Source: a virus. From it: a stretch of 64,000 nucleotides of DNA. Under the pieces are notes generated by a model. The model was not told the origin of the DNA. It worked only from the letters and a program-made list of their open reading frames with translations, and made no database searches. The stretch is taken from the IMG/VR virus record IMGVR_UViG_3300009068_000023, one strand, 5' to 3'. The position numbers were made by a program, and so were the translations under genes. Positions 1 to 64,000 of the stretch are shown one piece after another (position 1 is the first letter of the stretch; each line of letters starts with the position of its first letter).

Positions 1-525
1 CGTGTCGTCAAGGGCTTCTCGACTGCTAAAGGCTTGTATCGCGTTCTGTATGAGAACCGTAACTCGATTATCGTTTTCGATGACTGCGATAGCATTCTGA
101 AAGACGCTGATGCGCTTAACCTGCTCAAGGGTGCGCTTGACTCGTATGATCGTCGTATTATCTCGTGGAATACTTCGCGCATTGACGATCTTCCGCGCTT
201 CTTTCAGTTCAAGGGCGGTGTCGTATTCATCTCGAATATGCCGCAATCGAAGATCGATCAGGCTATTCGTTCGCGTTCGATGAACGTTGACTTGTCGATG
301 ACGACCGATCAGAAGATCGAACGCATGGAGACTCTCGTTAATGCTCCTAGCTTCCAGCCGGACATGCTGATGTCGGTTAAGCGTGATGCTCTTGACTTGA
401 TTAAGCAGAAGCGTGATAGTGCTCGTGAGATTAGCTTGCGTACGCTGTTGATGGTTGCGAAGATTCGCAGCTCGGGTAAGCCGGATTGGAAGAACCTGGC
501 GACTTATATGCTGGTTAACGGTTAA
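1..525 (+). CDS. AAA+/P-loop ATPase, 5'-truncated by the window edge
   Basis: Frame is open from base 1; Walker-B-like IIVFDDCD, followed by VVFISN and an AIRSR arginine-finger-like motif. Confidence 0.7.
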   Translation, partial: RVVKGFSTAKGLYRVLYENRNSIIVFDDCDSILKDADALNLLKGALDSYDRRIISWNTSRIDDLPRFFQFKGGVVFISNMPQSKIDQAIRSRSMNVDLSMTTDQKIERMETLVNAPSFQPDMLMSVKRDALDLIKQKRDSAREISLRTLLMVAKIRSSGKPDWKNLATYMLVNG

Positions 526-751
526 TATGAACAATCGATTAACTGCTTTAGTAAATTCTGCCACTAGAGCTACGGCAAACAAGCCAGAAACTATGCCAGC
601 TCTTTTGGCGCAGCTTATTATAGAAGACTGTATTAAGTTATGTAATATAGAGTCTGATAGTAATAAGGCATGGGAAATTGATATTGGCAGAATGATGGCT
701 GCTGCAGAAATTCAACTAAAAATAAAAAAGGCATATAAAGAAAATGATTAG
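525..751 (+). CDS. hypothetical protein
   Basis: Met-start portion of ORF 455..751, directly after the ATPase stop. Confidence 0.5.
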
Positions 752-1055
752 TGTACGTGAGGTTACTAGTTGGGATTGGAGTAATCATACCTATTTTCTT
801 AATGACTCACAAAATAAGCTTTTGGGTTATCAGGTAGATGGAGAAAAGCCAGTTACCTTTACTACTCCAATGGACTTCGATAAGCGAGGTCGTAAATTTG
901 AAGTTATTAAAGCTGATACAGAAAAGAATACTCGAATCATTCAAGGTTCAAAAGGTAGCGTTTATTATATTACTAATGTAAATGGCGTTGAACGATGTAC
1001 GTGTACTGGATTTAAGTATCACGGCAAATGCAAACATATTAAGGAGGCAGTATGA
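744..1055 (+). CDS. SWIM-type zinc-finger protein
   Basis: CTCTGFKYHGKCKH (CxC...CKH). Confidence 0.7.
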   Translation: MISVREVTSWDWSNHTYFLNDSQNKLLGYQVDGEKPVTFTTPMDFDKRGRKFEVIKADTEKNTRIIQGSKGSVYYITNVNGVERCTCTGFKYHGKCKHIKEAV

Positions 1056-1207
1056 GTAAGTCACCATTTGAAATTCGTCTAGAAATTTTCCGTCAAGCAT
1101 ATCATATTGTCTGGGAGAACTCGGAAAAGGACTCTTCTGCAGAAGAAGTTGTTGAAGCTTCTTTCGAACTAGCTGCCCGCATTAAAGCATTTGTGGATAA
1201 GAGCTAA
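1052..1207 (+). CDS. small hypothetical protein (not in ORF track)
   Basis: AGGAGG RBS; ATGA overlap with upstream gene; MSKSPFEIRLEIFRQA... Confidence 0.6.
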   Translation: MSKSPFEIRLEIFRQAYHIVWENSEKDSSAEEVVEASFELAARIKAFVDKS

Positions 1208-1300
1208 TTAGCATGTCTAACTATCGCTACTGGATGCATAATAGGTACCCTCGATTGCTAGAGTTTGTAGACCAGTTTACTTTTGTGGAATGGGTAGTGG

Positions 1301-1329
1301 TTGCTTTAATTTCCTACTCCCTGTATAAT
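1301..1329 (+). promoter_or_regulatory. sigma70-type promoter
   Basis: TTGCTT-17bp-TATAAT followed by AAGGAG RBS and a small ORF. Confidence 0.7.
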
Positions 1330-1535
1330 ATCTTTGTTAACTAAGGAGACACACACATGACAAAGCTTAACATCAACCTTCTCGTTGCAGACTTGATTGA
1401 CGCAGATAATGCAGATCTTCGTTATATTGCTAATCGTCTAGTAAATCGTAATCCTGAGCAAGCAACGCTGCTTGCTGACTACCTAAGCACATACATTCAA
1501 ATCTTTGACGTGAAGAACTCGCAGGAGGTTGCGTA

Positions 1536-2021
1536 ATGTTTACTCTTACTAAAGAAGAGCAAGAAAGCATTCATAATGGCATTTGTCGTCTTGAGAGCGC
1601 TATTCAAGAGCTTGAGGATGTCCTTTCGCCTCGCTTGATTGGTACTCTTCAAAAGGCCAAGCAGGGTATTGAAAAGGGCTTCAAAAACGTTCGTTTGCAG
1701 GAAGCCGAATGGTTCAATACTCAAATGGATGTATTTGATCATATTCGAAAGGCTAACGGTCTTTCTACTATCTGGTCTATTTTCGAAGTCGAGAATATCT
1801 ACGACGATTCTAAAATCCGAGGTACTACTTTGGTATTTGAGGGTTGGGAAAGCGATGTCGAAGTTCCCATTACTTGTAACCCGATTAATGGCGAAGTGTC
1901 TTGGATGCATTTATGGATGGCTGCCGATAAGGCTATTCAGGAATCTAACGATCATCATATCTTTATTGAGAAGTTCTTTCCGATGTCCGATGGCCGCGTT
2001 CGTCTGATTGCTGGGAGTTAA
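1536..2021 (+). CDS. hypothetical protein
   Basis: GGAGG RBS, 161 aa, collinear with neighbours. Confidence 0.7.
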   Translation: MFTLTKEEQESIHNGICRLESAIQELEDVLSPRLIGTLQKAKQGIEKGFKNVRLQEAEWFNTQMDVFDHIRKANGLSTIWSIFEVENIYDDSKIRGTTLVFEGWESDVEVPITCNPINGEVSWMHLWMAADKAIQESNDHHIFIEKFFPMSDGRVRLIAGS

Positions 2022-2199
2022 TATGAGTTATCATATGTTTTGGAAGGTTTATTATAATAGTAGATGGCACCACTTTCCTACTTGGAGTAAACTAACTAAG
2101 TTTTGTGAAGAGCGCAATATCGATAAAAGTCAAATAAAAGGTGCCTGACATATACAATGAGACGTTGAGTTATTATTCGTTATAGGTCATAATAGAGCT

Positions 2200-2505
2200 A
2201 TGTTATACGCCGATATTAAATTAGTTTACGGTTCCGTTACTCGGAAGTATTTCGAAGACCGAGCGAAGGGTTATGGAGATTTTGGTTATGTTAAATATCT
2301 TCTTCGCAAAGAGTTTGGAAAAGACTCCGAATTGCTTTCCATTGGTGCAATTCCTGACGAACGAGTTCACGGATGGGCACCTCCTAAGCCTATTTGCGGT
2401 TTTGAGTTCGCAAATATGAGGCATACTAAGTTTGCATTCGGTCGTACTAGTAAGAAGGTTATTGGTTTCGTACCTAAAGACGATGATTTCGACTCCGAAG
2501 ACTGA
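2200..2505 (+). CDS. hypothetical protein
   Basis: Preceded by TTGAGT-17-CATAAT promoter at 2165-2193. Confidence 0.6.
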   Translation: MLYADIKLVYGSVTRKYFEDRAKGYGDFGYVKYLLRKEFGKDSELLSIGAIPDERVHGWAPPKPICGFEFANMRHTKFAFGRTSKKVIGFVPKDDDFDSED

Positions 2506-2785
2506 TAAGCCAGGTTCTGGCGTTTGGAAGGGCTTTACTATGGGAATGGTAATAGCGTTCTCCATTGCATACCCTGCCGCCGCCAAGGCCGTTATTAACA
2601 CCATATTCGACACGACTCACTATTATGTTTCAAAGGTGATGAATAAAATTGTTGAATTTGATGAGCGTATTGTGCCTAAGAACATTACTGGGCGTCAAAT
2701 CGAAGCCAAGCCTAAAGTCAAGCAATTAGAACCTAAATCAGATCCATTTACAGTCAAATCAGTTCCCGAAGGAGAGAAGCCATAA
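2432..2785 (+). CDS. hypothetical membrane-anchored protein (true start probably about 2483)
   Basis: Hydrophobic segment GMVIAFSIAYPAAA. Confidence 0.5.
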   Translation: MHSVVLVRRLLVSYLKTMISTPKTDKPGSGVWKGFTMGMVIAFSIAYPAAAKAVINTIFDTTHYYVSKVMNKIVEFDERIVPKNITGRQIEAKPKVKQLEPKSDPFTVKSVPEGEKP

Positions 2786-2912
2786 TGTGGGGTTTAATTT
2801 TAGTAACGATGATGGTAGGTGATCCAGTTCCCAAGACATTATATACTCCATCGCGTTATAGTATTACGTATGATGATATTAACCGACAGCATATTGGATT
2901 CAAATACAAGCA

Positions 2913-3125
2913 ATGATTGCCTGGGTATACTATATTGTAGTAATGAATGCAAACCACTCAATTGATATTGAAGTGAAGTATTTTAATGAATATAGTCAAT
3001 GCGAGAAATACATGCACAGCAATCACAAAAAGCTCATCAAGCTCTACTATCAACCCGAGACACAGAAGATGGTTGGCGGTGGTTGTCGTCGCGAAGGCTT
3101 CAGGGTTCCCAGGAAGGGCGGTTGA
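2913..3125 (+). CDS. hypothetical protein
   Basis: 70-aa ORF; its TGA stop lies in the next -35 box. Confidence 0.55.
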   Translation: MIAWVYYIVVMNANHSIDIEVKYFNEYSQCEKYMHSNHKKLIKLYYQPETQKMVGGGCRREGFRVPRKGG

Positions 3126-3180
3126 CTTAATTCTCGTGCTGAGCTAAAATTAGTTCAACATTGAGAGAAGGAGACATGAG
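3122..3180 (+). promoter_or_regulatory. early promoter/leader cassette 1
   Basis: TTGACT-17-TAAAAT, then TAGTTCAACATTGAGAGAAGGAG. Confidence 0.85.
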
Positions 3181-3384
3181 ATGGCTAAGGTAACCGTATT
3201 TTATAAGACGACTCTCTATTACGAACAGGTCGTCGAAGTTCCCGATGAAAACATCGCAGGTGAATGGCCTAATCAAACTGTGGTTAACGCGTTTGATATG
3301 ATTGTTGAACAGTTCAACTATCTTAATGAAGTTGACTGCGAGTCTGACATCGAGAGCGTCGTTGTTCATGGGTTGACCTCTTGA
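3181..3384 (+). CDS. small acidic hypothetical protein
   Basis: Directly downstream of cassette 1 with AAGGAG RBS. Confidence 0.7.
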   Translation: MAKVTVFYKTTLYYEQVVEVPDENIAGEWPNQTVVNAFDMIVEQFNYLNEVDCESDIESVVVHGLTS

Positions 3385-3440
3385 CTTAATTTTCTCGCCA
3401 GACTATAATTAGTTCAACATTGAGAGAGAGGAGAAGCAAG
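3381..3440 (+). promoter_or_regulatory. early promoter/leader cassette 2
   Basis: TTGACT-17-TATAAT, then TAGTTCAACATTGAGAGAGAGGAG. Confidence 0.9.
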
Positions 3441-3647
3441 ATGAACACGAAAGAAGCACTGGCAATCATGGAACAGATCCAAGCGTTCCTGCAGCAGCAC
3501 GTCAACAAGGATGCTGACTTCATCCATGCGATGGAGTACACGCGAGACAACCTCGAGAGTTGTTATCAGGAAGAGAAGGAAGCGTATGCCCACCTGGTCG
3601 TGGAGATGCGCAAGATGTTCGCAGCAGTCGAGTCCATCAGGGCTTGA
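3441..3647 (+). CDS. small hypothetical protein
   Basis: ATG at 3441 after GAGGAG RBS. Confidence 0.7.
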   Translation: MNTKEALAIMEQIQAFLQQHVNKDADFIHAMEYTRDNLESCYQEEKEAYAHLVVEMRKMFAAVESIRA

Positions 3648-3704
3648 TTTTATTCTCACGCCAGCTTTTAATTAGTTTAACAAGATGAGAGAGGGGAATG
3701 CATA
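3644..3704 (+). promoter_or_regulatory. early promoter/leader cassette 3
   Basis: TTGATT-17-TTTAAT, then TAGTTTAACAAGATGAGAGAGGGG. Confidence 0.75.
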
Positions 3705-3944
3705 ATGAAAGTATCTGAACTGATTGAGCTGTTAGAAGGCTTCGATGCAGAAGCTGAAATCCATTTTACGTATGGATACAATGACTATTGGCGCACTCAG
3801 GTCGCGCCGGCTGTTCGTGATGTATTCGAGGGAGAGGTTGAGTATAGTGAATATCACAGAACGGACAAGCTGCTTGAAGCCTATGAAGGTCCTGAAGACG
3901 ATGACGACGACCGAGTAGTGAGGAAGGTTGTAGTTATTCAATAA
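3705..3944 (+). CDS. small acidic hypothetical protein
   Basis: MKVSELIELLE-type N-terminus common in phage early proteins. Confidence 0.7.
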   Translation: MKVSELIELLEGFDAEAEIHFTYGYNDYWRTQVAPAVRDVFEGEVEYSEYHRTDKLLEAYEGPEDDDDDRVVRKVVVIQ

Positions 3945-3952
3945 CGATTATA

Positions 3953-4031
<79 letters not shown>

Positions 4032-4046
4032 TTACATAGGACTAGA

Positions 4047-4262
4047 TTGGGACAGAGCAAACTAGGATCGTTATATGAATCCATCATCAATGTAGGGACT
4101 GGATTCCTTATATCGACAATATCCCAGATCCTGATCTTTCCATTCTTCAACATTCACATTGCATTAACCGATAATATTTTAATCGGTATAATCTTCACAA
4201 TCATAAGTATAATCAGAAGTTACGTCATCAGACGCATATTCAACTCATTGGAGAGCAAATGA
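4047..4262 (+). CDS. small two-TM membrane protein
   Basis: Two hydrophobic helices; S..ES..N...G and R.Y..RR.FN pattern typical of a common phage family. Confidence 0.65.
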   Translation: MGQSKLGSLYESIINVGTGFLISTISQILIFPFFNIHIALTDNILIGIIFTIISIIRSYVIRRIFNSLESK

Positions 4263-4339
4263 ATCAACGACAACAAGAGCAATTAGAATCGTACATGAAG
4301 CTCTATGACAAAGAGATCGCCATCATTCCATGGATTGTC

Positions 4340-4930
4340 TCAGTCATTGGATTGTTTTCGATTGCGGCGATTCTGCTCTCGTAGCCAGATAGCCTCCTGC
4401 ATTTTAACAACCGACCGCCCCCTCTTCCAGCCCGAAGGGATTGGCCAGCCGTTGAATCGTTTCTCTTCATCGGATAATACATTAACTATCCAGAACCAGC
4501 CCTTGGCGTTTTTATATTTGCGCATCACAGCCGATTGCCATTTACGCCGTTCTTCTGACATGGGCCCCCGACCAGTTTTCTTTTTACCTCTATTACTAAC
4601 ACCAATACGATAACGATGCAATGCAGATAATCCACCATGAGATGGATTCTTTAACTTCATTTGCATAGACTTAATAGGACGCTTAAAGCCTTTGGCAGTT
4701 CGTCGTATAAGAACATCAGAACGAAAAGTAAAAGAACCATACGTCCGTTCCCATATTGGCTTACGAGTAGCAATTAAATGCTTGTTAGATTGCTTCTCTA
4801 TTAACTCAATTAGATGTTCTTTAGTATTGTAATGCTTGAATATGTCTTTCTCATTCTTTATTACATGTATAATCTTAGAACGAGATCGTTTGTGTGTTAC
4901 TAAGAATATAGAATAAGATGTCGCTTTCAT
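4340..4930 (-). CDS. basic DNA-binding protein with NUMOD3-like repeats (homing-endonuclease-related)
   Basis: SALHRYRIGVSNRG, MSEERRKWQS and C-terminal W.....E.....IPSGWKRGR motifs; no clear GIY-YIG/HNH catalytic motif. Confidence 0.55.
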   Translation of the reverse strand: MKATSYSIFLVTHKRSRSKIIHVIKNEKDIFKHYNTKEHLIELIEKQSNKHLIATRKPIWERTYGSFTFRSDVLIRRTAKGFKRPIKSMQMKLKNPSHGGLSALHRYRIGVSNRGKKKTGRGPMSEERRKWQSAVMRKYKNAKGWFWIVNVLSDEEKRFNGWPIPSGWKRGRSVVKMQEAIWLREQNRRNRKQSND

Positions 4931-5092
4931 AGAGTATATACCGTAAAGATAATAAAACCATGCACTCACATGCATTCTGATTTATATATATCTTGGTTTA
5001 TTAGATATGAAAGAAAAGGTAAAAGGGGTAGAGAAGTCACCTCAGCAGCAATGGGGAGACAAAGGGATAGACATATTATCTCCACTGTGATT

Positions 5093-5156
5093 CGCTATGA
5101 AATACCGCTATGAATTCGCTGTATTCCCGCTATGAAACCGCTATGAAAACTCTATG
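5093..5156 (+). repeat. tandem CGCTATGAA repeats with about 11-bp period
   Basis: Copies at 5093, 5106, 5128, 5139; degenerate copies at 5117 and 5150. Confidence 0.85.
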
Positions 5157-5222
5157 CGTTGACATGCGCTACAATGTACAGCTAACCATTAGCGCATTCA
5201 GCTTTCGCGCGCATGATCTTCC

Positions 5223-5251
5223 ATTATGACTGATCTCTGAAATTAAATCAA
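5223..5251 (-). promoter_or_regulatory. leftward sigma70-type promoter of the cassette family
   Basis: Minus strand reads TTGATT-taatttcagagatcagt(17)-CATAAT. Confidence 0.7.
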
Positions 5252-5343
5252 CTCAGATCAGTAGCGCAATTTGTTTTAGGTGCTAGGGCTGTGGGCCACC
5301 CGCCCCGTCCATCCCGAGCGCTGCTCATCGAATCAGTAAGATC

Positions 5344-5372
5344 ATTGTACGCGTTTCCGGAAAAAAAGACCA
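5344..5372 (-). promoter_or_regulatory. leftward sigma70-type promoter of the cassette family
   Basis: Minus strand reads TGGTCT-ttttttccggaaacgcg(17)-TACAATGA, resembling the 7095 promoter. Confidence 0.55.
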
Positions 5373-5395
5373 GCACTTTTGGGGCGAGAAAGTTG

Positions 5396-5452
5396 TTGAC
5401 TTTATTTTCGCGGCAGGATATAATGAATCATCATGAGAGAGAGGAGAGAGAA
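5396..5452 (+). promoter_or_regulatory. early promoter/leader cassette 4
   Basis: TTGACT-17-TATAAT-GAATCATCATGAGAGAGAGGAG. Confidence 0.9.
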
Positions 5453-5668
5453 ATGAGCAATCAACGTGAGATGGTTCTTGACAGCCAGCTGGATGTTCTG
5501 GATAGCGCAATCATCGCCATCGGTCGTGCGATTGATGAACTGGATGAAGCTGATCGCTTTCCCGATCTGGATACCAAGGATGCGATCTTCAAGCTCGAAG
5601 CGATTCGTCAAGACCTGGAAGATCAGTACATGCTTATCGAAGACGAATTGCGTCAAATCGAGGCTTGA
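5453..5668 (+). CDS. small acidic coiled-coil hypothetical protein
   Basis: ATG after cassette 4; stop lies in the next -35 box. Confidence 0.75.
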   Translation: MSNQREMVLDSQLDVLDSAIIAIGRAIDELDEADRFPDLDTKDAIFKLEAIRQDLEDQYMLIEDELRQIEA

Positions 5669-5718
5669 CTTTATTTTCGCGTCAGGATATAATGAATCAT
5701 CATGAGAGAGAGGAGAGT
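5665..5718 (+). promoter_or_regulatory. early promoter/leader cassette 5
   Basis: About 50 bp identical to cassette 4 except one base. Confidence 0.9.
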
Positions 5719-5907
5719 ATGATGACGGAACTGAAACAAATCACGCTGGTGCTTAACGCCGATGAAGCCGAGTTCTTGGCGCAGGCGTTGGAGATTCACG
5801 CAGACAAGTACGCAGGCAGAATCTCGTTTGTTGAGGAGCTCGATCGCTACGTGCGTTCGACTCTGCAGACGAAGTTCGATCCGGCCTTTGCGGAGGACGT
5901 AGAATGA
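5719..5907 (+). CDS. small hypothetical protein
   Basis: ATG after cassette 5. Confidence 0.7.
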   Translation: MMTELKQITLVLNADEAEFLAQALEIHADKYAGRISFVEELDRYVRSTLQTKFDPAFAEDVE

Positions 5908-6056
5908 CTGAGCAACAGATTGAGCTGATCGTTGAGAAGTGGTTCGACCGCATCGACCGTCAGTATATGGGCAACGAGTTATCCTATCAAGACTACATGG
6001 CAGAGGTCGAGGCCGTGCGCCTCTGGGCTGATGCGAAGTATGCTGAGATGACGGCG

Positions 6057-6114
6057 TTGCATTAATTTCCTCAGGAAGCTACAATGAAGTACATTGTGAG
6101 AGAGGAGAAAGACG
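6057..6114 (+). promoter_or_regulatory. early promoter/leader cassette 6
   Basis: TTGCAT-17-TACAAT-GAAGTACATTGTGAGAGAGGAG. Confidence 0.85.
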
Positions 6115-6282
6115 ATGTACGATGCAGATGGATGGGATAGCTACGCCGCGTACGCTCATGAGCAGATGCTCGAGCTGATGTTCAAGGAGTCGGACGATTG
6201 CGTGGAGTTTGTCAACAAGTGGATCCAGGATCAGCTGGCCACTGCAGTTCCTACGGAAGTGTTTCAGGAGATTGGGCAATGA
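6115..6282 (+). CDS. small acidic hypothetical protein (not in ORF track)
   Basis: MYDADGWDSY...; follows cassette 6. Confidence 0.65.
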   Translation: MYDADGWDSYAAYAHEQMLELMFKESDDCVEFVNKWIQDQLATAVPTEVFQEIGQ

Positions 6283-6473
6283 GTGCAATGAGTGATCTGG
6301 ATATCGTCAAGCAAGAGGTCTTCGCGTTCTTGGATGACCTGCGGTTGAGCGGTGAGACCAACATGTACGGTGCAGCGCCGTACATAGTCGAGGTGTTTGG
6401 CGTGAACAAGGCTGAGGCGCGCGTCCTGTTGAGTGCATGGATGCAGACGTTCAGCGAGCGGCACGCAGCGTAA
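6279..6473 (+). CDS. small hypothetical protein
   Basis: FLDDLRLSGETNMYGAAPY motif; ATGA coupling. Confidence 0.7.
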   Translation: MSAMSDLDIVKQEVFAFLDDLRLSGETNMYGAAPYIVEVFGVNKAEARVLLSAWMQTFSERHAA

Positions 6474-6479
6474 GAACCG

Positions 6480-6660
6480 ACCAGGTGGTGTACGGCTGCC
6501 AAAGCCACCGGGTGACTATGAGCAGGGTCGAGCCTGGGACATGACCCAAAAACAGGCAACGATTTCCCCCGGTGGTCTCAGTTCCTCTCTCACTCCCCGC
6601 TGAGACCACCACCAACCTGTCGCCTGTGTGCGACCCCGGACCAGTAACCGGGACCTTTTC
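6480..6660 (+). ncRNA. putative structured RNA with an anti-leader (anti-SD) loop
   Basis: Perfect 11-bp stem 6571-6581/6600-6610 enclosing TTCCTCTCTCACTCCCCG; outer stems ACAGGC/GCCTGT and GGGTCG/CGACCC; no credible ORF. Confidence 0.6.
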
Positions 6661-6663
6661 TGG

Positions 6664-6722
6664 TTGTGTTTTTTTCCTGAAGATGTCATAATGAAGTACA
6701 TTGTGAGAGAGGAGTGAAAGAA
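6664..6722 (+). promoter_or_regulatory. early promoter/leader cassette 7
   Basis: TTGTGT-17-CATAAT-GAAGTACATTGTGAGAGAGGAG (leader identical to cassette 6). Confidence 0.8.
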
Positions 6723-7094
6723 ATGCAAGCAACCTACACCTTCGACGAAAACATCGTCAGCGATCTGCACAAGGATGCATACGGCTTCCGTCCGAGCCAG
6801 TCGTTCTGGGAATACTGGGACGAGGCCAACGACGACCGCAAGCAGCGGATCTGGGACAACCTGCTGGATGCCCTGGATCGTGAGATGGAGTTCCAGCGTC
6901 AGCGTGAAGCTGAGGCCGTGGTGATTTTCGATGAGATGCTCGATCGACTGTACCGAGCCGGTGCGAAGGACTTCACGATGGCGATCAAGTGGGCACATGA
7001 TGCGCACGAGACGAACGGTGACGATGAGTTCCTGGAGTATCATCTCGGTCTGCCGTACCGTCACATCCGCAAAGCTCGCGAGGCCACGAAGTAG
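6723..7094 (+). CDS. hypothetical protein
   Basis: SDLHKDAYGFRP motif seen in many phage early proteins. Confidence 0.75.
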   Translation: MQATYTFDENIVSDLHKDAYGFRPSQSFWEYWDEANDDRKQRIWDNLLDALDREMEFQRQREAEAVVIFDEMLDRLYRAGAKDFTMAIKWAHDAHETNGDDEFLEYHLGLPYRHIRKAREATK

Positions 7095-7107
7095 TGGCCT
7101 TTTTTTC
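7081..7107 (+). terminator. intrinsic terminator overlapping the -35 box of cassette 8
   Basis: AGGCCAC-gaagta-GTGGCCT followed by a T run. Confidence 0.7.
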
Positions 7108-7156
7108 GTGTGGCGCCGATAATGAATCATCAAGAGAGAGAAAGAGGAGTAGGGAA
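7095..7156 (+). promoter_or_regulatory. early promoter/leader cassette 8
   Basis: TGGCCT-17-GATAAT-GAATCATCAAGAGAGAGAAAGAGGAG. Confidence 0.65.
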
Positions 7157-7253
7157 ATGAAAGATCTGGCCATTGTTGCATTCTGCGTTGTTGGCGGATA
7201 CGTCCTGCATGACATGTACATTGTTTTCAGCAAGTTTTTCTGAGGAGAGAGAA

Positions 7254-7517
7254 ATGAGTCTAGAATGGGAATTGAGCTGTTACGGTGTTGCTGAGAAGCA
7301 TCTTGAAGAAACCTTCAAGTCGTCGTACGTGCAGATGATCGGTATCGACATGTACGTGGCAGGCATCATGAGTGACTGTCAGGAGATCCTGGAGCACTCT
7401 GATGACAAGGAGGCTGTCCGTCAGCTCCTGAATCAGGCGAAGTACTATCTGAGCCGTCGTTATGATGAGCAGCGTCAGGCTGCTGATGAAGACTTCCGTA
7501 AGCGGAGGGCCGCATGA
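7254..7517 (+). CDS. hypothetical protein
   Basis: GAGGAG RBS before MSLEWELSCYG. Confidence 0.7.
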   Translation: MSLEWELSCYGVAEKHLEETFKSSYVQMIGIDMYVAGIMSDCQEILEHSDDKEAVRQLLNQAKYYLSRRYDEQRQAADEDFRKRRAA

Positions 7518-7720
7518 TGGAGTATAGTGTCGAGTTATATGAGGACCCGGACCAGTGGTCCTTCTGGGAGGTGATCGAATGGGGCAATCCAGATCTCCGA
7601 GCCCCTGGAGAGCGACCCACGAAGACCGGCAAGGTTATTCATCGAGTCCGTGGTAATGACTGGGCTGCTGAAATGGCAGCACGTGAATGGCTGCACAATC
7701 ACAAAAAGGAAAAACAATGA
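7514..7720 (+). CDS. hypothetical protein
   Basis: GGAGG RBS, ATGA coupling. Confidence 0.65.
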   Translation: MMEYSVELYEDPDQWSFWEVIEWGNPDLRAPGERPTKTGKVIHRVRGNDWAAEMAAREWLHNHKKEKQ

Positions 7721-7927
7721 ATCCAGATAAGGTCGTAGCAGCAGCATTGTACTTTGTGGCCGGCTTCTTGCTTGCATACCTCGTACTATGATAGTCCTAC
7801 AGTACATCGTAACACTAGTTTGTGCCTTCTTGGTACCGATGTTCGTACTACGAGGTGACTCCTACCATGCCGTCATCTTCTTCATCCTGGCCACATTCAA
7901 CCTAGTCATGATACTGGACCGCCGCAC

Positions 7928-8032
7928 ATGAGGCACTATTGTACACTAGTACTGATTTTAGGTCTAGCCGGTTGTGCCGCATGTGTTGTCCCGGATGGTC
8001 AGCCCTGCCGGGTGGTGGTGTACAGGTACTAG
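7928..8032 (+). CDS. tiny lipoprotein (34 aa, not in ORF track)
   Basis: MRHYCTLVLILGLAGC... LAGC lipobox; ATGA-coupled to upstream small TM ORF 7788..7931. Confidence 0.5.
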   Translation: MRHYCTLVLILGLAGCAACVVPDGQPCRVVVYRY

Positions 8033-8237
8033 AAACCCGGGAGTTAAATTCCGGTTTTAGGATCACACATGGTACCTGGGATATACACGCAAAGTATATT
8101 TTTAAGAAACCCCAGTTCCTAGAAACTTCCCTGGTTCAAAACCAAAATCCCGGGGAAAATCGCGCGCGCAAAAATCAGGGGAACTTGGTTTTTCGGTCCG
8201 AATACTATATACTATATCTCCTACATCGGGCTATAGA

Positions 8238-8960
8238 ATGGACCACTCCTTCATACAACGTGTTACAAAAGTAACCACTCCTAACTTCCAAGCTGCTGAT
8301 TTTACATCCACCAAGTACAAGGGTGAGATTCAGCATATTATCAATACTCATTTCTTTCCTAAGTTTGATATTAACGACACTGTCAATGGTGTTGATATTA
8401 GCAAGCTTAATAGATGTATTGATACATTGAGAAGTGAAGGGCTGGCTTACTTCACACCTATGTTTAAGTCTTACAATCTCAAAGGCATTGGTCCTGGTGA
8501 GGTCATGTTATACTTCTTGATCGACAATGCATATCTTGGTGGCGGTAGTAGCAACGTGGATATGTTCGTTGGTTCAGAAGGTTATGAGATCAAGGCTGTG
8601 GATGTTAGTTCGGATGGCTATGCCTACAACTTTAAGACCGGCGGGACTGTTCCTACATCTAACATCATAGAGAAGTTCTATGCTCTAGGACAGAAGTTTA
8701 AGATGACTATCTCAAGAACAGAGATCAGCAAAGGGACTTTGGAGACCTTGCGGAGCAAGGATCAGGCCAGCTTTGATCGCATAGTTGATCAATATGTCGA
8801 TGTGGCGTATAATGATTACTTCAAGCTACACAAGTTTATCTTCATTAGAAACACCGGGAGCAAGATGGGCCGGGTTGAGTCGGTCAAGGAAGTGAAGAAG
8901 AGTGATGTCAAGCTAGAAAGAATCACGGCCGGGGTCATCAAGCCAAGAGTCAAGCTGTGA
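8238..8960 (+). CDS. hypothetical protein, possible PD-(D/E)xK nuclease fold
   Basis: GIGPGE...VD.......YEIKA pattern. Confidence 0.55.
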   Translation: MDHSFIQRVTKVTTPNFQAADFTSTKYKGEIQHIINTHFFPKFDINDTVNGVDISKLNRCIDTLRSEGLAYFTPMFKSYNLKGIGPGEVMLYFLIDNAYLGGGSSNVDMFVGSEGYEIKAVDVSSDGYAYNFKTGGTVPTSNIIEKFYALGQKFKMTISRTEISKGTLETLRSKDQASFDRIVDQYVDVAYNDYFKLHKFIFIRNTGSKMGRVESVKEVKKSDVKLERITAGVIKPRVKL

Positions 8961-9083
8961 GATAGCACTAATCGGGCTAACTAAATAAACGAGCGGGCCG
9001 CCTCTGGCTTCGCCAGTAGATTCAGCTGGAGGCAGTATACCAAATATAGTAGCAACAGCAAACTGGCTTGAGCAACTATAAGG

Positions 9084-9091
9084 TATAAATA
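9084..9091 (+). promoter_or_regulatory. T4-type late promoter
   Basis: TATAAATA upstream of ORF 9135. Confidence 0.75.
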
Positions 9092-9134
9092 CCTTTACGG
9101 ATAAGTCTACGGAAAACTCCGATAAGGGAAAAAT

Positions 9135-10154
9135 ATGCCATTAGATGATTTAACACAGTCTCTACCTGTGTCTGTAAAGAAGCCTACCAAAGGCTCCAGC
9201 AAGAAGAATGCTAAGGATATTGTTATCAACCCTAAACTAAATGTTGATTTAGGGGAAGATAGCGAGCATCTAGAAGAAAAAGTTGTTACAGACAAGCACA
9301 GAAAAAAGGTAGCTCTGCTCAAAGACAAGCTACGCATTCGTCTTAAGAAATTGAAGGCGAGCAAGAATGTTCAAGAATCATTCACATACGACGACTTCAA
9401 CAAGATAGCAGATCTTGTTGACACACCTTCTTTAACTGAAGGTGCAGAAGCCAAGTTGTTATTCAAGGCTATCACTTCAGGTATCCCGTTCAAGACTCTC
9501 GTCGAAGTGTTCGAACGTGGTGCTGCCGAACAAAAAGAAAACAAAACCTTCGAGCAAACTGCGTTTGAAAGAGTCAACTCTTTCATTAACGGCGGTAAGG
9601 CGTGGGAAATAGATAGCGACCTTACAGAAGGTCTAAAGAATCCTAAAGACAATCCTTGCTGGAAAGGTTACAAGCCAGTAGGAACTAAGGAAAAGAACGG
9701 CAAGACAGTACCTAACTGCGTTCCAGAAGAAACAACAACACAAATTAATCGTGATTTCAAGGAAGCTTTTGAAAATCACGTAGATATTAATGAAATCTCT
9801 ACTGAAACCAAGATGAGATATGTGGCTAAAGCCGCTTCATCTACAAACGAACCAAAATCAGACGAATCACATTCTGATTATGTAAATAGAGTAGGTAAGA
9901 GATTATCAGGAATTAAGAAAGCTCTTAGAAAAACTAATCCTTCTACTCGTTTTCAGAAGGAATCAGTGCAAATTCCTGATAAAATGACAAGAAAGCTTAA
10001 GAAAGTTACAGTACAACTAGATAAATCAGTAAAAACTCATCATAAACAGAGCAAACTACTGAAAAAACTAGTTTCTCAGGACTCCTCTGATGTAAAAGAG
10101 GAAAAAAACTGTGGTTGCGGGCAAACTCCTTGCATAACTTACGGGAAACAGTAA
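9135..10154 (+). CDS. probable virion internal/prohead-core-associated protein
   Basis: Late promoter; Glu-rich gp21-type cleavage-like motifs (LEE, LTE, INE); ERVNSFI and PCWKGY...VPNCVP modules. Confidence 0.55.
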   Translation: MPLDDLTQSLPVSVKKPTKGSSKKNAKDIVINPKLNVDLGEDSEHLEEKVVTDKHRKKVALLKDKLRIRLKKLKASKNVQESFTYDDFNKIADLVDTPSLTEGAEAKLLFKAITSGIPFKTLVEVFERGAAEQKENKTFEQTAFERVNSFINGGKAWEIDSDLTEGLKNPKDNPCWKGYKPVGTKEKNGKTVPNCVPEETTTQINRDFKEAFENHVDINEISTETKMRYVAKAASSTNEPKSDESHSDYVNRVGKRLSGIKKALRKTNPSTRFQKESVQIPDKMTRKLKKVTVQLDKSVKTHHKQSKLLKKLVSQDSSDVKEEKNCGCGQTPCITYGKQ

Positions 10155-10157
10155 AAA

Positions 10158-10346
10158 ATGGTCTCGTTTAAAGTCTTTCTAGAGAATTTTATGAACGGAA
10201 AGAATCCTCAAGACAAGGGGGATATGGCTAGACAAGGTCTTAAAGGAAAGTCTTTAACGCAACTAAGAAAAATAAGATCATCTAAATCAGCTTCACCAAG
10301 AGCAAAGCAACTAGCTCATTGGTTTATTAACATGCACAAGAGATAA
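10158..10346 (+). CDS. small basic internal-protein-like ORF
   Basis: N-terminus MVSFKVFLE resembles the T4 capsid-targeting sequence. Confidence 0.6.
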   Translation: MVSFKVFLENFMNGKNPQDKGDMARQGLKGKSLTQLRKIRSSKSASPRAKQLAHWFINMHKR

Positions 10347-10347
10347 C

Positions 10348-10647
10348 ATGCTTTCATTTCTAGAATTCATACAATTAGAAGAATCAGCAGCATGGCAACG
10401 CAAGGAAGGTAAGAATCCTACCGGCGGACTGAATGCAAAAGGGATTGCTTCATATCGTAGAGAGAACCCAGGTAGCAAATTATCTCTAGCTGTTACTACT
10501 AAGCCATCTGAGCTGAAGCACGGAAGCAAGGCTTGGAAAAGACGTAAGTCGTTTTGTTCTCGTATGAGTGGTGTCAAGGGTCCTATGAAGGACGAGAAAG
10601 GCAGACCAACTCGCAAAGCTCTTGCTTTAAGAAAGTGGAATTGTTAA
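10348..10647 (+). CDS. basic protein, DUF6321-like
   Basis: AAWQRKEGKNPTGGLNAKG...RRKSFCSRM...ALRKWNC. Confidence 0.7.
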   Translation: MLSFLEFIQLEESAAWQRKEGKNPTGGLNAKGIASYRRENPGSKLSLAVTTKPSELKHGSKAWKRRKSFCSRMSGVKGPMKDEKGRPTRKALALRKWNC

Positions 10648-10648
10648 G

Positions 10649-11062
10649 ATGAAGAATTTTAAAAACTTTTTATTTGAAAGTGCTACAGGCTGCCCTATAG
10701 CAACTCACGATTTAGCACTCAATCTTGAGAACAGACAGGTAGCTATAGACAAGTATGGATATGGTCCTATGAATCCTATGGAGCCTTCTGAAGACTTCTG
10801 GGCTGAAAAGGCTAAGATGTGGAAAGTAACTCCAGAATACGCAAAAACATCAAGATGTGGAAACTGCGCTGCATTTAATATTTCAGATCAAATGCGCAAA
10901 TGTATTGAAGATGGAATAAAAGAAACACCTGACGGTGGGGTTATGGCAACCATAGAAAAAGCTGACTTAGGTTACTGTACTATATTACATTTTAAGTGTG
11001 CTGGTACAAGAACTTGTGATGCATGGCTAACCGACGGGCCTCTAGATAACAAGGATCTATAA
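10649..11062 (+). CDS. Cys-rich metal-binding hypothetical protein
   Basis: CGNC...GYC...FKC....TCDAW. Confidence 0.65.
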   Translation: MKNFKNFLFESATGCPIATHDLALNLENRQVAIDKYGYGPMNPMEPSEDFWAEKAKMWKVTPEYAKTSRCGNCAAFNISDQMRKCIEDGIKETPDGGVMATIEKADLGYCTILHFKCAGTRTCDAWLTDGPLDNKDL

Positions 11063-11508
11063 TGGAAGCATTAGTTAACTTAATGAACAAACTGCTAGCC
11101 GATACGTTCGCAGTTTATTTAAAATCACACTACTATCACTGGAATGTAGAGGGTAAAGATTTTCCTCAGTACCATGAGTTCTTAAATGAGCTTTATGAAG
11201 AGCTTTATGGCTCAGTAGATGATATTGCAGAACATATCAGACAACTAGATGCTTATGCACCAGGCACTCTTGCTAGATTTAAAGAATTAACATCAGTTCA
11301 AGAAAATACTTCGATGCCAATGCCAGCAAGAGATATGTTTGAAGATCTGTATACAGAACTTAATAGCTACTATATTAACTTGCTTCCTGTTTATAAGATG
11401 GCAGAATTGTTTAGTGAGCATGGTTTATCTAACTTTATTCAAGATAGAATGGTTGCTATTAAGAAACACTTATGGATGATCAAGTCAATTCTTAAAGGTG
11501 CAGAATGA
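11062..11508 (+). CDS. dps: Dps / ferritin-like DNA-protection protein
   Basis: HYYHWNVEG, FPQYHEFL, DDIAEHIR ferroxidase-centre motifs. Confidence 0.9.
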   Translation: MEALVNLMNKLLADTFAVYLKSHYYHWNVEGKDFPQYHEFLNELYEELYGSVDDIAEHIRQLDAYAPGTLARFKELTSVQENTSMPMPARDMFEDLYTELNSYYINLLPVYKMAELFSEHGLSNFIQDRMVAIKKHLWMIKSILKGAE

Positions 11509-12074
11509 ATCAATACTCTAGCTTAGAATCTATCATCAGAAAGGTTATGCTGGGTGAGGCTGTTAGAATCGAAAAGGATCCTGCAGATCAAGTGTCTGCT
11601 GGTACTTACACAACCAAAAATTTTGAAATGTGCCCGCAAGCTCAAAAGCTATATTCAGATCTACCAAAGACTGTTAATCCGGATGATGCAGAGAAATCAG
11701 CTATTTTTCATGACGAGCTGTTTGGTTTAGAAAAAGAAGTGCTTGCTAGAAGCAGATCATCCACGGCTGACGTAGCTAGAGCTAAAGAACTAGCAGTCAA
11801 AATAAAACATATGGCTGAAAAGATGAATTTGGTTAGCCAACACTCTTATGTTGATACTCATGTATCAAATATAGAAAAGCATTTAGATACTGACAATACT
11901 AACACTGTCGATGCAAAAACCTTTGATATTAATGCAGAAATGAGAAAAAGGTTTTCTAGTCCTCCTTACTATAATACCAAAGAAGTACAGGACTATGATA
12001 TAGATAATACTAAATTTGCTATTAGTAGAAACTTAAAAGCTCAAAGAAAAATAAAAATTATAGACAACGACTAG
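11505..12074 (+). CDS. hypothetical protein
   Basis: 189-aa ORF coupled to dps. Confidence 0.7.
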   Translation: MNQYSSLESIIRKVMLGEAVRIEKDPADQVSAGTYTTKNFEMCPQAQKLYSDLPKTVNPDDAEKSAIFHDELFGLEKEVLARSRSSTADVARAKELAVKIKHMAEKMNLVSQHSYVDTHVSNIEKHLDTDNTNTVDAKTFDINAEMRKRFSSPPYYNTKEVQDYDIDNTKFAISRNLKAQRKIKIIDND

Positions 12075-12083
12075 GAGACTTAA

Positions 12084-13478
12084 ATGTTATTCAACGGACC
12101 AAAATCACTTCTTGATTCTATTAATAATATTATTAAAGAAGGAAGTGAACAATATGCACAAGAGCAAGCTGAGATGGATAAGCTTGTAGCAGAAAAAATG
12201 CTTTCACCAAAGCAAAAGAAGATTGCTAAGGTCGCCGGAGATCCAGATAAGATGGATGCTGCTGATTTTGCTGCTCTTCGTTCAGGTAAGAAGATGAATA
12301 GTGAAGGCTATAATGCCAAGAGAGAGCATGAGCTAAACATGGATGCAGCTCAAAGACATATGGATCGCAGAGCAGCTGAAGGCGAAGACATGACTGGTGC
12401 TAAAATTCATCCTAAGACATATGAAATTATTATGCCTAAGAGTAATACTAAGAAAATGGCCAAAGAAGAAGTAGAGCAAGTTCAGGAAGGAGACCCTTCG
12501 TACTACAAAGGAAAGAGCACCACTGGTAATGCTTTACCAGATCCAGGTTCTTTTGCAGACAGAAAGCGAACTGGCAATACTTTTTTGAAGGGATTCAAGT
12601 CCAATCCGCAGCCAATCAAGCCCTACGTAGCCCCTAAAAGCAAAAATGAAGAAGTTGAACAGGTTGATGAACTATCCAATGACACTTTAAAGTCATACCT
12701 TACAAAGGTTAAATCTAAGCAGGCCATGCGCCTTGTCCATGCCAATATGGGTGTTCCTGGAATGAGAAAAAAGTCTTTTACTGATTTAGAGAGAAGCGGT
12801 AAGAGCATGGATCTAGCGCGTCGTAAGATGACTAGTGAAGAAGTAGAGCAAGTAGGTGAGGCTAAGGATACCCCAGGAAACGGACGTGAGCATCAATGTG
12901 CTATTCATGTAAAGTCAGAGCAGTTTGGGGAAGGTAGAACTCTTACCACTCAACATGCTGAACCAGATGAAAGTGGAAATATTGCCTGGTACGATGTTAT
13001 GTTTGATCATGGCATCGAGCGGGTAATGACAGAGGATATCGAAGTTCTAGTATCAGAAGCCCACACTCATAGTAAGAAAGCTATGAAGGAAGAAGTATCT
13101 GATATCGAAGAGGGTCGCGGTCGCCCACGTAAGAATCCAGAAGATCCAAAGTGGAAGAAGATGGAAACAAAGCCTGCTGCAAAGAGCCACGACGATGATG
13201 AAGAAGATCACGGACCAGCTAGACCAGGCTCACCACACCTAACTACAGAGCCAGACAAGCATATTGCAGTACAACTCAAGGTTGCAAAAGATATGCATGA
13301 CGAAAAGGGTGGTGCTGACGTTAAATTTGCTAATGGTAAGACCCACTTTGTTAAGCATGATGTAGCCGGCAAGCTTCTAGGCGCAATGGACAAGCTTAAG
13401 CCTGCCGACCGCGCCAAGGTGCACGATCATATTGCTCAATCTCATGAAAATCTAATGGCAGTGCACAAGGTGCTCTAA
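12084..13478 (+). CDS. prohead-core/internal-type protein
   Basis: Repeated EEVEQVxE cleavage-like motifs; AT-hook-like GRGRPRK. Confidence 0.6.
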   Translation: MLFNGPKSLLDSINNIIKEGSEQYAQEQAEMDKLVAEKMLSPKQKKIAKVAGDPDKMDAADFAALRSGKKMNSEGYNAKREHELNMDAAQRHMDRRAAEGEDMTGAKIHPKTYEIIMPKSNTKKMAKEEVEQVQEGDPSYYKGKSTTGNALPDPGSFADRKRTGNTFLKGFKSNPQPIKPYVAPKSKNEEVEQVDELSNDTLKSYLTKVKSKQAMRLVHANMGVPGMRKKSFTDLERSGKSMDLARRKMTSEEVEQVGEAKDTPGNGREHQCAIHVKSEQFGEGRTLTTQHAEPDESGNIAWYDVMFDHGIERVMTEDIEVLVSEAHTHSKKAMKEEVSDIEEGRGRPRKNPEDPKWKKMETKPAAKSHDDDEEDHGPARPGSPHLTTEPDKHIAVQLKVAKDMHDEKGGADVKFANGKTHFVKHDVAGKLLGAMDKLKPADRAKVHDHIAQSHENLMAVHKVL

Positions 13479-13720
13479 TGGGACTGTCCGTTAATACTTT
13501 TATTATAGTAGGTAATGAAAAAGAATCTGTTACTTTACCTCCGCCGCCTCCACCGCCCCCGGTCGAGACGGTGGCTGATGTAAAGGCAAGAGCTGGTAAG
13601 AAAAAGACAAAGATGAATGTTGAAGACATTAAAGAACCTTCTGTAGTAATCGACGGAAAGGTTAAAAAGATAAGCAAGAAATCGGCCTATCTAATCGATA
13701 TGTTAACTTTAGACGACTAA
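13478..13720 (+). CDS. hypothetical protein with poly-Pro
   Basis: TAATG coupling. Confidence 0.55.
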   Translation: MGLSVNTFIIVGNEKESVTLPPPPPPPPVETVADVKARAGKKKTKMNVEDIKEPSVVIDGKVKKISKKSAYLIDMLTLDD

Positions 13721-13753
13721 TAAATATTTTTATTTACAAACAGGAGAAGTATA

Positions 13754-14590
13754 ATGTCACAATGGGGAAAATCAGACGCTAGTTCAAATAGCGTTCTATG
13801 GGCTCCAACAAGCGTAAAGCTTGCGCCCAATACTACAAATAGAGACGCGCTTTATAGCAATACTACACCAGATGCTTTCATTCCTACCGAAACTGTTGGT
13901 ATGTTTGCAGTTGATCCAACAGAAGTAGCTGTAGCAGCCGGCAACGTTGCTCAAATTACTATCACGTTCGGTGGTTCAGGATATACTGGCAATACTACAG
14001 TATCATTCTCAGGGGGTGGTGGTTCATCAGCTACAGCTAACGCATTCGCCAATCTTTCTACTGGTAGAATTACAAGCGTTAATATTACCGCTGCTGGATC
14101 AGGTTATGTAACAAATCCAGTTGTTGCTATTACTGCTCCAACAGCTATAACATTTAATGCGCTATCAGCTGTTTCAAACACCAATGATACCATTGCACTT
14201 ACGACTGCTAATAGCAAATTTGTTGTTGGAGATAGACTTACATACACAGTAGCAGCTGGTAATACGGCTGTTGGTGGGCTAACAACAGGTACACAGTATT
14301 ACGTTGTTGCAGCTAATACAACAACTATTAAGCTCTCGAGCACCGCATCCGGTAGCGCAATCGATCTAACAGCTGGCGTTACTGAGACAGGTCATAGTCT
14401 CACAGGCGAAACTGCTACTGCTACTGCTGTGGTCGGTGGAGCTCAAAACAAGGGTGTTCAGCATGCCGGTTGGGTTCTACGTACGGTAGGAACTGGTGGT
14501 CGCGCTGGCCGTGTTCAATATGAAACCTTAGTTGCCATGGGTAGCATTTCTACTGATGGTAGTGATGATTCAATTCTTCCGGATGCTTAA
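13754..14590 (+). CDS. virion structural protein
   Basis: Late-promoter variant AATAAATA, AGGAG RBS; MSQWG..D N-terminus, G.GY repeats, HAGWV...GRAGRVQYETLVAM C-terminus. Confidence 0.7.
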   Translation: MSQWGKSDASSNSVLWAPTSVKLAPNTTNRDALYSNTTPDAFIPTETVGMFAVDPTEVAVAAGNVAQITITFGGSGYTGNTTVSFSGGGGSSATANAFANLSTGRITSVNITAAGSGYVTNPVVAITAPTAITFNALSAVSNTNDTIALTTANSKFVVGDRLTYTVAAGNTAVGGLTTGTQYYVVAANTTTIKLSSTASGSAIDLTAGVTETGHSLTGETATATAVVGGAQNKGVQHAGWVLRTVGTGGRAGRVQYETLVAMGSISTDGSDDSILPDA

Positions 14591-14593
14591 TAA

Positions 14594-15682
14594 ATGACAG
14601 ATCGTTCCAAAAAAATTACCGAACTTACAACATTATCTAACGCATCGCCTGATGATCTATTAGTCATAGTAGATGACCCAGCTGGTGTTCCAGAGACTAA
14701 AAAAATAACAGTAGGTAGATTTTTTGGAAACGTTGCAACAAATACTGTTTTTAAATCTGCTGTGTCTTCAAATGGAAGTGTAAGTATTGCCAATACATTA
14801 AATGTATCCGGTGTTGCTTCATTTACCTCAAACATTAGCTTTAAAGGCACTATCCTTGCTAATACCACCCCTGTTATTAATTCAACAGGTTATTGGGTAG
14901 GCAACCCATCAGGACTTAAAGGCGACAAAGGCAGCGCCGGCGAGGCCGGCGCTAGCTCCTCCCTTTATAAGTTTAAAGCAAACACTGTAAGCACTACAGG
15001 GTACCCAGGAGAATCAAGGGTATCATATAGCAACACAACACAAATTAACTCAAATGTTGTTCGTGTTAGCCGCCTTACATTAGATCAAGTAGATATTGAT
15101 ATCTTTTTAACACTGCTAGCAAAGAATACTATCTTTGTTATTCAAAAAGAAAACGTAAGTGGAGATTATCAGGTCTGGCGTATAACTGATACCCCAACTA
15201 ATATTAATGCAAACACTTCAAGTAGCTATTGGAATATACCTGTAGCTTTAGAGCGTTCTGGTGGGGCTGGTACAACTAATTTATCTGATAACTCCGAAGT
15301 CATATTTGTAGTAACTAGCTCGCCAACAAACCTGCTACCTACTATTCCAGTTAATAGTAGTTCTAATAATGAAATAACACTAGAAAATGATGTAGTCATT
15401 AAGCTATCACCTAAAGCATACGGTAACTCTACAGCATATCATCTGTCTGACGGCACAGAAGGTCAGTTGCTATACTTAGTACCAGCTACAGGTTTTTCTA
15501 ATGTGGAATCTACAGGTATTAATATAGATCATTGCAGATACAGTTCTAATAATTCTATTATCCAAGGCGCCGGTTCTTATTGGATGCCATTTTATTCTAA
15601 CTCTTCTACCAGATCTTGTTTAGCTACTCTAGTCTTTACAGATGGTTATTGGAACTTGCCGCATTCAAAGTTCTATAGTTAA
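14594..15682 (+). CDS. fibre-like structural protein
   Basis: KKITELTTL...DDLLVIVD...TKKIT attachment motif; short collagen-like segment. Confidence 0.6.
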   Translation: MTDRSKKITELTTLSNASPDDLLVIVDDPAGVPETKKITVGRFFGNVATNTVFKSAVSSNGSVSIANTLNVSGVASFTSNISFKGTILANTTPVINSTGYWVGNPSGLKGDKGSAGEAGASSSLYKFKANTVSTTGYPGESRVSYSNTTQINSNVVRVSRLTLDQVDIDIFLTLLAKNTIFVIQKENVSGDYQVWRITDTPTNINANTSSSYWNIPVALERSGGAGTTNLSDNSEVIFVVTSSPTNLLPTIPVNSSSNNEITLENDVVIKLSPKAYGNSTAYHLSDGTEGQLLYLVPATGFSNVESTGINIDHCRYSSNNSIIQGAGSYWMPFYSNSSTRSCLATLVFTDGYWNLPHSKFYS

Positions 15683-15686
15683 GTTT

Positions 15687-16082
15687 ATGACTACTGAAAA
15701 AATAGATGAAACAAACTTTCTGTTATTTGCTGCAAAACATTATGATAATCCATCCTGTTTTGATACTACTGAGTTTTATGAAGATTTAAATAGATTAAAG
15801 TATTTAAAGAGACTCTTTAGTAGGTATGATGAGACCGGAGAATTAAAGGAAAGACTTATTCTCAATCATATTATAGTTCTGTATAACCTATTTGGTGTAC
15901 CTGCAGCAACTAAAATGTTATTTTTTAAGTTAAAAGATTATTATCATTTGCTAAAGCCTTTTTTAGTATTTTTAAATTACTGCCCTGACCGAGTAGAAGG
16001 AATAGGTCTAGAAAATAATACAGTAATTACTTCTAATATTAAAATGGACCAGAAAATAATTACCGTATTAAGAGGAATTTAA
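15687..16082 (+). CDS. conserved T4-like phage protein
   Basis: FLLFAAKHYDNPSC...ERLILNHIIVLYNLFG motif. Confidence 0.75.
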   Translation: MTTEKIDETNFLLFAAKHYDNPSCFDTTEFYEDLNRLKYLKRLFSRYDETGELKERLILNHIIVLYNLFGVPAATKMLFFKLKDYYHLLKPFLVFLNYCPDRVEGIGLENNTVITSNIKMDQKIITVLRGI

Positions 16083-16540
16083 TGGCAGGCAAAGTAGTAG
16101 ATCTTTTTATGATCTATCAGTTTTTAAAGAGACTTGCAACCCCATTTGATAAGTGGGATGCATACAAGCTTGGCATTATAGATGCTGATGGTAAAGTGTT
16201 GCGCAAATCTAGCACACTCAAGACCCAAGAAGAAAAAGATTCGTGGGGATACTTTGATCGGTTAGTTGCTAACTTGAAAAAACTATTAGGCAAAGTTCCA
16301 GGCGGTAAAACTAGAATAGCTTCCTATGCTGCAGCGCTTTTACTCTTAAAAGAAAGTGTTAATGAAGAAGATAAGAGTGAAGAAGAGCTACTTTCTTTAC
16401 TAGAAGATGAAATAGCAAATGTTGCAGGTGCAGGAAAAATTGCTGGCATGGGTGTAGGCCCGCAAGGTGAACCACCAGTTAATAATAAAAAGCCTATTTT
16501 AGCAAAGACGCTAAAGAGAAGGAAACCAAATGCGATATAG
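16082..16540 (+). CDS. conserved T4-like phage protein
   Basis: YQFLKRLATPFDKWDAYKLGIID...ASYAAALLLLKE. Confidence 0.75.
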   Translation: MAGKVVDLFMIYQFLKRLATPFDKWDAYKLGIIDADGKVLRKSSTLKTQEEKDSWGYFDRLVANLKKLLGKVPGGKTRIASYAAALLLLKESVNEEDKSEEELLSLLEDEIANVAGAGKIAGMGVGPQGEPPVNNKKPILAKTLKRRKPNAI

Positions 16541-16922
16541 TATCATAGCCGCCTTATTATACTTAACTGGTTGCAGCTCTTATTTCTTAGCTAACTACGA
16601 CACCAACGAGTACGCATTAATTAATGACATAAGAACAACAGCAGAGCTTTCTAAATTGCATTGCAAAGATGTAACTTACATGCGCAACGCGGCTGAGATA
16701 ATTTTTTATAAAGCAACAGCTTTTAAAAACTTTACTAGTGGATTTGGTCATAATGAAGATAGTATATCAGCAGCCTCTAACCTATTGAATATAGCTAAGG
16801 GGCTTAATGAAAAGTATAATTCAGGTGTAGTTCCAAGCATTGCTTATTGTGAGAGTAAAGTTTCTTCCTTAGAAGATACGTCTAAGGCTATTCAAACAAT
16901 AATTGCAAGGAAACCAAGATGA
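16530..16922 (+). CDS. lipoprotein
   Basis: Signal peptide with LTGC lipobox. Confidence 0.7.
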   Translation: MRYSIIAALLYLTGCSSYFLANYDTNEYALINDIRTTAELSKLHCKDVTYMRNAAEIIFYKATAFKNFTSGFGHNEDSISAASNLLNIAKGLNEKYNSGVVPSIAYCESKVSSLEDTSKAIQTIIARKPR

Positions 16923-17161
16923 TCGACGAAATTAAGTCATATCTAACATGTGATTGTGATTTAACAAAAAGTATAGCTCTGCGTACTGTGGAGCTTCAAG
17001 ATCTCCATAATAAAAAAAAGATAAGTAATGAAGAATATATTGAATTGTTAGGGGACTTAGTATCACAGAAAAATGTGGACATGTCTCTTAAGCAGCTAGC
17101 CGTTAAAGAGTCGCTTAATAAACTTATTAACGGGCTTATAGCAGCTGCATCAGTAGTATAA
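16919..17161 (+). CDS. hypothetical protein
   Basis: ATGA coupling. Confidence 0.6.
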   Translation: MIDEIKSYLTCDCDLTKSIALRTVELQDLHNKKKISNEEYIELLGDLVSQKNVDMSLKQLAVKESLNKLINGLIAAASVV

Positions 17162-17179
17162 AAATAATAAGAGGTAAAA

Positions 17180-17497
17180 ATGCCCGATTTGCAGAACAGT
17201 ACCGATCAAGAACATTGGATGAATTCAAAATGGCGCCCTATGATGGGGTGGACTTACATGGTAACATGTATTTTTGATTTCATTATAGGTCCAATTTTTT
17301 ACAATCTACTACAGTTCTGGAACCCTGGGCAACAAGTGGGTATGTGGCAACCTCTTACTCTTGGTGGCGGCGGGCTTTATCACCTCGCAATGGGTGCTGT
17401 ACTAGGTATTGCAGCATGGTCAAGAGGCCAAGAAAAGATTGCTAATATCACTACAGAGTCGAGTAAGCAGAACAATATCGAAGGTGTAGGTGAGTGA
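17180..17497 (+). CDS. holin (GTA 3TM-holin-like)
   Basis: WRPMMGW...C.FDF and MGAVLGIAAWSRGQEK motifs, hydrophobic helices. Confidence 0.7.
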   Translation: MPDLQNSTDQEHWMNSKWRPMMGWTYMVTCIFDFIIGPIFYNLLQFWNPGQQVGMWQPLTLGGGGLYHLAMGAVLGIAAWSRGQEKIANITTESSKQNNIEGVGE

Positions 17498-17736
17498 TGG
17501 AAACATTTGACACTAATTCGAGAATAGCCGTGCTAGAAAACGAAATTAAAAACATAGCTTCCGATATTAAGGAATTAAAAGTGGACCAGAAAGAGCAACA
17601 TAATGCTCTGATGAAACACTTTGTTAGTATTGAAGAACGCCTTTCCAATCTCGAAAAATGGAGATGGATGGTGGTTGGCGGAGCTATGGTTATAGGATTC
17701 CTTCTATCAAACGTTAGTAAGTTGATCGGCAGTTGA
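17494..17736 (+). CDS. coiled-coil protein with C-terminal TM
   Basis: RIAVLE...LEKWRWMVVGG. Confidence 0.65.
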   Translation: MMETFDTNSRIAVLENEIKNIASDIKELKVDQKEQHNALMKHFVSIEERLSNLEKWRWMVVGGAMVIGFLLSNVSKLIGS

Positions 17737-17776
17737 TTTAATTCATCTTTACCTACTATAATGTAGTGTAGGATGG

Positions 17777-18805
17777 ATGAATATGTTATTAATTGATAAA
17801 AAATATATTGGTATTATCTCGAGCCGTTTGTCTAGATTCGTTCGTAAATCTGACAAGCTCTATAACTGCAGATGTCCTATCTGTGGTGACTCAAAAAACA
17901 ATTCAGGCAAGACGCGTGGTTATTTCTATGAAAAGAAAGACTACATGCTTTACTATTGCCATAATTGCGGCGCATCGATGCGCTTTGCAACGTTTCTTAA
18001 GAGCTTCGATCACAACACATTTAATGACTATGTGAATGAGACGTTTCTTGAAAAGAACAAAGCAAATCCAAAGCCTGTTACTACCCCTAGTATAGAAAAA
18101 TTCACACAGCCTGTATTTCAGAAGACTGGAGTTCTATCCGGCCTGCGTAAAATCTCTTCTCTTGAGGTTAATCATCCTGCAAAGATGTATATTATGCAGA
18201 GAAAAATACCATCAGACACACATTATAAGCTATTTTATACCCCTAAATTTAAAGAATACGTTAATAATCTTATTCCTGGTAAATTTGCTGATGGTGGCAA
18301 GGATGAACCAAGAATTATTATACCTTTCCTGGATGAGAATAAGAGGTGCTTTGGCTTCCAGGGCCGAGCAGTAGGCCCGTCTAAGATTCGTTATATCACT
18401 ATTATTTTAGACGATAGTAAACCTAAAATTTTCGGTCTAGAGGCACTGCAACCAGAAAAGAAGTTGTTTGTCGTAGAAGGCCCTATTGATTCCCTGTTTC
18501 TCCCTAACGCTATTGCGATGGCCGGGTCAGATGCAAGTATGGACTGGCTTGATAAGAAGCATCACTCAAACGTTGTATTCGTGTATGATAATGAACCACG
18601 CAATATAGAAATAGTTAAGAAGATGCTTAATGTAGTAGAAAGAGGATTTAAGATTGTTATATGGCCGGAGCATGTACAGGAAAAAGATATTAATGATATG
18701 GTACTAGCCGGTCGCAGCCAAGTTGATATTCTTAAGACGATTAATGATAATACTCATGAAGGGCTTCAAGCGCAGCTGGCGATCACATTTTGGAGGAAGG
18801 TATGA
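17777..18805 (+). CDS. 61: DNA primase, T4 gp61-like
   Basis: CPICGDS...CHNC zinc finger; TOPRIM VEGPIDS, YDNEPRN, KDINDM. Confidence 0.95.
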   Translation: MNMLLIDKKYIGIISSRLSRFVRKSDKLYNCRCPICGDSKNNSGKTRGYFYEKKDYMLYYCHNCGASMRFATFLKSFDHNTFNDYVNETFLEKNKANPKPVTTPSIEKFTQPVFQKTGVLSGLRKISSLEVNHPAKMYIMQRKIPSDTHYKLFYTPKFKEYVNNLIPGKFADGGKDEPRIIIPFLDENKRCFGFQGRAVGPSKIRYITIILDDSKPKIFGLEALQPEKKLFVVEGPIDSLFLPNAIAMAGSDASMDWLDKKHHSNVVFVYDNEPRNIEIVKKMLNVVERGFKIVIWPEHVQEKDINDMVLAGRSQVDILKTINDNTHEGLQAQLAITFWRKV

Positions 18806-19464
18806 GTGTTAAGTTAATTAGTTATTCACAAGGCTGCGGTGCAGATCAAGATACACTTGCAACTGCGCAGGAGCTGGTCGCATTTTGCGCAAGAGTTTCT
18901 AACCCTGCTAATCAGTACAATAAAGACACTGCTGATAAGCTCATCAAGTATCTAATTCAGAATAAGCACTGGTCACCCCTTGAGATGGTTTCGGTATGTT
19001 TGGAAGTCACAACAACGAGAGACATAGCGAGACAAATGCTGAGACATAGAAGTTTTAGCTTTCAAGAGTTTAGTCAACGGTATGCCAATCCCGTACAGGA
19101 TCTTAACTTCGTTGTGAGAGAGGCAAGACTACAAGACATCAAGAATCGTCAAAACTCATTCGAAACTGATGATGAGCAGCTAGTCAAGCAGTGGAATCAG
19201 AAACAAGAAGAGATTATTGAAAAGTGCAAAGAAGCGTATTGTTGGGCGATAGAGAACGGGATTGCAAAGGAACAAGCACGTGTTGTGTTACCAGAAGGTC
19301 TTACAGAATCGCGACTCTACGTTAACGGGACACTGAGATCTTGGATACACTATATACAACTACGTACTGAGTGTAGTACTCAAAAAGAGCATCGCGAGAT
19401 TGCTCTGCAGTGTGCTAAAGTACTAGCTGATATATTTCCAATGATCGATTCTCTGAGAGAATAG
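18802..19464 (+). CDS. thyX: FAD-dependent thymidylate synthase
   Basis: RHRSFSFQEFSQRY ThyX motif, HWSPLE. Confidence 0.95.
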   Translation: MSVKLISYSQGCGADQDTLATAQELVAFCARVSNPANQYNKDTADKLIKYLIQNKHWSPLEMVSVCLEVTTTRDIARQMLRHRSFSFQEFSQRYANPVQDLNFVVREARLQDIKNRQNSFETDDEQLVKQWNQKQEEIIEKCKEAYCWAIENGIAKEQARVVLPEGLTESRLYVNGTLRSWIHYIQLRTECSTQKEHREIALQCAKVLADIFPMIDSLRE

Positions 19465-19466
19465 CT

Positions 19467-20066
19467 ATGATGTTTCTTATAAACTATATCCCTGAATGGA
19501 CCGTACACCTAGGGTTTTTACTAGGATTAGGTCTAATTTTTACATCATTCGTCTTATACTTCGTTCCTTTCGTCGCAACCTACAGACTTCCCATCCTACT
19601 TGTTGGAATAATAGTCGCATGTGCTGGCTCTTTCGTAGAAGGAGTATATTATTCTAATAATTGGTGGCTAACAAAGGTTAGGGAGATGGAACTTAAGGTA
19701 GCAGAGGCAGAAGCCAAAGCTGCGCAGGTAAATGTACAGATTGTGACAAAGTATGTTGAAAAAATTAAAGTAGTAAAGGAAAAGACAAATGAAAATATTA
19801 AGTACATTGAGACTTACATTACTAAGCATGACAACAGTATTGTGTTCCCTAAGTCTTTCATCATGCTCCACGACAGTGCCAGTCAAAATGAAGTTTCCGG
19901 AAGCACCGGAAGCCCTGATGAAAGTCCCTCCGATGTTAAAGCCAGCGAACTCCTCTCAACAGTCGTTGAAAACTACGGTACCTGCTACGAGCTTAGAGAA
20001 ACAGTAGTAGCATGGCAGGACTGGTATAAAGCACAAAAAGAAGTTTTCGAGAACACATTCAAGTAA
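19467..20066 (+). CDS. i-spanin (Rz-like)
   Basis: N-terminal TMs, coiled coil, ENYGTC...WQDWY C-terminus; carries an embedded lipoprotein ORF. Confidence 0.7.
   Translation: MMFLINYIPEWTVHLGFLLGLGLIFTSFVLYFVPFVATYRLPILLVGIIVACAGSFVEGVYYSNNWWLTKVREMELKVAEAEAKAAQVNVQIVTKYVEKIKVVKEKTNENIKYIETYITKHDNSIVFPKSFIMLHDSASQNEVSGSTGSPDESPSDVKASELLSTVVENYGTCYELRETVVAWQDWYKAQKEVFENTFK
19789..20007 (+). CDS. o-spanin (Rz1-like) embedded in the i-spanin, +1 frame
   Basis: LSSC lipobox followed by Pro-rich FPEAPEALMKVPPMLKP. Confidence 0.7.
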   Translation: MKILSTLRLTLLSMTTVLCSLSLSSCSTTVPVKMKFPEAPEALMKVPPMLKPANSSQQSLKTTVPATSLEKQ

Positions 20067-20077
20067 GTTGAGGTTTT

Positions 20078-21877
20078 ATGAGCAAAGAGACGGTACACGG
20101 TCTTAATATTGACCGTACAAGAGATGCATTGTTTGATGAGCTGGGACTCAAGAGACTGAAAGAGTCCTATATGACGGATGAAGAAGTATCCCCGCAAGAA
20201 AGGTTTGCATATGTTTCAAAAAGTTTTGGATCAAATCCTGAGCATGCTCAAAGACTCTATGACTATAGTAGTCGGCATTGGCTATCTTACAGTACTCCTA
20301 TCCTTTCATTTGGCCGTAGTAAGCGCAGTCTTCCTATATCATGCTTTCTACCTTATTTACACGATAGTGCAGAAGGCTTGGTCGACTGCTTATCAGAAGT
20401 AAACTGGCTCTCAATGCTAGGAGGTGGCATTGGTATTGGTATTGGGATTCGTAGTTCTGATGATAAGTCTGTGGGCGTTATGCCTCATCTTAGAACTTAT
20501 GATGCAAGTTCTTTGGCTTATCGTCAAGGCCGGACTCGCCGTGGTAGTTACGCTGCTTATCTTGACATTTCTCACCCGGATATTCTGATTTTTCTTGAAA
20601 TGAGAAAGCCAACCGGTGATCAGAATATGAGATGCTTAAATCTTCACCATGGTATTAATATTACCGATGACTTTATGGAGATTATTGAGCGATGCATGGT
20701 AGACCCTTCAGCTGACGATTCGTGGGCATTGAAGGATCCGCACGACGGTAGTGTTCGTGAAACTATTTCAGCAAGAGAATTGTGGCAACGTATTCTTGAA
20801 ATGCGAATGGTCACCGGTGAACCATACCTACATTTTATAGATACAAGTAATAACGCAATGCCGGAGTCACAAAAGGCGTTAGGGCTAAAGGTTAGACAAT
20901 CAAACCTATGTTCAGAGATAGTTCTACCGACCGATAAAGATAGAACTGCCGTTTGCTGTCTTTCTTCTGTTAATTTGGAGTATTATGATGAATGGAAAAA
21001 CGATCCGCTCTTCTTACGAGACATTGCGGAAATGCTGGATAACGTGCTACAGTACTTTATTGACAACGCTCCGGATACTATACACCGCGCTCGCTTTAGT
21101 GCCGCTCGTGAGCGGAGTATTGGTGTCGGAGCTCTTGGATTCCATGCGTTTCTACAAAAGGCAGGGATACCGTGGGAATCGTCGCTCGCGGTAAGTGCTA
21201 ATAATAGAATATTCAAACATATTAGAGAACAACTAGATGCAGCAAACAAAGAACTCGGTACAGAAAGAGGTGAAGCTCCTGACGCAGCAGGTACTGGGAA
21301 TCGTTTCTGTCACCTCATTGCTATTGCTCCCAACGCTTCTAGCAGCATCATTATGGGCAATACTTCTCCCAGTATTGAGCCTTATCGGGCTAATGCTTAT
21401 AGACAAGACACGTTAAGTGGCAGTCATCTTAATAAGAATAGATACTTAGATAAGTTGATTAAAGAGGAATGTGAGAAGAACTCTAAGTTAGATTATAAAG
21501 AAATCTGGTCTAGCATTATTGCTAATGACGGTTCAGTACAACACCTCGAGTGGATGGATGATTATACAAAGGATGTATATAAGACTTCGATGGAACTGGA
21601 TCAGAGATGGATTGTACAGCATGCGTCTGATAGACAGAAGTATATTGATCAAGCTCAATCGGTTAATTTATTCTTTAGACCGAATACAAACGTAAAATAT
21701 CTTCACGCCGTGCATTTTATGGCATGGAAGCAAGGTCTAAAGACGCTTTACTATTGCCGTTCGGAAAAGATTGGTAAGGCTGATAAAGTAGCGAAAAAGA
21801 TTGAAAGACAAGTTATAGAAGAAATCGACCTGAAGCAAATTGCTGAGGGTGATATTTGTTTAGCATGCGAGGGTTAA
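20078..21877 (+). CDS. nrdA: ribonucleotide reductase class Ia alpha subunit
   Basis: PISCF, SNLCSEI, CCLSS, APNASSS, KTLYY, C-terminal CLACEG. Confidence 0.97.
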   Translation: MSKETVHGLNIDRTRDALFDELGLKRLKESYMTDEEVSPQERFAYVSKSFGSNPEHAQRLYDYSSRHWLSYSTPILSFGRSKRSLPISCFLPYLHDSAEGLVDCLSEVNWLSMLGGGIGIGIGIRSSDDKSVGVMPHLRTYDASSLAYRQGRTRRGSYAAYLDISHPDILIFLEMRKPTGDQNMRCLNLHHGINITDDFMEIIERCMVDPSADDSWALKDPHDGSVRETISARELWQRILEMRMVTGEPYLHFIDTSNNAMPESQKALGLKVRQSNLCSEIVLPTDKDRTAVCCLSSVNLEYYDEWKNDPLFLRDIAEMLDNVLQYFIDNAPDTIHRARFSAARERSIGVGALGFHAFLQKAGIPWESSLAVSANNRIFKHIREQLDAANKELGTERGEAPDAAGTGNRFCHLIAIAPNASSSIIMGNTSPSIEPYRANAYRQDTLSGSHLNKNRYLDKLIKEECEKNSKLDYKEIWSSIIANDGSVQHLEWMDDYTKDVYKTSMELDQRWIVQHASDRQKYIDQAQSVNLFFRPNTNVKYLHAVHFMAWKQGLKTLYYCRSEKIGKADKVAKKIERQVIEEIDLKQIAEGDICLACEG

Positions 21878-21878
21878 A

Positions 21879-22334
21879 ATGAGCAGCACAGTACATGGAA
21901 TGCCACAACACTACGACCCACTTATTACTACTAGAGTAGATGAGGAAGGTCGCGAATGGATTAAAACTGAACGTTCACATATGAATCTAAGCGATATGGA
22001 GCAGATGGGTGTCTTTGGTAATATCTGGGTATACTCACATCATCTGAATAAGGCGGGAGATTATAACCCTGGACATAAGCACAATCATGACCACGTTACT
22101 TTATTAGCTACCGGATCAGTTAGATGTGAAGTGGTTGATGATGACGAAGGTACTACTATAAAAGACTTTAAAGCACCGACGTTTATTGTCATTGATAAAA
22201 ACAAGACACATAAACTTACAGCTCTAGAAGATAATACAGTTTTCTACTGCGTGTTTGCACTTCGTGACGAGGATGGGGATGTAACAGATTTTTATAGCGG
22301 AGATAACTCACCATACAGCGCAAGAAAGGATTAG
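21879..22334 (+). CDS. cupin-fold protein
   Basis: GHKHNHDHVTLLATG...H motif. Confidence 0.75.
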   Translation: MSSTVHGMPQHYDPLITTRVDEEGREWIKTERSHMNLSDMEQMGVFGNIWVYSHHLNKAGDYNPGHKHNHDHVTLLATGSVRCEVVDDDEGTTIKDFKAPTFIVIDKNKTHKLTALEDNTVFYCVFALRDEDGDVTDFYSGDNSPYSARKD

Positions 22335-22335
22335 G

Positions 22336-23322
22336 ATGATCAAAAAAATAAAACCCAAGCTTACTGAAGAACGCGATTCATTCAAGCCATTTAACTACCC
22401 GTGGGCATTTGAGGCATGGCTTAAGAGTGAGCAAGCGCATTGGCTTCATACAGAAGTACCAATGTTAGAGGATGTTAAGGACTGGAAAAATAAGCTTACT
22501 GATCCACAAAAGCATTTCCTTACAAACATTTTCAGATTCTTTACGCAAGGGGATATTGACGTAGCTGGTGGATACGTCAAGAACTATCTTCCTTATTTTA
22601 CGCAACCAGAAGTGCGTATGATGTTGCTTGGTTTTGCAGCTCGTGAAGCATTGCATATTGCTGCTTATAGTCACCTTATTGAAACTCTAGGTATGCCTGA
22701 AGCAACTTATGGTGAGTTTCTAGAATATCAGTCCATGAGAGATAAGCATGAATATTTTGTTGAGTTATCTCATAAGAACGGTACACCAGCATCAGTAGCT
22801 AGTAATATTGCTGCTTTTTCTGCCTTTACCGAAGGTATGCAACTATTCAGCTCGTTTATTATGCTTCTCAACTTCCCCAGACACGGTCTAATGAAGGGCA
22901 TGGGACAGATAGTAACCTGGTCCATTGTTGATGAAACAATGCATGCTGAATCTATGATTAAATTGTTTAGAACATATATAGAAGAAAATAAAGAGTTATG
23001 GAATGATGAACTTAAGGGAAATATCTATACTATTGCTGAAAAAATGGTGGAACTTGAGGACAAATTTATTGACTTGTCTTTTAGTATGGGGGACATGCCA
23101 TCTCTTACAGCTGAGGATGTTAAGCATTATATTCGCTACATTGCTGATCGTCGCCTTATCTCACTTGGTCTCAAGGGAATATATAAAGTTAAGAGAAACC
23201 CATTACCGTGGGTAGAAGAGATGATAAATGCACCAACGCACACTAACTTTTTTGAAAACAGAGCAACAGATTATGCAAAAGGTGCATTGTCTGGCACTTG
23301 GGAGGATGTATGGGCCGCGTAG
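22336..23322 (+). CDS. nrdB: ribonucleotide reductase beta subunit
   Basis: EALHIAAYS, DETMH, NFFENRATDY. Confidence 0.97.
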   Translation: MIKKIKPKLTEERDSFKPFNYPWAFEAWLKSEQAHWLHTEVPMLEDVKDWKNKLTDPQKHFLTNIFRFFTQGDIDVAGGYVKNYLPYFTQPEVRMMLLGFAAREALHIAAYSHLIETLGMPEATYGEFLEYQSMRDKHEYFVELSHKNGTPASVASNIAAFSAFTEGMQLFSSFIMLLNFPRHGLMKGMGQIVTWSIVDETMHAESMIKLFRTYIEENKELWNDELKGNIYTIAEKMVELEDKFIDLSFSMGDMPSLTAEDVKHYIRYIADRRLISLGLKGIYKVKRNPLPWVEEMINAPTHTNFFENRATDYAKGALSGTWEDVWAA

Positions 23323-23792
23323 TATTTCTTAGTTTATTTTTAATGGTGTCAAACGCTTTTTCAGCTGATTTACCTAACTCTACAATCACCCCTGGCGATA
23401 TTGACGCGTCTGCAACAAAAGAAGTTATCTGCGTTAGAGGATATACTAGCGGAGTAAAAGCAGACGGAACTAAGGTTCGCAATGTTACGGAAGCCACCAA
23501 GCTATTAGCATATCGAAAATATGGCATGGAAGGCAACTATAAGGGGTATTGCGACCCTAAAGTTGGATGCGAGATTGATCACCTAATTAGTCTTCAACTA
23601 GGCGGCTCGAACGATATTAAGAATCTATGGCCTCAATCTTATGCAGGCCAGTGGAACGCGCATATGAAAGATGGATTAGAAAATACATTGCGTGCTAAGG
23701 TATGCAAGGGCGAGATTACTCTTAAAGAAGCACAACAGGCTATCTCTTCAAATTGGATAGAAGCTTGGAAAAAATACGTTAAAACTCAATAG
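23310..23792 (+). CDS. secreted HNH-like protein
   Basis: Signal peptide; EIDHLISLQLGGSND..NLWPQ. Confidence 0.7.
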   Translation: MGRVVFLSLFLMVSNAFSADLPNSTITPGDIDASATKEVICVRGYTSGVKADGTKVRNVTEATKLLAYRKYGMEGNYKGYCDPKVGCEIDHLISLQLGGSNDIKNLWPQSYAGQWNAHMKDGLENTLRAKVCKGEITLKEAQQAISSNWIEAWKKYVKTQ

Positions 23793-23802
23793 GAGCAGCA
23801 TT

Positions 23803-24009
23803 ATGAGCCCTCTAGAAGAAGGTAATACTAATACGTATTGTTATGATTGCTACGCTGAATTTACAGTAGAGCCAGCTGATGACTTAGATGAACCAGTACT
23901 TTTTTGTCCTTTCTGCGGCGCAGGGTTGCTAGAAGAAATGGAAGAAGAAGATTTTGACGGAGATGAAGATGATTTAGATGACGAAGGTTTGTCAGACAGC
24001 TACAATTAA
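23803..24009 (+). CDS. zinc-ribbon protein with acidic tail
   Basis: CYDC...CPFCG. Confidence 0.7.
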   Translation: MSPLEEGNTNTYCYDCYAEFTVEPADDLDEPVLFCPFCGAGLLEEMEEEDFDGDEDDLDDEGLSDSYN

Positions 24010-24566
24010 TGATATGCGCAGGAATTGATCTTTCACTTACATCACCAGCAATCTGCGTATGCTTAGATGAAGACGATTTTTCGTTTGAGTATTGTAAGTT
24101 CGAGTGCTTGACTGATAATCCAAAAAGGGTCATCAGTCAAGCTAATGTTAATAGTCAGCTATTTCCATTTTATAATTCTCAATACGAGAGATATAGAAAC
24201 ATCTCAACCTGGGTAATGGATGTTATTGGGGAATATGGGGTTAATCGAGTTTTTATCGAAGACTATAGTTTTGGTTCAACCGGTAGAGTATTTCATATAG
24301 CAGAAAATACCGGTGTACTTAAATATATTTTATGGCTTAATAACGTTAGTTTTGTTACTATACCACCAACAGTAGTAAAAAAGATTGCTACTGGTAAAGG
24401 AAATGCTAATAAAGAAGCCATGGAAACAGCATTCTTGCAAGAAACAAATTTCAATTTCAAAGCATTATTTAACCTTTCACCTAAGCAGTGGAACCCTTCT
24501 TCTGACCTAATTGATAGCTTCTACATCTGTAAAACTGGTTGCTTGGATTATAAAAAGGTAGTATAA
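24009..24566 (+). CDS. RuvC-like Holliday junction resolvase
   Basis: GIDLSLTSPA, IEDYS, KKIATGKGNANK, DLIDS. Confidence 0.85.
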   Translation: MICAGIDLSLTSPAICVCLDEDDFSFEYCKFECLTDNPKRVISQANVNSQLFPFYNSQYERYRNISTWVMDVIGEYGVNRVFIEDYSFGSTGRVFHIAENTGVLKYILWLNNVSFVTIPPTVVKKIATGKGNANKEAMETAFLQETNFNFKALFNLSPKQWNPSSDLIDSFYICKTGCLDYKKVV

Positions 24567-24583
24567 TTCTCTGAGGAGGATAT

Positions 24584-24811
24584 ATGAAAACTATCAGCGG
24601 ATTCAGTTACGACTACTCAAACCTTAAACCTATTCATAAGTTTATTAATGAAGATAAAGAAATTAGTATCTTTAGAGAGCAATATGGTTATGCCCTACTT
24701 CAAAAAAGCTCTACAGGTCAGCAAAGACTTAAGCTAGATGAAGTGCAACTCAGCTCATTCCTAATAAACTTAACTAAAAATAAATGGAAAGAAGTAAATG
24801 CAAATTTCTAA
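24584..24811 (+). CDS. hypothetical protein
   Basis: GAGGAG RBS; TTGCTT-17-TATAAT promoter upstream. Confidence 0.6.
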   Translation: MKTISGFSYDYSNLKPIHKFINEDKEISIFREQYGYALLQKSSTGQQRLKLDEVQLSSFLINLTKNKWKEVNANF

Positions 24812-25145
24812 CATATTAGAATTTGTTTTAATCGGAATTGGCCTGCTTACAATTATCGAGTTTGTGGGTAAAGTTATTATAAGATATAACGACCTTAGAC
24901 AGCTAGATGAAGAAAATTCAGAGAATATTGTTGACACACTACCAGATGACTGGATTGTACCGTTAGAATTAAAATATAATGATAATTACTGGTATGCATG
25001 GGATCTAGATGGTAATTTTATTACACAGTCGACTACAAAAGAGTTGCTTTTAATTGATGTAATGAATAAACTAGAAATACCACCAAAGCGTGTTACAGTT
25101 AATAGTGAAGATAAACTAAATGAAGACAAACTTTCGGAAACCTGA
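24798..25145 (+). CDS. membrane-anchored hypothetical protein
   Basis: N-terminal TM. Confidence 0.6.
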   Translation: MQISNILEFVLIGIGLLTIIEFVGKVIIRYNDLRQLDEENSENIVDTLPDDWIVPLELKYNDNYWYAWDLDGNFITQSTTKELLLIDVMNKLEIPPKRVTVNSEDKLNEDKLSET

Positions 25146-25320
25146 ATATAAAATTAGAGAAAACGTTACTTTAAAGAACGCGTTTAATAATACTAGTACT
25201 ATTGGTGATATTATTAACGAAGAAGAAATTGACGGTCGTACTTTTTATGTTATTAAGTGCAACGGGCGAGTACAAAAGCTCGCTAAAGAAGCACATACTA
25301 TAGTGAACAAAGGAAAATGA
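25120..25320 (+). CDS. hypothetical protein
   Basis: Overlapping operon arrangement. Confidence 0.6.
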   Translation: MKTNFRKPEYKIRENVTLKNAFNNTSTIGDIINEEEIDGRTFYVIKCNGRVQKLAKEAHTIVNKGK

Positions 25321-25487
25321 AAACAAACTCAACTTTTAAAATGCCCCGAGATCTTAAGCGACTTGTTTGCCTAGAAAAGAACGCAGGTAAGAAGAGCGTC
25401 CTTAAGGACCTCTTTATTAATGCGACTATTAGCTTTGAAGAAGCAAAGAAGAAGACATTTAAAGCAAGAGAGGAAAGCAGTGAGTAA
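25317..25487 (+). CDS. small basic protein (not in ORF track)
   Basis: AAGGA RBS, ATGA coupling; MKTNSTFKMPRDLKRL... Confidence 0.6.
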   Translation: MKTNSTFKMPRDLKRLVCLEKNAGKKSVLKDLFINATISFEEAKKKTFKAREESSE

Positions 25488-25749
25488 TAATTTCGCTATT
25501 GATACTGATAAAGAAGTATTGCGTAACATCCTTAACACCCAAGAAGTAGTAATTAAGTTTACTAAGACTAATGGTGAAAATAGGGAAATGAGATGTACGC
25601 TTAGCGAAGGTTTGGTACCTCAGTATGAGAAGAAAACCGAACGCGTTAAGAATGCTAATGCTGAAGTCCAGCCTGTCTTTGATCTAGACAAGCAGGCATG
25701 GAGATCCTTTAGATGGGATAGCGTTACAGAATTTTCATTTAATAATTAA
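25480..25749 (+). CDS. WYL_2/SH3-like beta-barrel protein
   Basis: FTKTNGENREMRCTL...VFDLDKQAWRSFR. Confidence 0.8.
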   Translation: MSNNFAIDTDKEVLRNILNTQEVVIKFTKTNGENREMRCTLSEGLVPQYEKKTERVKNANAEVQPVFDLDKQAWRSFRWDSVTEFSFNN

Positions 25750-25768
25750 TTTGATATAGGAATTTATC

Positions 25769-26407
25769 ATGTATGGTCAAAAAGTAGGCTTTACCTGCTC
25801 GACTTTTGATTTGTTGCATGCCGGTCATATCGATATGTTAAGGCAGGCAAAGGATGTATGTGATTACTTGATTGTAGGTCTTCAAGTAGATCCTTCAGCA
25901 GATCGGTCATGGAAAAATAAGCCAGTACAAACTCTAGTTGAGAGGTATATTCAACTTCAAGCAGTAAAGTACGTAGATGAAATTATCCCTTATGTTACTG
26001 AGAAGGATCTAGAAGATCTTCTTAGCTTCCTCCCTATTAATATTCGTATTGTAGGGGAAGAGTATAAGGATAAGGATCTTTCTGGCAGAGAAATGTGTCA
26101 AAAGCGCGACATAGAAATTTTCTACAACAAGCGCCAGCACAGGTTCAGTTCAACGGAACTGAGGTCGCGTGTTACTAACAGGTATAATTTAAATACTCAA
26201 CAGCCAAGTGATCCATTTTCAGTAAGTCTCAGCTCTATGAGCTCTGACGTAATTGTAGGTGCTGCAGGAGTAGATACTATTACAATCGGTAGTGGTGGCG
26301 GGGACATTGGCTCAATGTACGGTGCACAACCAGCAAGTCTAATAAACACAGATATGAGTTGCAGCTATAATTATGGATCATCATTGGATAGCAATAACAG
26401 GAAGTAA
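25769..26407 (+). CDS. cytidylyltransferase-family nucleotidyltransferase (TagD/HldC-like)
   Basis: FDLLHAGH (HxGH), RFSSTELR. Confidence 0.9.
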   Translation: MYGQKVGFTCSTFDLLHAGHIDMLRQAKDVCDYLIVGLQVDPSADRSWKNKPVQTLVERYIQLQAVKYVDEIIPYVTEKDLEDLLSFLPINIRIVGEEYKDKDLSGREMCQKRDIEIFYNKRQHRFSSTELRSRVTNRYNLNTQQPSDPFSVSLSSMSSDVIVGAAGVDTITIGSGGGDIGSMYGAQPASLINTDMSCSYNYGSSLDSNNRK

Positions 26408-27359
26408 GGGTTATATCGGCGATATACTAGCCAAGCATTGCAAAATGCTTGGCTATAGTGTTTTAGGTGTAGACCATGAATATACAAATCTAGATCAGCC
26501 CGCTTATGTGGATCGAGTTCTCGACTGCTGCATATCTGATATTAAATTTGCAGAAGCCTGTAAAGAACTAAACATTTCTACTGTATTTCACTTAGCCGCA
26601 TCCGCTGATGTTAAGCTAAGTCAAGAGATGCCCTTTTTGTTCTATTACAATAATGTCGGCAATACTGCACGAATGCTGCATAACCTTACTCAATCAGGGT
26701 GGGTAGAAAGAAACGGTAAAATAGTTTTTTCTAGTACAGCTGCAGTTTATAAAGAGATCTCAAAACCCGTTCTAGAAAATAGTCCTAAGGGTTCGCCTAA
26801 TGAATATGGCAAATCTAAGCTGATGTGTGAAAAACTTATACAAAAACTTTTTAGTTTTTATAAGATACCGTCGGTTACCTTTAGATATTTTAATGTTGCT
26901 GGTGCTAATAAAGATCTAGGCGACCGTATTGATACCTCTCACATTATACCGATTTTGTGTAAATCAGCTTATAGCGGCAAACCATTTAGCCTTTATGGTT
27001 CGGACTATGAGACTAAAGATGGTACAGCAGTACGAGATTATCTTGATGTTAATGATGTGTGCCGCGCACATTTTACTGCTATTGAATACTTAAATAGCAA
27101 CCCTGGCGCGCATATTTTTAATCTAGGTACAAAGCAAGGCACAACATTAAACGAGCTTATTACTAAGTTTGAAGATGTAGTTAAAATTGACCTTGCATAT
27201 GCGTTAGCCCCTAGGAGACCAGGGGATCCAGGGTTTCTAGTTGCTAATCCTGATAAGTTTATTAATGATACTGGCTTTCAATATCAAGGTAATATAGAAT
27301 CTATTATTAGCTCCAGTTGGGAGTTTTATTGTTATAGGGAAGACAAAAATGGCTTTTGA
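26373..27359 (+). CDS. galE: UDP-glucose 4-epimerase-like extended SDR
   Basis: TGSKGYIG, FSSTAAVY, YGKSK, RYFNVAG, DGTAVRDY, RRPGD. Confidence 0.9.
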   Translation: MDHHWIAITGSKGYIGDILAKHCKMLGYSVLGVDHEYTNLDQPAYVDRVLDCCISDIKFAEACKELNISTVFHLAASADVKLSQEMPFLFYYNNVGNTARMLHNLTQSGWVERNGKIVFSSTAAVYKEISKPVLENSPKGSPNEYGKSKLMCEKLIQKLFSFYKIPSVTFRYFNVAGANKDLGDRIDTSHIIPILCKSAYSGKPFSLYGSDYETKDGTAVRDYLDVNDVCRAHFTAIEYLNSNPGAHIFNLGTKQGTTLNELITKFEDVVKIDLAYALAPRRPGDPGFLVANPDKFINDTGFQYQGNIESIISSSWEFYCYREDKNGF

Positions 27360-28347
27360 GGAAAATGAAGTATCGAAGAATTCGCAGGGCGGTACTGAAA
27401 TGATGAAACGAGGTCTTGCAGAAAGACTTCCACCGGATGCTGCGGATGAATTTCAGGTTATTTGCTCCAGAGTAAGAGACCTAGAAGATGATAAGATTCG
27501 GATCTATTGGCTTCATGACTTACCAGAAGATCCAGAGACTAATCACCTTAAGGATGAGATTAGCCGCGGACGGTTTCACAAGCTAGTCTTCTGCGGTCAG
27601 TGGCAATACTACCGATATCAGCACATGCTAGGTGTTCCATACGATACGCACTCGACTATTATCGAAACGGCAATCGATCCAATTCCTTTTGTAGAGAAGA
27701 GTAAAGATGAGATTCGTCTTATCTACACATCTACACCTCAGCGCGGGCTAGGACTACTTGTACCAGTCTTTGAAAAGCTTGCAGAGGAATACGATAATAT
27801 CGTGCTTGACGTATATTCTAGCTTTAAGATCTATGGCTGGGATGATGCTGACAAGCAGTTCGAGCCTTTGTATGAACGCATGCGCGCACATCCAAAGATC
27901 AATTATCATTCGTACGCCTCTAATGATGATGTGCGAGCTGCTCTACAAAAGGCACATATTTTTGCGTATCCTTCAATCTGGACTGAATGCAATAGCCGGT
28001 CGCTTATTGAAGCAATGTCGGCCGGCCTACTTTGCGTGCATCCTAACCGAGGCGGTTTGATTGATACTTCTGGTGGGCTTAATTTCATGTATCAAGGTTC
28101 AGACGACGTTCAAGAGCATGCAGGTACTTTCTACTTCGCACTTAAGAACGCTATTGATATTGTAAATACAGAACAGATTCAAGACTATCTTAAGCTTACA
28201 AAGACGTATGCAGATAGCAGATTCAATTGGACTAAGATTACAAGTCAGTGGCAAGATCTAATGGCATCTCTTAAGGCACAGTACCCAACTGAAGAAAGCC
28301 GCAAGATTAAGAATGCCGGTCCTATGTTCGTTTATAATACTGTATGA
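27349..28347 (+). CDS. GT-B glycosyltransferase (GT4-like)
   Basis: YTSTPQRGL, AYPSIWTE...LIEAMSAG. Confidence 0.85.
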   Translation: MAFEENEVSKNSQGGTEMMKRGLAERLPPDAADEFQVICSRVRDLEDDKIRIYWLHDLPEDPETNHLKDEISRGRFHKLVFCGQWQYYRYQHMLGVPYDTHSTIIETAIDPIPFVEKSKDEIRLIYTSTPQRGLGLLVPVFEKLAEEYDNIVLDVYSSFKIYGWDDADKQFEPLYERMRAHPKINYHSYASNDDVRAALQKAHIFAYPSIWTECNSRSLIEAMSAGLLCVHPNRGGLIDTSGGLNFMYQGSDDVQEHAGTFYFALKNAIDIVNTEQIQDYLKLTKTYADSRFNWTKITSQWQDLMASLKAQYPTEESRKIKNAGPMFVYNTV

Positions 28348-29321
28348 TTTTAGCTAAGACACCGTTAAGAGTAAGTTTTTTTGGAGGCGGTAGCGATATA
28401 TCGTCCTTTTACGAAAGGCAACCAGGTGCATGCTTGTCAACAACGATTAACAAGTATATGTACATTACTGTTTGTAAGACTTCACTTAACGGTGTCAAAG
28501 CTATCTACAACTCAATAGAAGTTACTGAGGATGTAGAAGAATTAAAGCACGATAGAATTAAAAATGTGCTTAAGGCATTTAGTATTGCAAAGAATATAGA
28601 AATTGCATCTTTTTCTGAGATTCCTACCAAAGGTACTGGATTAGGTTCATCATCTGCCTTTACGGTTGGGCTTATAGATGCAATTTACAGATACCAGGAC
28701 TTGCCCACTCCTAGCAGATTTGATCTAGCTGAAGCTGCATGTGATATTGAAATTAACTGGTGTAAAGATCCGATAGGTAAACAAGACCAATATGCAGCTG
28801 CGTTCGGTGGTCTTAATTTATTTACCTTTAATACTGATGGTGTTGTAGATGTTAGCCCGGTACCAGCTAGTAGTAGTACTATTACTAGACTTAAAAGCAA
28901 TTTAATGTTATTCTATACTGGTATTACAAGAAGTGCTGCTAATATTCTGCAAGAACAATCTGCTAATGATAAAAATCACGAAGTAAGAGAACTAGTTAAG
29001 CTTGCTCACGACGCTTATAAATCTATAAGAACAGGTAAGTTAGATGATTTTGGTGATATGCTAGACTATTCGTGGAATATTAAACGTTCACTTGCAAGCG
29101 GTATCAGCAGCGGGCAGCTAGATGACTATTACAGTGATATTAAGAAAGCTGGTGCATTAGGTGGTAAAATATTAGGTGCTGGTGGTGGAGGTTACTTTTT
29201 ATTCTATGTTCCGGATGACATAAGTAAAAAGAAGGTACTAGAAAAGGCCAAGAGAATAGGCCTTAAACATTTTGATTTTAATTTTGACAATGATGGAAGT
29301 AGAGTAGTTTATGCAAATTGA
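28344..29321 (+). CDS. GHMP sugar kinase (HddA-like heptose-7-phosphate kinase)
   Basis: PLRVSFFGGGSD, GTGLGSSSA, GKQDQY, GAGGGG. Confidence 0.9.
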   Translation: MILAKTPLRVSFFGGGSDISSFYERQPGACLSTTINKYMYITVCKTSLNGVKAIYNSIEVTEDVEELKHDRIKNVLKAFSIAKNIEIASFSEIPTKGTGLGSSSAFTVGLIDAIYRYQDLPTPSRFDLAEAACDIEINWCKDPIGKQDQYAAAFGGLNLFTFNTDGVVDVSPVPASSSTITRLKSNLMLFYTGITRSAANILQEQSANDKNHEVRELVKLAHDAYKSIRTGKLDDFGDMLDYSWNIKRSLASGISSGQLDDYYSDIKKAGALGGKILGAGGGGYFLFYVPDDISKKKVLEKAKRIGLKHFDFNFDNDGSRVVYAN

Positions 29322-29898
29322 TGATAGGCTTCAAAGCTATGCTCAAGACCTAGCCAACGGTCTACGCAGTGTTGATCCTCTTGCTCTAGATAGAGCTGCA
29401 ACATTACTAATAATTACCATGCTAGCAAAAGGCACTATTTTTGTTTGCGGCAATGGTGGCTCAGCTGCTATAAGCGATCATTTCCTTTGCGACCATAGCA
29501 AAGGTATCTATAACGATACTAAATTTTTTCCTAAGATAGTATCATTGCCATCCAACACGTCTTTGCTTACCGCGATTGGTAATGATATATCTTATGATAG
29601 TGTTTTTAGCTATCAACTCGATATGTTTGCAGACCCGGGCGATGTTCTTGTAGTGATATCATCTAGCGGCAACTCATCAAATATATTAAATGCATTGCGC
29701 ACGGCCAAAGCTAGTAATATGAAGACTATTGCGCTGGTAGGCTTTGACGGCGGTGAAGCTAAAGATCTGGCAGATATAGTTCTTCATGTACCTGTTAGTA
29801 ACTACGGTATCGTAGAAGACGCACATCAAGCAATAATGCACGTAATAGCGCAGCATATTAGAATTACAAACAAAGATAAAGATACTATTAAACTGTAA
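29311..29898 (+). CDS. gmhA: phosphoheptose isomerase (SIS domain)
   Basis: CGNGGSAA, TAIGND, ISSSGNS, EDAH. Confidence 0.9.
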   Translation: MQIDDRLQSYAQDLANGLRSVDPLALDRAATLLIITMLAKGTIFVCGNGGSAAISDHFLCDHSKGIYNDTKFFPKIVSLPSNTSLLTAIGNDISYDSVFSYQLDMFADPGDVLVVISSSGNSSNILNALRTAKASNMKTIALVGFDGGEAKDLADIVLHVPVSNYGIVEDAHQAIMHVIAQHIRITNKDKDTIKL

Positions 29899-30752
29899 TG
29901 ATTTTACTTGACCTTAACCAGGTGTGCATTGCTAATTTGATGGCACAGCTTGGTAATTATACAAATGTTAAGGTAGATGAAAATCTACTAAGGCATATGG
30001 TTCTCAATACCATTAGATCCTTAAAAAATAAGTTCACAGAAGAATATGGTGAGCTTGTAATCTGTTGTGATGATAAAAAAGTATGGAGAAAGGATATATT
30101 TCCATACTACAAAGCTAATCGTAAGAAGACTAGAGATGAATCAGAACTAGACTGGTCATTCATTTTTAATACTTTATCTGCTATTAAGCAGGAACTCAAG
30201 GAATACTTTCCTTATAGAGTTATTCAAGTAAAAGGTGCTGAAGCAGATGATGTAATTGGTACTCTAGTACTAAAACACGGGCATATGCTAAATACTGGTG
30301 AGCCGATATTAATTCTCTCAGGTGATAAAGATTTTGTTCAACTTCAAGTATTTGGTAATGTTAGTCAATTTGATCCTATTAGAAAAAAACCAATTAAAAA
30401 CAACGACCCAGTGAAGTTTACTAAAGAGCTTATTATTAAGGGCGATCGTGGTGATGGTATTCCTAATATTCTATCTCCAGACGATAGCCTAGTAAATAAT
30501 ATTAGACAGAAACCCGTGAGGCTTGAACGCTTTGAGGGTATGAATAATCCGCGTAAGGAACTTACCGGCGACCTCTTAAAAAATTGGATTCGTAACGAAC
30601 AACTTATTGATCTCACATTTGTACCAGAACATATTCAAGCATGCGTGCACGACGAATATGATAAGGAAAGTAACAAGAATAAAGATAAGCTTTTAGATTT
30701 TCTTGTTAGTAAGAAGCTCAAACAACAAATAGAACATATCGGTGAATTTTAA
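29898..30752 (+). CDS. rnh: T4-type RNase H / 5'-3' exonuclease
   Basis: PYYKANR, EADDVIG, SGDKDF, GDRGDGIPN. Confidence 0.95.
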   Translation: MILLDLNQVCIANLMAQLGNYTNVKVDENLLRHMVLNTIRSLKNKFTEEYGELVICCDDKKVWRKDIFPYYKANRKKTRDESELDWSFIFNTLSAIKQELKEYFPYRVIQVKGAEADDVIGTLVLKHGHMLNTGEPILILSGDKDFVQLQVFGNVSQFDPIRKKPIKNNDPVKFTKELIIKGDRGDGIPNILSPDDSLVNNIRQKPVRLERFEGMNNPRKELTGDLLKNWIRNEQLIDLTFVPEHIQACVHDEYDKESNKNKDKLLDFLVSKKLKQQIEHIGEF

Positions 30753-31201
30753 TGAAAAAATGTATTGCTGAGATTATTAAGTCGTGTTGTGATCTTAAGA
30801 CTATAGAAGAAAAAGTAAGATTTCTTCAAAGCAATGATAATCCTATTTTAAGAACTATTCTTAAATGTGTTTTTGATCCTAAAATAATTTTTCTTCTTCC
30901 CGAAGGTTCACCCCCTTACAAGCCTAGTGAATACCTAGATCTAGAAGGCAGACTATATTCTGAGACCAGAAAACTCTATTTGTTTGTTGAGGGTGGAAAT
31001 CCTAATCTCAGCAAATTTAAACGAGAAATGCTTTTCATCCAACTTATCGAATCGCTAGATAAGCGAGATGCAGAACTTTTAATCGCAGTAAAAGATAAAA
31101 AGTTGCCTTTTAAAGGCATTACAGAGAAAATAGTTAGAGCAGCATATCCAGACCTACTACCATTAGAGGAGAGCAATGAGCAAGTCGCAAAAAAAGCATA
31201 A
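30752..31201 (+). CDS. conserved T4-like protein downstream of rnh
   Basis: LPEGSPPY...KREMLFIQLIESL...AELLIAVKDKKL. Confidence 0.75.
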   Translation: MKKCIAEIIKSCCDLKTIEEKVRFLQSNDNPILRTILKCVFDPKIIFLLPEGSPPYKPSEYLDLEGRLYSETRKLYLFVEGGNPNLSKFKREMLFIQLIESLDKRDAELLIAVKDKKLPFKGITEKIVRAAYPDLLPLEESNEQVAKKA

Positions 31202-31459
31202 TAATTACGTTTACGAAGATAATGATAGACCTCATCATCAAGTTAAAAAATTTAAAAATGCTAAAGAAAAGAAAAATTATAAAAACCTAGAGAACATTCT
31301 TAAGTCAAAGAATATTGACAGACTGCTAACATTGGATGATACTTATTAAATGAAATGGCTATGGAGTAGTAAATTTATTGTTTGGTTTGAATCAAAATTA
31401 GTTACCCTTACTAATTACATTTGGCGCAAACGAAGAGAATACGAAAAGAGAAACAAGTA

Positions 31460-31762
31460 ATGCCGTTTTATACTTTTCATGATTCTACTAATGATGAAAT
31501 AGTAGAACATAAGCTTAGTATTTCTGAATACGATACGTTCGTCAAATTAAACCCCCATCTTATACGATATCATGATATTTCTACTATACCAAGTATGGTT
31601 AGCGGAGTCGGTGGTATTAAAAATGATTCTGGCTGGAAAGATGTTCTCTCTAAAATCGGAGAGAAACATCCGGATAGTGAGCTCAATAGAAATGTTAATA
31701 AAAAGTCTATTAAGCAAGTTAAGACAGAACAGGTTATTAAAAAGCACCTTAATAAAAAATAA
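31460..31762 (+). CDS. FmdB-like small regulatory protein
   Basis: MPFYTF N-terminus; NPHL; GWKDVLSKI. Confidence 0.6.
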   Translation: MPFYTFHDSTNDEIVEHKLSISEYDTFVKLNPHLIRYHDISTIPSMVSGVGGIKNDSGWKDVLSKIGEKHPDSELNRNVNKKSIKQVKTEQVIKKHLNKK

Positions 31763-32439
31763 TGTTCATACACAATCCCCTACCAGTTCAAGAACTTACT
31801 AGTATAGAAAAAGATGGTAAAAGATTTTATCTAGTAGATGGGGAAGAATATCCCTCAGTAACTACTGTTCTCTCTTCTTATAAGAGCAAATCGATTGCGG
31901 AATGGAGAGAACGAGTAGGAGCTTCAACTGCAGAAAAGATAACAAGACAGGCTACGACCCGGGGAACGGCAGTTCATCAGCTATGTGAAGATTATGTAAA
32001 TAACAAAGAGAACTATACTAGCAAAGCTATGCCTGCTAATGTTTCCTTGTTTAAACAAATCAAAGATTTTCTTGACGATAAACTGCAATCAGTATATAAT
32101 CTAGAAATACCGTTGCATTCAAAGGTACTAAAAGCAGCCGGTAGATGCGATATGCTTGGCCGCATAGATGATAAAATCTGTATTGTTGACTATAAGACGT
32201 CATCTAAGATTAAGAAGGACGAGTGGATAGAAGGTTACTTTCTACAGACCACAGCCTACTCGATGATGGTCGAAGAGATGTACGATCTTAAGATCGATCG
32301 AATCGTAGTAGTTATTGCAGTAGAAGAAGAAAATGCCCCGCAGATTTTTATAAAGTCTCCGGATGAGTATAGATCTGAAACGATTAACTTATTTAAATTA
32401 TATCATACAAATGGCACGCAAAAAGAAAGTAGAATTTAA
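31762..32439 (+). CDS. PD-(D/E)xK (Cas4-like) exonuclease
   Basis: YPSVTTVL, RGTAVH, AGRCD, IVDYKTS, QTTAY. Confidence 0.9.
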   Translation: MFIHNPLPVQELTSIEKDGKRFYLVDGEEYPSVTTVLSSYKSKSIAEWRERVGASTAEKITRQATTRGTAVHQLCEDYVNNKENYTSKAMPANVSLFKQIKDFLDDKLQSVYNLEIPLHSKVLKAAGRCDMLGRIDDKICIVDYKTSSKIKKDEWIEGYFLQTTAYSMMVEEMYDLKIDRIVVVIAVEEENAPQIFIKSPDEYRSETINLFKLYHTNGTQKESRI

Positions 32440-32950
32440 GAAAGAAGCTCTCTATAGCAGCGTAGGTAATTCTGCACAAGAGATTTTTAACAAGATTGGT
32501 ATCAATAATGCCATGTCAAAGACTGTTATGATTCAGACAGCTCGAGCATATATTGATAATCAGAGTAATCCAGTCCGAGCATGTAACGCTATTCTACTTA
32601 AGCTCGGTGTACCAGTACAATTTAATGCTGAGATGCGTAAGAGCAGAGTATACGCATTAACAGCACTAGATGAAGCAACGACTCAAGGTGAAAATTTTGA
32701 TCCTAAGTCAGTATTGTCCATTGCCGAAAAACGTCTAGAAAAGTTGAATACTATTTTAGGCAAAGATATCAGTGTTCAAGAAGAAAAGGAGGTATCCACG
32801 TCTAAGTCATCTATTGCTAGAGAAATCTATGCAAGTATGATCGATAAAAAGACAGGTGATATTGTTCGAGAGATATCAGAAAGGTTAAATATTGAGAAGC
32901 AGTCGGCTTATGGGTATTACTATAGTGCAAAACGAGCACTAACAGTTTAA
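32411..32950 (+). CDS. hypothetical protein with C-terminal HTH-like region
   Basis: 180-codon ORF followed by a terminator. Confidence 0.6.
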   Translation: MARKKKVEFKKEALYSSVGNSAQEIFNKIGINNAMSKTVMIQTARAYIDNQSNPVRACNAILLKLGVPVQFNAEMRKSRVYALTALDEATTQGENFDPKSVLSIAEKRLEKLNTILGKDISVQEEKEVSTSKSSIAREIYASMIDKKTGDIVREISERLNIEKQSAYGYYYSAKRALTV

Positions 32951-32952
32951 GC

Positions 32953-32983
32953 AAACGGGCTTCAATGCCCGTTTTTCTTTTTT
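32953..32983 (+). terminator. intrinsic terminator
   Basis: AAACGGGC-ttcaat-GCCCGTTT followed by a T run. Confidence 0.85.
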
Positions 32984-32999
32984 AGTTCTAGGAGGTGCC

Positions 33000-33197
33000 A
33001 TGGATTACAGAAGAGCATCAGAACTCGAAGAAATGATTCAAAATCAGATCTTCTACGGAATTCCAATCTCAGAAATATCATCAGATATGCTAGATGATAT
33101 GGATAACGAAGATCTGAGAACGTTCTACATCATAGTTAACATGCTTCACTGGGAAGCCATAGATGATCTCACAAAAGAAGTTGATTTTATTTCGTGA
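33000..33197 (+). CDS. small acidic hypothetical protein
   Basis: GGAGGT RBS. Confidence 0.6.
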   Translation: MDYRRASELEEMIQNQIFYGIPISEISSDMLDDMDNEDLRTFYIIVNMLHWEAIDDLTKEVDFIS

Positions 33198-33239
33198 CGA
33201 AATTAATATATACATGTCATTAATTAAAGGAGATATGAC

Positions 33240-34172
33240 ATGGCACACTTGATTGAGAATATGGCTTATGCTGGCGAAGTACCTTGGCATGGTTTGGGTA
33301 AGGAAGTACCTGCTGACCTGTCCCCTGAGCAAATGCTCAAGACTGCAGATCTAGACTGGACCGTTGATAAGGTTCCTACTTTTATTGATCTTAACGGTGT
33401 TAAGACTGCAACTGGTCGTCATGCGCTAGTTCGCTCGTCTGATAACAGCATTCTCGACGTCGTTACTACCGACTGGAATCCTGTCCAGAACCAAGAAGCT
33501 TTTGAGTTCTTTGATGAGTTTGTACATAGCGGTGATATGGAGATGCATACCGCCGGCTCGTTGAAGAACGGTCAAGTCGTCTGGGCTTTGGCTAAGATCA
33601 AGGACGGCTTTGAGCTGTTTGGTGGTGATGAAGTGAAGGGTTATCTGCTCTTTACTAATCCGCATAAGTTCGGTCAATCGATCGATATTCGTTTTACCCC
33701 TATCCGAGTTGTTTGTAATAATACCCTTACGCTTGCTCTAGATGCTAAGGCTGCTAACTCTTACAAGATGAATCATCGTCGTACGTTTGACGGCGATGTT
33801 GCTAAGGAGATGCTTGGTATTGCTAAGGATAAGCTTCAGACCTATAAGGAGATGGCTGCTTTCCTCGGTAGCAAGCGTTATAACGAGGATAAGGTAAAGG
33901 AATACTTTGCTACTATCTTCCCCGGCCTTACTAAGGAAGAAGGTAAGATGTCTCGTAATGCCGTTCAAGCGCTTGATGTTTTGGAAAAGCAGCCTGGTGC
34001 TAAGTTTGCCGAAGGTAGCTGGTGGCAACCGTTCAACGCAGTTACGTTTATGACTGATCACCTGCTTGGTCGTACTAACGAGACCCGTATTCAGTCGGCC
34101 TGGTTTGGTCCTAACAAGTCCCTCAAGATTAAGGCTCTAGAGAAGGCTGTTGAGTTTGCAGAAGCTGCTTAA
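33240..34172 (+). CDS. DUF932 family protein
   Basis: PWHGLG, PVQN.EAF.FF, TAGSL, TPIRVVCNNTL. Confidence 0.9.
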   Translation: MAHLIENMAYAGEVPWHGLGKEVPADLSPEQMLKTADLDWTVDKVPTFIDLNGVKTATGRHALVRSSDNSILDVVTTDWNPVQNQEAFEFFDEFVHSGDMEMHTAGSLKNGQVVWALAKIKDGFELFGGDEVKGYLLFTNPHKFGQSIDIRFTPIRVVCNNTLTLALDAKAANSYKMNHRRTFDGDVAKEMLGIAKDKLQTYKEMAAFLGSKRYNEDKVKEYFATIFPGLTKEEGKMSRNAVQALDVLEKQPGAKFAEGSWWQPFNAVTFMTDHLLGRTNETRIQSAWFGPNKSLKIKALEKAVEFAEAA

Positions 34173-34278
34173 TGTTTATCGTTACCATCACTTAATGCTA
34201 ATATACCAGTATTTTTTATTGGCCGGGTATAAAATATTAAGGTAGGATATCCCTACTATTGTTATTAAGGAGACTAAT

Positions 34279-34350
34279 ATGTGGACAAAGCCAACTGCTC
34301 AAGACAAGCGTTTCGGGTTTGAAGTCACGATGTACATTGCATCGCGTTAA
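34279..34350 (+). CDS. pqqA: pyrroloquinoline quinone precursor peptide
   Basis: TAAGGAG RBS; MWTKPTAQDKRFGFEVTMYIASR carries the W.KP....R.GFEVTMY (ExxxY) signature. Confidence 0.9.
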   Translation: MWTKPTAQDKRFGFEVTMYIASR

Positions 34351-34403
34351 TAAGTAGTTCAATATGCCCGGGGCCTCTGCGAAAGCACGCCTCGGCTATC
34401 ATT

Positions 34404-34427
34404 AAAGGGCCTGAAGGCTCTTTTTTT
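34404..34427 (+). terminator. intrinsic terminator after pqqA
   Basis: AAAGGGCC-tgaa-GGCTCTTT followed by a T run. Confidence 0.75.
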
Positions 34428-34428
34428 A

Positions 34429-34436
34429 TATAAATA
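34429..34436 (+). promoter_or_regulatory. T4-type late promoter
   Basis: TATAAATA before the fibre cluster. Confidence 0.75.
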
Positions 34437-34462
34437 TGAGGTACTGCTAACTCTATAATATC

Positions 34463-35446
34463 ATGCCTAGTAAAAATAAATCCCTTTCTAAATTTGTCTC
34501 TAATGACGCTACAGCATCATTTACTGGAGACATAACAGTCTCCGGAATTCCGGTTATTAATAGTAGTGGGTATTTCGTAGGCCCTGGATATTTTCCTAAA
34601 GGGGAGCCTGGAGAAAAAGGAACCTCTGGCTCAAACGGCAATAAAGGCCAGCCCGGAGATAAAGGGGATAAAGGAGACAAGGGAGAAAAAGGAAGCCAGC
34701 TAACTAGTGCAACTTACTACAATAGTAACAATACAGTAGTCTTTGTTAATAGCGACAATTCCACATTTAACGCTTCCGGTTTAAAAGGTAATAAAGGCGA
34801 TACAGGCACAAAAGGCGATAAGGGCGACAAAGGAGACACAGGAGCAAAAGGCGACACTGGCAGCAAAGGCGATAAAGGGGAAATTGGAGATAAAGGTAGT
34901 AAAGGCGAACAAGTATATACAGTTACATACACAGACGCTAATAGTACTCTTGCTTTTGGCAGCAGTGATGGTTCTTTCTTTTATGCTAACGGTATAAAGG
35001 GTCAGAAAGGGGACTTCCTTAAAGGTGACAAAGGCGACTTAGGAGTAAATCCTAATGCAACTAACACATTTACTGCTTTACAAAATTTTAATGCTATAGA
35101 AGTAACAAAAACACAAGAAATTTTTCAGACTATCAATCAAACTGTTTCTGGCGCGCTTTCTATTAATCTAGACAATGGTAATGTAATTTTTTTAAATCAT
35201 GGCGCTAATATTACATCAATTACTTTATCTAATATACCCTCCAGTAAAGCTTTTGGTTTTTCTATACTAAGAAAAAATACCACAGGTGCTTCACTTACTA
35301 TAAGCTGGGGGTCTGCATTTAAATGGTCAGGGGGCAGCGCACCTGCTTTAACAAATAGTTTAAATGCTATTGATTTATTTACTTTTATAACATTTGATGG
35401 CGGCACTACAATTTATAGTGTTATAAGCGGTATTAATTTTTCTTAA
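34463..35446 (+). CDS. collagen-like tail fibre protein 1
   Basis: G-X-K repeats; C-terminal W....KWSGG.AP....DLFTFIT.DGG domain. Confidence 0.8.
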   Translation: MPSKNKSLSKFVSNDATASFTGDITVSGIPVINSSGYFVGPGYFPKGEPGEKGTSGSNGNKGQPGDKGDKGDKGEKGSQLTSATYYNSNNTVVFVNSDNSTFNASGLKGNKGDTGTKGDKGDKGDTGAKGDTGSKGDKGEIGDKGSKGEQVYTVTYTDANSTLAFGSSDGSFFYANGIKGQKGDFLKGDKGDLGVNPNATNTFTALQNFNAIEVTKTQEIFQTINQTVSGALSINLDNGNVIFLNHGANITSITLSNIPSSKAFGFSILRKNTTGASLTISWGSAFKWSGGSAPALTNSLNAIDLFTFITFDGGTTIYSVISGINFS

Positions 35447-35453
35447 TTAATTT

Positions 35454-36368
35454 ATGTACATAGATTTAGATACTAAAAAACTTCTTCCGGTGTTGCCGCT
35501 TACATATAAACACACCTCAAATTTTAGCGCTTTGTCTGATAGTGAAATTAATCTTTTTAATGTGTATAAAGTTAATTCTTTTATACAGGATGAAAATTAT
35601 ATTACTTTAAGAGAAGTTTTAAGTACCCCTTATTTTTATTCTGATATTATATCTATAGAGCCTGGGCAGCAAGAACCTGGTACTAATGTAAAGATAATAT
35701 TAGACAAAAATTTGATTATAAAAAGAATTAATGAAACTAAAAACCAAACAGGTAACTTCATATCAGCCGGGCATGCTATTGAAGGTTTTGTAGTAGAAGA
35801 AATTAAAAATGTTCAATTGGAACGTAACCGGCCTGAATATAGTTTTATTGATTTAGAAAGTTATATTTTTATATGGATGGGTAAATCAAAATTAGTCAAT
35901 AATGACAAAAAAAATAATAACAATTTTAAATACCTATTACAAAGAACTAATATTAGCACCTTTGATAATTATTTTAAAAAAGATTTTAAAATTTATCAAG
36001 ATACAGGGTTTGAAGGTAAAATTTCATTAGTAGACAAAAGCTTTCAAATAATAAAATTAGAGAACTGTATTAACATAGACCTTATAGATATAAAAAAGAA
36101 TTTTTATTGCGACAGCACGACTATAGAATGTAAAGACATTTTCAGTATAGAACTTTATCGCAAAATAGATCCATTTAATAGCAAAAATGTTATTTTGAAT
36201 AACATAAATAATAGTTTAAATAATATAATAATTTTTACCGTGATTAACAATGAAGATATAGAGCTAAGTAATACTTTTAGTTCGGGTGGTATTAAAATTG
36301 AATCAGAAGGGCATAATACTGATTCAGGTAGATCAAGAATATTAAATAATTATGGTAGATTAGTATAA
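35454..36368 (+). CDS. AT-rich hypothetical protein
   Basis: Long Asn/Ile/Lys-rich ORF between fibre and adhesin. Confidence 0.6.
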   Translation: MYIDLDTKKLLPVLPLTYKHTSNFSALSDSEINLFNVYKVNSFIQDENYITLREVLSTPYFYSDIISIEPGQQEPGTNVKIILDKNLIIKRINETKNQTGNFISAGHAIEGFVVEEIKNVQLERNRPEYSFIDLESYIFIWMGKSKLVNNDKKNNNNFKYLLQRTNISTFDNYFKKDFKIYQDTGFEGKISLVDKSFQIIKLENCINIDLIDIKKNFYCDSTTIECKDIFSIELYRKIDPFNSKNVILNNINNSLNNIIIFTVINNEDIELSNTFSSGGIKIESEGHNTDSGRSRILNNYGRLV

Positions 36369-37327
36369 TGTCTAGCTCAGCAACATCAAGATTATTGGCT
36401 TCTGGATCCCAGACACCCGGTGTTCCGCAATCTTTTTCTGTAGCAGTTTCGACCACGGCGCCTAAGTCTTTAAATTTAAGTTGGTCTAGTCCTGCATCTA
36501 TACCTGGGACTAGTATCGACGGGTATAGAATATACCGGGGAGCAACCTTAGTATCTACGCAGACAAGCACATCGTTTACAGATTCAGGGCTTGACTATAA
36601 CACCTCGTATACGTATAGTGTGTATTCATACAATTCCGTTGGGAATAGTAAAACCTCGGCAACCGCATCAAACACCACTTCAGTTGCATGCAATAATGCT
36701 AGCGGTCAACTACTTGCTTCTGGTACTACCGATTCAACTTCTGCTGTAACTGTTCCTGCAGGATGTTTCAAAGTTAGAATTCGAGCTTTAAGCGGAGGGG
36801 GTGGTGGTCAGACAGGCGGTGATGATGTGCATTTTGGTTCCTGTCGTGGTGTAAAATATAATGGAGGAGGGGGCGGCGCTTACATCGACGGTGTAGCCTC
36901 TATGACGCCTGGTGCAAATTATACTATGAGGGCTGGAGGAGGAGGAAACCCTGGTGTCAATGGTGGTATATCTGGTATAGCAGGAATAGTTCAGGTTAAC
37001 GGAGGATCCGCCGGCGGCGCCGGAGGTACAGCAGCATTCACACCAGCCGGTGCCACGGTAACAAGTGGTGGTAACGCTTCTGGCTCGTTCAGCGCTGATG
37101 GCGGTGCAGCTGCATTGTCTGGAAGTAATCCTGCAGGGGTAGCATCTCACGGGGGGACTAGAACGCAAGGCTGTGGCGCATGCGACGGGTGCAGAGGCAG
37201 TACAGGCAACGGTTACGGAGGTGGTGGTTCAGGGGGCACAGACTCAGGCGCCTTGTATGGGGAAACAGCATACGCTGGCGGACCCGGTGCGCCTGGTTAT
37301 GTTGTATGGAATTTTTCAGAAAGTTAA
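36368..37327 (+). CDS. FN3 plus glycine-rich adhesin-like receptor-binding protein
   Basis: FN3 (LSWSSP...Y.IYR...FTDSGL..NTSYTYSV); gp38-like GGGGG loops. Confidence 0.75.
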   Translation: MSSSATSRLLASGSQTPGVPQSFSVAVSTTAPKSLNLSWSSPASIPGTSIDGYRIYRGATLVSTQTSTSFTDSGLDYNTSYTYSVYSYNSVGNSKTSATASNTTSVACNNASGQLLASGTTDSTSAVTVPAGCFKVRIRALSGGGGGQTGGDDVHFGSCRGVKYNGGGGGAYIDGVASMTPGANYTMRAGGGGNPGVNGGISGIAGIVQVNGGSAGGAGGTAAFTPAGATVTSGGNASGSFSADGGAAALSGSNPAGVASHGGTRTQGCGACDGCRGSTGNGYGGGGSGGTDSGALYGETAYAGGPGAPGYVVWNFSES

Positions 37328-37331
37328 TACC

Positions 37332-37937
37332 TTGCAAAATAATAAATGCAAGTTTTCTTCTATTACTTACTTAGAAGACTGGTGGCAAGAAACTCAAAAC
37401 TTTATAGTACCGATTTTTTTAGATAGTAGCAGTTATATTGATGTAACTTTAAGTCATGACGAATGCAATGAACTAATTAACCACGCTAATATAAGAGGTT
37501 ACAACATAAGACATACACTAAGTGGCGGATCGAGAGATGTACATCCTAGCAAAGAGCTTTTACCTATACAAAAAATAAAAAATGTAGTTTTAGAAATAAA
37601 TAAGCTTACATACAAATATGAATTAGATGAAGACAATTTTGAATGTTTAATTCATAAATTTCAAAATGGTCAAGGGTATTGTTTCCATAGAGACATTAAT
37701 AAATACAGACCTTATTGTAAGCTGGCTGCAAGTGTTCAACTTAGTAGATCAGAAGAGTATTCCGGTGGTGATTTAATATTTTTTGAAAACGAAGATCCTA
37801 GATCGCATAATACTATTAAAAAAGAAAGAGGGGCAATTACAGTATTTCCTTCTTTTTGTGTACATAAAGTTTCAACAGTTACAACAGGAATCAGATATTC
37901 TATGATATTATTTTTTTACGGACCTCCTTTTAGGTGA
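37332..37937 (+). CDS. 2OG-Fe(II) oxygenase (start approximate)
   Basis: FHRD (HxD), EYSGGDL, FPSF..H.V..VT.G.RYS. Confidence 0.85.
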   Translation: MQNNKCKFSSITYLEDWWQETQNFIVPIFLDSSSYIDVTLSHDECNELINHANIRGYNIRHTLSGGSRDVHPSKELLPIQKIKNVVLEINKLTYKYELDEDNFECLIHKFQNGQGYCFHRDINKYRPYCKLAASVQLSRSEEYSGGDLIFFENEDPRSHNTIKKERGAITVFPSFCVHKVSTVTTGIRYSMILFFYGPPFR

Positions 37938-37940
37938 ATT

Positions 37941-38460
37941 ATGAATAGTGACATATTGAGGCAATATTTTTTTATTAGTGAGTTTGAGAAGGAACTAAAA
38001 GATGGGGTACTAGTTTATCCGACTTTTACAGCTACTTTTGAAGAAATTACTAAAAAGCGTACTATCATTTTAACGTTACCGGGCGCATTTACTCCTATTT
38101 GCACATTTAATCAAGTACCTGAGTTTGAAAATGCAGCACAAGAAATTAAAAACCTGGGAATAGAAGAAATATATATTTTGACATCTAATGATTTTTTTAC
38201 TCAACGCGTATGGGCTGATGCAATGAGAATAAAAAAATTAAAGTTTATAAGCGATATAGATTTAATATTTGCAAAAAATTTTAATAATCTTATATATCGA
38301 AATGTATTAGGTTTACGAAGTAGGCGAGAATTATTTATTTTTAATGATAATAAAATAGAGTATCGTTTTTCTGAGGAATATGATACTAACGAAGATCCCT
38401 ATGAAAACACTAAACTAGAAAACTTGTTTAAGTATCTTACCACAATAAAACTTAAAAAAC

Positions 38461-38468
<8 letters not shown>
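37941..38468 (+). CDS. peroxiredoxin (Prx5/redoxin type)
   Basis: LPGAFTPICT motif; ND.F...W. Confidence 0.8.
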
Positions 38469-39576
<1,108 letters not shown>

Positions 39577-39585
39577 GATAGAGTT

Positions 39586-41643
39586 ATGTCGCTATTTAGT
39601 ACTAGAGGTGCAGCATCAAGTAAAGGGTTTGGATTTACTGGCATATCTTCTCTATCTTATGATTCTTTTTTTAATTATGTTACTTTACTTTTGAAAGGAG
39701 ACGGTACAAATAATGCAAATAACAATGCATTTGTAGATTCCTCGACTAATAACTTTACGATTACTCGTAACGGTAATACCACTCAGGGTTCGTTCAGCCC
39801 TTATGGTAATAATTGGTCAAATTATTTTGATGGGAGTGGGGATTATTTAACTGTAACAAACAACGCAGCATTCAATCTAGGTACTGGCGATTTTACAATT
39901 GAATTTTCTGTATACATAACAGGCAGTTCGCAGTATCAATCACCGGTTGCTCTTTATAATCCAAGCACAAATGGCTATTGTGGAACATCCATAGATACCA
40001 CAAATGGAGACTTTTATTTTTCAATAACTAATGATGCTGGCACTGTTCAAGTATTTTCTACAAGGTACACAATACCCGGGTGGTCAAGAAATCAATGGTT
40101 TAATTTGGCTGTAACTCGTAGTGGCACCACAATAAGTTGGTATTCAAATGGCACGAGGATTGGCACTGCTACAACTACTGAAAGTCTATTAACTGCACCT
40201 AACGTAATGGTTGGTGGATTAACTCCAAATTTTAATGGCAACCCCGTACAACTCGTTACGGGTTATTTGTCTAATGTTCGCATTATTAAAGGCACTGCGC
40301 TGTATACGGGTTCTTCATACACCGTTTCTACTACGCCTTTGACCGCTGTATCTGGCACCTCACTGCTGACCTGCCAATCAAACCGCTTCATCGACAACAG
40401 CACTAACAACTTCGCTATCACGCGTAACGGCGATGTATCTGTCCAACGCTTCAGCCCGTTCTCACCGACTGCTGCTTACTCTACTTCCGTAATTGGCGGT
40501 AGTGGGTACTTTGATGGGACGGGGGATTTAATCTACTGTACCCCAAGCAATTTGACGGGCCAGTTCACCATTGAGGGTTGGTATTACGCCACTTCATTCC
40601 CAGCCCCAGCTGTATTTTTTGGTAACTGGAGTACCGGATGCTTGTTGAGAAAGTCAGGAAGCAACCTTGAGTGGTATTGCAGCCCGGGCGGGACTAGTAG
40701 TTCTACGCAAACAATTAACACAAACCAGTGGTATCACATTGCTGTAACCAGAGACGCCAGTAATGTGCAACGTGTGTTTTTGAATGGCGTTCTTGCGTCT
40801 AGTGCAACTGGTGCTGGCACAGTAACAATGGCTAATTTTTGCATTGGCGCTGAACAAACCATTTCTTCAACAAGCGACATTTGGGCTGGTTATATCAGCA
40901 ATTTTAGAATTCTTAATGGAACGTGCCTTTATACATCGACGTTCACACCGCCAACTACTCCGCTCACAGCAATCGCCAATACCAATCTGCTTTGCAACTT
41001 CACCAACGGTGCCATCTTCGACAACGCGATGATGAACAACCTAGAAACGGTGACTTCTGCGCAAATCAGCACAGCACAAAGCAAGTTTGGTGGAGGGTCA
41101 ATAACATTTCCAGTCAACGATTCATATTTGTTGGCCCCGCCAACCGTTAATTTAGAATTTGGTAGCGGTGATTTTACTATTGAGTTTTGGTGGTATCCAA
41201 CATCAACAGGAAGACAAGCTCTATATCACGGTAGTTTTGGTGCAGACTGGTCTATTGGTATTGATTACAGTAGCGTTTCTACAAATCAAAAAATTGGTAT
41301 ATGGGCCAGCAGTAATGGTTCGTCTTGGAACTTAATTAACGCGGATGGTGGTGGCAACGGGATAGGAACTACAACAGTAACCCAAAATGGGTGGAATCAT
41401 ATTGCTTATGTAAGAAACGGAACAACTTGGATGTTGTTTGTAAATGGCAACCGAGATTTGAATCTTACTGGTATATCCGGTTCTATTGTAAACCGCTCAA
41501 CTTATCAAAAAGGTATAGGAGTTTGGTGGAACTCATCCTCTTTTGCTGAAGCATCAGGCTACATTGACGACCTGCGCATCACCAAGGGCTACGCACGCTA
41601 CACAGCCAACTTTACCTCACCAATCTCTCTTCCCACATCTTGA
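39586..41643 (+). CDS. LamG/concanavalin-A-like lectin repeat tail protein
   Basis: Three DFTIE/QFTIE...W.H.AV.R...GY.S/DD.RI repeats. Confidence 0.85.
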   Translation: MSLFSTRGAASSKGFGFTGISSLSYDSFFNYVTLLLKGDGTNNANNNAFVDSSTNNFTITRNGNTTQGSFSPYGNNWSNYFDGSGDYLTVTNNAAFNLGTGDFTIEFSVYITGSSQYQSPVALYNPSTNGYCGTSIDTTNGDFYFSITNDAGTVQVFSTRYTIPGWSRNQWFNLAVTRSGTTISWYSNGTRIGTATTTESLLTAPNVMVGGLTPNFNGNPVQLVTGYLSNVRIIKGTALYTGSSYTVSTTPLTAVSGTSLLTCQSNRFIDNSTNNFAITRNGDVSVQRFSPFSPTAAYSTSVIGGSGYFDGTGDLIYCTPSNLTGQFTIEGWYYATSFPAPAVFFGNWSTGCLLRKSGSNLEWYCSPGGTSSSTQTINTNQWYHIAVTRDASNVQRVFLNGVLASSATGAGTVTMANFCIGAEQTISSTSDIWAGYISNFRILNGTCLYTSTFTPPTTPLTAIANTNLLCNFTNGAIFDNAMMNNLETVTSAQISTAQSKFGGGSITFPVNDSYLLAPPTVNLEFGSGDFTIEFWWYPTSTGRQALYHGSFGADWSIGIDYSSVSTNQKIGIWASSNGSSWNLINADGGGNGIGTTTVTQNGWNHIAYVRNGTTWMLFVNGNRDLNLTGISGSIVNRSTYQKGIGVWWNSSSFAEASGYIDDLRITKGYARYTANFTSPISLPTS

Positions 41644-41668
41644 CTATTATACTTACTACTACTATAAT
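41640..41668 (+). promoter_or_regulatory. sigma70-type promoter
   Basis: TTGACT-17-TATAAT; upstream TGA stop embedded in the -35 box. Confidence 0.8.
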
Positions 41669-41685
41669 GTCTATGTGGAGGAAAA

Positions 41686-41913
41686 ATGATAGTATGTAGT
41701 TGTAGAGGAATTTCTACTAGACAATATACAACAGAAGAAGCACTAAAAGAAAGAATCATGCAGAAAGATTTTAAGTGCGGAATCTGTCAGACTAAATATA
41801 TAATGGATGGAAATAAATATAAAAAGGAGATTCATTATGGAGTGGTCAAAAATCATAGGTATGATTTTTCCTGTGATGGTAGCAGCAGTAGGTTGGATGA
41901 TAACATCGGTTAA
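41686..41913 (+). CDS. Bfd-like [2Fe-2S] protein
   Basis: MIVCSCRGIS...CGIC (CxC...CxxC). Confidence 0.65.
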   Translation: MIVCSCRGISTRQYTTEEALKERIMQKDFKCGICQTKYIMDGNKYKKEIHYGVVKNHRYDFSCDGSSSRLDDNIG

Positions 41914-42103
41914 TTCCATGCAAGGTGATTTAATTGATATTAAGTCCAAGATGCCAGCGTTAATTATGTCTCAAGGTGTTCCTACTGATTCACCTCTATC
42001 AGCTGCTGCGAGAGAACAGTTAAAGGAAGATCTGGTTGGTCGTATACAAGAATTAGATGTGCGTGTTCGTCTTCTAGAAGAAAAACTGAAAGACAAGCAC
42101 TAA
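41837..42103 (+). CDS. membrane-anchored coiled-coil protein
   Basis: AGGAG RBS; N-terminal TM. Confidence 0.65.
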   Translation: MEWSKIIGMIFPVMVAAVGWMITSVNSMQGDLIDIKSKMPALIMSQGVPTDSPLSAAAREQLKEDLVGRIQELDVRVRLLEEKLKDKH

Positions 42104-42106
42104 AGA

Positions 42107-42167
42107 ATTGCTGTATGAAGTAGAAGGAAAAGGGTTCTAGACGGCGGTTCGATTCCGCCCATCTCCA
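42107..42167 (+). ncRNA. second copy of the tmRNA acceptor piece
   Basis: 61-nt near-duplicate of 43449-43509 with alternative T-stem GGCGG/CCGCC. Confidence 0.75.
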
Positions 42168-42248
42168 CTAAGGTTCTTTGTATGCCTTTATTTTAACAAT
42201 TTAATTTTCCTTGAAAAAGGACGTTATCTTATAACAGGGGGAAATAAA

Positions 42249-43394
42249 ATGTCAAATAAAACATATAAACTATTCGCCGATAAAATGGGTGGCAGATCTG
42301 CTGCCTCTTATATTGGTGTAGCTGGTGATCTATTCTATGATCCAGAAATTGGATCTATCAAACTTTCCAATGGAGTAAATCCAGGTGGTCTAGCCATCAC
42401 AGAACCTACTGGAATTACTGCGACAGATTGTAATTGGTATGTTGATCCAAGCAGAACAGATATTTCAGTAGGTACATCAACTGGAAGTCTAAACAATCCT
42501 TTCTTATCAATTACTGAAGCGTTGGCTTACATTGAAGCACGTATCGCTGGTGGTACTTTAACGATCGATATCAATGGGACTATTGTCGACAACCCGCAAT
42601 TTATCCAACTGATGAGTTCAACTACAGAAAATGTGGTACTAACTCGTGGAAACATTTTTATCGGTTCTGTTACTCCTAATGCTGGTCACGTACCAATTTG
42701 GATCAAAGGTTACGTTACTGTTATCCCAGCAGACTCCAGCGCAAATGCCATTAATGTCAATAGATTTGGTTTGTTTAATGTTGCTATTATTCCTTCTACT
42801 GCCAATCACGCTATTGAGTTAGTTGGCACTAATCCTGCAAAACTTTTCCTAGAAGATGTATATGTTTATCAAAACAACGCCACCAAGAGTTGTGTTTATG
42901 CCAATAATACTGGCACTGGCAGCAGAGTCGAAATGTACGATTGTACCATGGCTAGAGCCAGTGGTTCCGTATATCTAATAGACATTCAGCGTGGATTCTG
43001 TAGCATAAACAATCTGGAAACCAATGGCATAGGACAAGTGCTTAACATGGCAAATGATTCTACAGGCAATATGCTGAGAAGTGGAATAGAAGCCAACACT
43101 GGTGCTGTGGTTACTCTAAGTGGAACAGCACAATGGGGTATGGGTGTGAGTATTATTACCAACACTGGCACAGGTACCAATACATATGGTATCTCAATGA
43201 GTGGTACAGCAACCATGCAGTTTGGTGTGTGTACATTTAACATACCGGCCGCACAGGCAACCAATCGTGCTATCAATGGAGTGGCTGGCAATGTGGTATT
43301 ATACTCTGGTCCAATATTCCAATACGGATCTACAGACAAGATATCCTCAGCAATAACATTGATTCCACTAGATACTACCTTTACTGCAGTATAA
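42249..43394 (+). CDS. tailspike/pectin-lyase-like beta-helix virion protein
   Basis: GDLFYD...KLSNGVNPGG N-terminal module, YVD...GS.NNPF.SI.EAL motif, beta-helix-like composition. Confidence 0.55.
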   Translation: MSNKTYKLFADKMGGRSAASYIGVAGDLFYDPEIGSIKLSNGVNPGGLAITEPTGITATDCNWYVDPSRTDISVGTSTGSLNNPFLSITEALAYIEARIAGGTLTIDINGTIVDNPQFIQLMSSTTENVVLTRGNIFIGSVTPNAGHVPIWIKGYVTVIPADSSANAINVNRFGLFNVAIIPSTANHAIELVGTNPAKLFLEDVYVYQNNATKSCVYANNTGTGSRVEMYDCTMARASGSVYLIDIQRGFCSINNLETNGIGQVLNMANDSTGNMLRSGIEANTGAVVTLSGTAQWGMGVSIITNTGTGTNTYGISMSGTATMQFGVCTFNIPAAQATNRAINGVAGNVVLYSGPIFQYGSTDKISSAITLIPLDTTFTAV

Positions 43395-43414
43395 AATAGG
43401 AGTAAATAATTGTA

Positions 43415-43422
43415 TATAAATA
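43415..43422 (+). promoter_or_regulatory. T4-type late promoter upstream of tmRNA
   Basis: TATAAATA. Confidence 0.65.
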
Positions 43423-43448
43423 ATTTAACTGATGAAATTTTAAACAAT

Positions 43449-43692
43449 ATTGCTGTATGAAGTAGAAGGAAAAGGGTTCTGGACGCGAGTTCGATTCTCG
43501 CCATCTCCACAACGACGGGGATGTACAGGTTTCGACAGGGCAATGAGTACAGATATGGACAGCACGTCAGGCGATCGACGTAAATGAAGCAGAACTAGTA
43601 AACGCAAACGATAGCGATTACAACATGGCTCTTGCTGCCTAAACAGTAAGATACGGAGTTTAGAGGCTGTACTTGGCAACAGAAACAGCCTC
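43449..43692 (+). ncRNA. ssrA: circularly permuted (two-piece) tmRNA
   Basis: T-arm and CATCTCCA (43502-43509) precede GGGGATG (43517) with a G3:U pair; tag ORF 43604-43642 ANDSDYNMALAA*; 3' hairpin with TGGCAACAGAA as in alpha-type tmRNA. Confidence 0.9.
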
Positions 43693-43821
43693 ATCTTTAA
43701 AGGAGAAAATTATGATTGATTCGTTAATTTGGATTCTAGTAGGTGCTTTTATTGGATGGCATGTACCTCAACCTTCGTGGGCCGCTATTATTAAGAACAA
43801 GGTTATGGAGATGATTAAGAA

Positions 43822-44295
43822 ATGACCGTTCAGCTTTCAAAGAACTTTACACTCACAGAATTTACTAAGAGTCAAGCTGGTGCACGTCTAGGTATTGACA
43901 ATACTCCACAAGGCGAGCATCTCGAGAACCTTAAGAATCTAGTTACTAAGATCATTCAGCCTCTTCGAGAGCAGCTAGGCAAGCCTATTACTATTAACTC
44001 TGGATATCGTGGTCCAGAAGTTAATAAGGCTGTGGGTGGAGCAGCAACTAGTCAACATTGCTCTGGTGAAGCTGCTGATATTGAATGTCCTGGTATGGCT
44101 AATGCTGACCTTGCGCACTACATTCAAAAGCATTTTGACTTTGATCAGTTGATTCTAGAATTTTACAAGCCAGGCGTTCCGGATTCAGGTTGGGTGCATG
44201 TTAGTTTGAAACGCCAAGGTGCTCAACGCAAGCAATGTCTTACCGCTGTGTCTGAAAATGGCAAGACGGTTTATAAGCCAGGGTTTCTATCTTAA
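43822..44295 (+). CDS. peptidase M15A family endolysin
   Basis: LSKNFTL.EF, SGYR, SQH..GEAAD, WVHVS. Confidence 0.9.
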   Translation: MTVQLSKNFTLTEFTKSQAGARLGIDNTPQGEHLENLKNLVTKIIQPLREQLGKPITINSGYRGPEVNKAVGGAATSQHCSGEAADIECPGMANADLAHYIQKHFDFDQLILEFYKPGVPDSGWVHVSLKRQGAQRKQCLTAVSENGKTVYKPGFLS

Positions 44296-44928
44296 TTGTT
44301 TAAGCTAAACAATATAGAGGTGCACAGAAACCCAACGTGCACGCATACAGTCAACTCCAAACATTTTAGTTCGGAATCTCTTAAGTATTTCGACAAAGAT
44401 GGTTTTGAGCTTACCCCTCTTGAACAGCATTATTATAATGCATCCGGGTATCAGAACAAAATTGGATCTGGCTGTCTGTATAATACCTGTTGGCAAGAAC
44501 CATGGTTTACTCTAGAAGATAGTAATGATTTTATCATAGATCATTCGATGGTTTTACATCGTTGCGACTTCACGGGCGATGCAGCAATTCAGTTATATGA
44601 ACACAACAAGAAGCTACCTCAGCTTAATTATCTTATCAATTGTAAGAAGAAGTGGGGATTAGACTTCAGCCTTGATTATGTTGATGTAGATTCAAACAAA
44701 ATATATGAAATAATTCATATTGAGCAAGACTCTAACAACTACGAACAGTTCTTAGAACTTAAAGACAAGTTTGAGAATTTTGTTCTCTTTACGGACTGGA
44801 ATAAAGCGGCCAAAGTTCTCTTAAAGCAAAAAGAGAAATGGCTTAATCTTAACGGAATGGCACAAAACGACTGGAAAGCAAAGTTCTTTGGCTATTCACA
44901 AGCTGAATCAATAATCAAAACGATCTAG
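44296..44928 (+). CDS. hypothetical protein
   Basis: FDKDGFEL...KWGLDFSLD; TTG start adjacent to upstream stop. Confidence 0.65.
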   Translation: MFKLNNIEVHRNPTCTHTVNSKHFSSESLKYFDKDGFELTPLEQHYYNASGYQNKIGSGCLYNTCWQEPWFTLEDSNDFIIDHSMVLHRCDFTGDAAIQLYEHNKKLPQLNYLINCKKKWGLDFSLDYVDVDSNKIYEIIHIEQDSNNYEQFLELKDKFENFVLFTDWNKAAKVLLKQKEKWLNLNGMAQNDWKAKFFGYSQAESIIKTI

Positions 44929-44976
44929 CTTGATATTATTTCAGTAGTAACATATAATACAACTAAGGAGATAGAA

Positions 44977-45528
44977 ATGGGTAATTACCAGTCTATTGCT
45001 AGGTTTAGTATTAGCATTTTGCTTATAAGCTTAGTTATTTTTACTAGTATACATTTTGCAAACCAGGCGTATGATAAGCAGTATAAGAAGTATGCCGAGT
45101 TTAACGAAAGTATCAATTATAGAACTGCGGTTGAAGCCGAACGGCAGTTAGAATGCTTAAGTAAGAATATTTACTTCGAAGCAGCAACCGAACCGTTCGA
45201 AGGAAAGGTTGCAGTTGCACAAGTTACTCTCAATAGAGTTAATAGTGGCAACTTTCCAGGAGATGTTTGCAGAGTAGTTTATCAAAAGAATATTTTTTAT
45301 GATAAGGTAATCTGCCAATTCTCTTGGTATTGTGAAAGAAAGTCATTTATTGCACCTATTCATTCAGAGCACTACAAAGAAAGCGAGCGTGTTGCACGTA
45401 AGGTTCTTCTAGAAGGTTTTAAGCTGGATAGCGTGAGGCATGCAATGTACTATCATGCTGATTATGTGAATCCTAAGTGGAAGAAAGAACAAGTAGCAAA
45501 GATTGGTCATCATATTTTTTATAGGTAA
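44977..45528 (+). CDS. SleB-like cell-wall hydrolase (Hydrolase_2)
   Basis: CL..NIYFEA, AVAQV..NRV, CQFSW, YYHADYV.P.W, IGHHIFY; TTGATA-17-TATAAT promoter at 44930. Confidence 0.9.
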   Translation: MGNYQSIARFSISILLISLVIFTSIHFANQAYDKQYKKYAEFNESINYRTAVEAERQLECLSKNIYFEAATEPFEGKVAVAQVTLNRVNSGNFPGDVCRVVYQKNIFYDKVICQFSWYCERKSFIAPIHSEHYKESERVARKVLLEGFKLDSVRHAMYYHADYVNPKWKKEQVAKIGHHIFYR

Positions 45529-45533
45529 ACAAA

Positions 45534-45842
45534 ATGTTTAAGATTGAAATGTTTGATAAATTAGCACAAAATACTATTAAGTTCATTCAGCAATTTACGT
45601 CTGAGTCTTTTAATTTAGTAACTATTGTATTGCTGCATATTGCAACATTCCCTACTCTTATGGCTGCTATCACGTCTATTACTGATAGAATGCCTACGGT
45701 AGAAATCTTTTTGTTCTTGTTTGCAGGACTATTCGTTATGCTACTAAAGTCCATTGCTGCCAAGGAAGTGTTTAGTGTAGTTATTAATTCCTTCGGTTTC
45801 TTTGTACAAGTAGTATTGCTTTGCTTGGTTGTGTTTAAATGA
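45534..45842 (+). CDS. membrane protein
   Basis: Three hydrophobic helices. Confidence 0.65.
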   Translation: MFKIEMFDKLAQNTIKFIQQFTSESFNLVTIVLLHIATFPTLMAAITSITDRMPTVEIFLFLFAGLFVMLLKSIAAKEVFSVVINSFGFFVQVVLLCLVVFK

Positions 45843-46084
45843 TAGTTAATACAGAACACACCGCGATTAGATCACCTACCGAGTTTTTCTTAGCAGTTGA
45901 TAAATTATCATCAGATAAGAGAATTAATTACTTGGATGCAGTAATATTGTATTGTGAAGAAAATAGCATTGAGATTGAAACTGCTGCAACTTTAATTAAA
46001 GGTAGTTCTAAGTTTAAAGCAAGAATTCAAGATGATGCAGAAGAGTTAAACTTTTTACCCAAATCGAGGAAGTTACCTATATGA
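45839..46084 (+). CDS. 33: late transcription coactivator, gp33-like
   Basis: YLDAVILYCEEN.IE.E...LNFLPK; position before gp59/gp32. Confidence 0.85.
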   Translation: MIVNTEHTAIRSPTEFFLAVDKLSSDKRINYLDAVILYCEENSIEIETAATLIKGSSKFKARIQDDAEELNFLPKSRKLPI

Positions 46085-46641
46085 CACAACTACCATCTCA
46101 CCTAGGCGGTCATGAGAATGAAACTCATATCGACCGCGGCGCCTTGCGCTATCTTATTGATAATCTCGAAATTAAGTCTGTAGTAGATATTGGATGCGGC
46201 CTAGGTGGCATGATTCAGTGCTGCTTGAACGAAGGTATCGAGGATGTTATTGGTCTTGATGGAGACTTTACTATCGAACGACCAGATCAGATTGCTCTTA
46301 GAACAGCTATTCATGATTTTACTACTGGCCCCTATCATCTGGATAAGATCTATGATCTAGCTTGGACTGTAGAGTTTGTAGAGCATGTAGAAGAAAAGTA
46401 CATGCAAAACTTTATCGACGTTTTTAAGCAATGCAAATACGTTCTTATGACCCATGCTTTCCCAGGACAACCAGGACACCATCACGTTAATTGCCAACAT
46501 GCTGATTATTGGCTTAACGTTATGGAAAAGAATGGTTTTGAACCCAGACCGTATACCTTGCAAAATGTACGAGCTGCATCTACAATGAAAGAACGTTATG
46601 TACGGCAACAGAGCTTATTCTTTAAGAATGGACGCATTTGA
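46081..46641 (+). CDS. class I SAM-dependent methyltransferase
   Basis: VVDIGCGLG, EFVEH, GHHHVNCQ. Confidence 0.8.
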   Translation: MTQLPSHLGGHENETHIDRGALRYLIDNLEIKSVVDIGCGLGGMIQCCLNEGIEDVIGLDGDFTIERPDQIALRTAIHDFTTGPYHLDKIYDLAWTVEFVEHVEEKYMQNFIDVFKQCKYVLMTHAFPGQPGHHHVNCQHADYWLNVMEKNGFEPRPYTLQNVRAASTMKERYVRQQSLFFKNGRI

Positions 46642-47206
46642 GGCTTATAAGGTATACATTGCTTTAAAGAGCCATTTCACTACCAAATATTATGACTATT
46701 TCAAATATAATGGAAGAACAAGAGCATCAAGATCAACGTTTGAAAAACGAGCCGACAAGTACTATTTCCACAAGCTATCTAAGCGCAAAGATATTGTTGA
46801 CTTCCTCGTATCCAACTTTGTATACAACGGAGACGACTGGGTCGGAAATCTCGTACAAAACAACGAATCTGAAAAATGCTACAGAACACTTCTACGAACC
46901 AGAGAATCACTATCCTATATCTTCAGCGAAGATCTTGACAAGCTAAAAGAAGACTTTGATAGTAATTTTGCAGTAGAAGACGGACAGCATCCTTACTTAC
47001 TTAAGCTATACTTACGTAAGGATATCTGTATAGAGACCTTGATTATTCTCGACGATCTAGTAGGCTGCTTTAAGAAGTGGAATAAGAAGATTGATGAGAA
47101 TGTATTGTGGCCTCAGCTATACTTAAAGTGCCGCAAATATAAGCAGTTCTTTGAGTATGATAGAAGTAAACTAAAACAAGTAGTACTTAATAAATTTTCA
47201 AACTAA
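46628..47206 (+). CDS. 59: helicase loader, gp59-like
   Basis: Y.ALK.HF....YDYFKYNG...F.KR.DKY.F. Confidence 0.9.
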   Translation: MDAFEAYKVYIALKSHFTTKYYDYFKYNGRTRASRSTFEKRADKYYFHKLSKRKDIVDFLVSNFVYNGDDWVGNLVQNNESEKCYRTLLRTRESLSYIFSEDLDKLKEDFDSNFAVEDGQHPYLLKLYLRKDICIETLIILDDLVGCFKKWNKKIDENVLWPQLYLKCRKYKQFFEYDRSKLKQVVLNKFSN

Positions 47207-47237
47207 TACATCGCGATACATCGCTTAGGAGAAATAC

Positions 47238-48143
47238 ATGACAGTAGATTTTAGTCAACTCAAGAAGTCCCGTCAGAATCAATTTGATAAGCTTACCAGT
47301 GAGCTAAACAAGCTCAGTGAAACTCAGCAAGGTGGTCGCTCTGACGATGACCGGTTCTGGAAGCCAGAGGTTGACAAGGCAGGCAATGGATATGCAGTTA
47401 TTCGCTTCTTGCCTGCACCAGCAAATGAAGACGTGCCGTTTGTTCGTATCTGGGATCATGGATTCCAAGGCCCCGGTGGCTGGTATATTGAGAAGTCGCT
47501 TACTACTCTAGGTAAGCCAGATCCTGTATCCGAATATAATACCCAACTGTGGAATTCTGGAGTAGAAGCTAATAAGGATCTAGTACGCAAGCAAAAGCGT
47601 CGCCTTAGCTTTATCTCGAACATCTACGTTGTTAAGGATCCCTCTCATCCTGAAAACGAAGGCAAGGTCTTCCTTTACAAGTATGGTAAGAAGATTTTCG
47701 ATAAGCTTAACGAAGCTATGAACCCTCAGTTTGAAGATGAAAAGCCTATCAACCCGTTTGATCTATGGGAAGGCGCTAATTTCAAGCTTAAGATTCGTGA
47801 TGTAGAAGGCTATCGCAATTATGATAAGTCAGAGTTTGAGTCAGCTAATCCACTGCTTGGTGATGACGCAGCCCTTGAACGAGTCTGGAAGCAAGAGCAT
47901 TCGTTGAACACGTTCCTTGAAGCTTCTAACTTTAAGTCGTATGATGAACTTAAGGCCAAGCTTAACAAGGTGCTAGGTCTGGATGGCTGAGTTGCTAGTC
48001 GAGCTACTGCAGAGACTGCTTCTGCACCGTGGGATAATGTTGAAACTGTTCAAGCACCTGCTATTAAGAGCAAGGCCGAACCTGCGCTAGAAGATGATGA
48101 CGATAGCATGGACTTCTTCAAGCGTCTGGCAGAAGAGGATTAA
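47238..48143 (+). CDS. 32: ssDNA-binding protein gp32; in-frame TGA at 47988-47990
   Basis: DDRFWKPEVDKAGNGYAVIRFLP...YRNYDKSEF; the acidic tail EDDDDSMDFFKRLAEED lies in frame beyond the TGA. Confidence 0.9.
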
Positions 48144-50068
48144 TAGGAAGATGCGTGACGTGTACCGTAACCTAAAGAGCCCCGGTTTGCTATGGGCGAA
48201 GGTATAGTGTCGGCATCTTTAGCACCGCTTTTGCCTAGTTTTTGAGTAGTATCTTTAGTATTGTTGTTGATGATAGGGGCCGCTGCTTTTGTACTAGCAG
48301 CGGCTTCATTCTGTTCAGACATAGAAGATACATCTTCACCCCGGCCTCTGCTCTTTTCTAGCGCTGCTTTTTCTTTAGGGGTTTTAAATTTAGCCCAGTC
48401 AAAGCCGCCAGACTCTGTGACATCACTAACAGTAACTGGATTGCTAGTTGCAGCAGGTTTGCTAGAAACCATAGCCCCCTGTTCCTGCCCGCCAGAAGTA
48501 TCCATTTCTTCTTCACCGGGAATCATAGGTACTGGTTCGTTTAGCGGGGTAGATAAAATACTACCTTTTTTCTCTTGCTGCGGACCTGCACCCTGTCTTA
48601 TCATAGAAACAATTGTAGGGCCTCGTCTACCTACTTGACCATACCATTTGCTGCTCTCTAAACTACTTGCAGCACCCTCTACGTTACCTGCTTCTAACTG
48701 TTTAGTAAAGTTAGGCCACTTTTTGTACCAGGCAGGACCCATATTGAACGTTAAGTCAATAAGAGCTCCTTTGCCAGTGTCATTAAGTTTATTATAACCT
48801 GGAATCTTTTCTGCAGCTTTTTGATGATGTTCGAAGTCTTTATCGAAAATATTATTGACTTCATCGATACTAAATTCTCTATTATATTCTGGCGGTAGAG
48901 TCTTACCATCACCTATTAAATGGCCAACACCTACTGTCCATAGGCCTAGAGAGTCTTTGTATGGTCTAGTTCTAACACCTTCGTGCTTCTTAATCATATC
49001 TTTGGCGTCTTTAAAGCCGCCACCGGTAGAGGATTTAAAGCCTATAGATGCACCAGGTGTTATGCCAGTGCCGCTTCCTGAGCTACTTTCTAAAGATGAA
49101 CTAGTAGAAGGTTTTCCAGTTTGCATAGATGGATGTGCTCCACCCATACCTGACTCTTTTGACGAAACCGGAGAAGCTTTTTCTACTGGAGCAGCACCTG
49201 GGGCTTGCTGAGTGCTTCCTTCCATCATGGAACTAGAAGTAGAAGTGCTAGTTGAAGTCTCCTGAGGCGATTTAACTTCCTGTACCTTCTCCCCACCTGT
49301 AACTTCTTTTTCTACCCCCTTTTCATCTATTTCTTTTTCTTCAGTAACCTTCTCTTCTTCGTCTTCTTTTTCTTCTTCTTTATCAGATTCATCTTTTACT
49401 AAAGCTTGACCTAGTTTGACAGCCCCGTAACCTACAGCGGCAGCTACTGCAAGCTTGCCACCTTTGCCCATTCTACCTACACTCTTTATAAGCTTAACAG
49501 TAGTAGTAATGGCATCAAAAACACTCTTAAGTAGTTTTGCTCCAAAAAAGGTAGCTAATCCTACTCCAACTACTTTTAGAGCAGTAGATAATCCGCTAAA
49601 GCCATTATCCTTATCACCTGTTACCTCGGTTACGCCTTCTGTAAACCCTTTAAGAATAGCTTTAATTCTTTTCTTAGTATCTTCTGGTAGTAATGTATAT
49701 AAAGCACCAGCTAATGCAGCAGCAACTACTGGATTAGTAAATAGCGACTTAAGTATACCAAAGAAGCCAGGGCCTTCTTCTTTTACTGCAACCTTCTCTT
49801 TTTTATCTACGGTATCCGGCTTAGCCTCCATAGCAACCTCTTCCTTATCGTATGCACTTTTTGACTCATACGATAAAAGATTAAGAAGCGATGCATGCAT
49901 GTCTTTTATAGCAGTGTTTAACTCTGTTAAAGACGAATTAACTTCACCTAGGTTATCATTTATTCTTTCAACGTCTAGCGCAGCTAGCTTGTTATCTTCA
50001 GGCTGAGTAGTACCTAAGGTACTTTTCTGAACGATTGATTTCTTTAAAAGAGCTGGAATTTCTTTCAT
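48140..50068 (-). CDS. tail hub/tape-measure-associated protein with T4-type lysozyme domain
   Basis: KHEGVR..PYKDSLGLWTVGVGHL, DLTFNMG, SKWY.QVGRR. Confidence 0.8.
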   Translation of the reverse strand: MKEIPALLKKSIVQKSTLGTTQPEDNKLAALDVERINDNLGEVNSSLTELNTAIKDMHASLLNLLSYESKSAYDKEEVAMEAKPDTVDKKEKVAVKEEGPGFFGILKSLFTNPVVAAALAGALYTLLPEDTKKRIKAILKGFTEGVTEVTGDKDNGFSGLSTALKVVGVGLATFFGAKLLKSVFDAITTTVKLIKSVGRMGKGGKLAVAAAVGYGAVKLGQALVKDESDKEEEKEDEEEKVTEEKEIDEKGVEKEVTGGEKVQEVKSPQETSTSTSTSSSMMEGSTQQAPGAAPVEKASPVSSKESGMGGAHPSMQTGKPSTSSSLESSSGSGTGITPGASIGFKSSTGGGFKDAKDMIKKHEGVRTRPYKDSLGLWTVGVGHLIGDGKTLPPEYNREFSIDEVNNIFDKDFEHHQKAAEKIPGYNKLNDTGKGALIDLTFNMGPAWYKKWPNFTKQLEAGNVEGAASSLESSKWYGQVGRRGPTIVSMIRQGAGPQQEKKGSILSTPLNEPVPMIPGEEEMDTSGGQEQGAMVSSKPAATSNPVTVSDVTESGGFDWAKFKTPKEKAALEKSRGRGEDVSSMSEQNEAAASTKAAAPIINNNTKDTTQKLGKSGAKDADTIPSPIANRGSLGYGTRHASSY

Positions 50069-51700
50069 TTAAAATCCTACGCTATCCGAAAAAACAGAAG
50101 GTGTTGAAAAGTTTCTAGGTGTTTCAGCAGGCATCACTGTTTTGTTAGTAGTATTATTTACAATAATAGGCGGTGACTGTCTATTATTTTGTTTTTTAGC
50201 AATAACGACCTGCTCTGAATTAATTTGAGTTTGCTGACCGGTGCTTGCCACAGGCTCCATTACAGCTGGAGCAGTACTAGAAGGTTCTGCTGTTTGTTCA
50301 GAAGTCTTATTAGTAGCGCTTGTAGTAGGTGCTGAGGCTTGAGTGCTAGCAGCAGAGGTTTGTTGTCGTGTGTTTGTTTCTGGTTGCTCAGATACTGCTT
50401 TTTTACTAGCAGGAGGTTGAGAAGCAGATACTGGTGGTTTGCTTACTCCTTCTGCAGCATTGTCTTCTTTTTCTTCTTTAGGCTTACCTATAATATCTTT
50501 TGCTTTATTAGCTAGCCAAGATGATATAATTTTCTTTTCTAAAAGAAAATCAATACCTTTAATAAGAACTCTTTTTACAGTGTTAAGATCGAAGAATCCT
50601 AATGTAACAGACTTAATAAAATTATCTGCAAAGAGCTTTCCTACTCTTTCTACACCACTCTCACCTTTCTCAGGATCTGTAGTAAAGTAGTCAACTAAAG
50701 TATTGATACCAGCATCTACTGCCGCACCTAAAAGATACCCTATACCAGTGATTGCAAGGCCAGTCTTGATTGCTCTTACTACTTTAAGAACACTCTTAAG
50801 ACCACCAAACACCATCTGCTTAAACTTAATAGCTAGTGTCTTAAAATTAGTAAGCTCTTTAACCTTATTAAAAGTTTTAGTACTGTAATCTTTAAATAAA
50901 TTAACTTTATTCTTAATTACATTAATATTCTTTTTTAAGACCCTGGTAAGCTCTATCTTTTTGTTATACTTTATATTCTTCTTTTCTAATCTTCTTTTAA
51001 GCTTATCGTTTCTATTTTTTAATTTTTCTTTTTGCTTCTTTAAGTCTTCTTTCTCACCATCTATTTCTGGTACAGCAGATTTTTTAAGATCTGTTTCTGG
51101 AGTAACCGGCTTATTTTGATTGGCTTGAGATAGAATGCCAGTTACCTCAGCCAATCTCTTGATACTCATAAAAGCATCATATACACCCTTAAGTATCTTA
51201 AACCCAAAATATACTTTTAAGATATCAAATAAGTTTTTAGTAATAAACTTAAGAGTTTTTAATACAGGCTCAGGCAATCCTAAATTTTCTATAATACCAT
51301 CAAAAAAACCAGTTACTATTGCTCTAATTTTATCATTAAAAAGCAATGCAAATAGGGCTGTAAATTTAAGTATATCAAACCCTGCTTTCTTTAACTCTGG
51401 TTTAGAGATGTTAGAAGCTTTAGGGCCATCTACTCTTACAGCTGTTGTTTTTGTTGCCTGCTCACGCTTTTTAGAAAGCAAAAACTTATCTAAATCAGCT
51501 ACTACTAACTGAGAGCTATCCACCAGCTCCGAGCTAACTAGTTTTATCTTTTCAGAGGTATCAGTTAATTTATTAAGAGAAGCTATAAATTTCTCTAAAG
51601 GAAATTTTCTAGTAAATCGACCAGTCTTAGTGCTTCTGAACGATGCAGAATTAAGATCTAGCTTCTCGTCTAGATTTGGCTTAAACGGTAAAGATGACAT
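50069..51700 (-). CDS. tape-measure-like (gp29-like) protein
   Basis: Long helical, basic protein in the gp26/51-adjacent position. Confidence 0.55.
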   Translation of the reverse strand: MSSLPFKPNLDEKLDLNSASFRSTKTGRFTRKFPLEKFIASLNKLTDTSEKIKLVSSELVDSSQLVVADLDKFLLSKKREQATKTTAVRVDGPKASNISKPELKKAGFDILKFTALFALLFNDKIRAIVTGFFDGIIENLGLPEPVLKTLKFITKNLFDILKVYFGFKILKGVYDAFMSIKRLAEVTGILSQANQNKPVTPETDLKKSAVPEIDGEKEDLKKQKEKLKNRNDKLKRRLEKKNIKYNKKIELTRVLKKNINVIKNKVNLFKDYSTKTFNKVKELTNFKTLAIKFKQMVFGGLKSVLKVVRAIKTGLAITGIGYLLGAAVDAGINTLVDYFTTDPEKGESGVERVGKLFADNFIKSVTLGFFDLNTVKRVLIKGIDFLLEKKIISSWLANKAKDIIGKPKEEKEDNAAEGVSKPPVSASQPPASKKAVSEQPETNTRQQTSAASTQASAPTTSATNKTSEQTAEPSSTAPAVMEPVASTGQQTQINSEQVVIAKKQNNRQSPPIIVNNTTNKTVMPAETPRNFSTPSVFSDSVGF

Positions 51701-51883
51701 TTAAGTGTTTAATCTTTTCTTTTCTTTTTCTAAGTAATCTAATAACATATCTACATAAAGATCTCTCTCAAATGGTATCATTTCTTCTATTTCTGCTATC
51801 GACCATTTATGGTGCTGAGTCAAACTAAAATTAAGTACGTAATAATTAGTGATGCTACTATGACTCAGCCCAACGTAAAAAAA
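51701..51883 (-). CDS. 51: baseplate hub assembly protein gp51-like; no own start codon, probably reached by -1 frameshift
   Basis: LSHSSITNYYVLNFSLTQHHKWSIAEIEEMIPFERDLYVDML; stop abuts the ATG at 51700. Confidence 0.8.
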   Translation of the reverse strand, partial: FFYVGLSHSSITNYYVLNFSLTQHHKWSIAEIEEMIPFERDLYVDMLLDYLEKEKKRLNT

Positions 51884-52575
51884 TCATTTAATGAAGTAAG
51901 AGGTATTACCTTTTCCTTGCCTAAGCTATTCGTATATTTTACTTCATAGTAAAGCTTCGGCATAGTAGTAAGGAACTCTTGAATCTTTTCAAATGTCTTT
52001 AGATCTAGATCAGATACAAACTCTAATACTTCTTCGAAGCTATAATCAGAGGTCTTATAGACACCGTTTTCGTCATAGATGCTTTCTACACAGTTTGCTA
52101 TTACATTAAATACAGCTTCTGATTGTTCAGCATCATCCATAGACAGAAGGGAAGTATCGACCGTAGGGTATCTTAGTATCATACCAGTGGTGCTATTAAT
52201 TTCTACTTTGTTAGTATGACCTTCGGTAGTCTTAATTTCTACTTCGTCAAGGTCTACTTGTACCTTGTACTTCTTATTGTCTTCTAAATCGCGATATGTT
52301 AATTCAATAACAGTACCTATTGACTTGCCTCTCAACTTTAAAAAGAAATATTCTAAATCAAAAGAGGCAAAATTATCAATATCCACATTTTCTGTAACAA
52401 TACAGTTATTAATAACTTGCTTAATAGAATTAACAATTTCAGCTGTATCTTTACCAGACTGAGCCATAAGAAGAAGTTTTTCTTCTTTTACTAAGAAAGG
52501 ACGGTATTTAATTACTTTGTTATTTGATGGTAAAGTCAGTTCATAAATTGGTACTGATAACTTAGGTAAAGCCAT
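51865..52575 (-). CDS. 26: baseplate hub assembly chaperone gp26-like
   Basis: MALPKL..P.YEL.LPS....IKYRPFLVKEEK...LR.KSIG...MPKL...DFF. Confidence 0.9.
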   Translation of the reverse strand: MALPKLSVPIYELTLPSNNKVIKYRPFLVKEEKLLLMAQSGKDTAEIVNSIKQVINNCIVTENVDIDNFASFDLEYFFLKLRGKSIGTVIELTYRDLEDNKKYKVQVDLDEVEIKTTEGHTNKVEINSTTGMILRYPTVDTSLLSMDDAEQSEAVFNVIANCVESIYDENGVYKTSDYSFEEVLEFVSDLDLKTFEKIQEFLTTMPKLYYEVKYTNSLGKEKVIPLTSLNDFFTLG

Positions 52576-52584
52576 AATAATCTC

Positions 52585-53508
52585 CTAGAATAAACCTCTA
52601 AGACCGCCTGTAGCTATCTTAGCATTGTTCACGACGTTAATAATATCTGCTACCCCGGTAGGCTTTCTTAATGAAGCAAGCGTCTGAACCGCGGAACCAA
52701 CTTGTATAAGTTTTTGTAGATTGGAAATACTTGCACCTTGATTTTGCAAGGTCGAATTAATATTGATTCTATCTAGAGTCCAGTTAAAGAAGGTAAATGT
52801 AACTGGTATTCTCATAAAGCTATCATTTTCAGCCCAGCTAAGTTGGATATCCCCTAAAAAGATAGGATATGCATCATGTAATCTACAAATAATAATTTCT
52901 TGGTCTACATCATTAATACAAGTTATAAAGACATCAACTGCATAGTCTTCCTTGTATTCTACCTCATATGCACCTAAACCATTATAGCCGGCAACTGTAG
53001 TATTGTTAGGTAAGGTATCATACTTTATAATACCATTCATCCAAGTATAAAAATGGTTATATACTTTGCCAGTATTATCTCCTATAAAGGAAAACGACTG
53101 GTCAGTAAATATAGGGGCATATGGTTTCTTTTCTAAAGGCCCTACTCCATATCTTCTTATTTCAGATGTTGCAAGAGATACTCCAGGTAGTGAAGTTGAC
53201 TCACACAACAAAGATACAGTAGAATCAGTAATGATAGGAGAGTTTCCAGATGACGCGCCTCTCATCATCTTAGGTACAGGTATACTAACATAAAATAGAT
53301 TAGTTCTTGCTACTCCGCCTAATCTATTAATAAGCGACCTAAAAGTCTCTACATTTCTAAGACTGTTATTATTTTGAGGTCTTCCGTTTACAAATGTATT
53401 TAAAGACTGTCTTAGAGATGGGGGTAGAAAATCTTGCAAAGCATTAGCTGTGCCTACAACGTCTCTACCTTTTGAAATAGATTTACCGATTAAATCTGAA
53501 ATAGCCAT
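52585..53508 (-). CDS. tail-tube-fold protein (gp54-like baseplate tube initiator)
   Basis: GGVARTNLF, LCESTSLPG, L.DAYP....I.LSW...VTFTF. Confidence 0.7.
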   Translation of the reverse strand: MAISDLIGKSISKGRDVVGTANALQDFLPPSLRQSLNTFVNGRPQNNNSLRNVETFRSLINRLGGVARTNLFYVSIPVPKMMRGASSGNSPIITDSTVSLLCESTSLPGVSLATSEIRRYGVGPLEKKPYAPIFTDQSFSFIGDNTGKVYNHFYTWMNGIIKYDTLPNNTTVAGYNGLGAYEVEYKEDYAVDVFITCINDVDQEIIICRLHDAYPIFLGDIQLSWAENDSFMRIPVTFTFFNWTLDRININSTLQNQGASISNLQKLIQVGSAVQTLASLRKPTGVADIINVVNNAKIATGGLRGLF

Positions 53509-54107
53509 TACCTGTTTTCTCTTATTGTTTGTTTGCTATCTTTGTATACTGTGTTTACCGAAGCACCAACAAACTTCTGTAAAGGTAAGAAAACCGCAAT
53601 ATCCCACTCGGCTGGTTCAATATATACAAATCTGGTCTTAACTTGTTTATTTAGATAGTGCTTAATACAAGGTTTGAAGTATCTAAACTTTGATGCACTT
53701 GATAGAATTTTGTAAGACATTCTAAGTCTTGTACTTTCATCCATCTTATCATTATTAACTAGTGGATACAAGTTATCTAATAGAACAGCTCTATATTGCA
53801 AAGGAAGATAATGGAAATTAAGACCCAGAAAACCATCCGGCGTCTTCTCAAAAGGAAAGACTAAAGGGTATATGTCATAGTATGGTAATGTGTCTTTAGT
53901 TTTAGGATCATAGCCAAAAAGATAACACCTACCTGGTAAAACTTTAGTTCGATATCGATCTCTAGAGGAATTGATTACTCTTTGAGTATTTTGACTTCTT
54001 GTTCTAGATGCTGCATCTCTTAGCCAATTTCTAGCTGTTTCAGCCTTTTCGTCTACTTTGCCTCTAGTAGCAGCATCTTGCAGTATTTTATTAAAAACGC
54101 CTGTCAT
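53508..54107 (-). CDS. 2: DNA end protector gp2-like
   Basis: YDPKTK..LPYYD.YPL, GLNFHYLP, CIKHYL, W.IAVFLP. Confidence 0.9.
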   Translation of the reverse strand: MTGVFNKILQDAATRGKVDEKAETARNWLRDAASRTRSQNTQRVINSSRDRYRTKVLPGRCYLFGYDPKTKDTLPYYDIYPLVFPFEKTPDGFLGLNFHYLPLQYRAVLLDNLYPLVNNDKMDESTRLRMSYKILSSASKFRYFKPCIKHYLNKQVKTRFVYIEPAEWDIAVFLPLQKFVGASVNTVYKDSKQTIRENR

Positions 54108-54541
54108 TTTATTCCTAGTTCGTCCTCTGTAAGAACTTTAAACTGCCATTTTCTATCTTCACAGTACTCCATTGCTGCTTTCCATTTTGCACTATTAATA
54201 CCGTATGTAACTACTTCTCTCACATACCTTCTGGTAGGCTTTGCTTGTACTTTGGGCTCTATAGACTGCTTTTTAGGTTTTATTTCTACTACCACTGTTT
54301 CCGTAACACCTTGCTTATTCAACTGCTTTACTAAAAAATCAGGATAGTATTTGTGGATTTTACCATCAATAGGAGAACGATAGGGTATACTAAACTCTTC
54401 ACTTGCCCACTGAAGCACGTTCTTGTGCTCATCTAAATATCTCATAAACTTAAGCTCCCATAGGCTTCTATAAATAATATTAGAAGGGTCGCCTAAGTAC
54501 TTATTAGGATTCTTTGGTTTAAAATAACCTTTATAACTCAT
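54104..54541 (-). CDS. 4: head completion nuclease gp4-like
   Basis: YRSLWE, WASEE, YYPDF, EIKP, N.AKW.AA, LTEDEL. Confidence 0.92.
   Translation of the reverse strand: MSYKGYFKPKNPNKYLGDPSNIIYRSLWELKFMRYLDEHKNVLQWASEEFSIPYRSPIDGKIHKYYPDFLVKQLNKQGVTETVVVEIKPKKQSIEPKVQAKPTRRYVREVVTYGINSAKWKAAMEYCEDRKWQFKVLTEDELGIK
54469..54476 (+). promoter_or_regulatory. T4-type late promoter for the baseplate operon
   Basis: TATAAATA about 70 bp upstream of 54548. Confidence 0.6.
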
Positions 54542-54547
54542 CTATTT

Positions 54548-55732
54548 ATGGCCTTCGACTTCAGTAATTTTTCTAATAAAACTTCCATTGCCGATCAATC
54601 TTCAGTTTCTTATAACGGTGATGGCGGCAAGACGACATACTTTGGCCCTTCTAGTACCGGTGCTTCAACTGGGCTTTCTAATGTATTTAATAATTTATCT
54701 TCAAAGTTAGGACTGTCTGGATTCTCCTCTTCAGGATCCGTAAAGGGGGCTTTCGGTAGCTACGGCTCTGGAATAGTACCTCAACTTAAAGATAATCTAG
54801 GCGTGGCTTCTCCTATTAATTCTGACACACCAGAAAATTCTCCTAGCAAAACTAAATCGCCAGGAAGTCTACAATATCCTAAAGATGTAGGTAAATACTT
54901 TATTACCTTTACCTTTAAAGATCGTTTTCAATCATCGCCTATTGCACCTAGAAGATTAGTGCCTAGTGTAACTATAACATTACCTATACCTGCCAATCTT
55001 CAAGAATCATTTAATATGTCGTACTCAGACAAGCAGCTGGGTATGCTAGGGGTACTAGAAGAAGCTGGTTTAATGAATCAAGAGACACTTAATAAGATGT
55101 TTAACGGTTCAGCAAATCAAGCAGGTGCAGCAGCAAAGGATGTAGGCAAGAAGGTAGCTGGCATAGCCACATCTAGTGGTGGTGCAACTGCAGGCTTATA
55201 TGCAGTAAGACAAGCTGCTAGTACCCTAGGTTTAGAAACTGCAGGTGCTGCAATAGATAGAGTTACAGGCACAGTATTAAACCCATATCAAGAATTGCAG
55301 TTCGAAGGCGTGTCATTAAGAGAACATTCGTTTAGTTATACTTTCTCTCCTAATTCAAGAGCAGAAGCTGATTCCCTTAAGAAAATTATTCGAACATTTA
55401 AAGAAAGAATGCACCCAGAATTGAACGGTCTTCTTTTACAATTTCCAGATCAATGCAGCATAAAGCTATCATCTCCCTTTATCGATGAAGATTATTATTT
55501 TGTGCAAGACTGCTATTTAAGAGGCATGACAGTAAATTATGCGCCATCTGGTACTCCAGCATTTACTAAAAACGGTGAGCATCCTGCAGAAATATCAATT
55601 TCATTGCAGTTCGGGGAAATCAAGCCATTGTCAAGAAATACCTTTACGAAACTAGGCAATAGAGGCGCACAAGGTATTATTAAAGCAGGTAATGATTTTA
55701 TTAACAATGTCAATAAGCCGTCTAATAACTAA
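54548..55732 (+). CDS. 48: baseplate tail-tube cap gp48-like
   Basis: NPY.EL.FEGV.LR.HSF.YTF.P.S..EA; CYL..M.VNYAP. Confidence 0.8.
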   Translation: MAFDFSNFSNKTSIADQSSVSYNGDGGKTTYFGPSSTGASTGLSNVFNNLSSKLGLSGFSSSGSVKGAFGSYGSGIVPQLKDNLGVASPINSDTPENSPSKTKSPGSLQYPKDVGKYFITFTFKDRFQSSPIAPRRLVPSVTITLPIPANLQESFNMSYSDKQLGMLGVLEEAGLMNQETLNKMFNGSANQAGAAAKDVGKKVAGIATSSGGATAGLYAVRQAASTLGLETAGAAIDRVTGTVLNPYQELQFEGVSLREHSFSYTFSPNSRAEADSLKKIIRTFKERMHPELNGLLLQFPDQCSIKLSSPFIDEDYYFVQDCYLRGMTVNYAPSGTPAFTKNGEHPAEISISLQFGEIKPLSRNTFTKLGNRGAQGIIKAGNDFINNVNKPSNN

Positions 55733-56604
55733 TGAATAATCTTTTTGAAAAATTTCCAGTTATTAATTATGCCAACAACATAGGCATTAATCTTTTAACA
55801 AAGTTAAAATTTTCTGAGTCTTCTTTTAATAATTCGTCTTTATTTTATCCATATACTATTAAAGATGGCGAGAAGCCCGATCATGTAGCATTAAACTATT
55901 ATGGTGATGCCAGATATGTCTGGGTTGTTTACATGTGTAATAAGACAGTAGATCCATATTATGAATGGCCTCTCGATTCTTCTACCTTCGAACAATACAT
56001 AGTTAAAAAATATGGTAGTGTTGCCAACGCAATTAATAAAACAGCATTTTATAGAGTATCTTATCAAGATGACGATAGAATGCTATCTACATCACAATTC
56101 GAAAATGAAGGTGTATACCCCTCTGCAGTTAAAAAGTACTGGAGACCTGAAGTAAACGAACAAGGCACAACAATGTTCTATGTTCGTAAAGAATTAAATT
56201 GGGTGGTAGAGACTAACAAAGTAATATCGATAGACACTAATAATTCTAATAGCTTCAGTGTAGGCGAGATTATTAAGCAATCAAATACACAAGGTATTTC
56301 AGCTACAGGCAGTGTTAAAAATATTGTAAGTAACACAGTCTTTATAAACCATATAGAAGGTCAATTTTTTAATACCAATAATACTATTAGTGTTATTACT
56401 GGTCAAGAGTCTGGCGCTACTGCAAATGTTCTAAGTATAACATACGTTGCTAATACTATCAGCAACACAGAAGCAGTGTACTGGGAGCCGGCCAGCTTCT
56501 ATACCTATGAAGATGAGTTAAATTCTAGTAGAAAATTTATTAAGCTTATTGATAAAGCTTATATCGACAATATCGAAAAAGAAATATCTGATCTAGTATC
56601 ATGA
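55732..56604 (+). CDS. 53: baseplate wedge gp53-like
   Basis: Y.IKDGE.PD.VA..YYGD...W....N...DPY.EWP. Confidence 0.85.
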   Translation: MNNLFEKFPVINYANNIGINLLTKLKFSESSFNNSSLFYPYTIKDGEKPDHVALNYYGDARYVWVVYMCNKTVDPYYEWPLDSSTFEQYIVKKYGSVANAINKTAFYRVSYQDDDRMLSTSQFENEGVYPSAVKKYWRPEVNEQGTTMFYVRKELNWVVETNKVISIDTNNSNSFSVGEIIKQSNTQGISATGSVKNIVSNTVFINHIEGQFFNTNNTISVITGQESGATANVLSITYVANTISNTEAVYWEPASFYTYEDELNSSRKFIKLIDKAYIDNIEKEISDLVS

Positions 56605-57854
56605 CTCTTTCATTTAAAGAAAACGGTGATGTAAAGATCTATGATATTAAAATCACCAATAGCAATGGATCAGATACTAAGGATATAAGAGGCCAAGTAA
56701 AGCAAGTATCGATATACGAAGACTTGGAAGAGCCTACTTTATTTTGTGATATTTTAATTGACGATCAAATTGACCTGGTTACTAAGCTTCCTATCCTAGG
56801 GGAAGAAACGATTAGTATATCTTTTAAGTCACCATTTAGAGATGATATAATAACTTATAAACTAAGAGTTTTTAACATAAGCAGTGAAGCAGTAATAGAA
56901 AGCAATCTAGGTAAAGTTTATAAGCTCCAATGTGTATCATCAGATCACTTCAATGGCACCACTAAAAACGTTCAACGATATTATGAAGATACTATTGACA
57001 ATATAGTCAAAGATATTCTTACAAATATTATAAAGACAGATAAGAAGCTTTTTATTGAGCAGACCAAAGGTATTATTAAATGGACTATGCCCAGATGCAA
57101 AGCTTTCGAAGCTATAGATTTATTAAGACAAAGAGCAATCTCCGCTACTGCTAAAACCGGCGGTGTATTTGTGTTCTATGAAGATCAGTTAGGTTATCAT
57201 TTTGTATCGTTGGAGACCCTTTTAGAAAAGGGTAAATCAACTATAGAAAGCAGAGTATTCACTTATTCGCCGGCTACTAAAGAAGACCCTCAAAGAGAAG
57301 CACACAACTTTAGAAACTTAATAAACTTTGAGCATCTTAAAAAGACAGATACTGCAGGTAAGTTATCTGGCGGTGTGTTTAACAATATTACTAAGTCGTA
57401 TGATATACTGACTAAAGGTTTTGAGGAAGTTAAATTCAAGCTTACTGAACAAGCTGGTAAGATAGAAACCGGTCAAAATAAAAAAACAACACTACCAAAT
57501 AGCGCAAGTTTTATAAACGATCAGTCATCCAACGATGCATATAAGTTCTTTGCTCCTAAAGACTCCAGTAAAAATCCAGACTTTATTGCTGACTATCTAA
57601 GCTATAAACAGGCGTACGCAACGCTATTTAATCAGAATATTGTAAGAGGCTACGTGCATGGGGATAGTAATTTAAAAGCAGGGGATTTAATAGAATTAAA
57701 ACTACCCGATACATCAGGTATAAAAACATCAGATAAAAAAGATAGTAACTATTCAGGCAACTATATTCTTACTAAATTAAGACATTTTATCTACCTAGAT
57801 GATGGTAGATTTAAACATAGAGTTTCTTTTGATTGCAATAAGGTGGGTTGGTAA
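56601..57854 (+). CDS. baseplate hub protein (gp27-like)
   Basis: IYEDL..P, LPI.GEE, FYE...GYHF.S.E.L, SGNY.....RH; lies between gp53 and gp5. Confidence 0.7.
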   Translation: MTLSFKENGDVKIYDIKITNSNGSDTKDIRGQVKQVSIYEDLEEPTLFCDILIDDQIDLVTKLPILGEETISISFKSPFRDDIITYKLRVFNISSEAVIESNLGKVYKLQCVSSDHFNGTTKNVQRYYEDTIDNIVKDILTNIIKTDKKLFIEQTKGIIKWTMPRCKAFEAIDLLRQRAISATAKTGGVFVFYEDQLGYHFVSLETLLEKGKSTIESRVFTYSPATKEDPQREAHNFRNLINFEHLKKTDTAGKLSGGVFNNITKSYDILTKGFEEVKFKLTEQAGKIETGQNKKTTLPNSASFINDQSSNDAYKFFAPKDSSKNPDFIADYLSYKQAYATLFNQNIVRGYVHGDSNLKAGDLIELKLPDTSGIKTSDKKDSNYSGNYILTKLRHFIYLDDGRFKHRVSFDCNKVGW

Positions 57855-58579
57855 TGACAACAGGATTATTAGGAAAAGAAGGTTTTACTTGGTTTATAGG
57901 TGTAGTCGAAGATAGAAACGACCCGCTTAAACTAGGTCGCGTTCGGGTGAGAATTTATAATGTTCACTCTGAAAATACATCACTTATAAAAACTACAGAA
58001 TTGCCATGGGCAAATGTTCTCAATCCTATTAACAGTGCTAGTTTAAAAACTGTAGGTATATCGCCCACAGGTATTTTAGTAGGCACTACTGTAGTAGGAT
58101 TCTTTATGGATGGTAATGACGGCAACAACCCTATAGTTATGGGGACGCTTGCAGGCATTCCAGGTAATAAGCAAGAGAATCACGATGTGCCGAAAGAAGC
58201 AAGAGAAATTAATTCTATTAATAAAGAGCTTACTGGACCAGAGCCAGCTTCTGCTTACGGTGCTAAATATCCCTATAACAAAGTCATAAGAACTGAGAGA
58301 GGGCATGTTATCGAAATAGATGACACCCCGGATAAAGAGCGTATTCATGTTTATCATAAATCAGGCACGTACACAGAAGTTAATAACGTAGGGCGACATG
58401 TATCTAAAGTAGTCGATAATGATTTTGATATTGTAGTCAAGAATCGAGAAGTATGGATTGGCGGTAATGTCAATGTACGAGTAAAGGGGAATGTTAACAT
58501 TTTAGTAGACGGCACATATACCGTTGAATCTAAAGGTAACATGAAATTTAAAGCACCTAGAATAGATCTGAACCCATGA
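57854..58579 (+). CDS. 5: baseplate spike gp5 (OB-fold, no lysozyme domain)
   Basis: WFIGVVEDRNDPLKLGRVRVR, YPYNKV, GH..E.DDTP..ER. Confidence 0.9.
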   Translation: MTTGLLGKEGFTWFIGVVEDRNDPLKLGRVRVRIYNVHSENTSLIKTTELPWANVLNPINSASLKTVGISPTGILVGTTVVGFFMDGNDGNNPIVMGTLAGIPGNKQENHDVPKEAREINSINKELTGPEPASAYGAKYPYNKVIRTERGHVIEIDDTPDKERIHVYHKSGTYTEVNNVGRHVSKVVDNDFDIVVKNREVWIGGNVNVRVKGNVNILVDGTYTVESKGNMKFKAPRIDLNP

Positions 58580-58788
58580 TAAAAGGCAACTTTGTAATAC
58601 TTAACGAGGGCAAGATTTTAAGCTTTCAAGATTATAACGATATTCCTTTAGTATTTGATAATCTTATCAGCTTTGAGCCAGTTACCCCAGAACCACCTCA
58701 TACAGATATAGAGCATGGTCAAATGGAGCAATTTCAAACACTGTTTGAAGATCTTTTAAAAAGAGAAAGATATGCCGGCGGCAACTAG
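58576..58788 (+). CDS. conserved small protein
   Basis: DIP..FDNLI.FEP..PEPPHT. Confidence 0.65.
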   Translation: MIKGNFVILNEGKILSFQDYNDIPLVFDNLISFEPVTPEPPHTDIEHGQMEQFQTLFEDLLKRERYAGGN

Positions 58789-59065
58789 AATAGGCGATGC
58801 TGACGTTCCTCATTGCTCTGGTATGACTAGAGCTCAAGGGTCACCTGACGTATATGTCAACGGCATTAAGTGGAGCCGCCAAGGCGACAATAATACCGTT
58901 CATAAGAAGCCAGGGGGCAGCTCATGCGGTTCTCATGCTGCACCTATTACTACAGGATCAAAATCAGTATTTGTGAATGGAAAGGGAGCAGGGCGTGTAG
59001 GTGACGCTATTACTAGCTGCACTAAGGTAGCAGCTGGTTCACCTAACGTGTTTGCAGGTGGTTAA
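58772..59065 (+). CDS. PAAR spike-tip protein (gp5.4-like)
   Basis: MPAATRIGD, GS.SVFVNGK...RVGD, GSPNVFAG. Confidence 0.9.
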   Translation: MPAATRIGDADVPHCSGMTRAQGSPDVYVNGIKWSRQGDNNTVHKKPGGSSCGSHAAPITTGSKSVFVNGKGAGRVGDAITSCTKVAAGSPNVFAGG

Positions 59066-59491
59066 ATGGCAGTAGTTAAGCGTTATACTCTCAAAGAAAC
59101 CCAAAAGCAGAATATTTACTATTCTGACTTGCAAACTAATCTTGCTATTCATCCTAATAAGAAGGATCTTACTAGAACCTTTAATGATGATGCTGTAAAG
59201 AGAAGTATACGAAATATATTGCTTACCAATAGAGGCGAGAAGCTAATGAACCCTCAATTTGGTAGTGACATAAGATCGTTATTATTTGAAAACATGACCC
59301 CTGTTACGGAAAGTTTACTTAAGGATTATGTTGCAAATGCTATTAGTAATTACGAGCCAAGAGCAAATGTTATTGCTATTAATGTTACTGCACTTTATGA
59401 CTACGATGCTTATGCCATAACTGTTGTTTTTAGTGTAATAAATAAAAAGGAACCAATTACACTAGAGCTGCTTATTAACAGGATCCGTTAA
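59066..59491 (+). CDS. 25: baseplate wedge gp25-like
   Basis: AVKRSIRNILLT..GE....P.FGS, NYEPR. Confidence 0.92.
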   Translation: MAVVKRYTLKETQKQNIYYSDLQTNLAIHPNKKDLTRTFNDDAVKRSIRNILLTNRGEKLMNPQFGSDIRSLLFENMTPVTESLLKDYVANAISNYEPRANVIAINVTALYDYDAYAITVVFSVINKKEPITLELLINRIR

Positions 59492-61296
59492 TGTCAAATA
59501 CAAGTATTAATCTAGTAGGTCTAGATTTTGAGACTATCAAAGGTAATTTAATAGATTATCTTAAAAGATCAGATTCACCCTTTAAAGATGTTAACTTTGA
59601 AGGCTCGAATATCTCTCAGCTCTTAGATGTACTTTCATACAACACATACTTAAATTCCTACTATCTTAACATGGTAGGCAGTGAGATGTTTTTGGATTCA
59701 GCTCAGCTTAGAGAGAGCATCGTATCTCACGCTAAAGAGCTAAACTATGTTCCTCGATCATTTACATCATCCTCTGCACACGTATCTTTCAACATCTTTC
59801 CATCTACACCACTCAATTCTATCTTAGTACCTAAGGGTACCACATTTACTACTAAACTAGGTAGTAACAGCTATACCTTTAGTACAGAAGAGAATTTAAT
59901 TTTTAATTCGAGCTCAAACGGTGTTATTGTTATAGATGATTTAGAAATTTTTGAAGGTAATTACCTTACAGATACCTTTGTTTTTGATTCCACAAACACC
60001 GCTCAACGTTTTGTGCTGTCTAACCCTACTGTTGACACCAGAAGTATTAGTGTATTAGTTCTGGAAAATAGCGGCGCTAACACCTACACATATAACAGAG
60101 CAACGTCATTCTTAGGGGTAAATGCTAATACTAATTGTTACTTCTTACAAGCAGCCGAAAATTTTCAGTATGAGATATTGTTTGGAGATAACATAATTGG
60201 TAGAAAGCCACTTAACGGGGCAACAGTTCTAGTTGAATATCGAGTATGTAATGGTGAATTGCCGAACGGCTCATCAGCGTTTTTCTTAGACGGACCAATT
60301 CAGTCTCAGACTAATGTGAGCCCTATTGCAGTTATATCAGCTGCATCAGGCGGAAGCATAAACGAATCGGATGATTCTATTAAGTATAATGCACCTCGTG
60401 CATATCAAAATCAAGAACGTGCAGTAACTACTAGCGACTACGAGAATCTACTACTACAAAACTTTCCTGAAATACAAGCCATTTCAGCTTATGGCGGTGA
60501 CACAGTCTCCCCACCTCAATATGGCAAGGTCTTTATTTCTGTAGATGTTGTAGGCTCAGAAGGTACTCCAGAATTAACCAAGAGAAAATTCTACAACTTT
60601 ATAAAGTCTAGATCGCCTCTTTCGATTGACCCGGTTATAGTAGAGCCTGAATTTTTATATGTAGAAGTTGCGTCCAACGTTCAATACAATATTAATATTA
60701 CATCTTTAAAAGATAACGATATAAAGTCCTTGGTTGCCTTGAGCATTAGTAACTACAATCAATCATTCTTGCAGAACTTTAAGAGCACTTTAAGATTTAG
60801 TAAATTTTTAAAGATTATTGATGATACACATCCAAGCATTTTAAGTAATGAAACTACAGTAGTGCCATTCAAGTCTTTACAGCCTACACGTGGAGCTGAA
60901 TATACAACAACTATATCTTTCGGGTATGCAATTACTAATAATGTAATACAGGACATACCAAGCACCACTACACACCCATCCAATGCAGTGCATAATATTA
61001 GATCTAGCGTTTTTAGAAAAAATAATGCTGACTATTTCTTAGAAGATGATGGGCAAGGCAATCTGCATACAATTACTCTGCAAGGTAGTGATCATAAAAA
61101 GATTGCTAAGATAGGTACAATTAATTATACTAGCGGTACTGTAAATATTTCTAATCTTATAATTGATGATTATACAGGGTCAGAAATTAAACTATACGCA
61201 ACACCAGTACATAAAGATATTAATTCAGACAAAAATGTTATACTTCTAATTAGAGATGAAGATGTAACTGTATCCGTTAGCCCGGTAAGAATCTAA
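59491..61296 (+). CDS. 6: baseplate wedge gp6-like
   Basis: LDF..IK, FEGS, SEMFLDSAQLR, QERAVT..DY, PPQYGKV. Confidence 0.92.
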   Translation: MSNTSINLVGLDFETIKGNLIDYLKRSDSPFKDVNFEGSNISQLLDVLSYNTYLNSYYLNMVGSEMFLDSAQLRESIVSHAKELNYVPRSFTSSSAHVSFNIFPSTPLNSILVPKGTTFTTKLGSNSYTFSTEENLIFNSSSNGVIVIDDLEIFEGNYLTDTFVFDSTNTAQRFVLSNPTVDTRSISVLVLENSGANTYTYNRATSFLGVNANTNCYFLQAAENFQYEILFGDNIIGRKPLNGATVLVEYRVCNGELPNGSSAFFLDGPIQSQTNVSPIAVISAASGGSINESDDSIKYNAPRAYQNQERAVTTSDYENLLLQNFPEIQAISAYGGDTVSPPQYGKVFISVDVVGSEGTPELTKRKFYNFIKSRSPLSIDPVIVEPEFLYVEVASNVQYNINITSLKDNDIKSLVALSISNYNQSFLQNFKSTLRFSKFLKIIDDTHPSILSNETTVVPFKSLQPTRGAEYTTTISFGYAITNNVIQDIPSTTTHPSNAVHNIRSSVFRKNNADYFLEDDGQGNLHTITLQGSDHKKIAKIGTINYTSGTVNISNLIIDDYTGSEIKLYATPVHKDINSDKNVILLIRDEDVTVSVSPVRI

Positions 61297-64000
61297 TGTA
61301 TAATGTAGAACAAAGTATTTCTAATTTTGTAGAAAGCCAGTTCCCTGACTTTTATAAAGAAGAAGGACCGCTATTCGTTCTATTCGCTAAAGAATATTAT
61401 AGGTGGCTAGAACAAAATTATGTTTATATTAGATTATCTAATCCAGAGAATTTTAATATAGGTGATAATGTATATCAATCGCCTGCATCTGGTGTTATAG
61501 AGAGTATAGATTCTAGTAATATACTAGTAAGAGTAACAAGCGACGGGTTTAGATGTACTAGTCAGTGTCTTAATAGCATCGAGCTCATTACTAGCGATGG
61601 CGGGGGCAGCTCTTACATTAGAGAAATTACTAGCACGAATCCAATCTACAATGCAAGAAAACTATTTTCTTATAGAGATGTGGATTCAACCACAGAGCGT
61701 TTTTTAGTTTATTTTAAAGAAAAGTACCTAAAGGGTATTCAATTTGATACCTTCACGGCTAAAAAGACTTTAATAAAAGCTGCACAAGATTTGTATAGCT
61801 CAAAAGGTACGGAAAGATCTATAGATCTGTTATTTAAACTAGTGTTTGGAGTAGGAGCTACCACATATTATCCGGGAGACGATATACTTAAGCCCTCGTC
61901 TGGTAGATGGGTAATTCCTAATTACTTAGAGATAACTGAATCCCCTAGAACTATTAATTTTATTGGTAGAGAAATTATAGGGTCGGTTTCTGGTGCTAGA
62001 GGATATTGTGAATATATCGTTAAGAGAAATATCAAAGGTAAGATAATAGATGTTCTTTACTTAAGTAATGTAAGAGGATCATTTGTTACCGGCGACTCTA
62101 TAATTGAATTTGTAGATCAAGTGCTCAAAGATGCACCTATAGTTGTAGGTTCACTTACAACTGTTGATATTACAACAGGTGGTGCAGGGTTTGCAGTGGG
62201 GGAACAGGTAGAGATTGTATCGAGCAAAGGCGTTGAAGGAAAGGCTATTGTAACTGGTATAGAAACTCAAACCGGTTTAGTAAAATTTACTCTTGTAGAC
62301 GGAGGATGGGGATACAGTAATAATTCCCTTATTGTAGCCCGCAAGATGTTAAAAGTTCTTAACAGAACCAATTCAAATACAAGTATAACTGATTTTCAAA
62401 GGTTTGAAAAAGTAAAGCAGGATTTATGGAATATTACGTTAAATAATTTAACTGGTAATAGTACTACCTTATCGGTAAGTGATGTGATTGGAGGTATAGC
62501 TATAAATCAAGCCAACGCTACAGCATTAATATGCGATATAGTAACAGTGCCTGCCAATAACATAGGCACTTTCTTAGTAAGTAAAGTGTCGGGCAATATA
62601 AACGCTAATAACTTTATAAGACTAGCCAACATTTCTTTTATAACTGCTATAAGTAATACTTCGTCAACTGCTGAATTCACAGTAGGCGACGTTATGCAGC
62701 AATCTAATGGCAGCGCAAACGTTACTACAGGTGTAATAAGTCAAATAACTAGTACTAAAACTCTTACAGTTAATACTTCTTCTATTACCAGTAACGGTAT
62801 TCATGTCGGTTGGTATGCTAAGCAAGCCACCACAAACGCTGCTGGGCTAGTAATGGCCCTGCCGTGGAGTTCTTTAGGCAGCTACAATACAGTACCAAAA
62901 GCTGTGTTGTCGGGTACAACAGGCACATTTAACACAGTTAATAAAATCTCGCTTTATAGTGATGCTGCATACACCAATTTGCAATGCGAGTTTTATACTA
63001 CAGGCATAGCAAACACAAACACATATAAACTAATATCAGTAAATGGTGCACGGTTTTACCCTGGAAATACCATTTATGGAACAGTATCACCCGAAATAAG
63101 TACTATTTTAGTTGCATCAGACGCTGGAGGTATTCTTTCTAGCTACACCGATGTGTCAGCAACTGCTAATGTTATTTCAGTAGGCTCTGAATTTATTGGG
63201 TTAATTAATGTAGTTAATGCTTTTGATGATACACCCAATAATAGAATATTGGGGCTTACTTCTAACACATACGGCGAAATAACTCTTCTTTCAACTGGAC
63301 AGGGTGCAAATGCAAGTATAGGTTCACTAGTTGATACTGAAACAGTTAGAATATGCTTAGATTTTCTAACCGCTAATAATGACGGCAGTGTATCTGATTC
63401 TATAGAATTCCCTAGCATGACATTAAACGGAGTTAATTCAACCTATGGCTATATCAGTTCATTAACTATAGATAATCCTGGCTCAGGTTACAATAATACT
63501 AATATAGTTGTATTCAGCGGAGGAAATTCAGGTATAGGTTCTTTTGGTGCCGCTAATGCTACTATTAATACTGATAGTACAGGCAGGATAATAAAATTAA
63601 ATCTTTCTGCTAACGTTGGTAGTAAATATGTAACTACGCCCACTGTGTCTGTGGTTAATAGTACTGGTGGCTCAACCGGTGTTGGAACTAACGCGTCTAT
63701 TATCCCAGCATTCCCTTTAGGGTTCTTTAAGTTGCCAGCAGGGGACATGAATGTGCCTATGCTACAGCTACTAAGATTTAATAACCGGGTTATAGGGGAA
63801 ATTGCATCTCTATCAAATATCAACCCAGGGGAAAATTATAATATTGCACCCTCTGTTATTGGTTATGAATATGGAATTGCTGAACTAGATACTAAGGATT
63901 ACATCATAGCAATTAGCAACTTGAACGGCCCTCCTTTTGTAGTTAATGAAACAATCACGCAAACATCGCAAGTACCATCGACCATACTATCTTGCAATGC
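61296..64000 (+). CDS. baseplate wedge initiator gp7-like, 3'-truncated
   Basis: QFPDFYKEEGP.F..F..EYY.WLE, LYSSKGTERSI.LLF.L.FG, DILKPSSG.W; ORF appears to run off the window. Confidence 0.75.
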   Translation, partial: MYNVEQSISNFVESQFPDFYKEEGPLFVLFAKEYYRWLEQNYVYIRLSNPENFNIGDNVYQSPASGVIESIDSSNILVRVTSDGFRCTSQCLNSIELITSDGGGSSYIREITSTNPIYNARKLFSYRDVDSTTERFLVYFKEKYLKGIQFDTFTAKKTLIKAAQDLYSSKGTERSIDLLFKLVFGVGATTYYPGDDILKPSSGRWVIPNYLEITESPRTINFIGREIIGSVSGARGYCEYIVKRNIKGKIIDVLYLSNVRGSFVTGDSIIEFVDQVLKDAPIVVGSLTTVDITTGGAGFAVGEQVEIVSSKGVEGKAIVTGIETQTGLVKFTLVDGGWGYSNNSLIVARKMLKVLNRTNSNTSITDFQRFEKVKQDLWNITLNNLTGNSTTLSVSDVIGGIAINQANATALICDIVTVPANNIGTFLVSKVSGNINANNFIRLANISFITAISNTSSTAEFTVGDVMQQSNGSANVTTGVISQITSTKTLTVNTSSITSNGIHVGWYAKQATTNAAGLVMALPWSSLGSYNTVPKAVLSGTTGTFNTVNKISLYSDAAYTNLQCEFYTTGIANTNTYKLISVNGARFYPGNTIYGTVSPEISTILVASDAGGILSSYTDVSATANVISVGSEFIGLINVVNAFDDTPNNRILGLTSNTYGEITLLSTGQGANASIGSLVDTETVRICLDFLTANNDGSVSDSIEFPSMTLNGVNSTYGYISSLTIDNPGSGYNNTNIVVFSGGNSGIGSFGAANATINTDSTGRIIKLNLSANVGSKYVTTPTVSVVNSTGGSTGVGTNASIIPAFPLGFFKLPAGDMNVPMLQLLRFNNRVIGEIASLSNINPGENYNIAPSVIGYEYGIAELDTKDYIIAISNLNGPPFVVNETITQTSQVPSTILSCN

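Follow-up and report, generated by a model that had tools for sequence, protein, structure and literature searches.

The window analysed here is a stretch of 64,000 nucleotides (IMG/VR virus record IMGVR_UViG_3300009068_000023) from a T4-like myovirus of approximately 39% G+C, which encodes a ribonucleotide reductase, a gp6-type baseplate wedge protein and a lysozyme-domain protein, and also carries a tRNA-Met and a permuted tmRNA. The locus described below lies inside a G+C-richer island (approximately 53%, 5.7–7.7 kb) and belongs to an array of early-gene cassettes. Eight repeats, from 3122 to 7147, each join a sigma70-type promoter (TTGACT and TATAAT, 17 bp apart, or variants) to an SD-containing GA-repeat leader and a start codon. 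The PeSL of T4-type phages consists of a stem-loop, an AT-rich stretch, sigma70-like early -35 and -10 boxes, an SD and a start (PMC4122927), and PeSLs are repeated in hyperplastic regions, where they mediate the shuffling of cassettes (PMC2839356, PMC4122927). The cassette array around the locus is made up of such PeSL elements, with stem-loop, -35/-10 boxes, SD and start repeated in a variable region, and its joints are boundaries of indels and replacements among relatives: the replacement found in L230 begins just before a PeSL promoter, and the cassette differences of L258 and L259 fall at the same joints. Because the cassettes fit published PeSL elements, the conservation of their leaders needs no RNA, and the proposal of the initial annotation that an antisense RNA would explain this conservation gives way to PeSL biology (PMC2839356, PMC4122927).

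The sixth cassette contains two small genes followed by a structured region, after which the seventh cassette begins (Table 1). The unit formed by the promoter, the 55-aa gene, the 64-aa gene and the RNA is kept in the two divergent lineages, L258 and L259, in which the 55-aa protein is 71% and 40% identical to that of the window, and the 64-aa protein 58% and 53%, respectively. Neither protein has a match in Pfam or in PHROG. The family of the 64-aa protein is uncharacterised and very large (3450 representative clusters); the predicted structure of the protein has three helices (pLDDT 89) and no significant neighbour in the PDB, and the larger proteins that contain this domain carry no informative Pfam name.

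Table 1. Coordinates of the genes, promoters and predicted RNA elements at the locus (positions of the window).
Feature	Position	Strand	Remarks
Cassette 6 promoter and leader	6057..6114	+	PeSL type, repeat family D1/D2; start ATG 6115
Cassette 6 parts	-35 TTGCAT 6057-6062; -10 TACAAT 6080-6085; leader 6096-6107		leader GTGAGAGAGGAG (SD)
55-aa early gene	6115..6282	+	conserved; also precedes the RNA in divergent lineages
64-aa early gene	6279..6473	+	overlaps the 55-aa gene by ATGA; immediately 5' of the RNA in every lineage that carries it
5' domain	6474..6562	+	H1, S1, possible S2, then A-rich linker; comparative
H1	GGTGGT 6484-6489 x GCCACC 6504-6509	+	loop GACGGCUGCC conserved; pairing kept through two-sided changes
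S1	GGGTC 6525-6529 x GACCC 6543-6547	+	pairing kept through two-sided changes
S2, possible pseudoknot stem	GCCTG 6532-6536 x CAGGC 6553-6557	+	sequence never varies
Single-stranded UUUCCCCC before H3	6563..6570	+	conserved (alignments); breakpoint where L230 and L259 diverge
H3	6571..6610	+	12-bp hairpin, 16-nt pyrimidine loop; core CCUCUCUC invariant across lineages
H4, GTCGC/GCGAC hairpin	6619..6634	+	stem conserved; loop of 5 to 14 nt, variable in sequence
H5, CCCGG-ACCAGUAA-CCGGG hairpin	6635..6652	+	almost invariant, all lineages
Alternative terminator-like hairpin	6646..6675	+	AACCGG 6646-6651 x CTGGTT 6660-6665, T run 6669-6675
Cassette 7 promoter and leader	6664..6722	+	PeSL; likely start A6700; ATG 6723
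Cassette 7 parts	-35 TTGTGT 6664-6669; -10 CATAAT 6687-6692; leader 6703-6714		leader GTGAGAGAGGAG
Cassette 7 gene	6723..7094	+	123 aa, phrog_21968; then terminator 7080-7101

The region behind the 64-aa gene had been described as an ORF-free stretch of about 190 nt, and this description stands: no ORF is supported within 6474–6663, and neither a tRNA nor an Rfam family matches it. ARAGORN finds no tRNA-like gene at the RNA, and the + strand RNA lacks an Rfam counterpart both at gathering cut-offs across the window and with E as high as 10 for 6300–6800. Hammerhead and HDV-like topologies, inspected by eye, did not fit. On the evidence of the comparisons presented below, 6474–6675 is a new conserved structured non-coding RNA of approximately 200 nt on the + strand, and its predicted fold is built of two modules, a 5' domain (H1 and a pseudoknot-like element) and a 3' domain (H3, H4 and H5).

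The central element is the hairpin H3. Direct reading of the window confirms the perfect 11-bp stem on which the initial annotation had been built, with every position correct: GGTGGTCTCAG (6571–6581) pairs exactly with CTGAGACCACC (6600–6610), and a U6582–G6599 wobble lengthens the stem from 11 to 12 pairs, leaving an open pyrimidine loop of 16 nt (6583–6598) whose probability of being unpaired is approximately 1 when the RNA is folded in isolation. The outer stems in which H3 had been thought to be nested (ACAGGC/GCCTGT and GGGTCG/CGACCC) are present in the window; they are broken in most relatives and have been rejected in favour of local hairpins that change on both sides.

The loop segment TCCTCTCTCAC (6583–6593) is, as the initial annotation stated, exactly complementary over 11 nt to GTGAGAGAGGA in leader 6 (6096–6106) and leader 7 (6703–6713), and it occurs only once on the + strand of the 64 kb, in the H3 loop itself. 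When the 190 nt were shuffled 2000 times, 6 of the shuffles produced an 11-nt complement to any of the eight leaders. The 9-nt matches to leaders 2–5, which had also been put forward, do exist, and they mean little alone because 8% of ordinary 190-nt segments of the same genome contain such complements. On the leader side, GAGAGAGG is found nine times in the window (1.6 expected), six of them in cassette leaders. When the loop was scanned for duplexes with 30-nt segments of both strands of the 64 kb, its best partners besides its own complementary strand were leaders 6 and 7 (-21.5 and -21.3 kcal/mol); leaders 2–5 (-17.5 to -17.8 kcal/mol) ranked in the top 0.2% of the scan. The same leaders form duplexes of approximately -9 to -11 kcal/mol with a generic 16S 3' end, which may differ from that of the host.

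Protein-guided and pattern searches yielded relatives of the locus in lake metagenomes and their viral contigs only. The close ones are L001/L226/L231 (a 145-kb, 85%-complete contig), L002/L225, L224, L003/L223/L235/L257, L236/L233 and the fragment L265, while the divergent L258 and L259 were reached via homologues of the downstream gene. Outside this group, blastn with 5900–7100 found no match in the GenBank phage collection; IMG/VR scans with 14-mers from the RNA gave approximately 200 loci, all due to chance except three contigs that were already known, and an IMG/VR scan for the loop pattern gave these three contigs alone. The loop pattern had 14 matches among 185,579 species genomes, none of them in a hairpin, so that all are attributed to chance, and an H5-pattern scan added one further relative fragment (L265), the rest being unrelated or coding. 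The 3' domain is absent from all 77 IMG/VR loci that encode a homologue of the 64-aa gene in other phages. The RNA, of which the window and the 145-kb relative each have one copy, is thus far known only from uncultured freshwater T4-like phages.

The existence of a structured RNA at the locus, proposed from a single sequence, is borne out by these relatives, in which stems change on both sides and the loop motif is retained. Among close relatives, 97.6% of the cells of the five local helices pair and six pairs have changed on both sides; when the partners are slid by 1–3 columns in the same relatives, almost no pairs changed on both sides remain. Since MAFFT alignments put the divergent H3 stems out of register, a model-guided alignment was used to add L258 and L259, which gives 97.5% of cells paired overall and eight pairs changed on both sides, seven of them among the 12 of H3. 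None of the shuffles reached the observed pairing values, in a comparison that includes L258 and L259 and in which the alignment is fitted to the structure model. The stems of H3 differ by lineage (GGTGGTCTCAGT, GGTGGCCTCGGC, AGAGGCGCCA and GAGGCGGCCA), and every loop holds CCUCUCUC, the loops being UCCUCUCUCACUCCCC, ACCUCUCUCUCCAAAUCUCCU and ACCUCUCUCUCACUCUCC. Folded separately, the 3' domains of all lineages give one and the same set of three hairpins (z -2.7 to -4.8), with the loop of 16–19 nt open. Most relatives have a G-A mismatch at pair 10 of H3, and the perfect stem is therefore peculiar to the window.

In the 5' domain the stem of H1 varies (CATCGG/CCGATG in L235, GATGG/CCATC in L259 and GACAG/CTGTC in L258) around a constant loop, and S1 is found as GGGAC/GTCCT and GGATG/CATCT among relatives. 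The loop of S1 can pair with CAGGC at 6553–6557, which would possibly give an H-type pseudoknot followed by the A-rich linker; this stem, S2, is neither backed nor contradicted by comparison because its sequence never varies. The minimum free energy of the 5' domain is not distinguishable from that of shuffled sequence, and its support is comparative only. The strand of the RNA is fixed as + by several G-U pairs, in whose place the opposite strand would have A-C mismatches.

The two domains are separable. In L230, a partial contig, the 5' domain is retained as far as the C run, after which another PeSL cassette takes over and H3–H5 are lost at the locus; L259 has an ORF-like stretch of 71 codons and more hairpins between the two domains. 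In L258 an insertion of approximately 45 nt occupies the joint between them; in L235-type sequences the stop codon is followed by 64 additional nt with structure, and L236/L233 have a longer H4 loop and a 3' extension with a partial duplication of H4–H5. The terminator-like hairpin at the 3' end overlaps both H5 and the next -35 box; its stem and T run are seen in the window and in L231, L235, L258 and L259, and are absent from the L236/L233 variant.

The position of the RNA, read from the sequence, is the 3' UTR of an early two-gene transcript from the promoter at 6057. Parts of the region are present in three lake metatranscriptomes from three studies, in which assembled contigs indicate presence in RNA libraries and not ends, strand or amounts. 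One contig spans exactly 6700–7087, that is, from 8 nt past the -10 box of cassette 7 to the terminator at 7080–7101, a start and an end that fit the predicted transcription unit of this cassette. In two of the runs, contigs stop at 6484 and 6477, and 6485–6699 is uncovered; in the third, a contig of the L231 variant covers 6433–6689 with the whole RNA included.

The relationship between loop and leaders can be followed across lineages. The core CCUCUCUC is invariant in all of them while the stems are rewritten, the complement of L231-type loops to GTGAGAGAGGAG reaches 12 nt, and an A-to-G change in the L235 loop keeps the pair with the leader as G-U. Throughout the lineages, a gene that immediately follows a PeSL promoter has a GA-repeat leader, which forms a duplex of -15 to -23 kcal/mol with the loop, and the internal, translationally coupled genes have plain SDs with duplexes of -6 to -12 kcal/mol. 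In L258 the leaders (GGAGAGAGA) adjoin the AUG and the loop is CCUCUCUCUCC. Co-evolution of loop and leaders, which had been suggested as a check, is weakly visible: own-lineage loops are slightly the best for the leader sets of L258 and L259, a preference of little weight, since every CU repeat can pair with every GA repeat, and the change from GTGAG to ATGAG in a leader variant of L233 is uncompensated in the loop. GA-repeat leaders are 15–50 times denser in RNA-bearing loci than in 72 distinct RNA-free loci with a homologue of the 64-aa gene, a comparison confounded by relatedness, as the RNA-bearing loci are all related to one another.

These relationships suggest a mechanism in which the promoter at 6057 would produce a two-gene early transcript with the RNA as its 3' untranslated part. 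H3 would keep its pyrimidine loop of 16–19 nt permanently open, and the loop would base-pair with the GA-repeat leader common to the PeSL early cassettes, that is, with the SD region near the 5' end of their mRNAs. Such pairing would block binding of the 30S subunit and silence each cassette, because the second genes are translationally coupled. That the loop pairs with leaders in the cell and represses translation is the likeliest of the readings considered, although one held tentatively and rated somewhat below probable. The low complexity of pairing between CU-rich and GA-rich sequences counts against it, and simple antisense action does not account for the conserved H1 loop, the pseudoknot-like domain, H4 and the near-invariant H5.

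A broader reading, which extends the regulon-wide timer proposed in the initial annotation, is considered unlikely. In it, a stable trans-acting RNA, freed from the 3' UTR of its early message, would pair with the leader of all PeSL early cassettes and thereby switch off the early regulon or cap its output, and its maturation or stability would be controlled by the pseudoknot-like 5' domain and by the 55-aa and 64-aa proteins. Its low rating is due to the extra domains just mentioned, which it leaves unexplained, to stoichiometry and to the case of L230. The RNA is produced from one cassette among at least eight that bear leaders, so that stoichiometric silencing in trans needs a much higher stability of the RNA, and L230 (again as a partial contig) retains GA-rich leaders despite having lost the loop-bearing half at the locus. 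Action in cis is equally possible, either on the 5' leader of the same transcript or on leader 7 in read-through transcripts. In a nested fold of the full cassette-6 transcript, leader 6 pairs with the loop in the window and in L257, and does not in L258 and L259; in the window this fold favours the pairing with leader 6 by approximately 5 kcal/mol, a result too unreliable for a choice between cis and trans. Leader 7 lies 110 nt downstream of the loop and is fully complementary, with a terminator-like site and a separate promoter in between.

Another way of looking at the same conservation is to consider that the RNA is structured and non-coding and that its conserved loops bind a protein or the ribosome instead of the leaders, candidates being S1, Hfq or the 55-aa and 64-aa proteins themselves; the fit to the leaders would then be a by-product of simple purine and pyrimidine repeats. 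This would agree with the conservation of single-stranded parts other than the H3 loop (the loop of H1, GACGGCUGCC; UUUCCCCC; and the loop of H5) next to stems that change, and with the persistence of the unit of the two genes and the RNA at protein identities of 40–71% and 53–58%, and there is a precedent in CcaF1, which binds the CcsR RNAs and helps mature them (PMC8034643). The 64-aa protein, however, lacks a recognisable RNA-binding fold or family and comes from a family of 3450 clusters, whose homologues occur without the RNA at the 77 other phage loci, and the exact fit of 11–12 nt between the loop and leaders 6 and 7 is left unexplained, for which reasons protein or ribosome binding is regarded as a lesser and rather doubtful possibility. 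Less probable still is a transcription device at the end of the cassette, either a C-rich Rho-loading region with punctuating hairpins or a terminator or insulator between early units, in which the YC-rich loop and its C-rich flanks would serve termination rather than antisense pairing. The GC skew over 6550–6650 is strongly negative (-0.34), the single-stranded runs UUUCCCCC, UCCUCUCUCAC and CCACCAACC are conserved, the RNA ends in terminator-like hairpins just ahead of the next promoter, and the definition of the PeSL includes an upstream stem-loop (PMC4122927). Against it, sites of Rho loading usually lack structure and are little conserved, whereas the motif of this RNA sits in the loop of a stem that changes on both sides; the terminator with its T run is absent from the L236/L233 variant; and 190 nt of conserved structure exceed what termination needs, because other cassettes of the array end with a simple hairpin of approximately 20 nt (7080–7101).

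The modular and reshuffled nature of the region (the L235 insertion, the L236 extension, the 5' half in L230 and the split in L259) would also be expected if the hairpins were a protection of the mRNA 3' end from exonucleases or leftovers of cassette shuffling, with a match between loop and leader devoid of function. A functionless loop should drift, yet the core is invariant while 7 of 12 stem pairs are rewritten, and a complement of 11 nt, rare by chance (the 6 of 2000 shuffles given above), sits in the one fully open loop, which makes this explanation distinctly improbable. The last alternative, contained in the initial annotation, is a - strand transcript that would show the leader sequence in its loop as a decoy. 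A hairpin on that strand would indeed display GGGGAGUGAGAGAGGAA; nevertheless, the conserved G-U pairs of the + strand would become A-C mismatches, no - strand promoter was found near the RNA, the - strand fold is no better than shuffled sequence (z -0.94), and both the T run and the orientation of the genes fit the + strand, so that a decoy is scarcely credible.

The pairing of the loop with early leaders, the reading preferred here, would place the RNA among several known systems. By analogy, its closest functional counterpart would be the CcaF1-CcsR locus, and the second the C4 RNA of phage P1. The CcsR1-4 or "cuckoo" RNAs of Rhodobacter and rhizobia (Rfam ar14 group) have C/U-rich anti-SD hairpin loops (PMC8034643, PMC4615179), and in the CcaF1-CcsR locus a small-protein gene is followed by RNAs derived from its 3' UTR, whose maturation by RNase E is helped by CcaF1 (PMC8034643). 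The phage RNA likewise occupies a 3' UTR, behind a small-protein gene with which it would be transcribed, and has a C/U-rich, anti-SD-like hairpin loop; in both cases such a loop could reach many mRNAs. On the other hand, the CCUCCUCCC motif is not in the phage loops, which have CCUCUCUC(UC) instead; there is one motif hairpin in one copy, in contrast to two per RNA and usually tandem copies in CcsR; 6474–6675 has no match on the + strand to ar14 or related Rfam models with E up to 10; and the upstream 55-aa and 64-aa proteins are not DUF1127 proteins (no Pfam match), whereas CcsR adjoins a DUF1127 gene (CIN1 subgroup). Because motif, number of hairpins, Rfam model and DUF1127 neighbour all disagree, the phage RNA is not classed as a cuckoo RNA, although it may work like one. 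It also differs in its setting, a T4-like lytic phage in which the best-fitting targets are the shared early leaders of the phage itself.

Structured RNAs of other phages (C4 of P1 and P7, the CI RNA of P4 and the sar RNA of P22) have loops that pair with ribosome-binding regions. These RNAs serve temperate phages in immunity or lysogeny and have one or two dedicated targets, and the C4 RNA of P1 shares a transcript with its target, which lies downstream, an arrangement that would hold for leader 7 in read-through transcripts. In contrast to these RNAs, to which it has no sequence or Rfam relationship, the loop described here is complementary to a leader common to at least eight early cassettes of a T4-like phage.

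In T4-type phages, early-gene shut-off has been ascribed to proteins, namely through promoter takeover and through RegB, a nuclease that in T4 cuts early mRNAs at GGAG. The outcome proposed for the RNA is the same, the inactivation of early messages via their SD region, and a search of the 85%-complete relative for the RegB family gave no match, although a homologue could still have been missed. If the proposal is true, the RNA would be a counterpart of RegB made of RNA and the first riboregulator tied to mobile PeSL promoter-leader modules. An RNA matched to the leader of a mobile cassette would automatically cover newly acquired cassettes, adding a regulatory layer, and PeSL shuffling would be linked to post-transcriptional control. 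Whatever its function, it represents a new structured RNA family, with compensatory changes in its stems, an invariant loop and a pseudoknot-like domain.

The available text of the work on PeSLs describes short regulatory and recombination motifs and, in that text, mentions no long structured RNA or leader-antisense loop (PMC4122927). The two are physically joined at the 3' end of the RNA, where H5 is probably the stem-loop part of the next PeSL, so that H5 and the terminator-like hairpin would together correspond to the stem-loop of PeSL 7.

The outline of at least one early transcription unit can be read from an assembled metatranscriptome contig that covers window positions 6700-7087. Its 5' end lies at A6700, 8 nt past the -10 box CATAAT of cassette 7, and its 3' end falls at the terminator hairpin 7080-7101. 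Bounded in this way, the assembled contig traces the outline of a full-length early mRNA that carries cassette 7 as its only gene.

This cassette belongs to a G+C-rich island (window 5700-7700, approximately 53% G+C vs approximately 39% genome-wide) that contains cassettes 5-8 and the structured RNA, and the difference in composition suggests that these cassettes originated in a G+C-richer source. The cassettes are T4-type early units, each with a stem-loop, a sigma70-like promoter, an SD and a start (PeSL), and a clear case of the PeSL joints as sites of cassette replacement is the partial relative L230. The first 2.4 kb of this contig (reverse strand) use another PeSL family, ACAAAGTAGTTGCAC...TACAAT, and an insert of approximately 2.1 kb with different cassettes, an ATPase-like gene among them, separates the RNA's 5' domain from the cassette-7 gene.

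The gene directly upstream of the RNA encodes a 64-aa early protein with the motif FLDxLRxSGxTNMFGAxPY...W. Its family comprises approximately 3450 clusters at 50% identity, with members mostly of 57-90 aa, and has no Pfam or PHROG name. The predicted fold is a three-helix bundle (pLDDT 89), for which no clear neighbour was found in the PDB. On the G+C-rich contig L232, a 60%-identical homologue adjoins ERF and YqaJ recombination genes. Behind the 64-aa gene, L235, L223, L257 and L236 carry a 64-nt insertion. In L235 it contains the further small palindromes CCCACGTGGG, CCCTAGTCTAGGG and TCTAG...CTAGA, and it may represent either a mobile insert of small size or a fourth module of the RNA.

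The part of the RNA formed by hairpins H4 and H5 seems to multiply independently, given that additional copies of a similar module (a hairpin followed by CCCCGGAnnAGUAACCGG) occur in the divergent lineage L259, 3' of a second promoter and without a gene, and in L236, as a partial duplication. A 20-nt hairpin, CCCCGGAnnAGTAACCGGGA, is also present in the unrelated viral contigs L262, L264, L266 and L267, with approximately three occurrences expected by chance; one of these copies is intergenic and followed by a T run, and the others are located at gene ends.

Positions of the features discussed in the window and in other viral contigs
Feature	Position	Remarks
64-aa early protein gene	window 6279-6473	
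64-nt insertion	L235:1870-1933; also L223, L257, L236	immediately 3' of the 64-aa gene's stop codon
H4-H5-like module	L259:2300-2500	
H4-H5-like module	L236:1110-1173	
20-nt hairpin CCCCGGAnnAGTAACCGGGA	L262:11928-11957	minus strand
tmRNA gene	window 43402-43733	permuted (two-piece) model 134 bits; betaproteobacterial tmRNA model 95 bits
tRNA-Met	window 3953-4031	

Elsewhere in the window, the phage tmRNA, whose encoded tag peptide is ANDSDYNMALAA, and the tRNA-Met may provide a hint of the host group.
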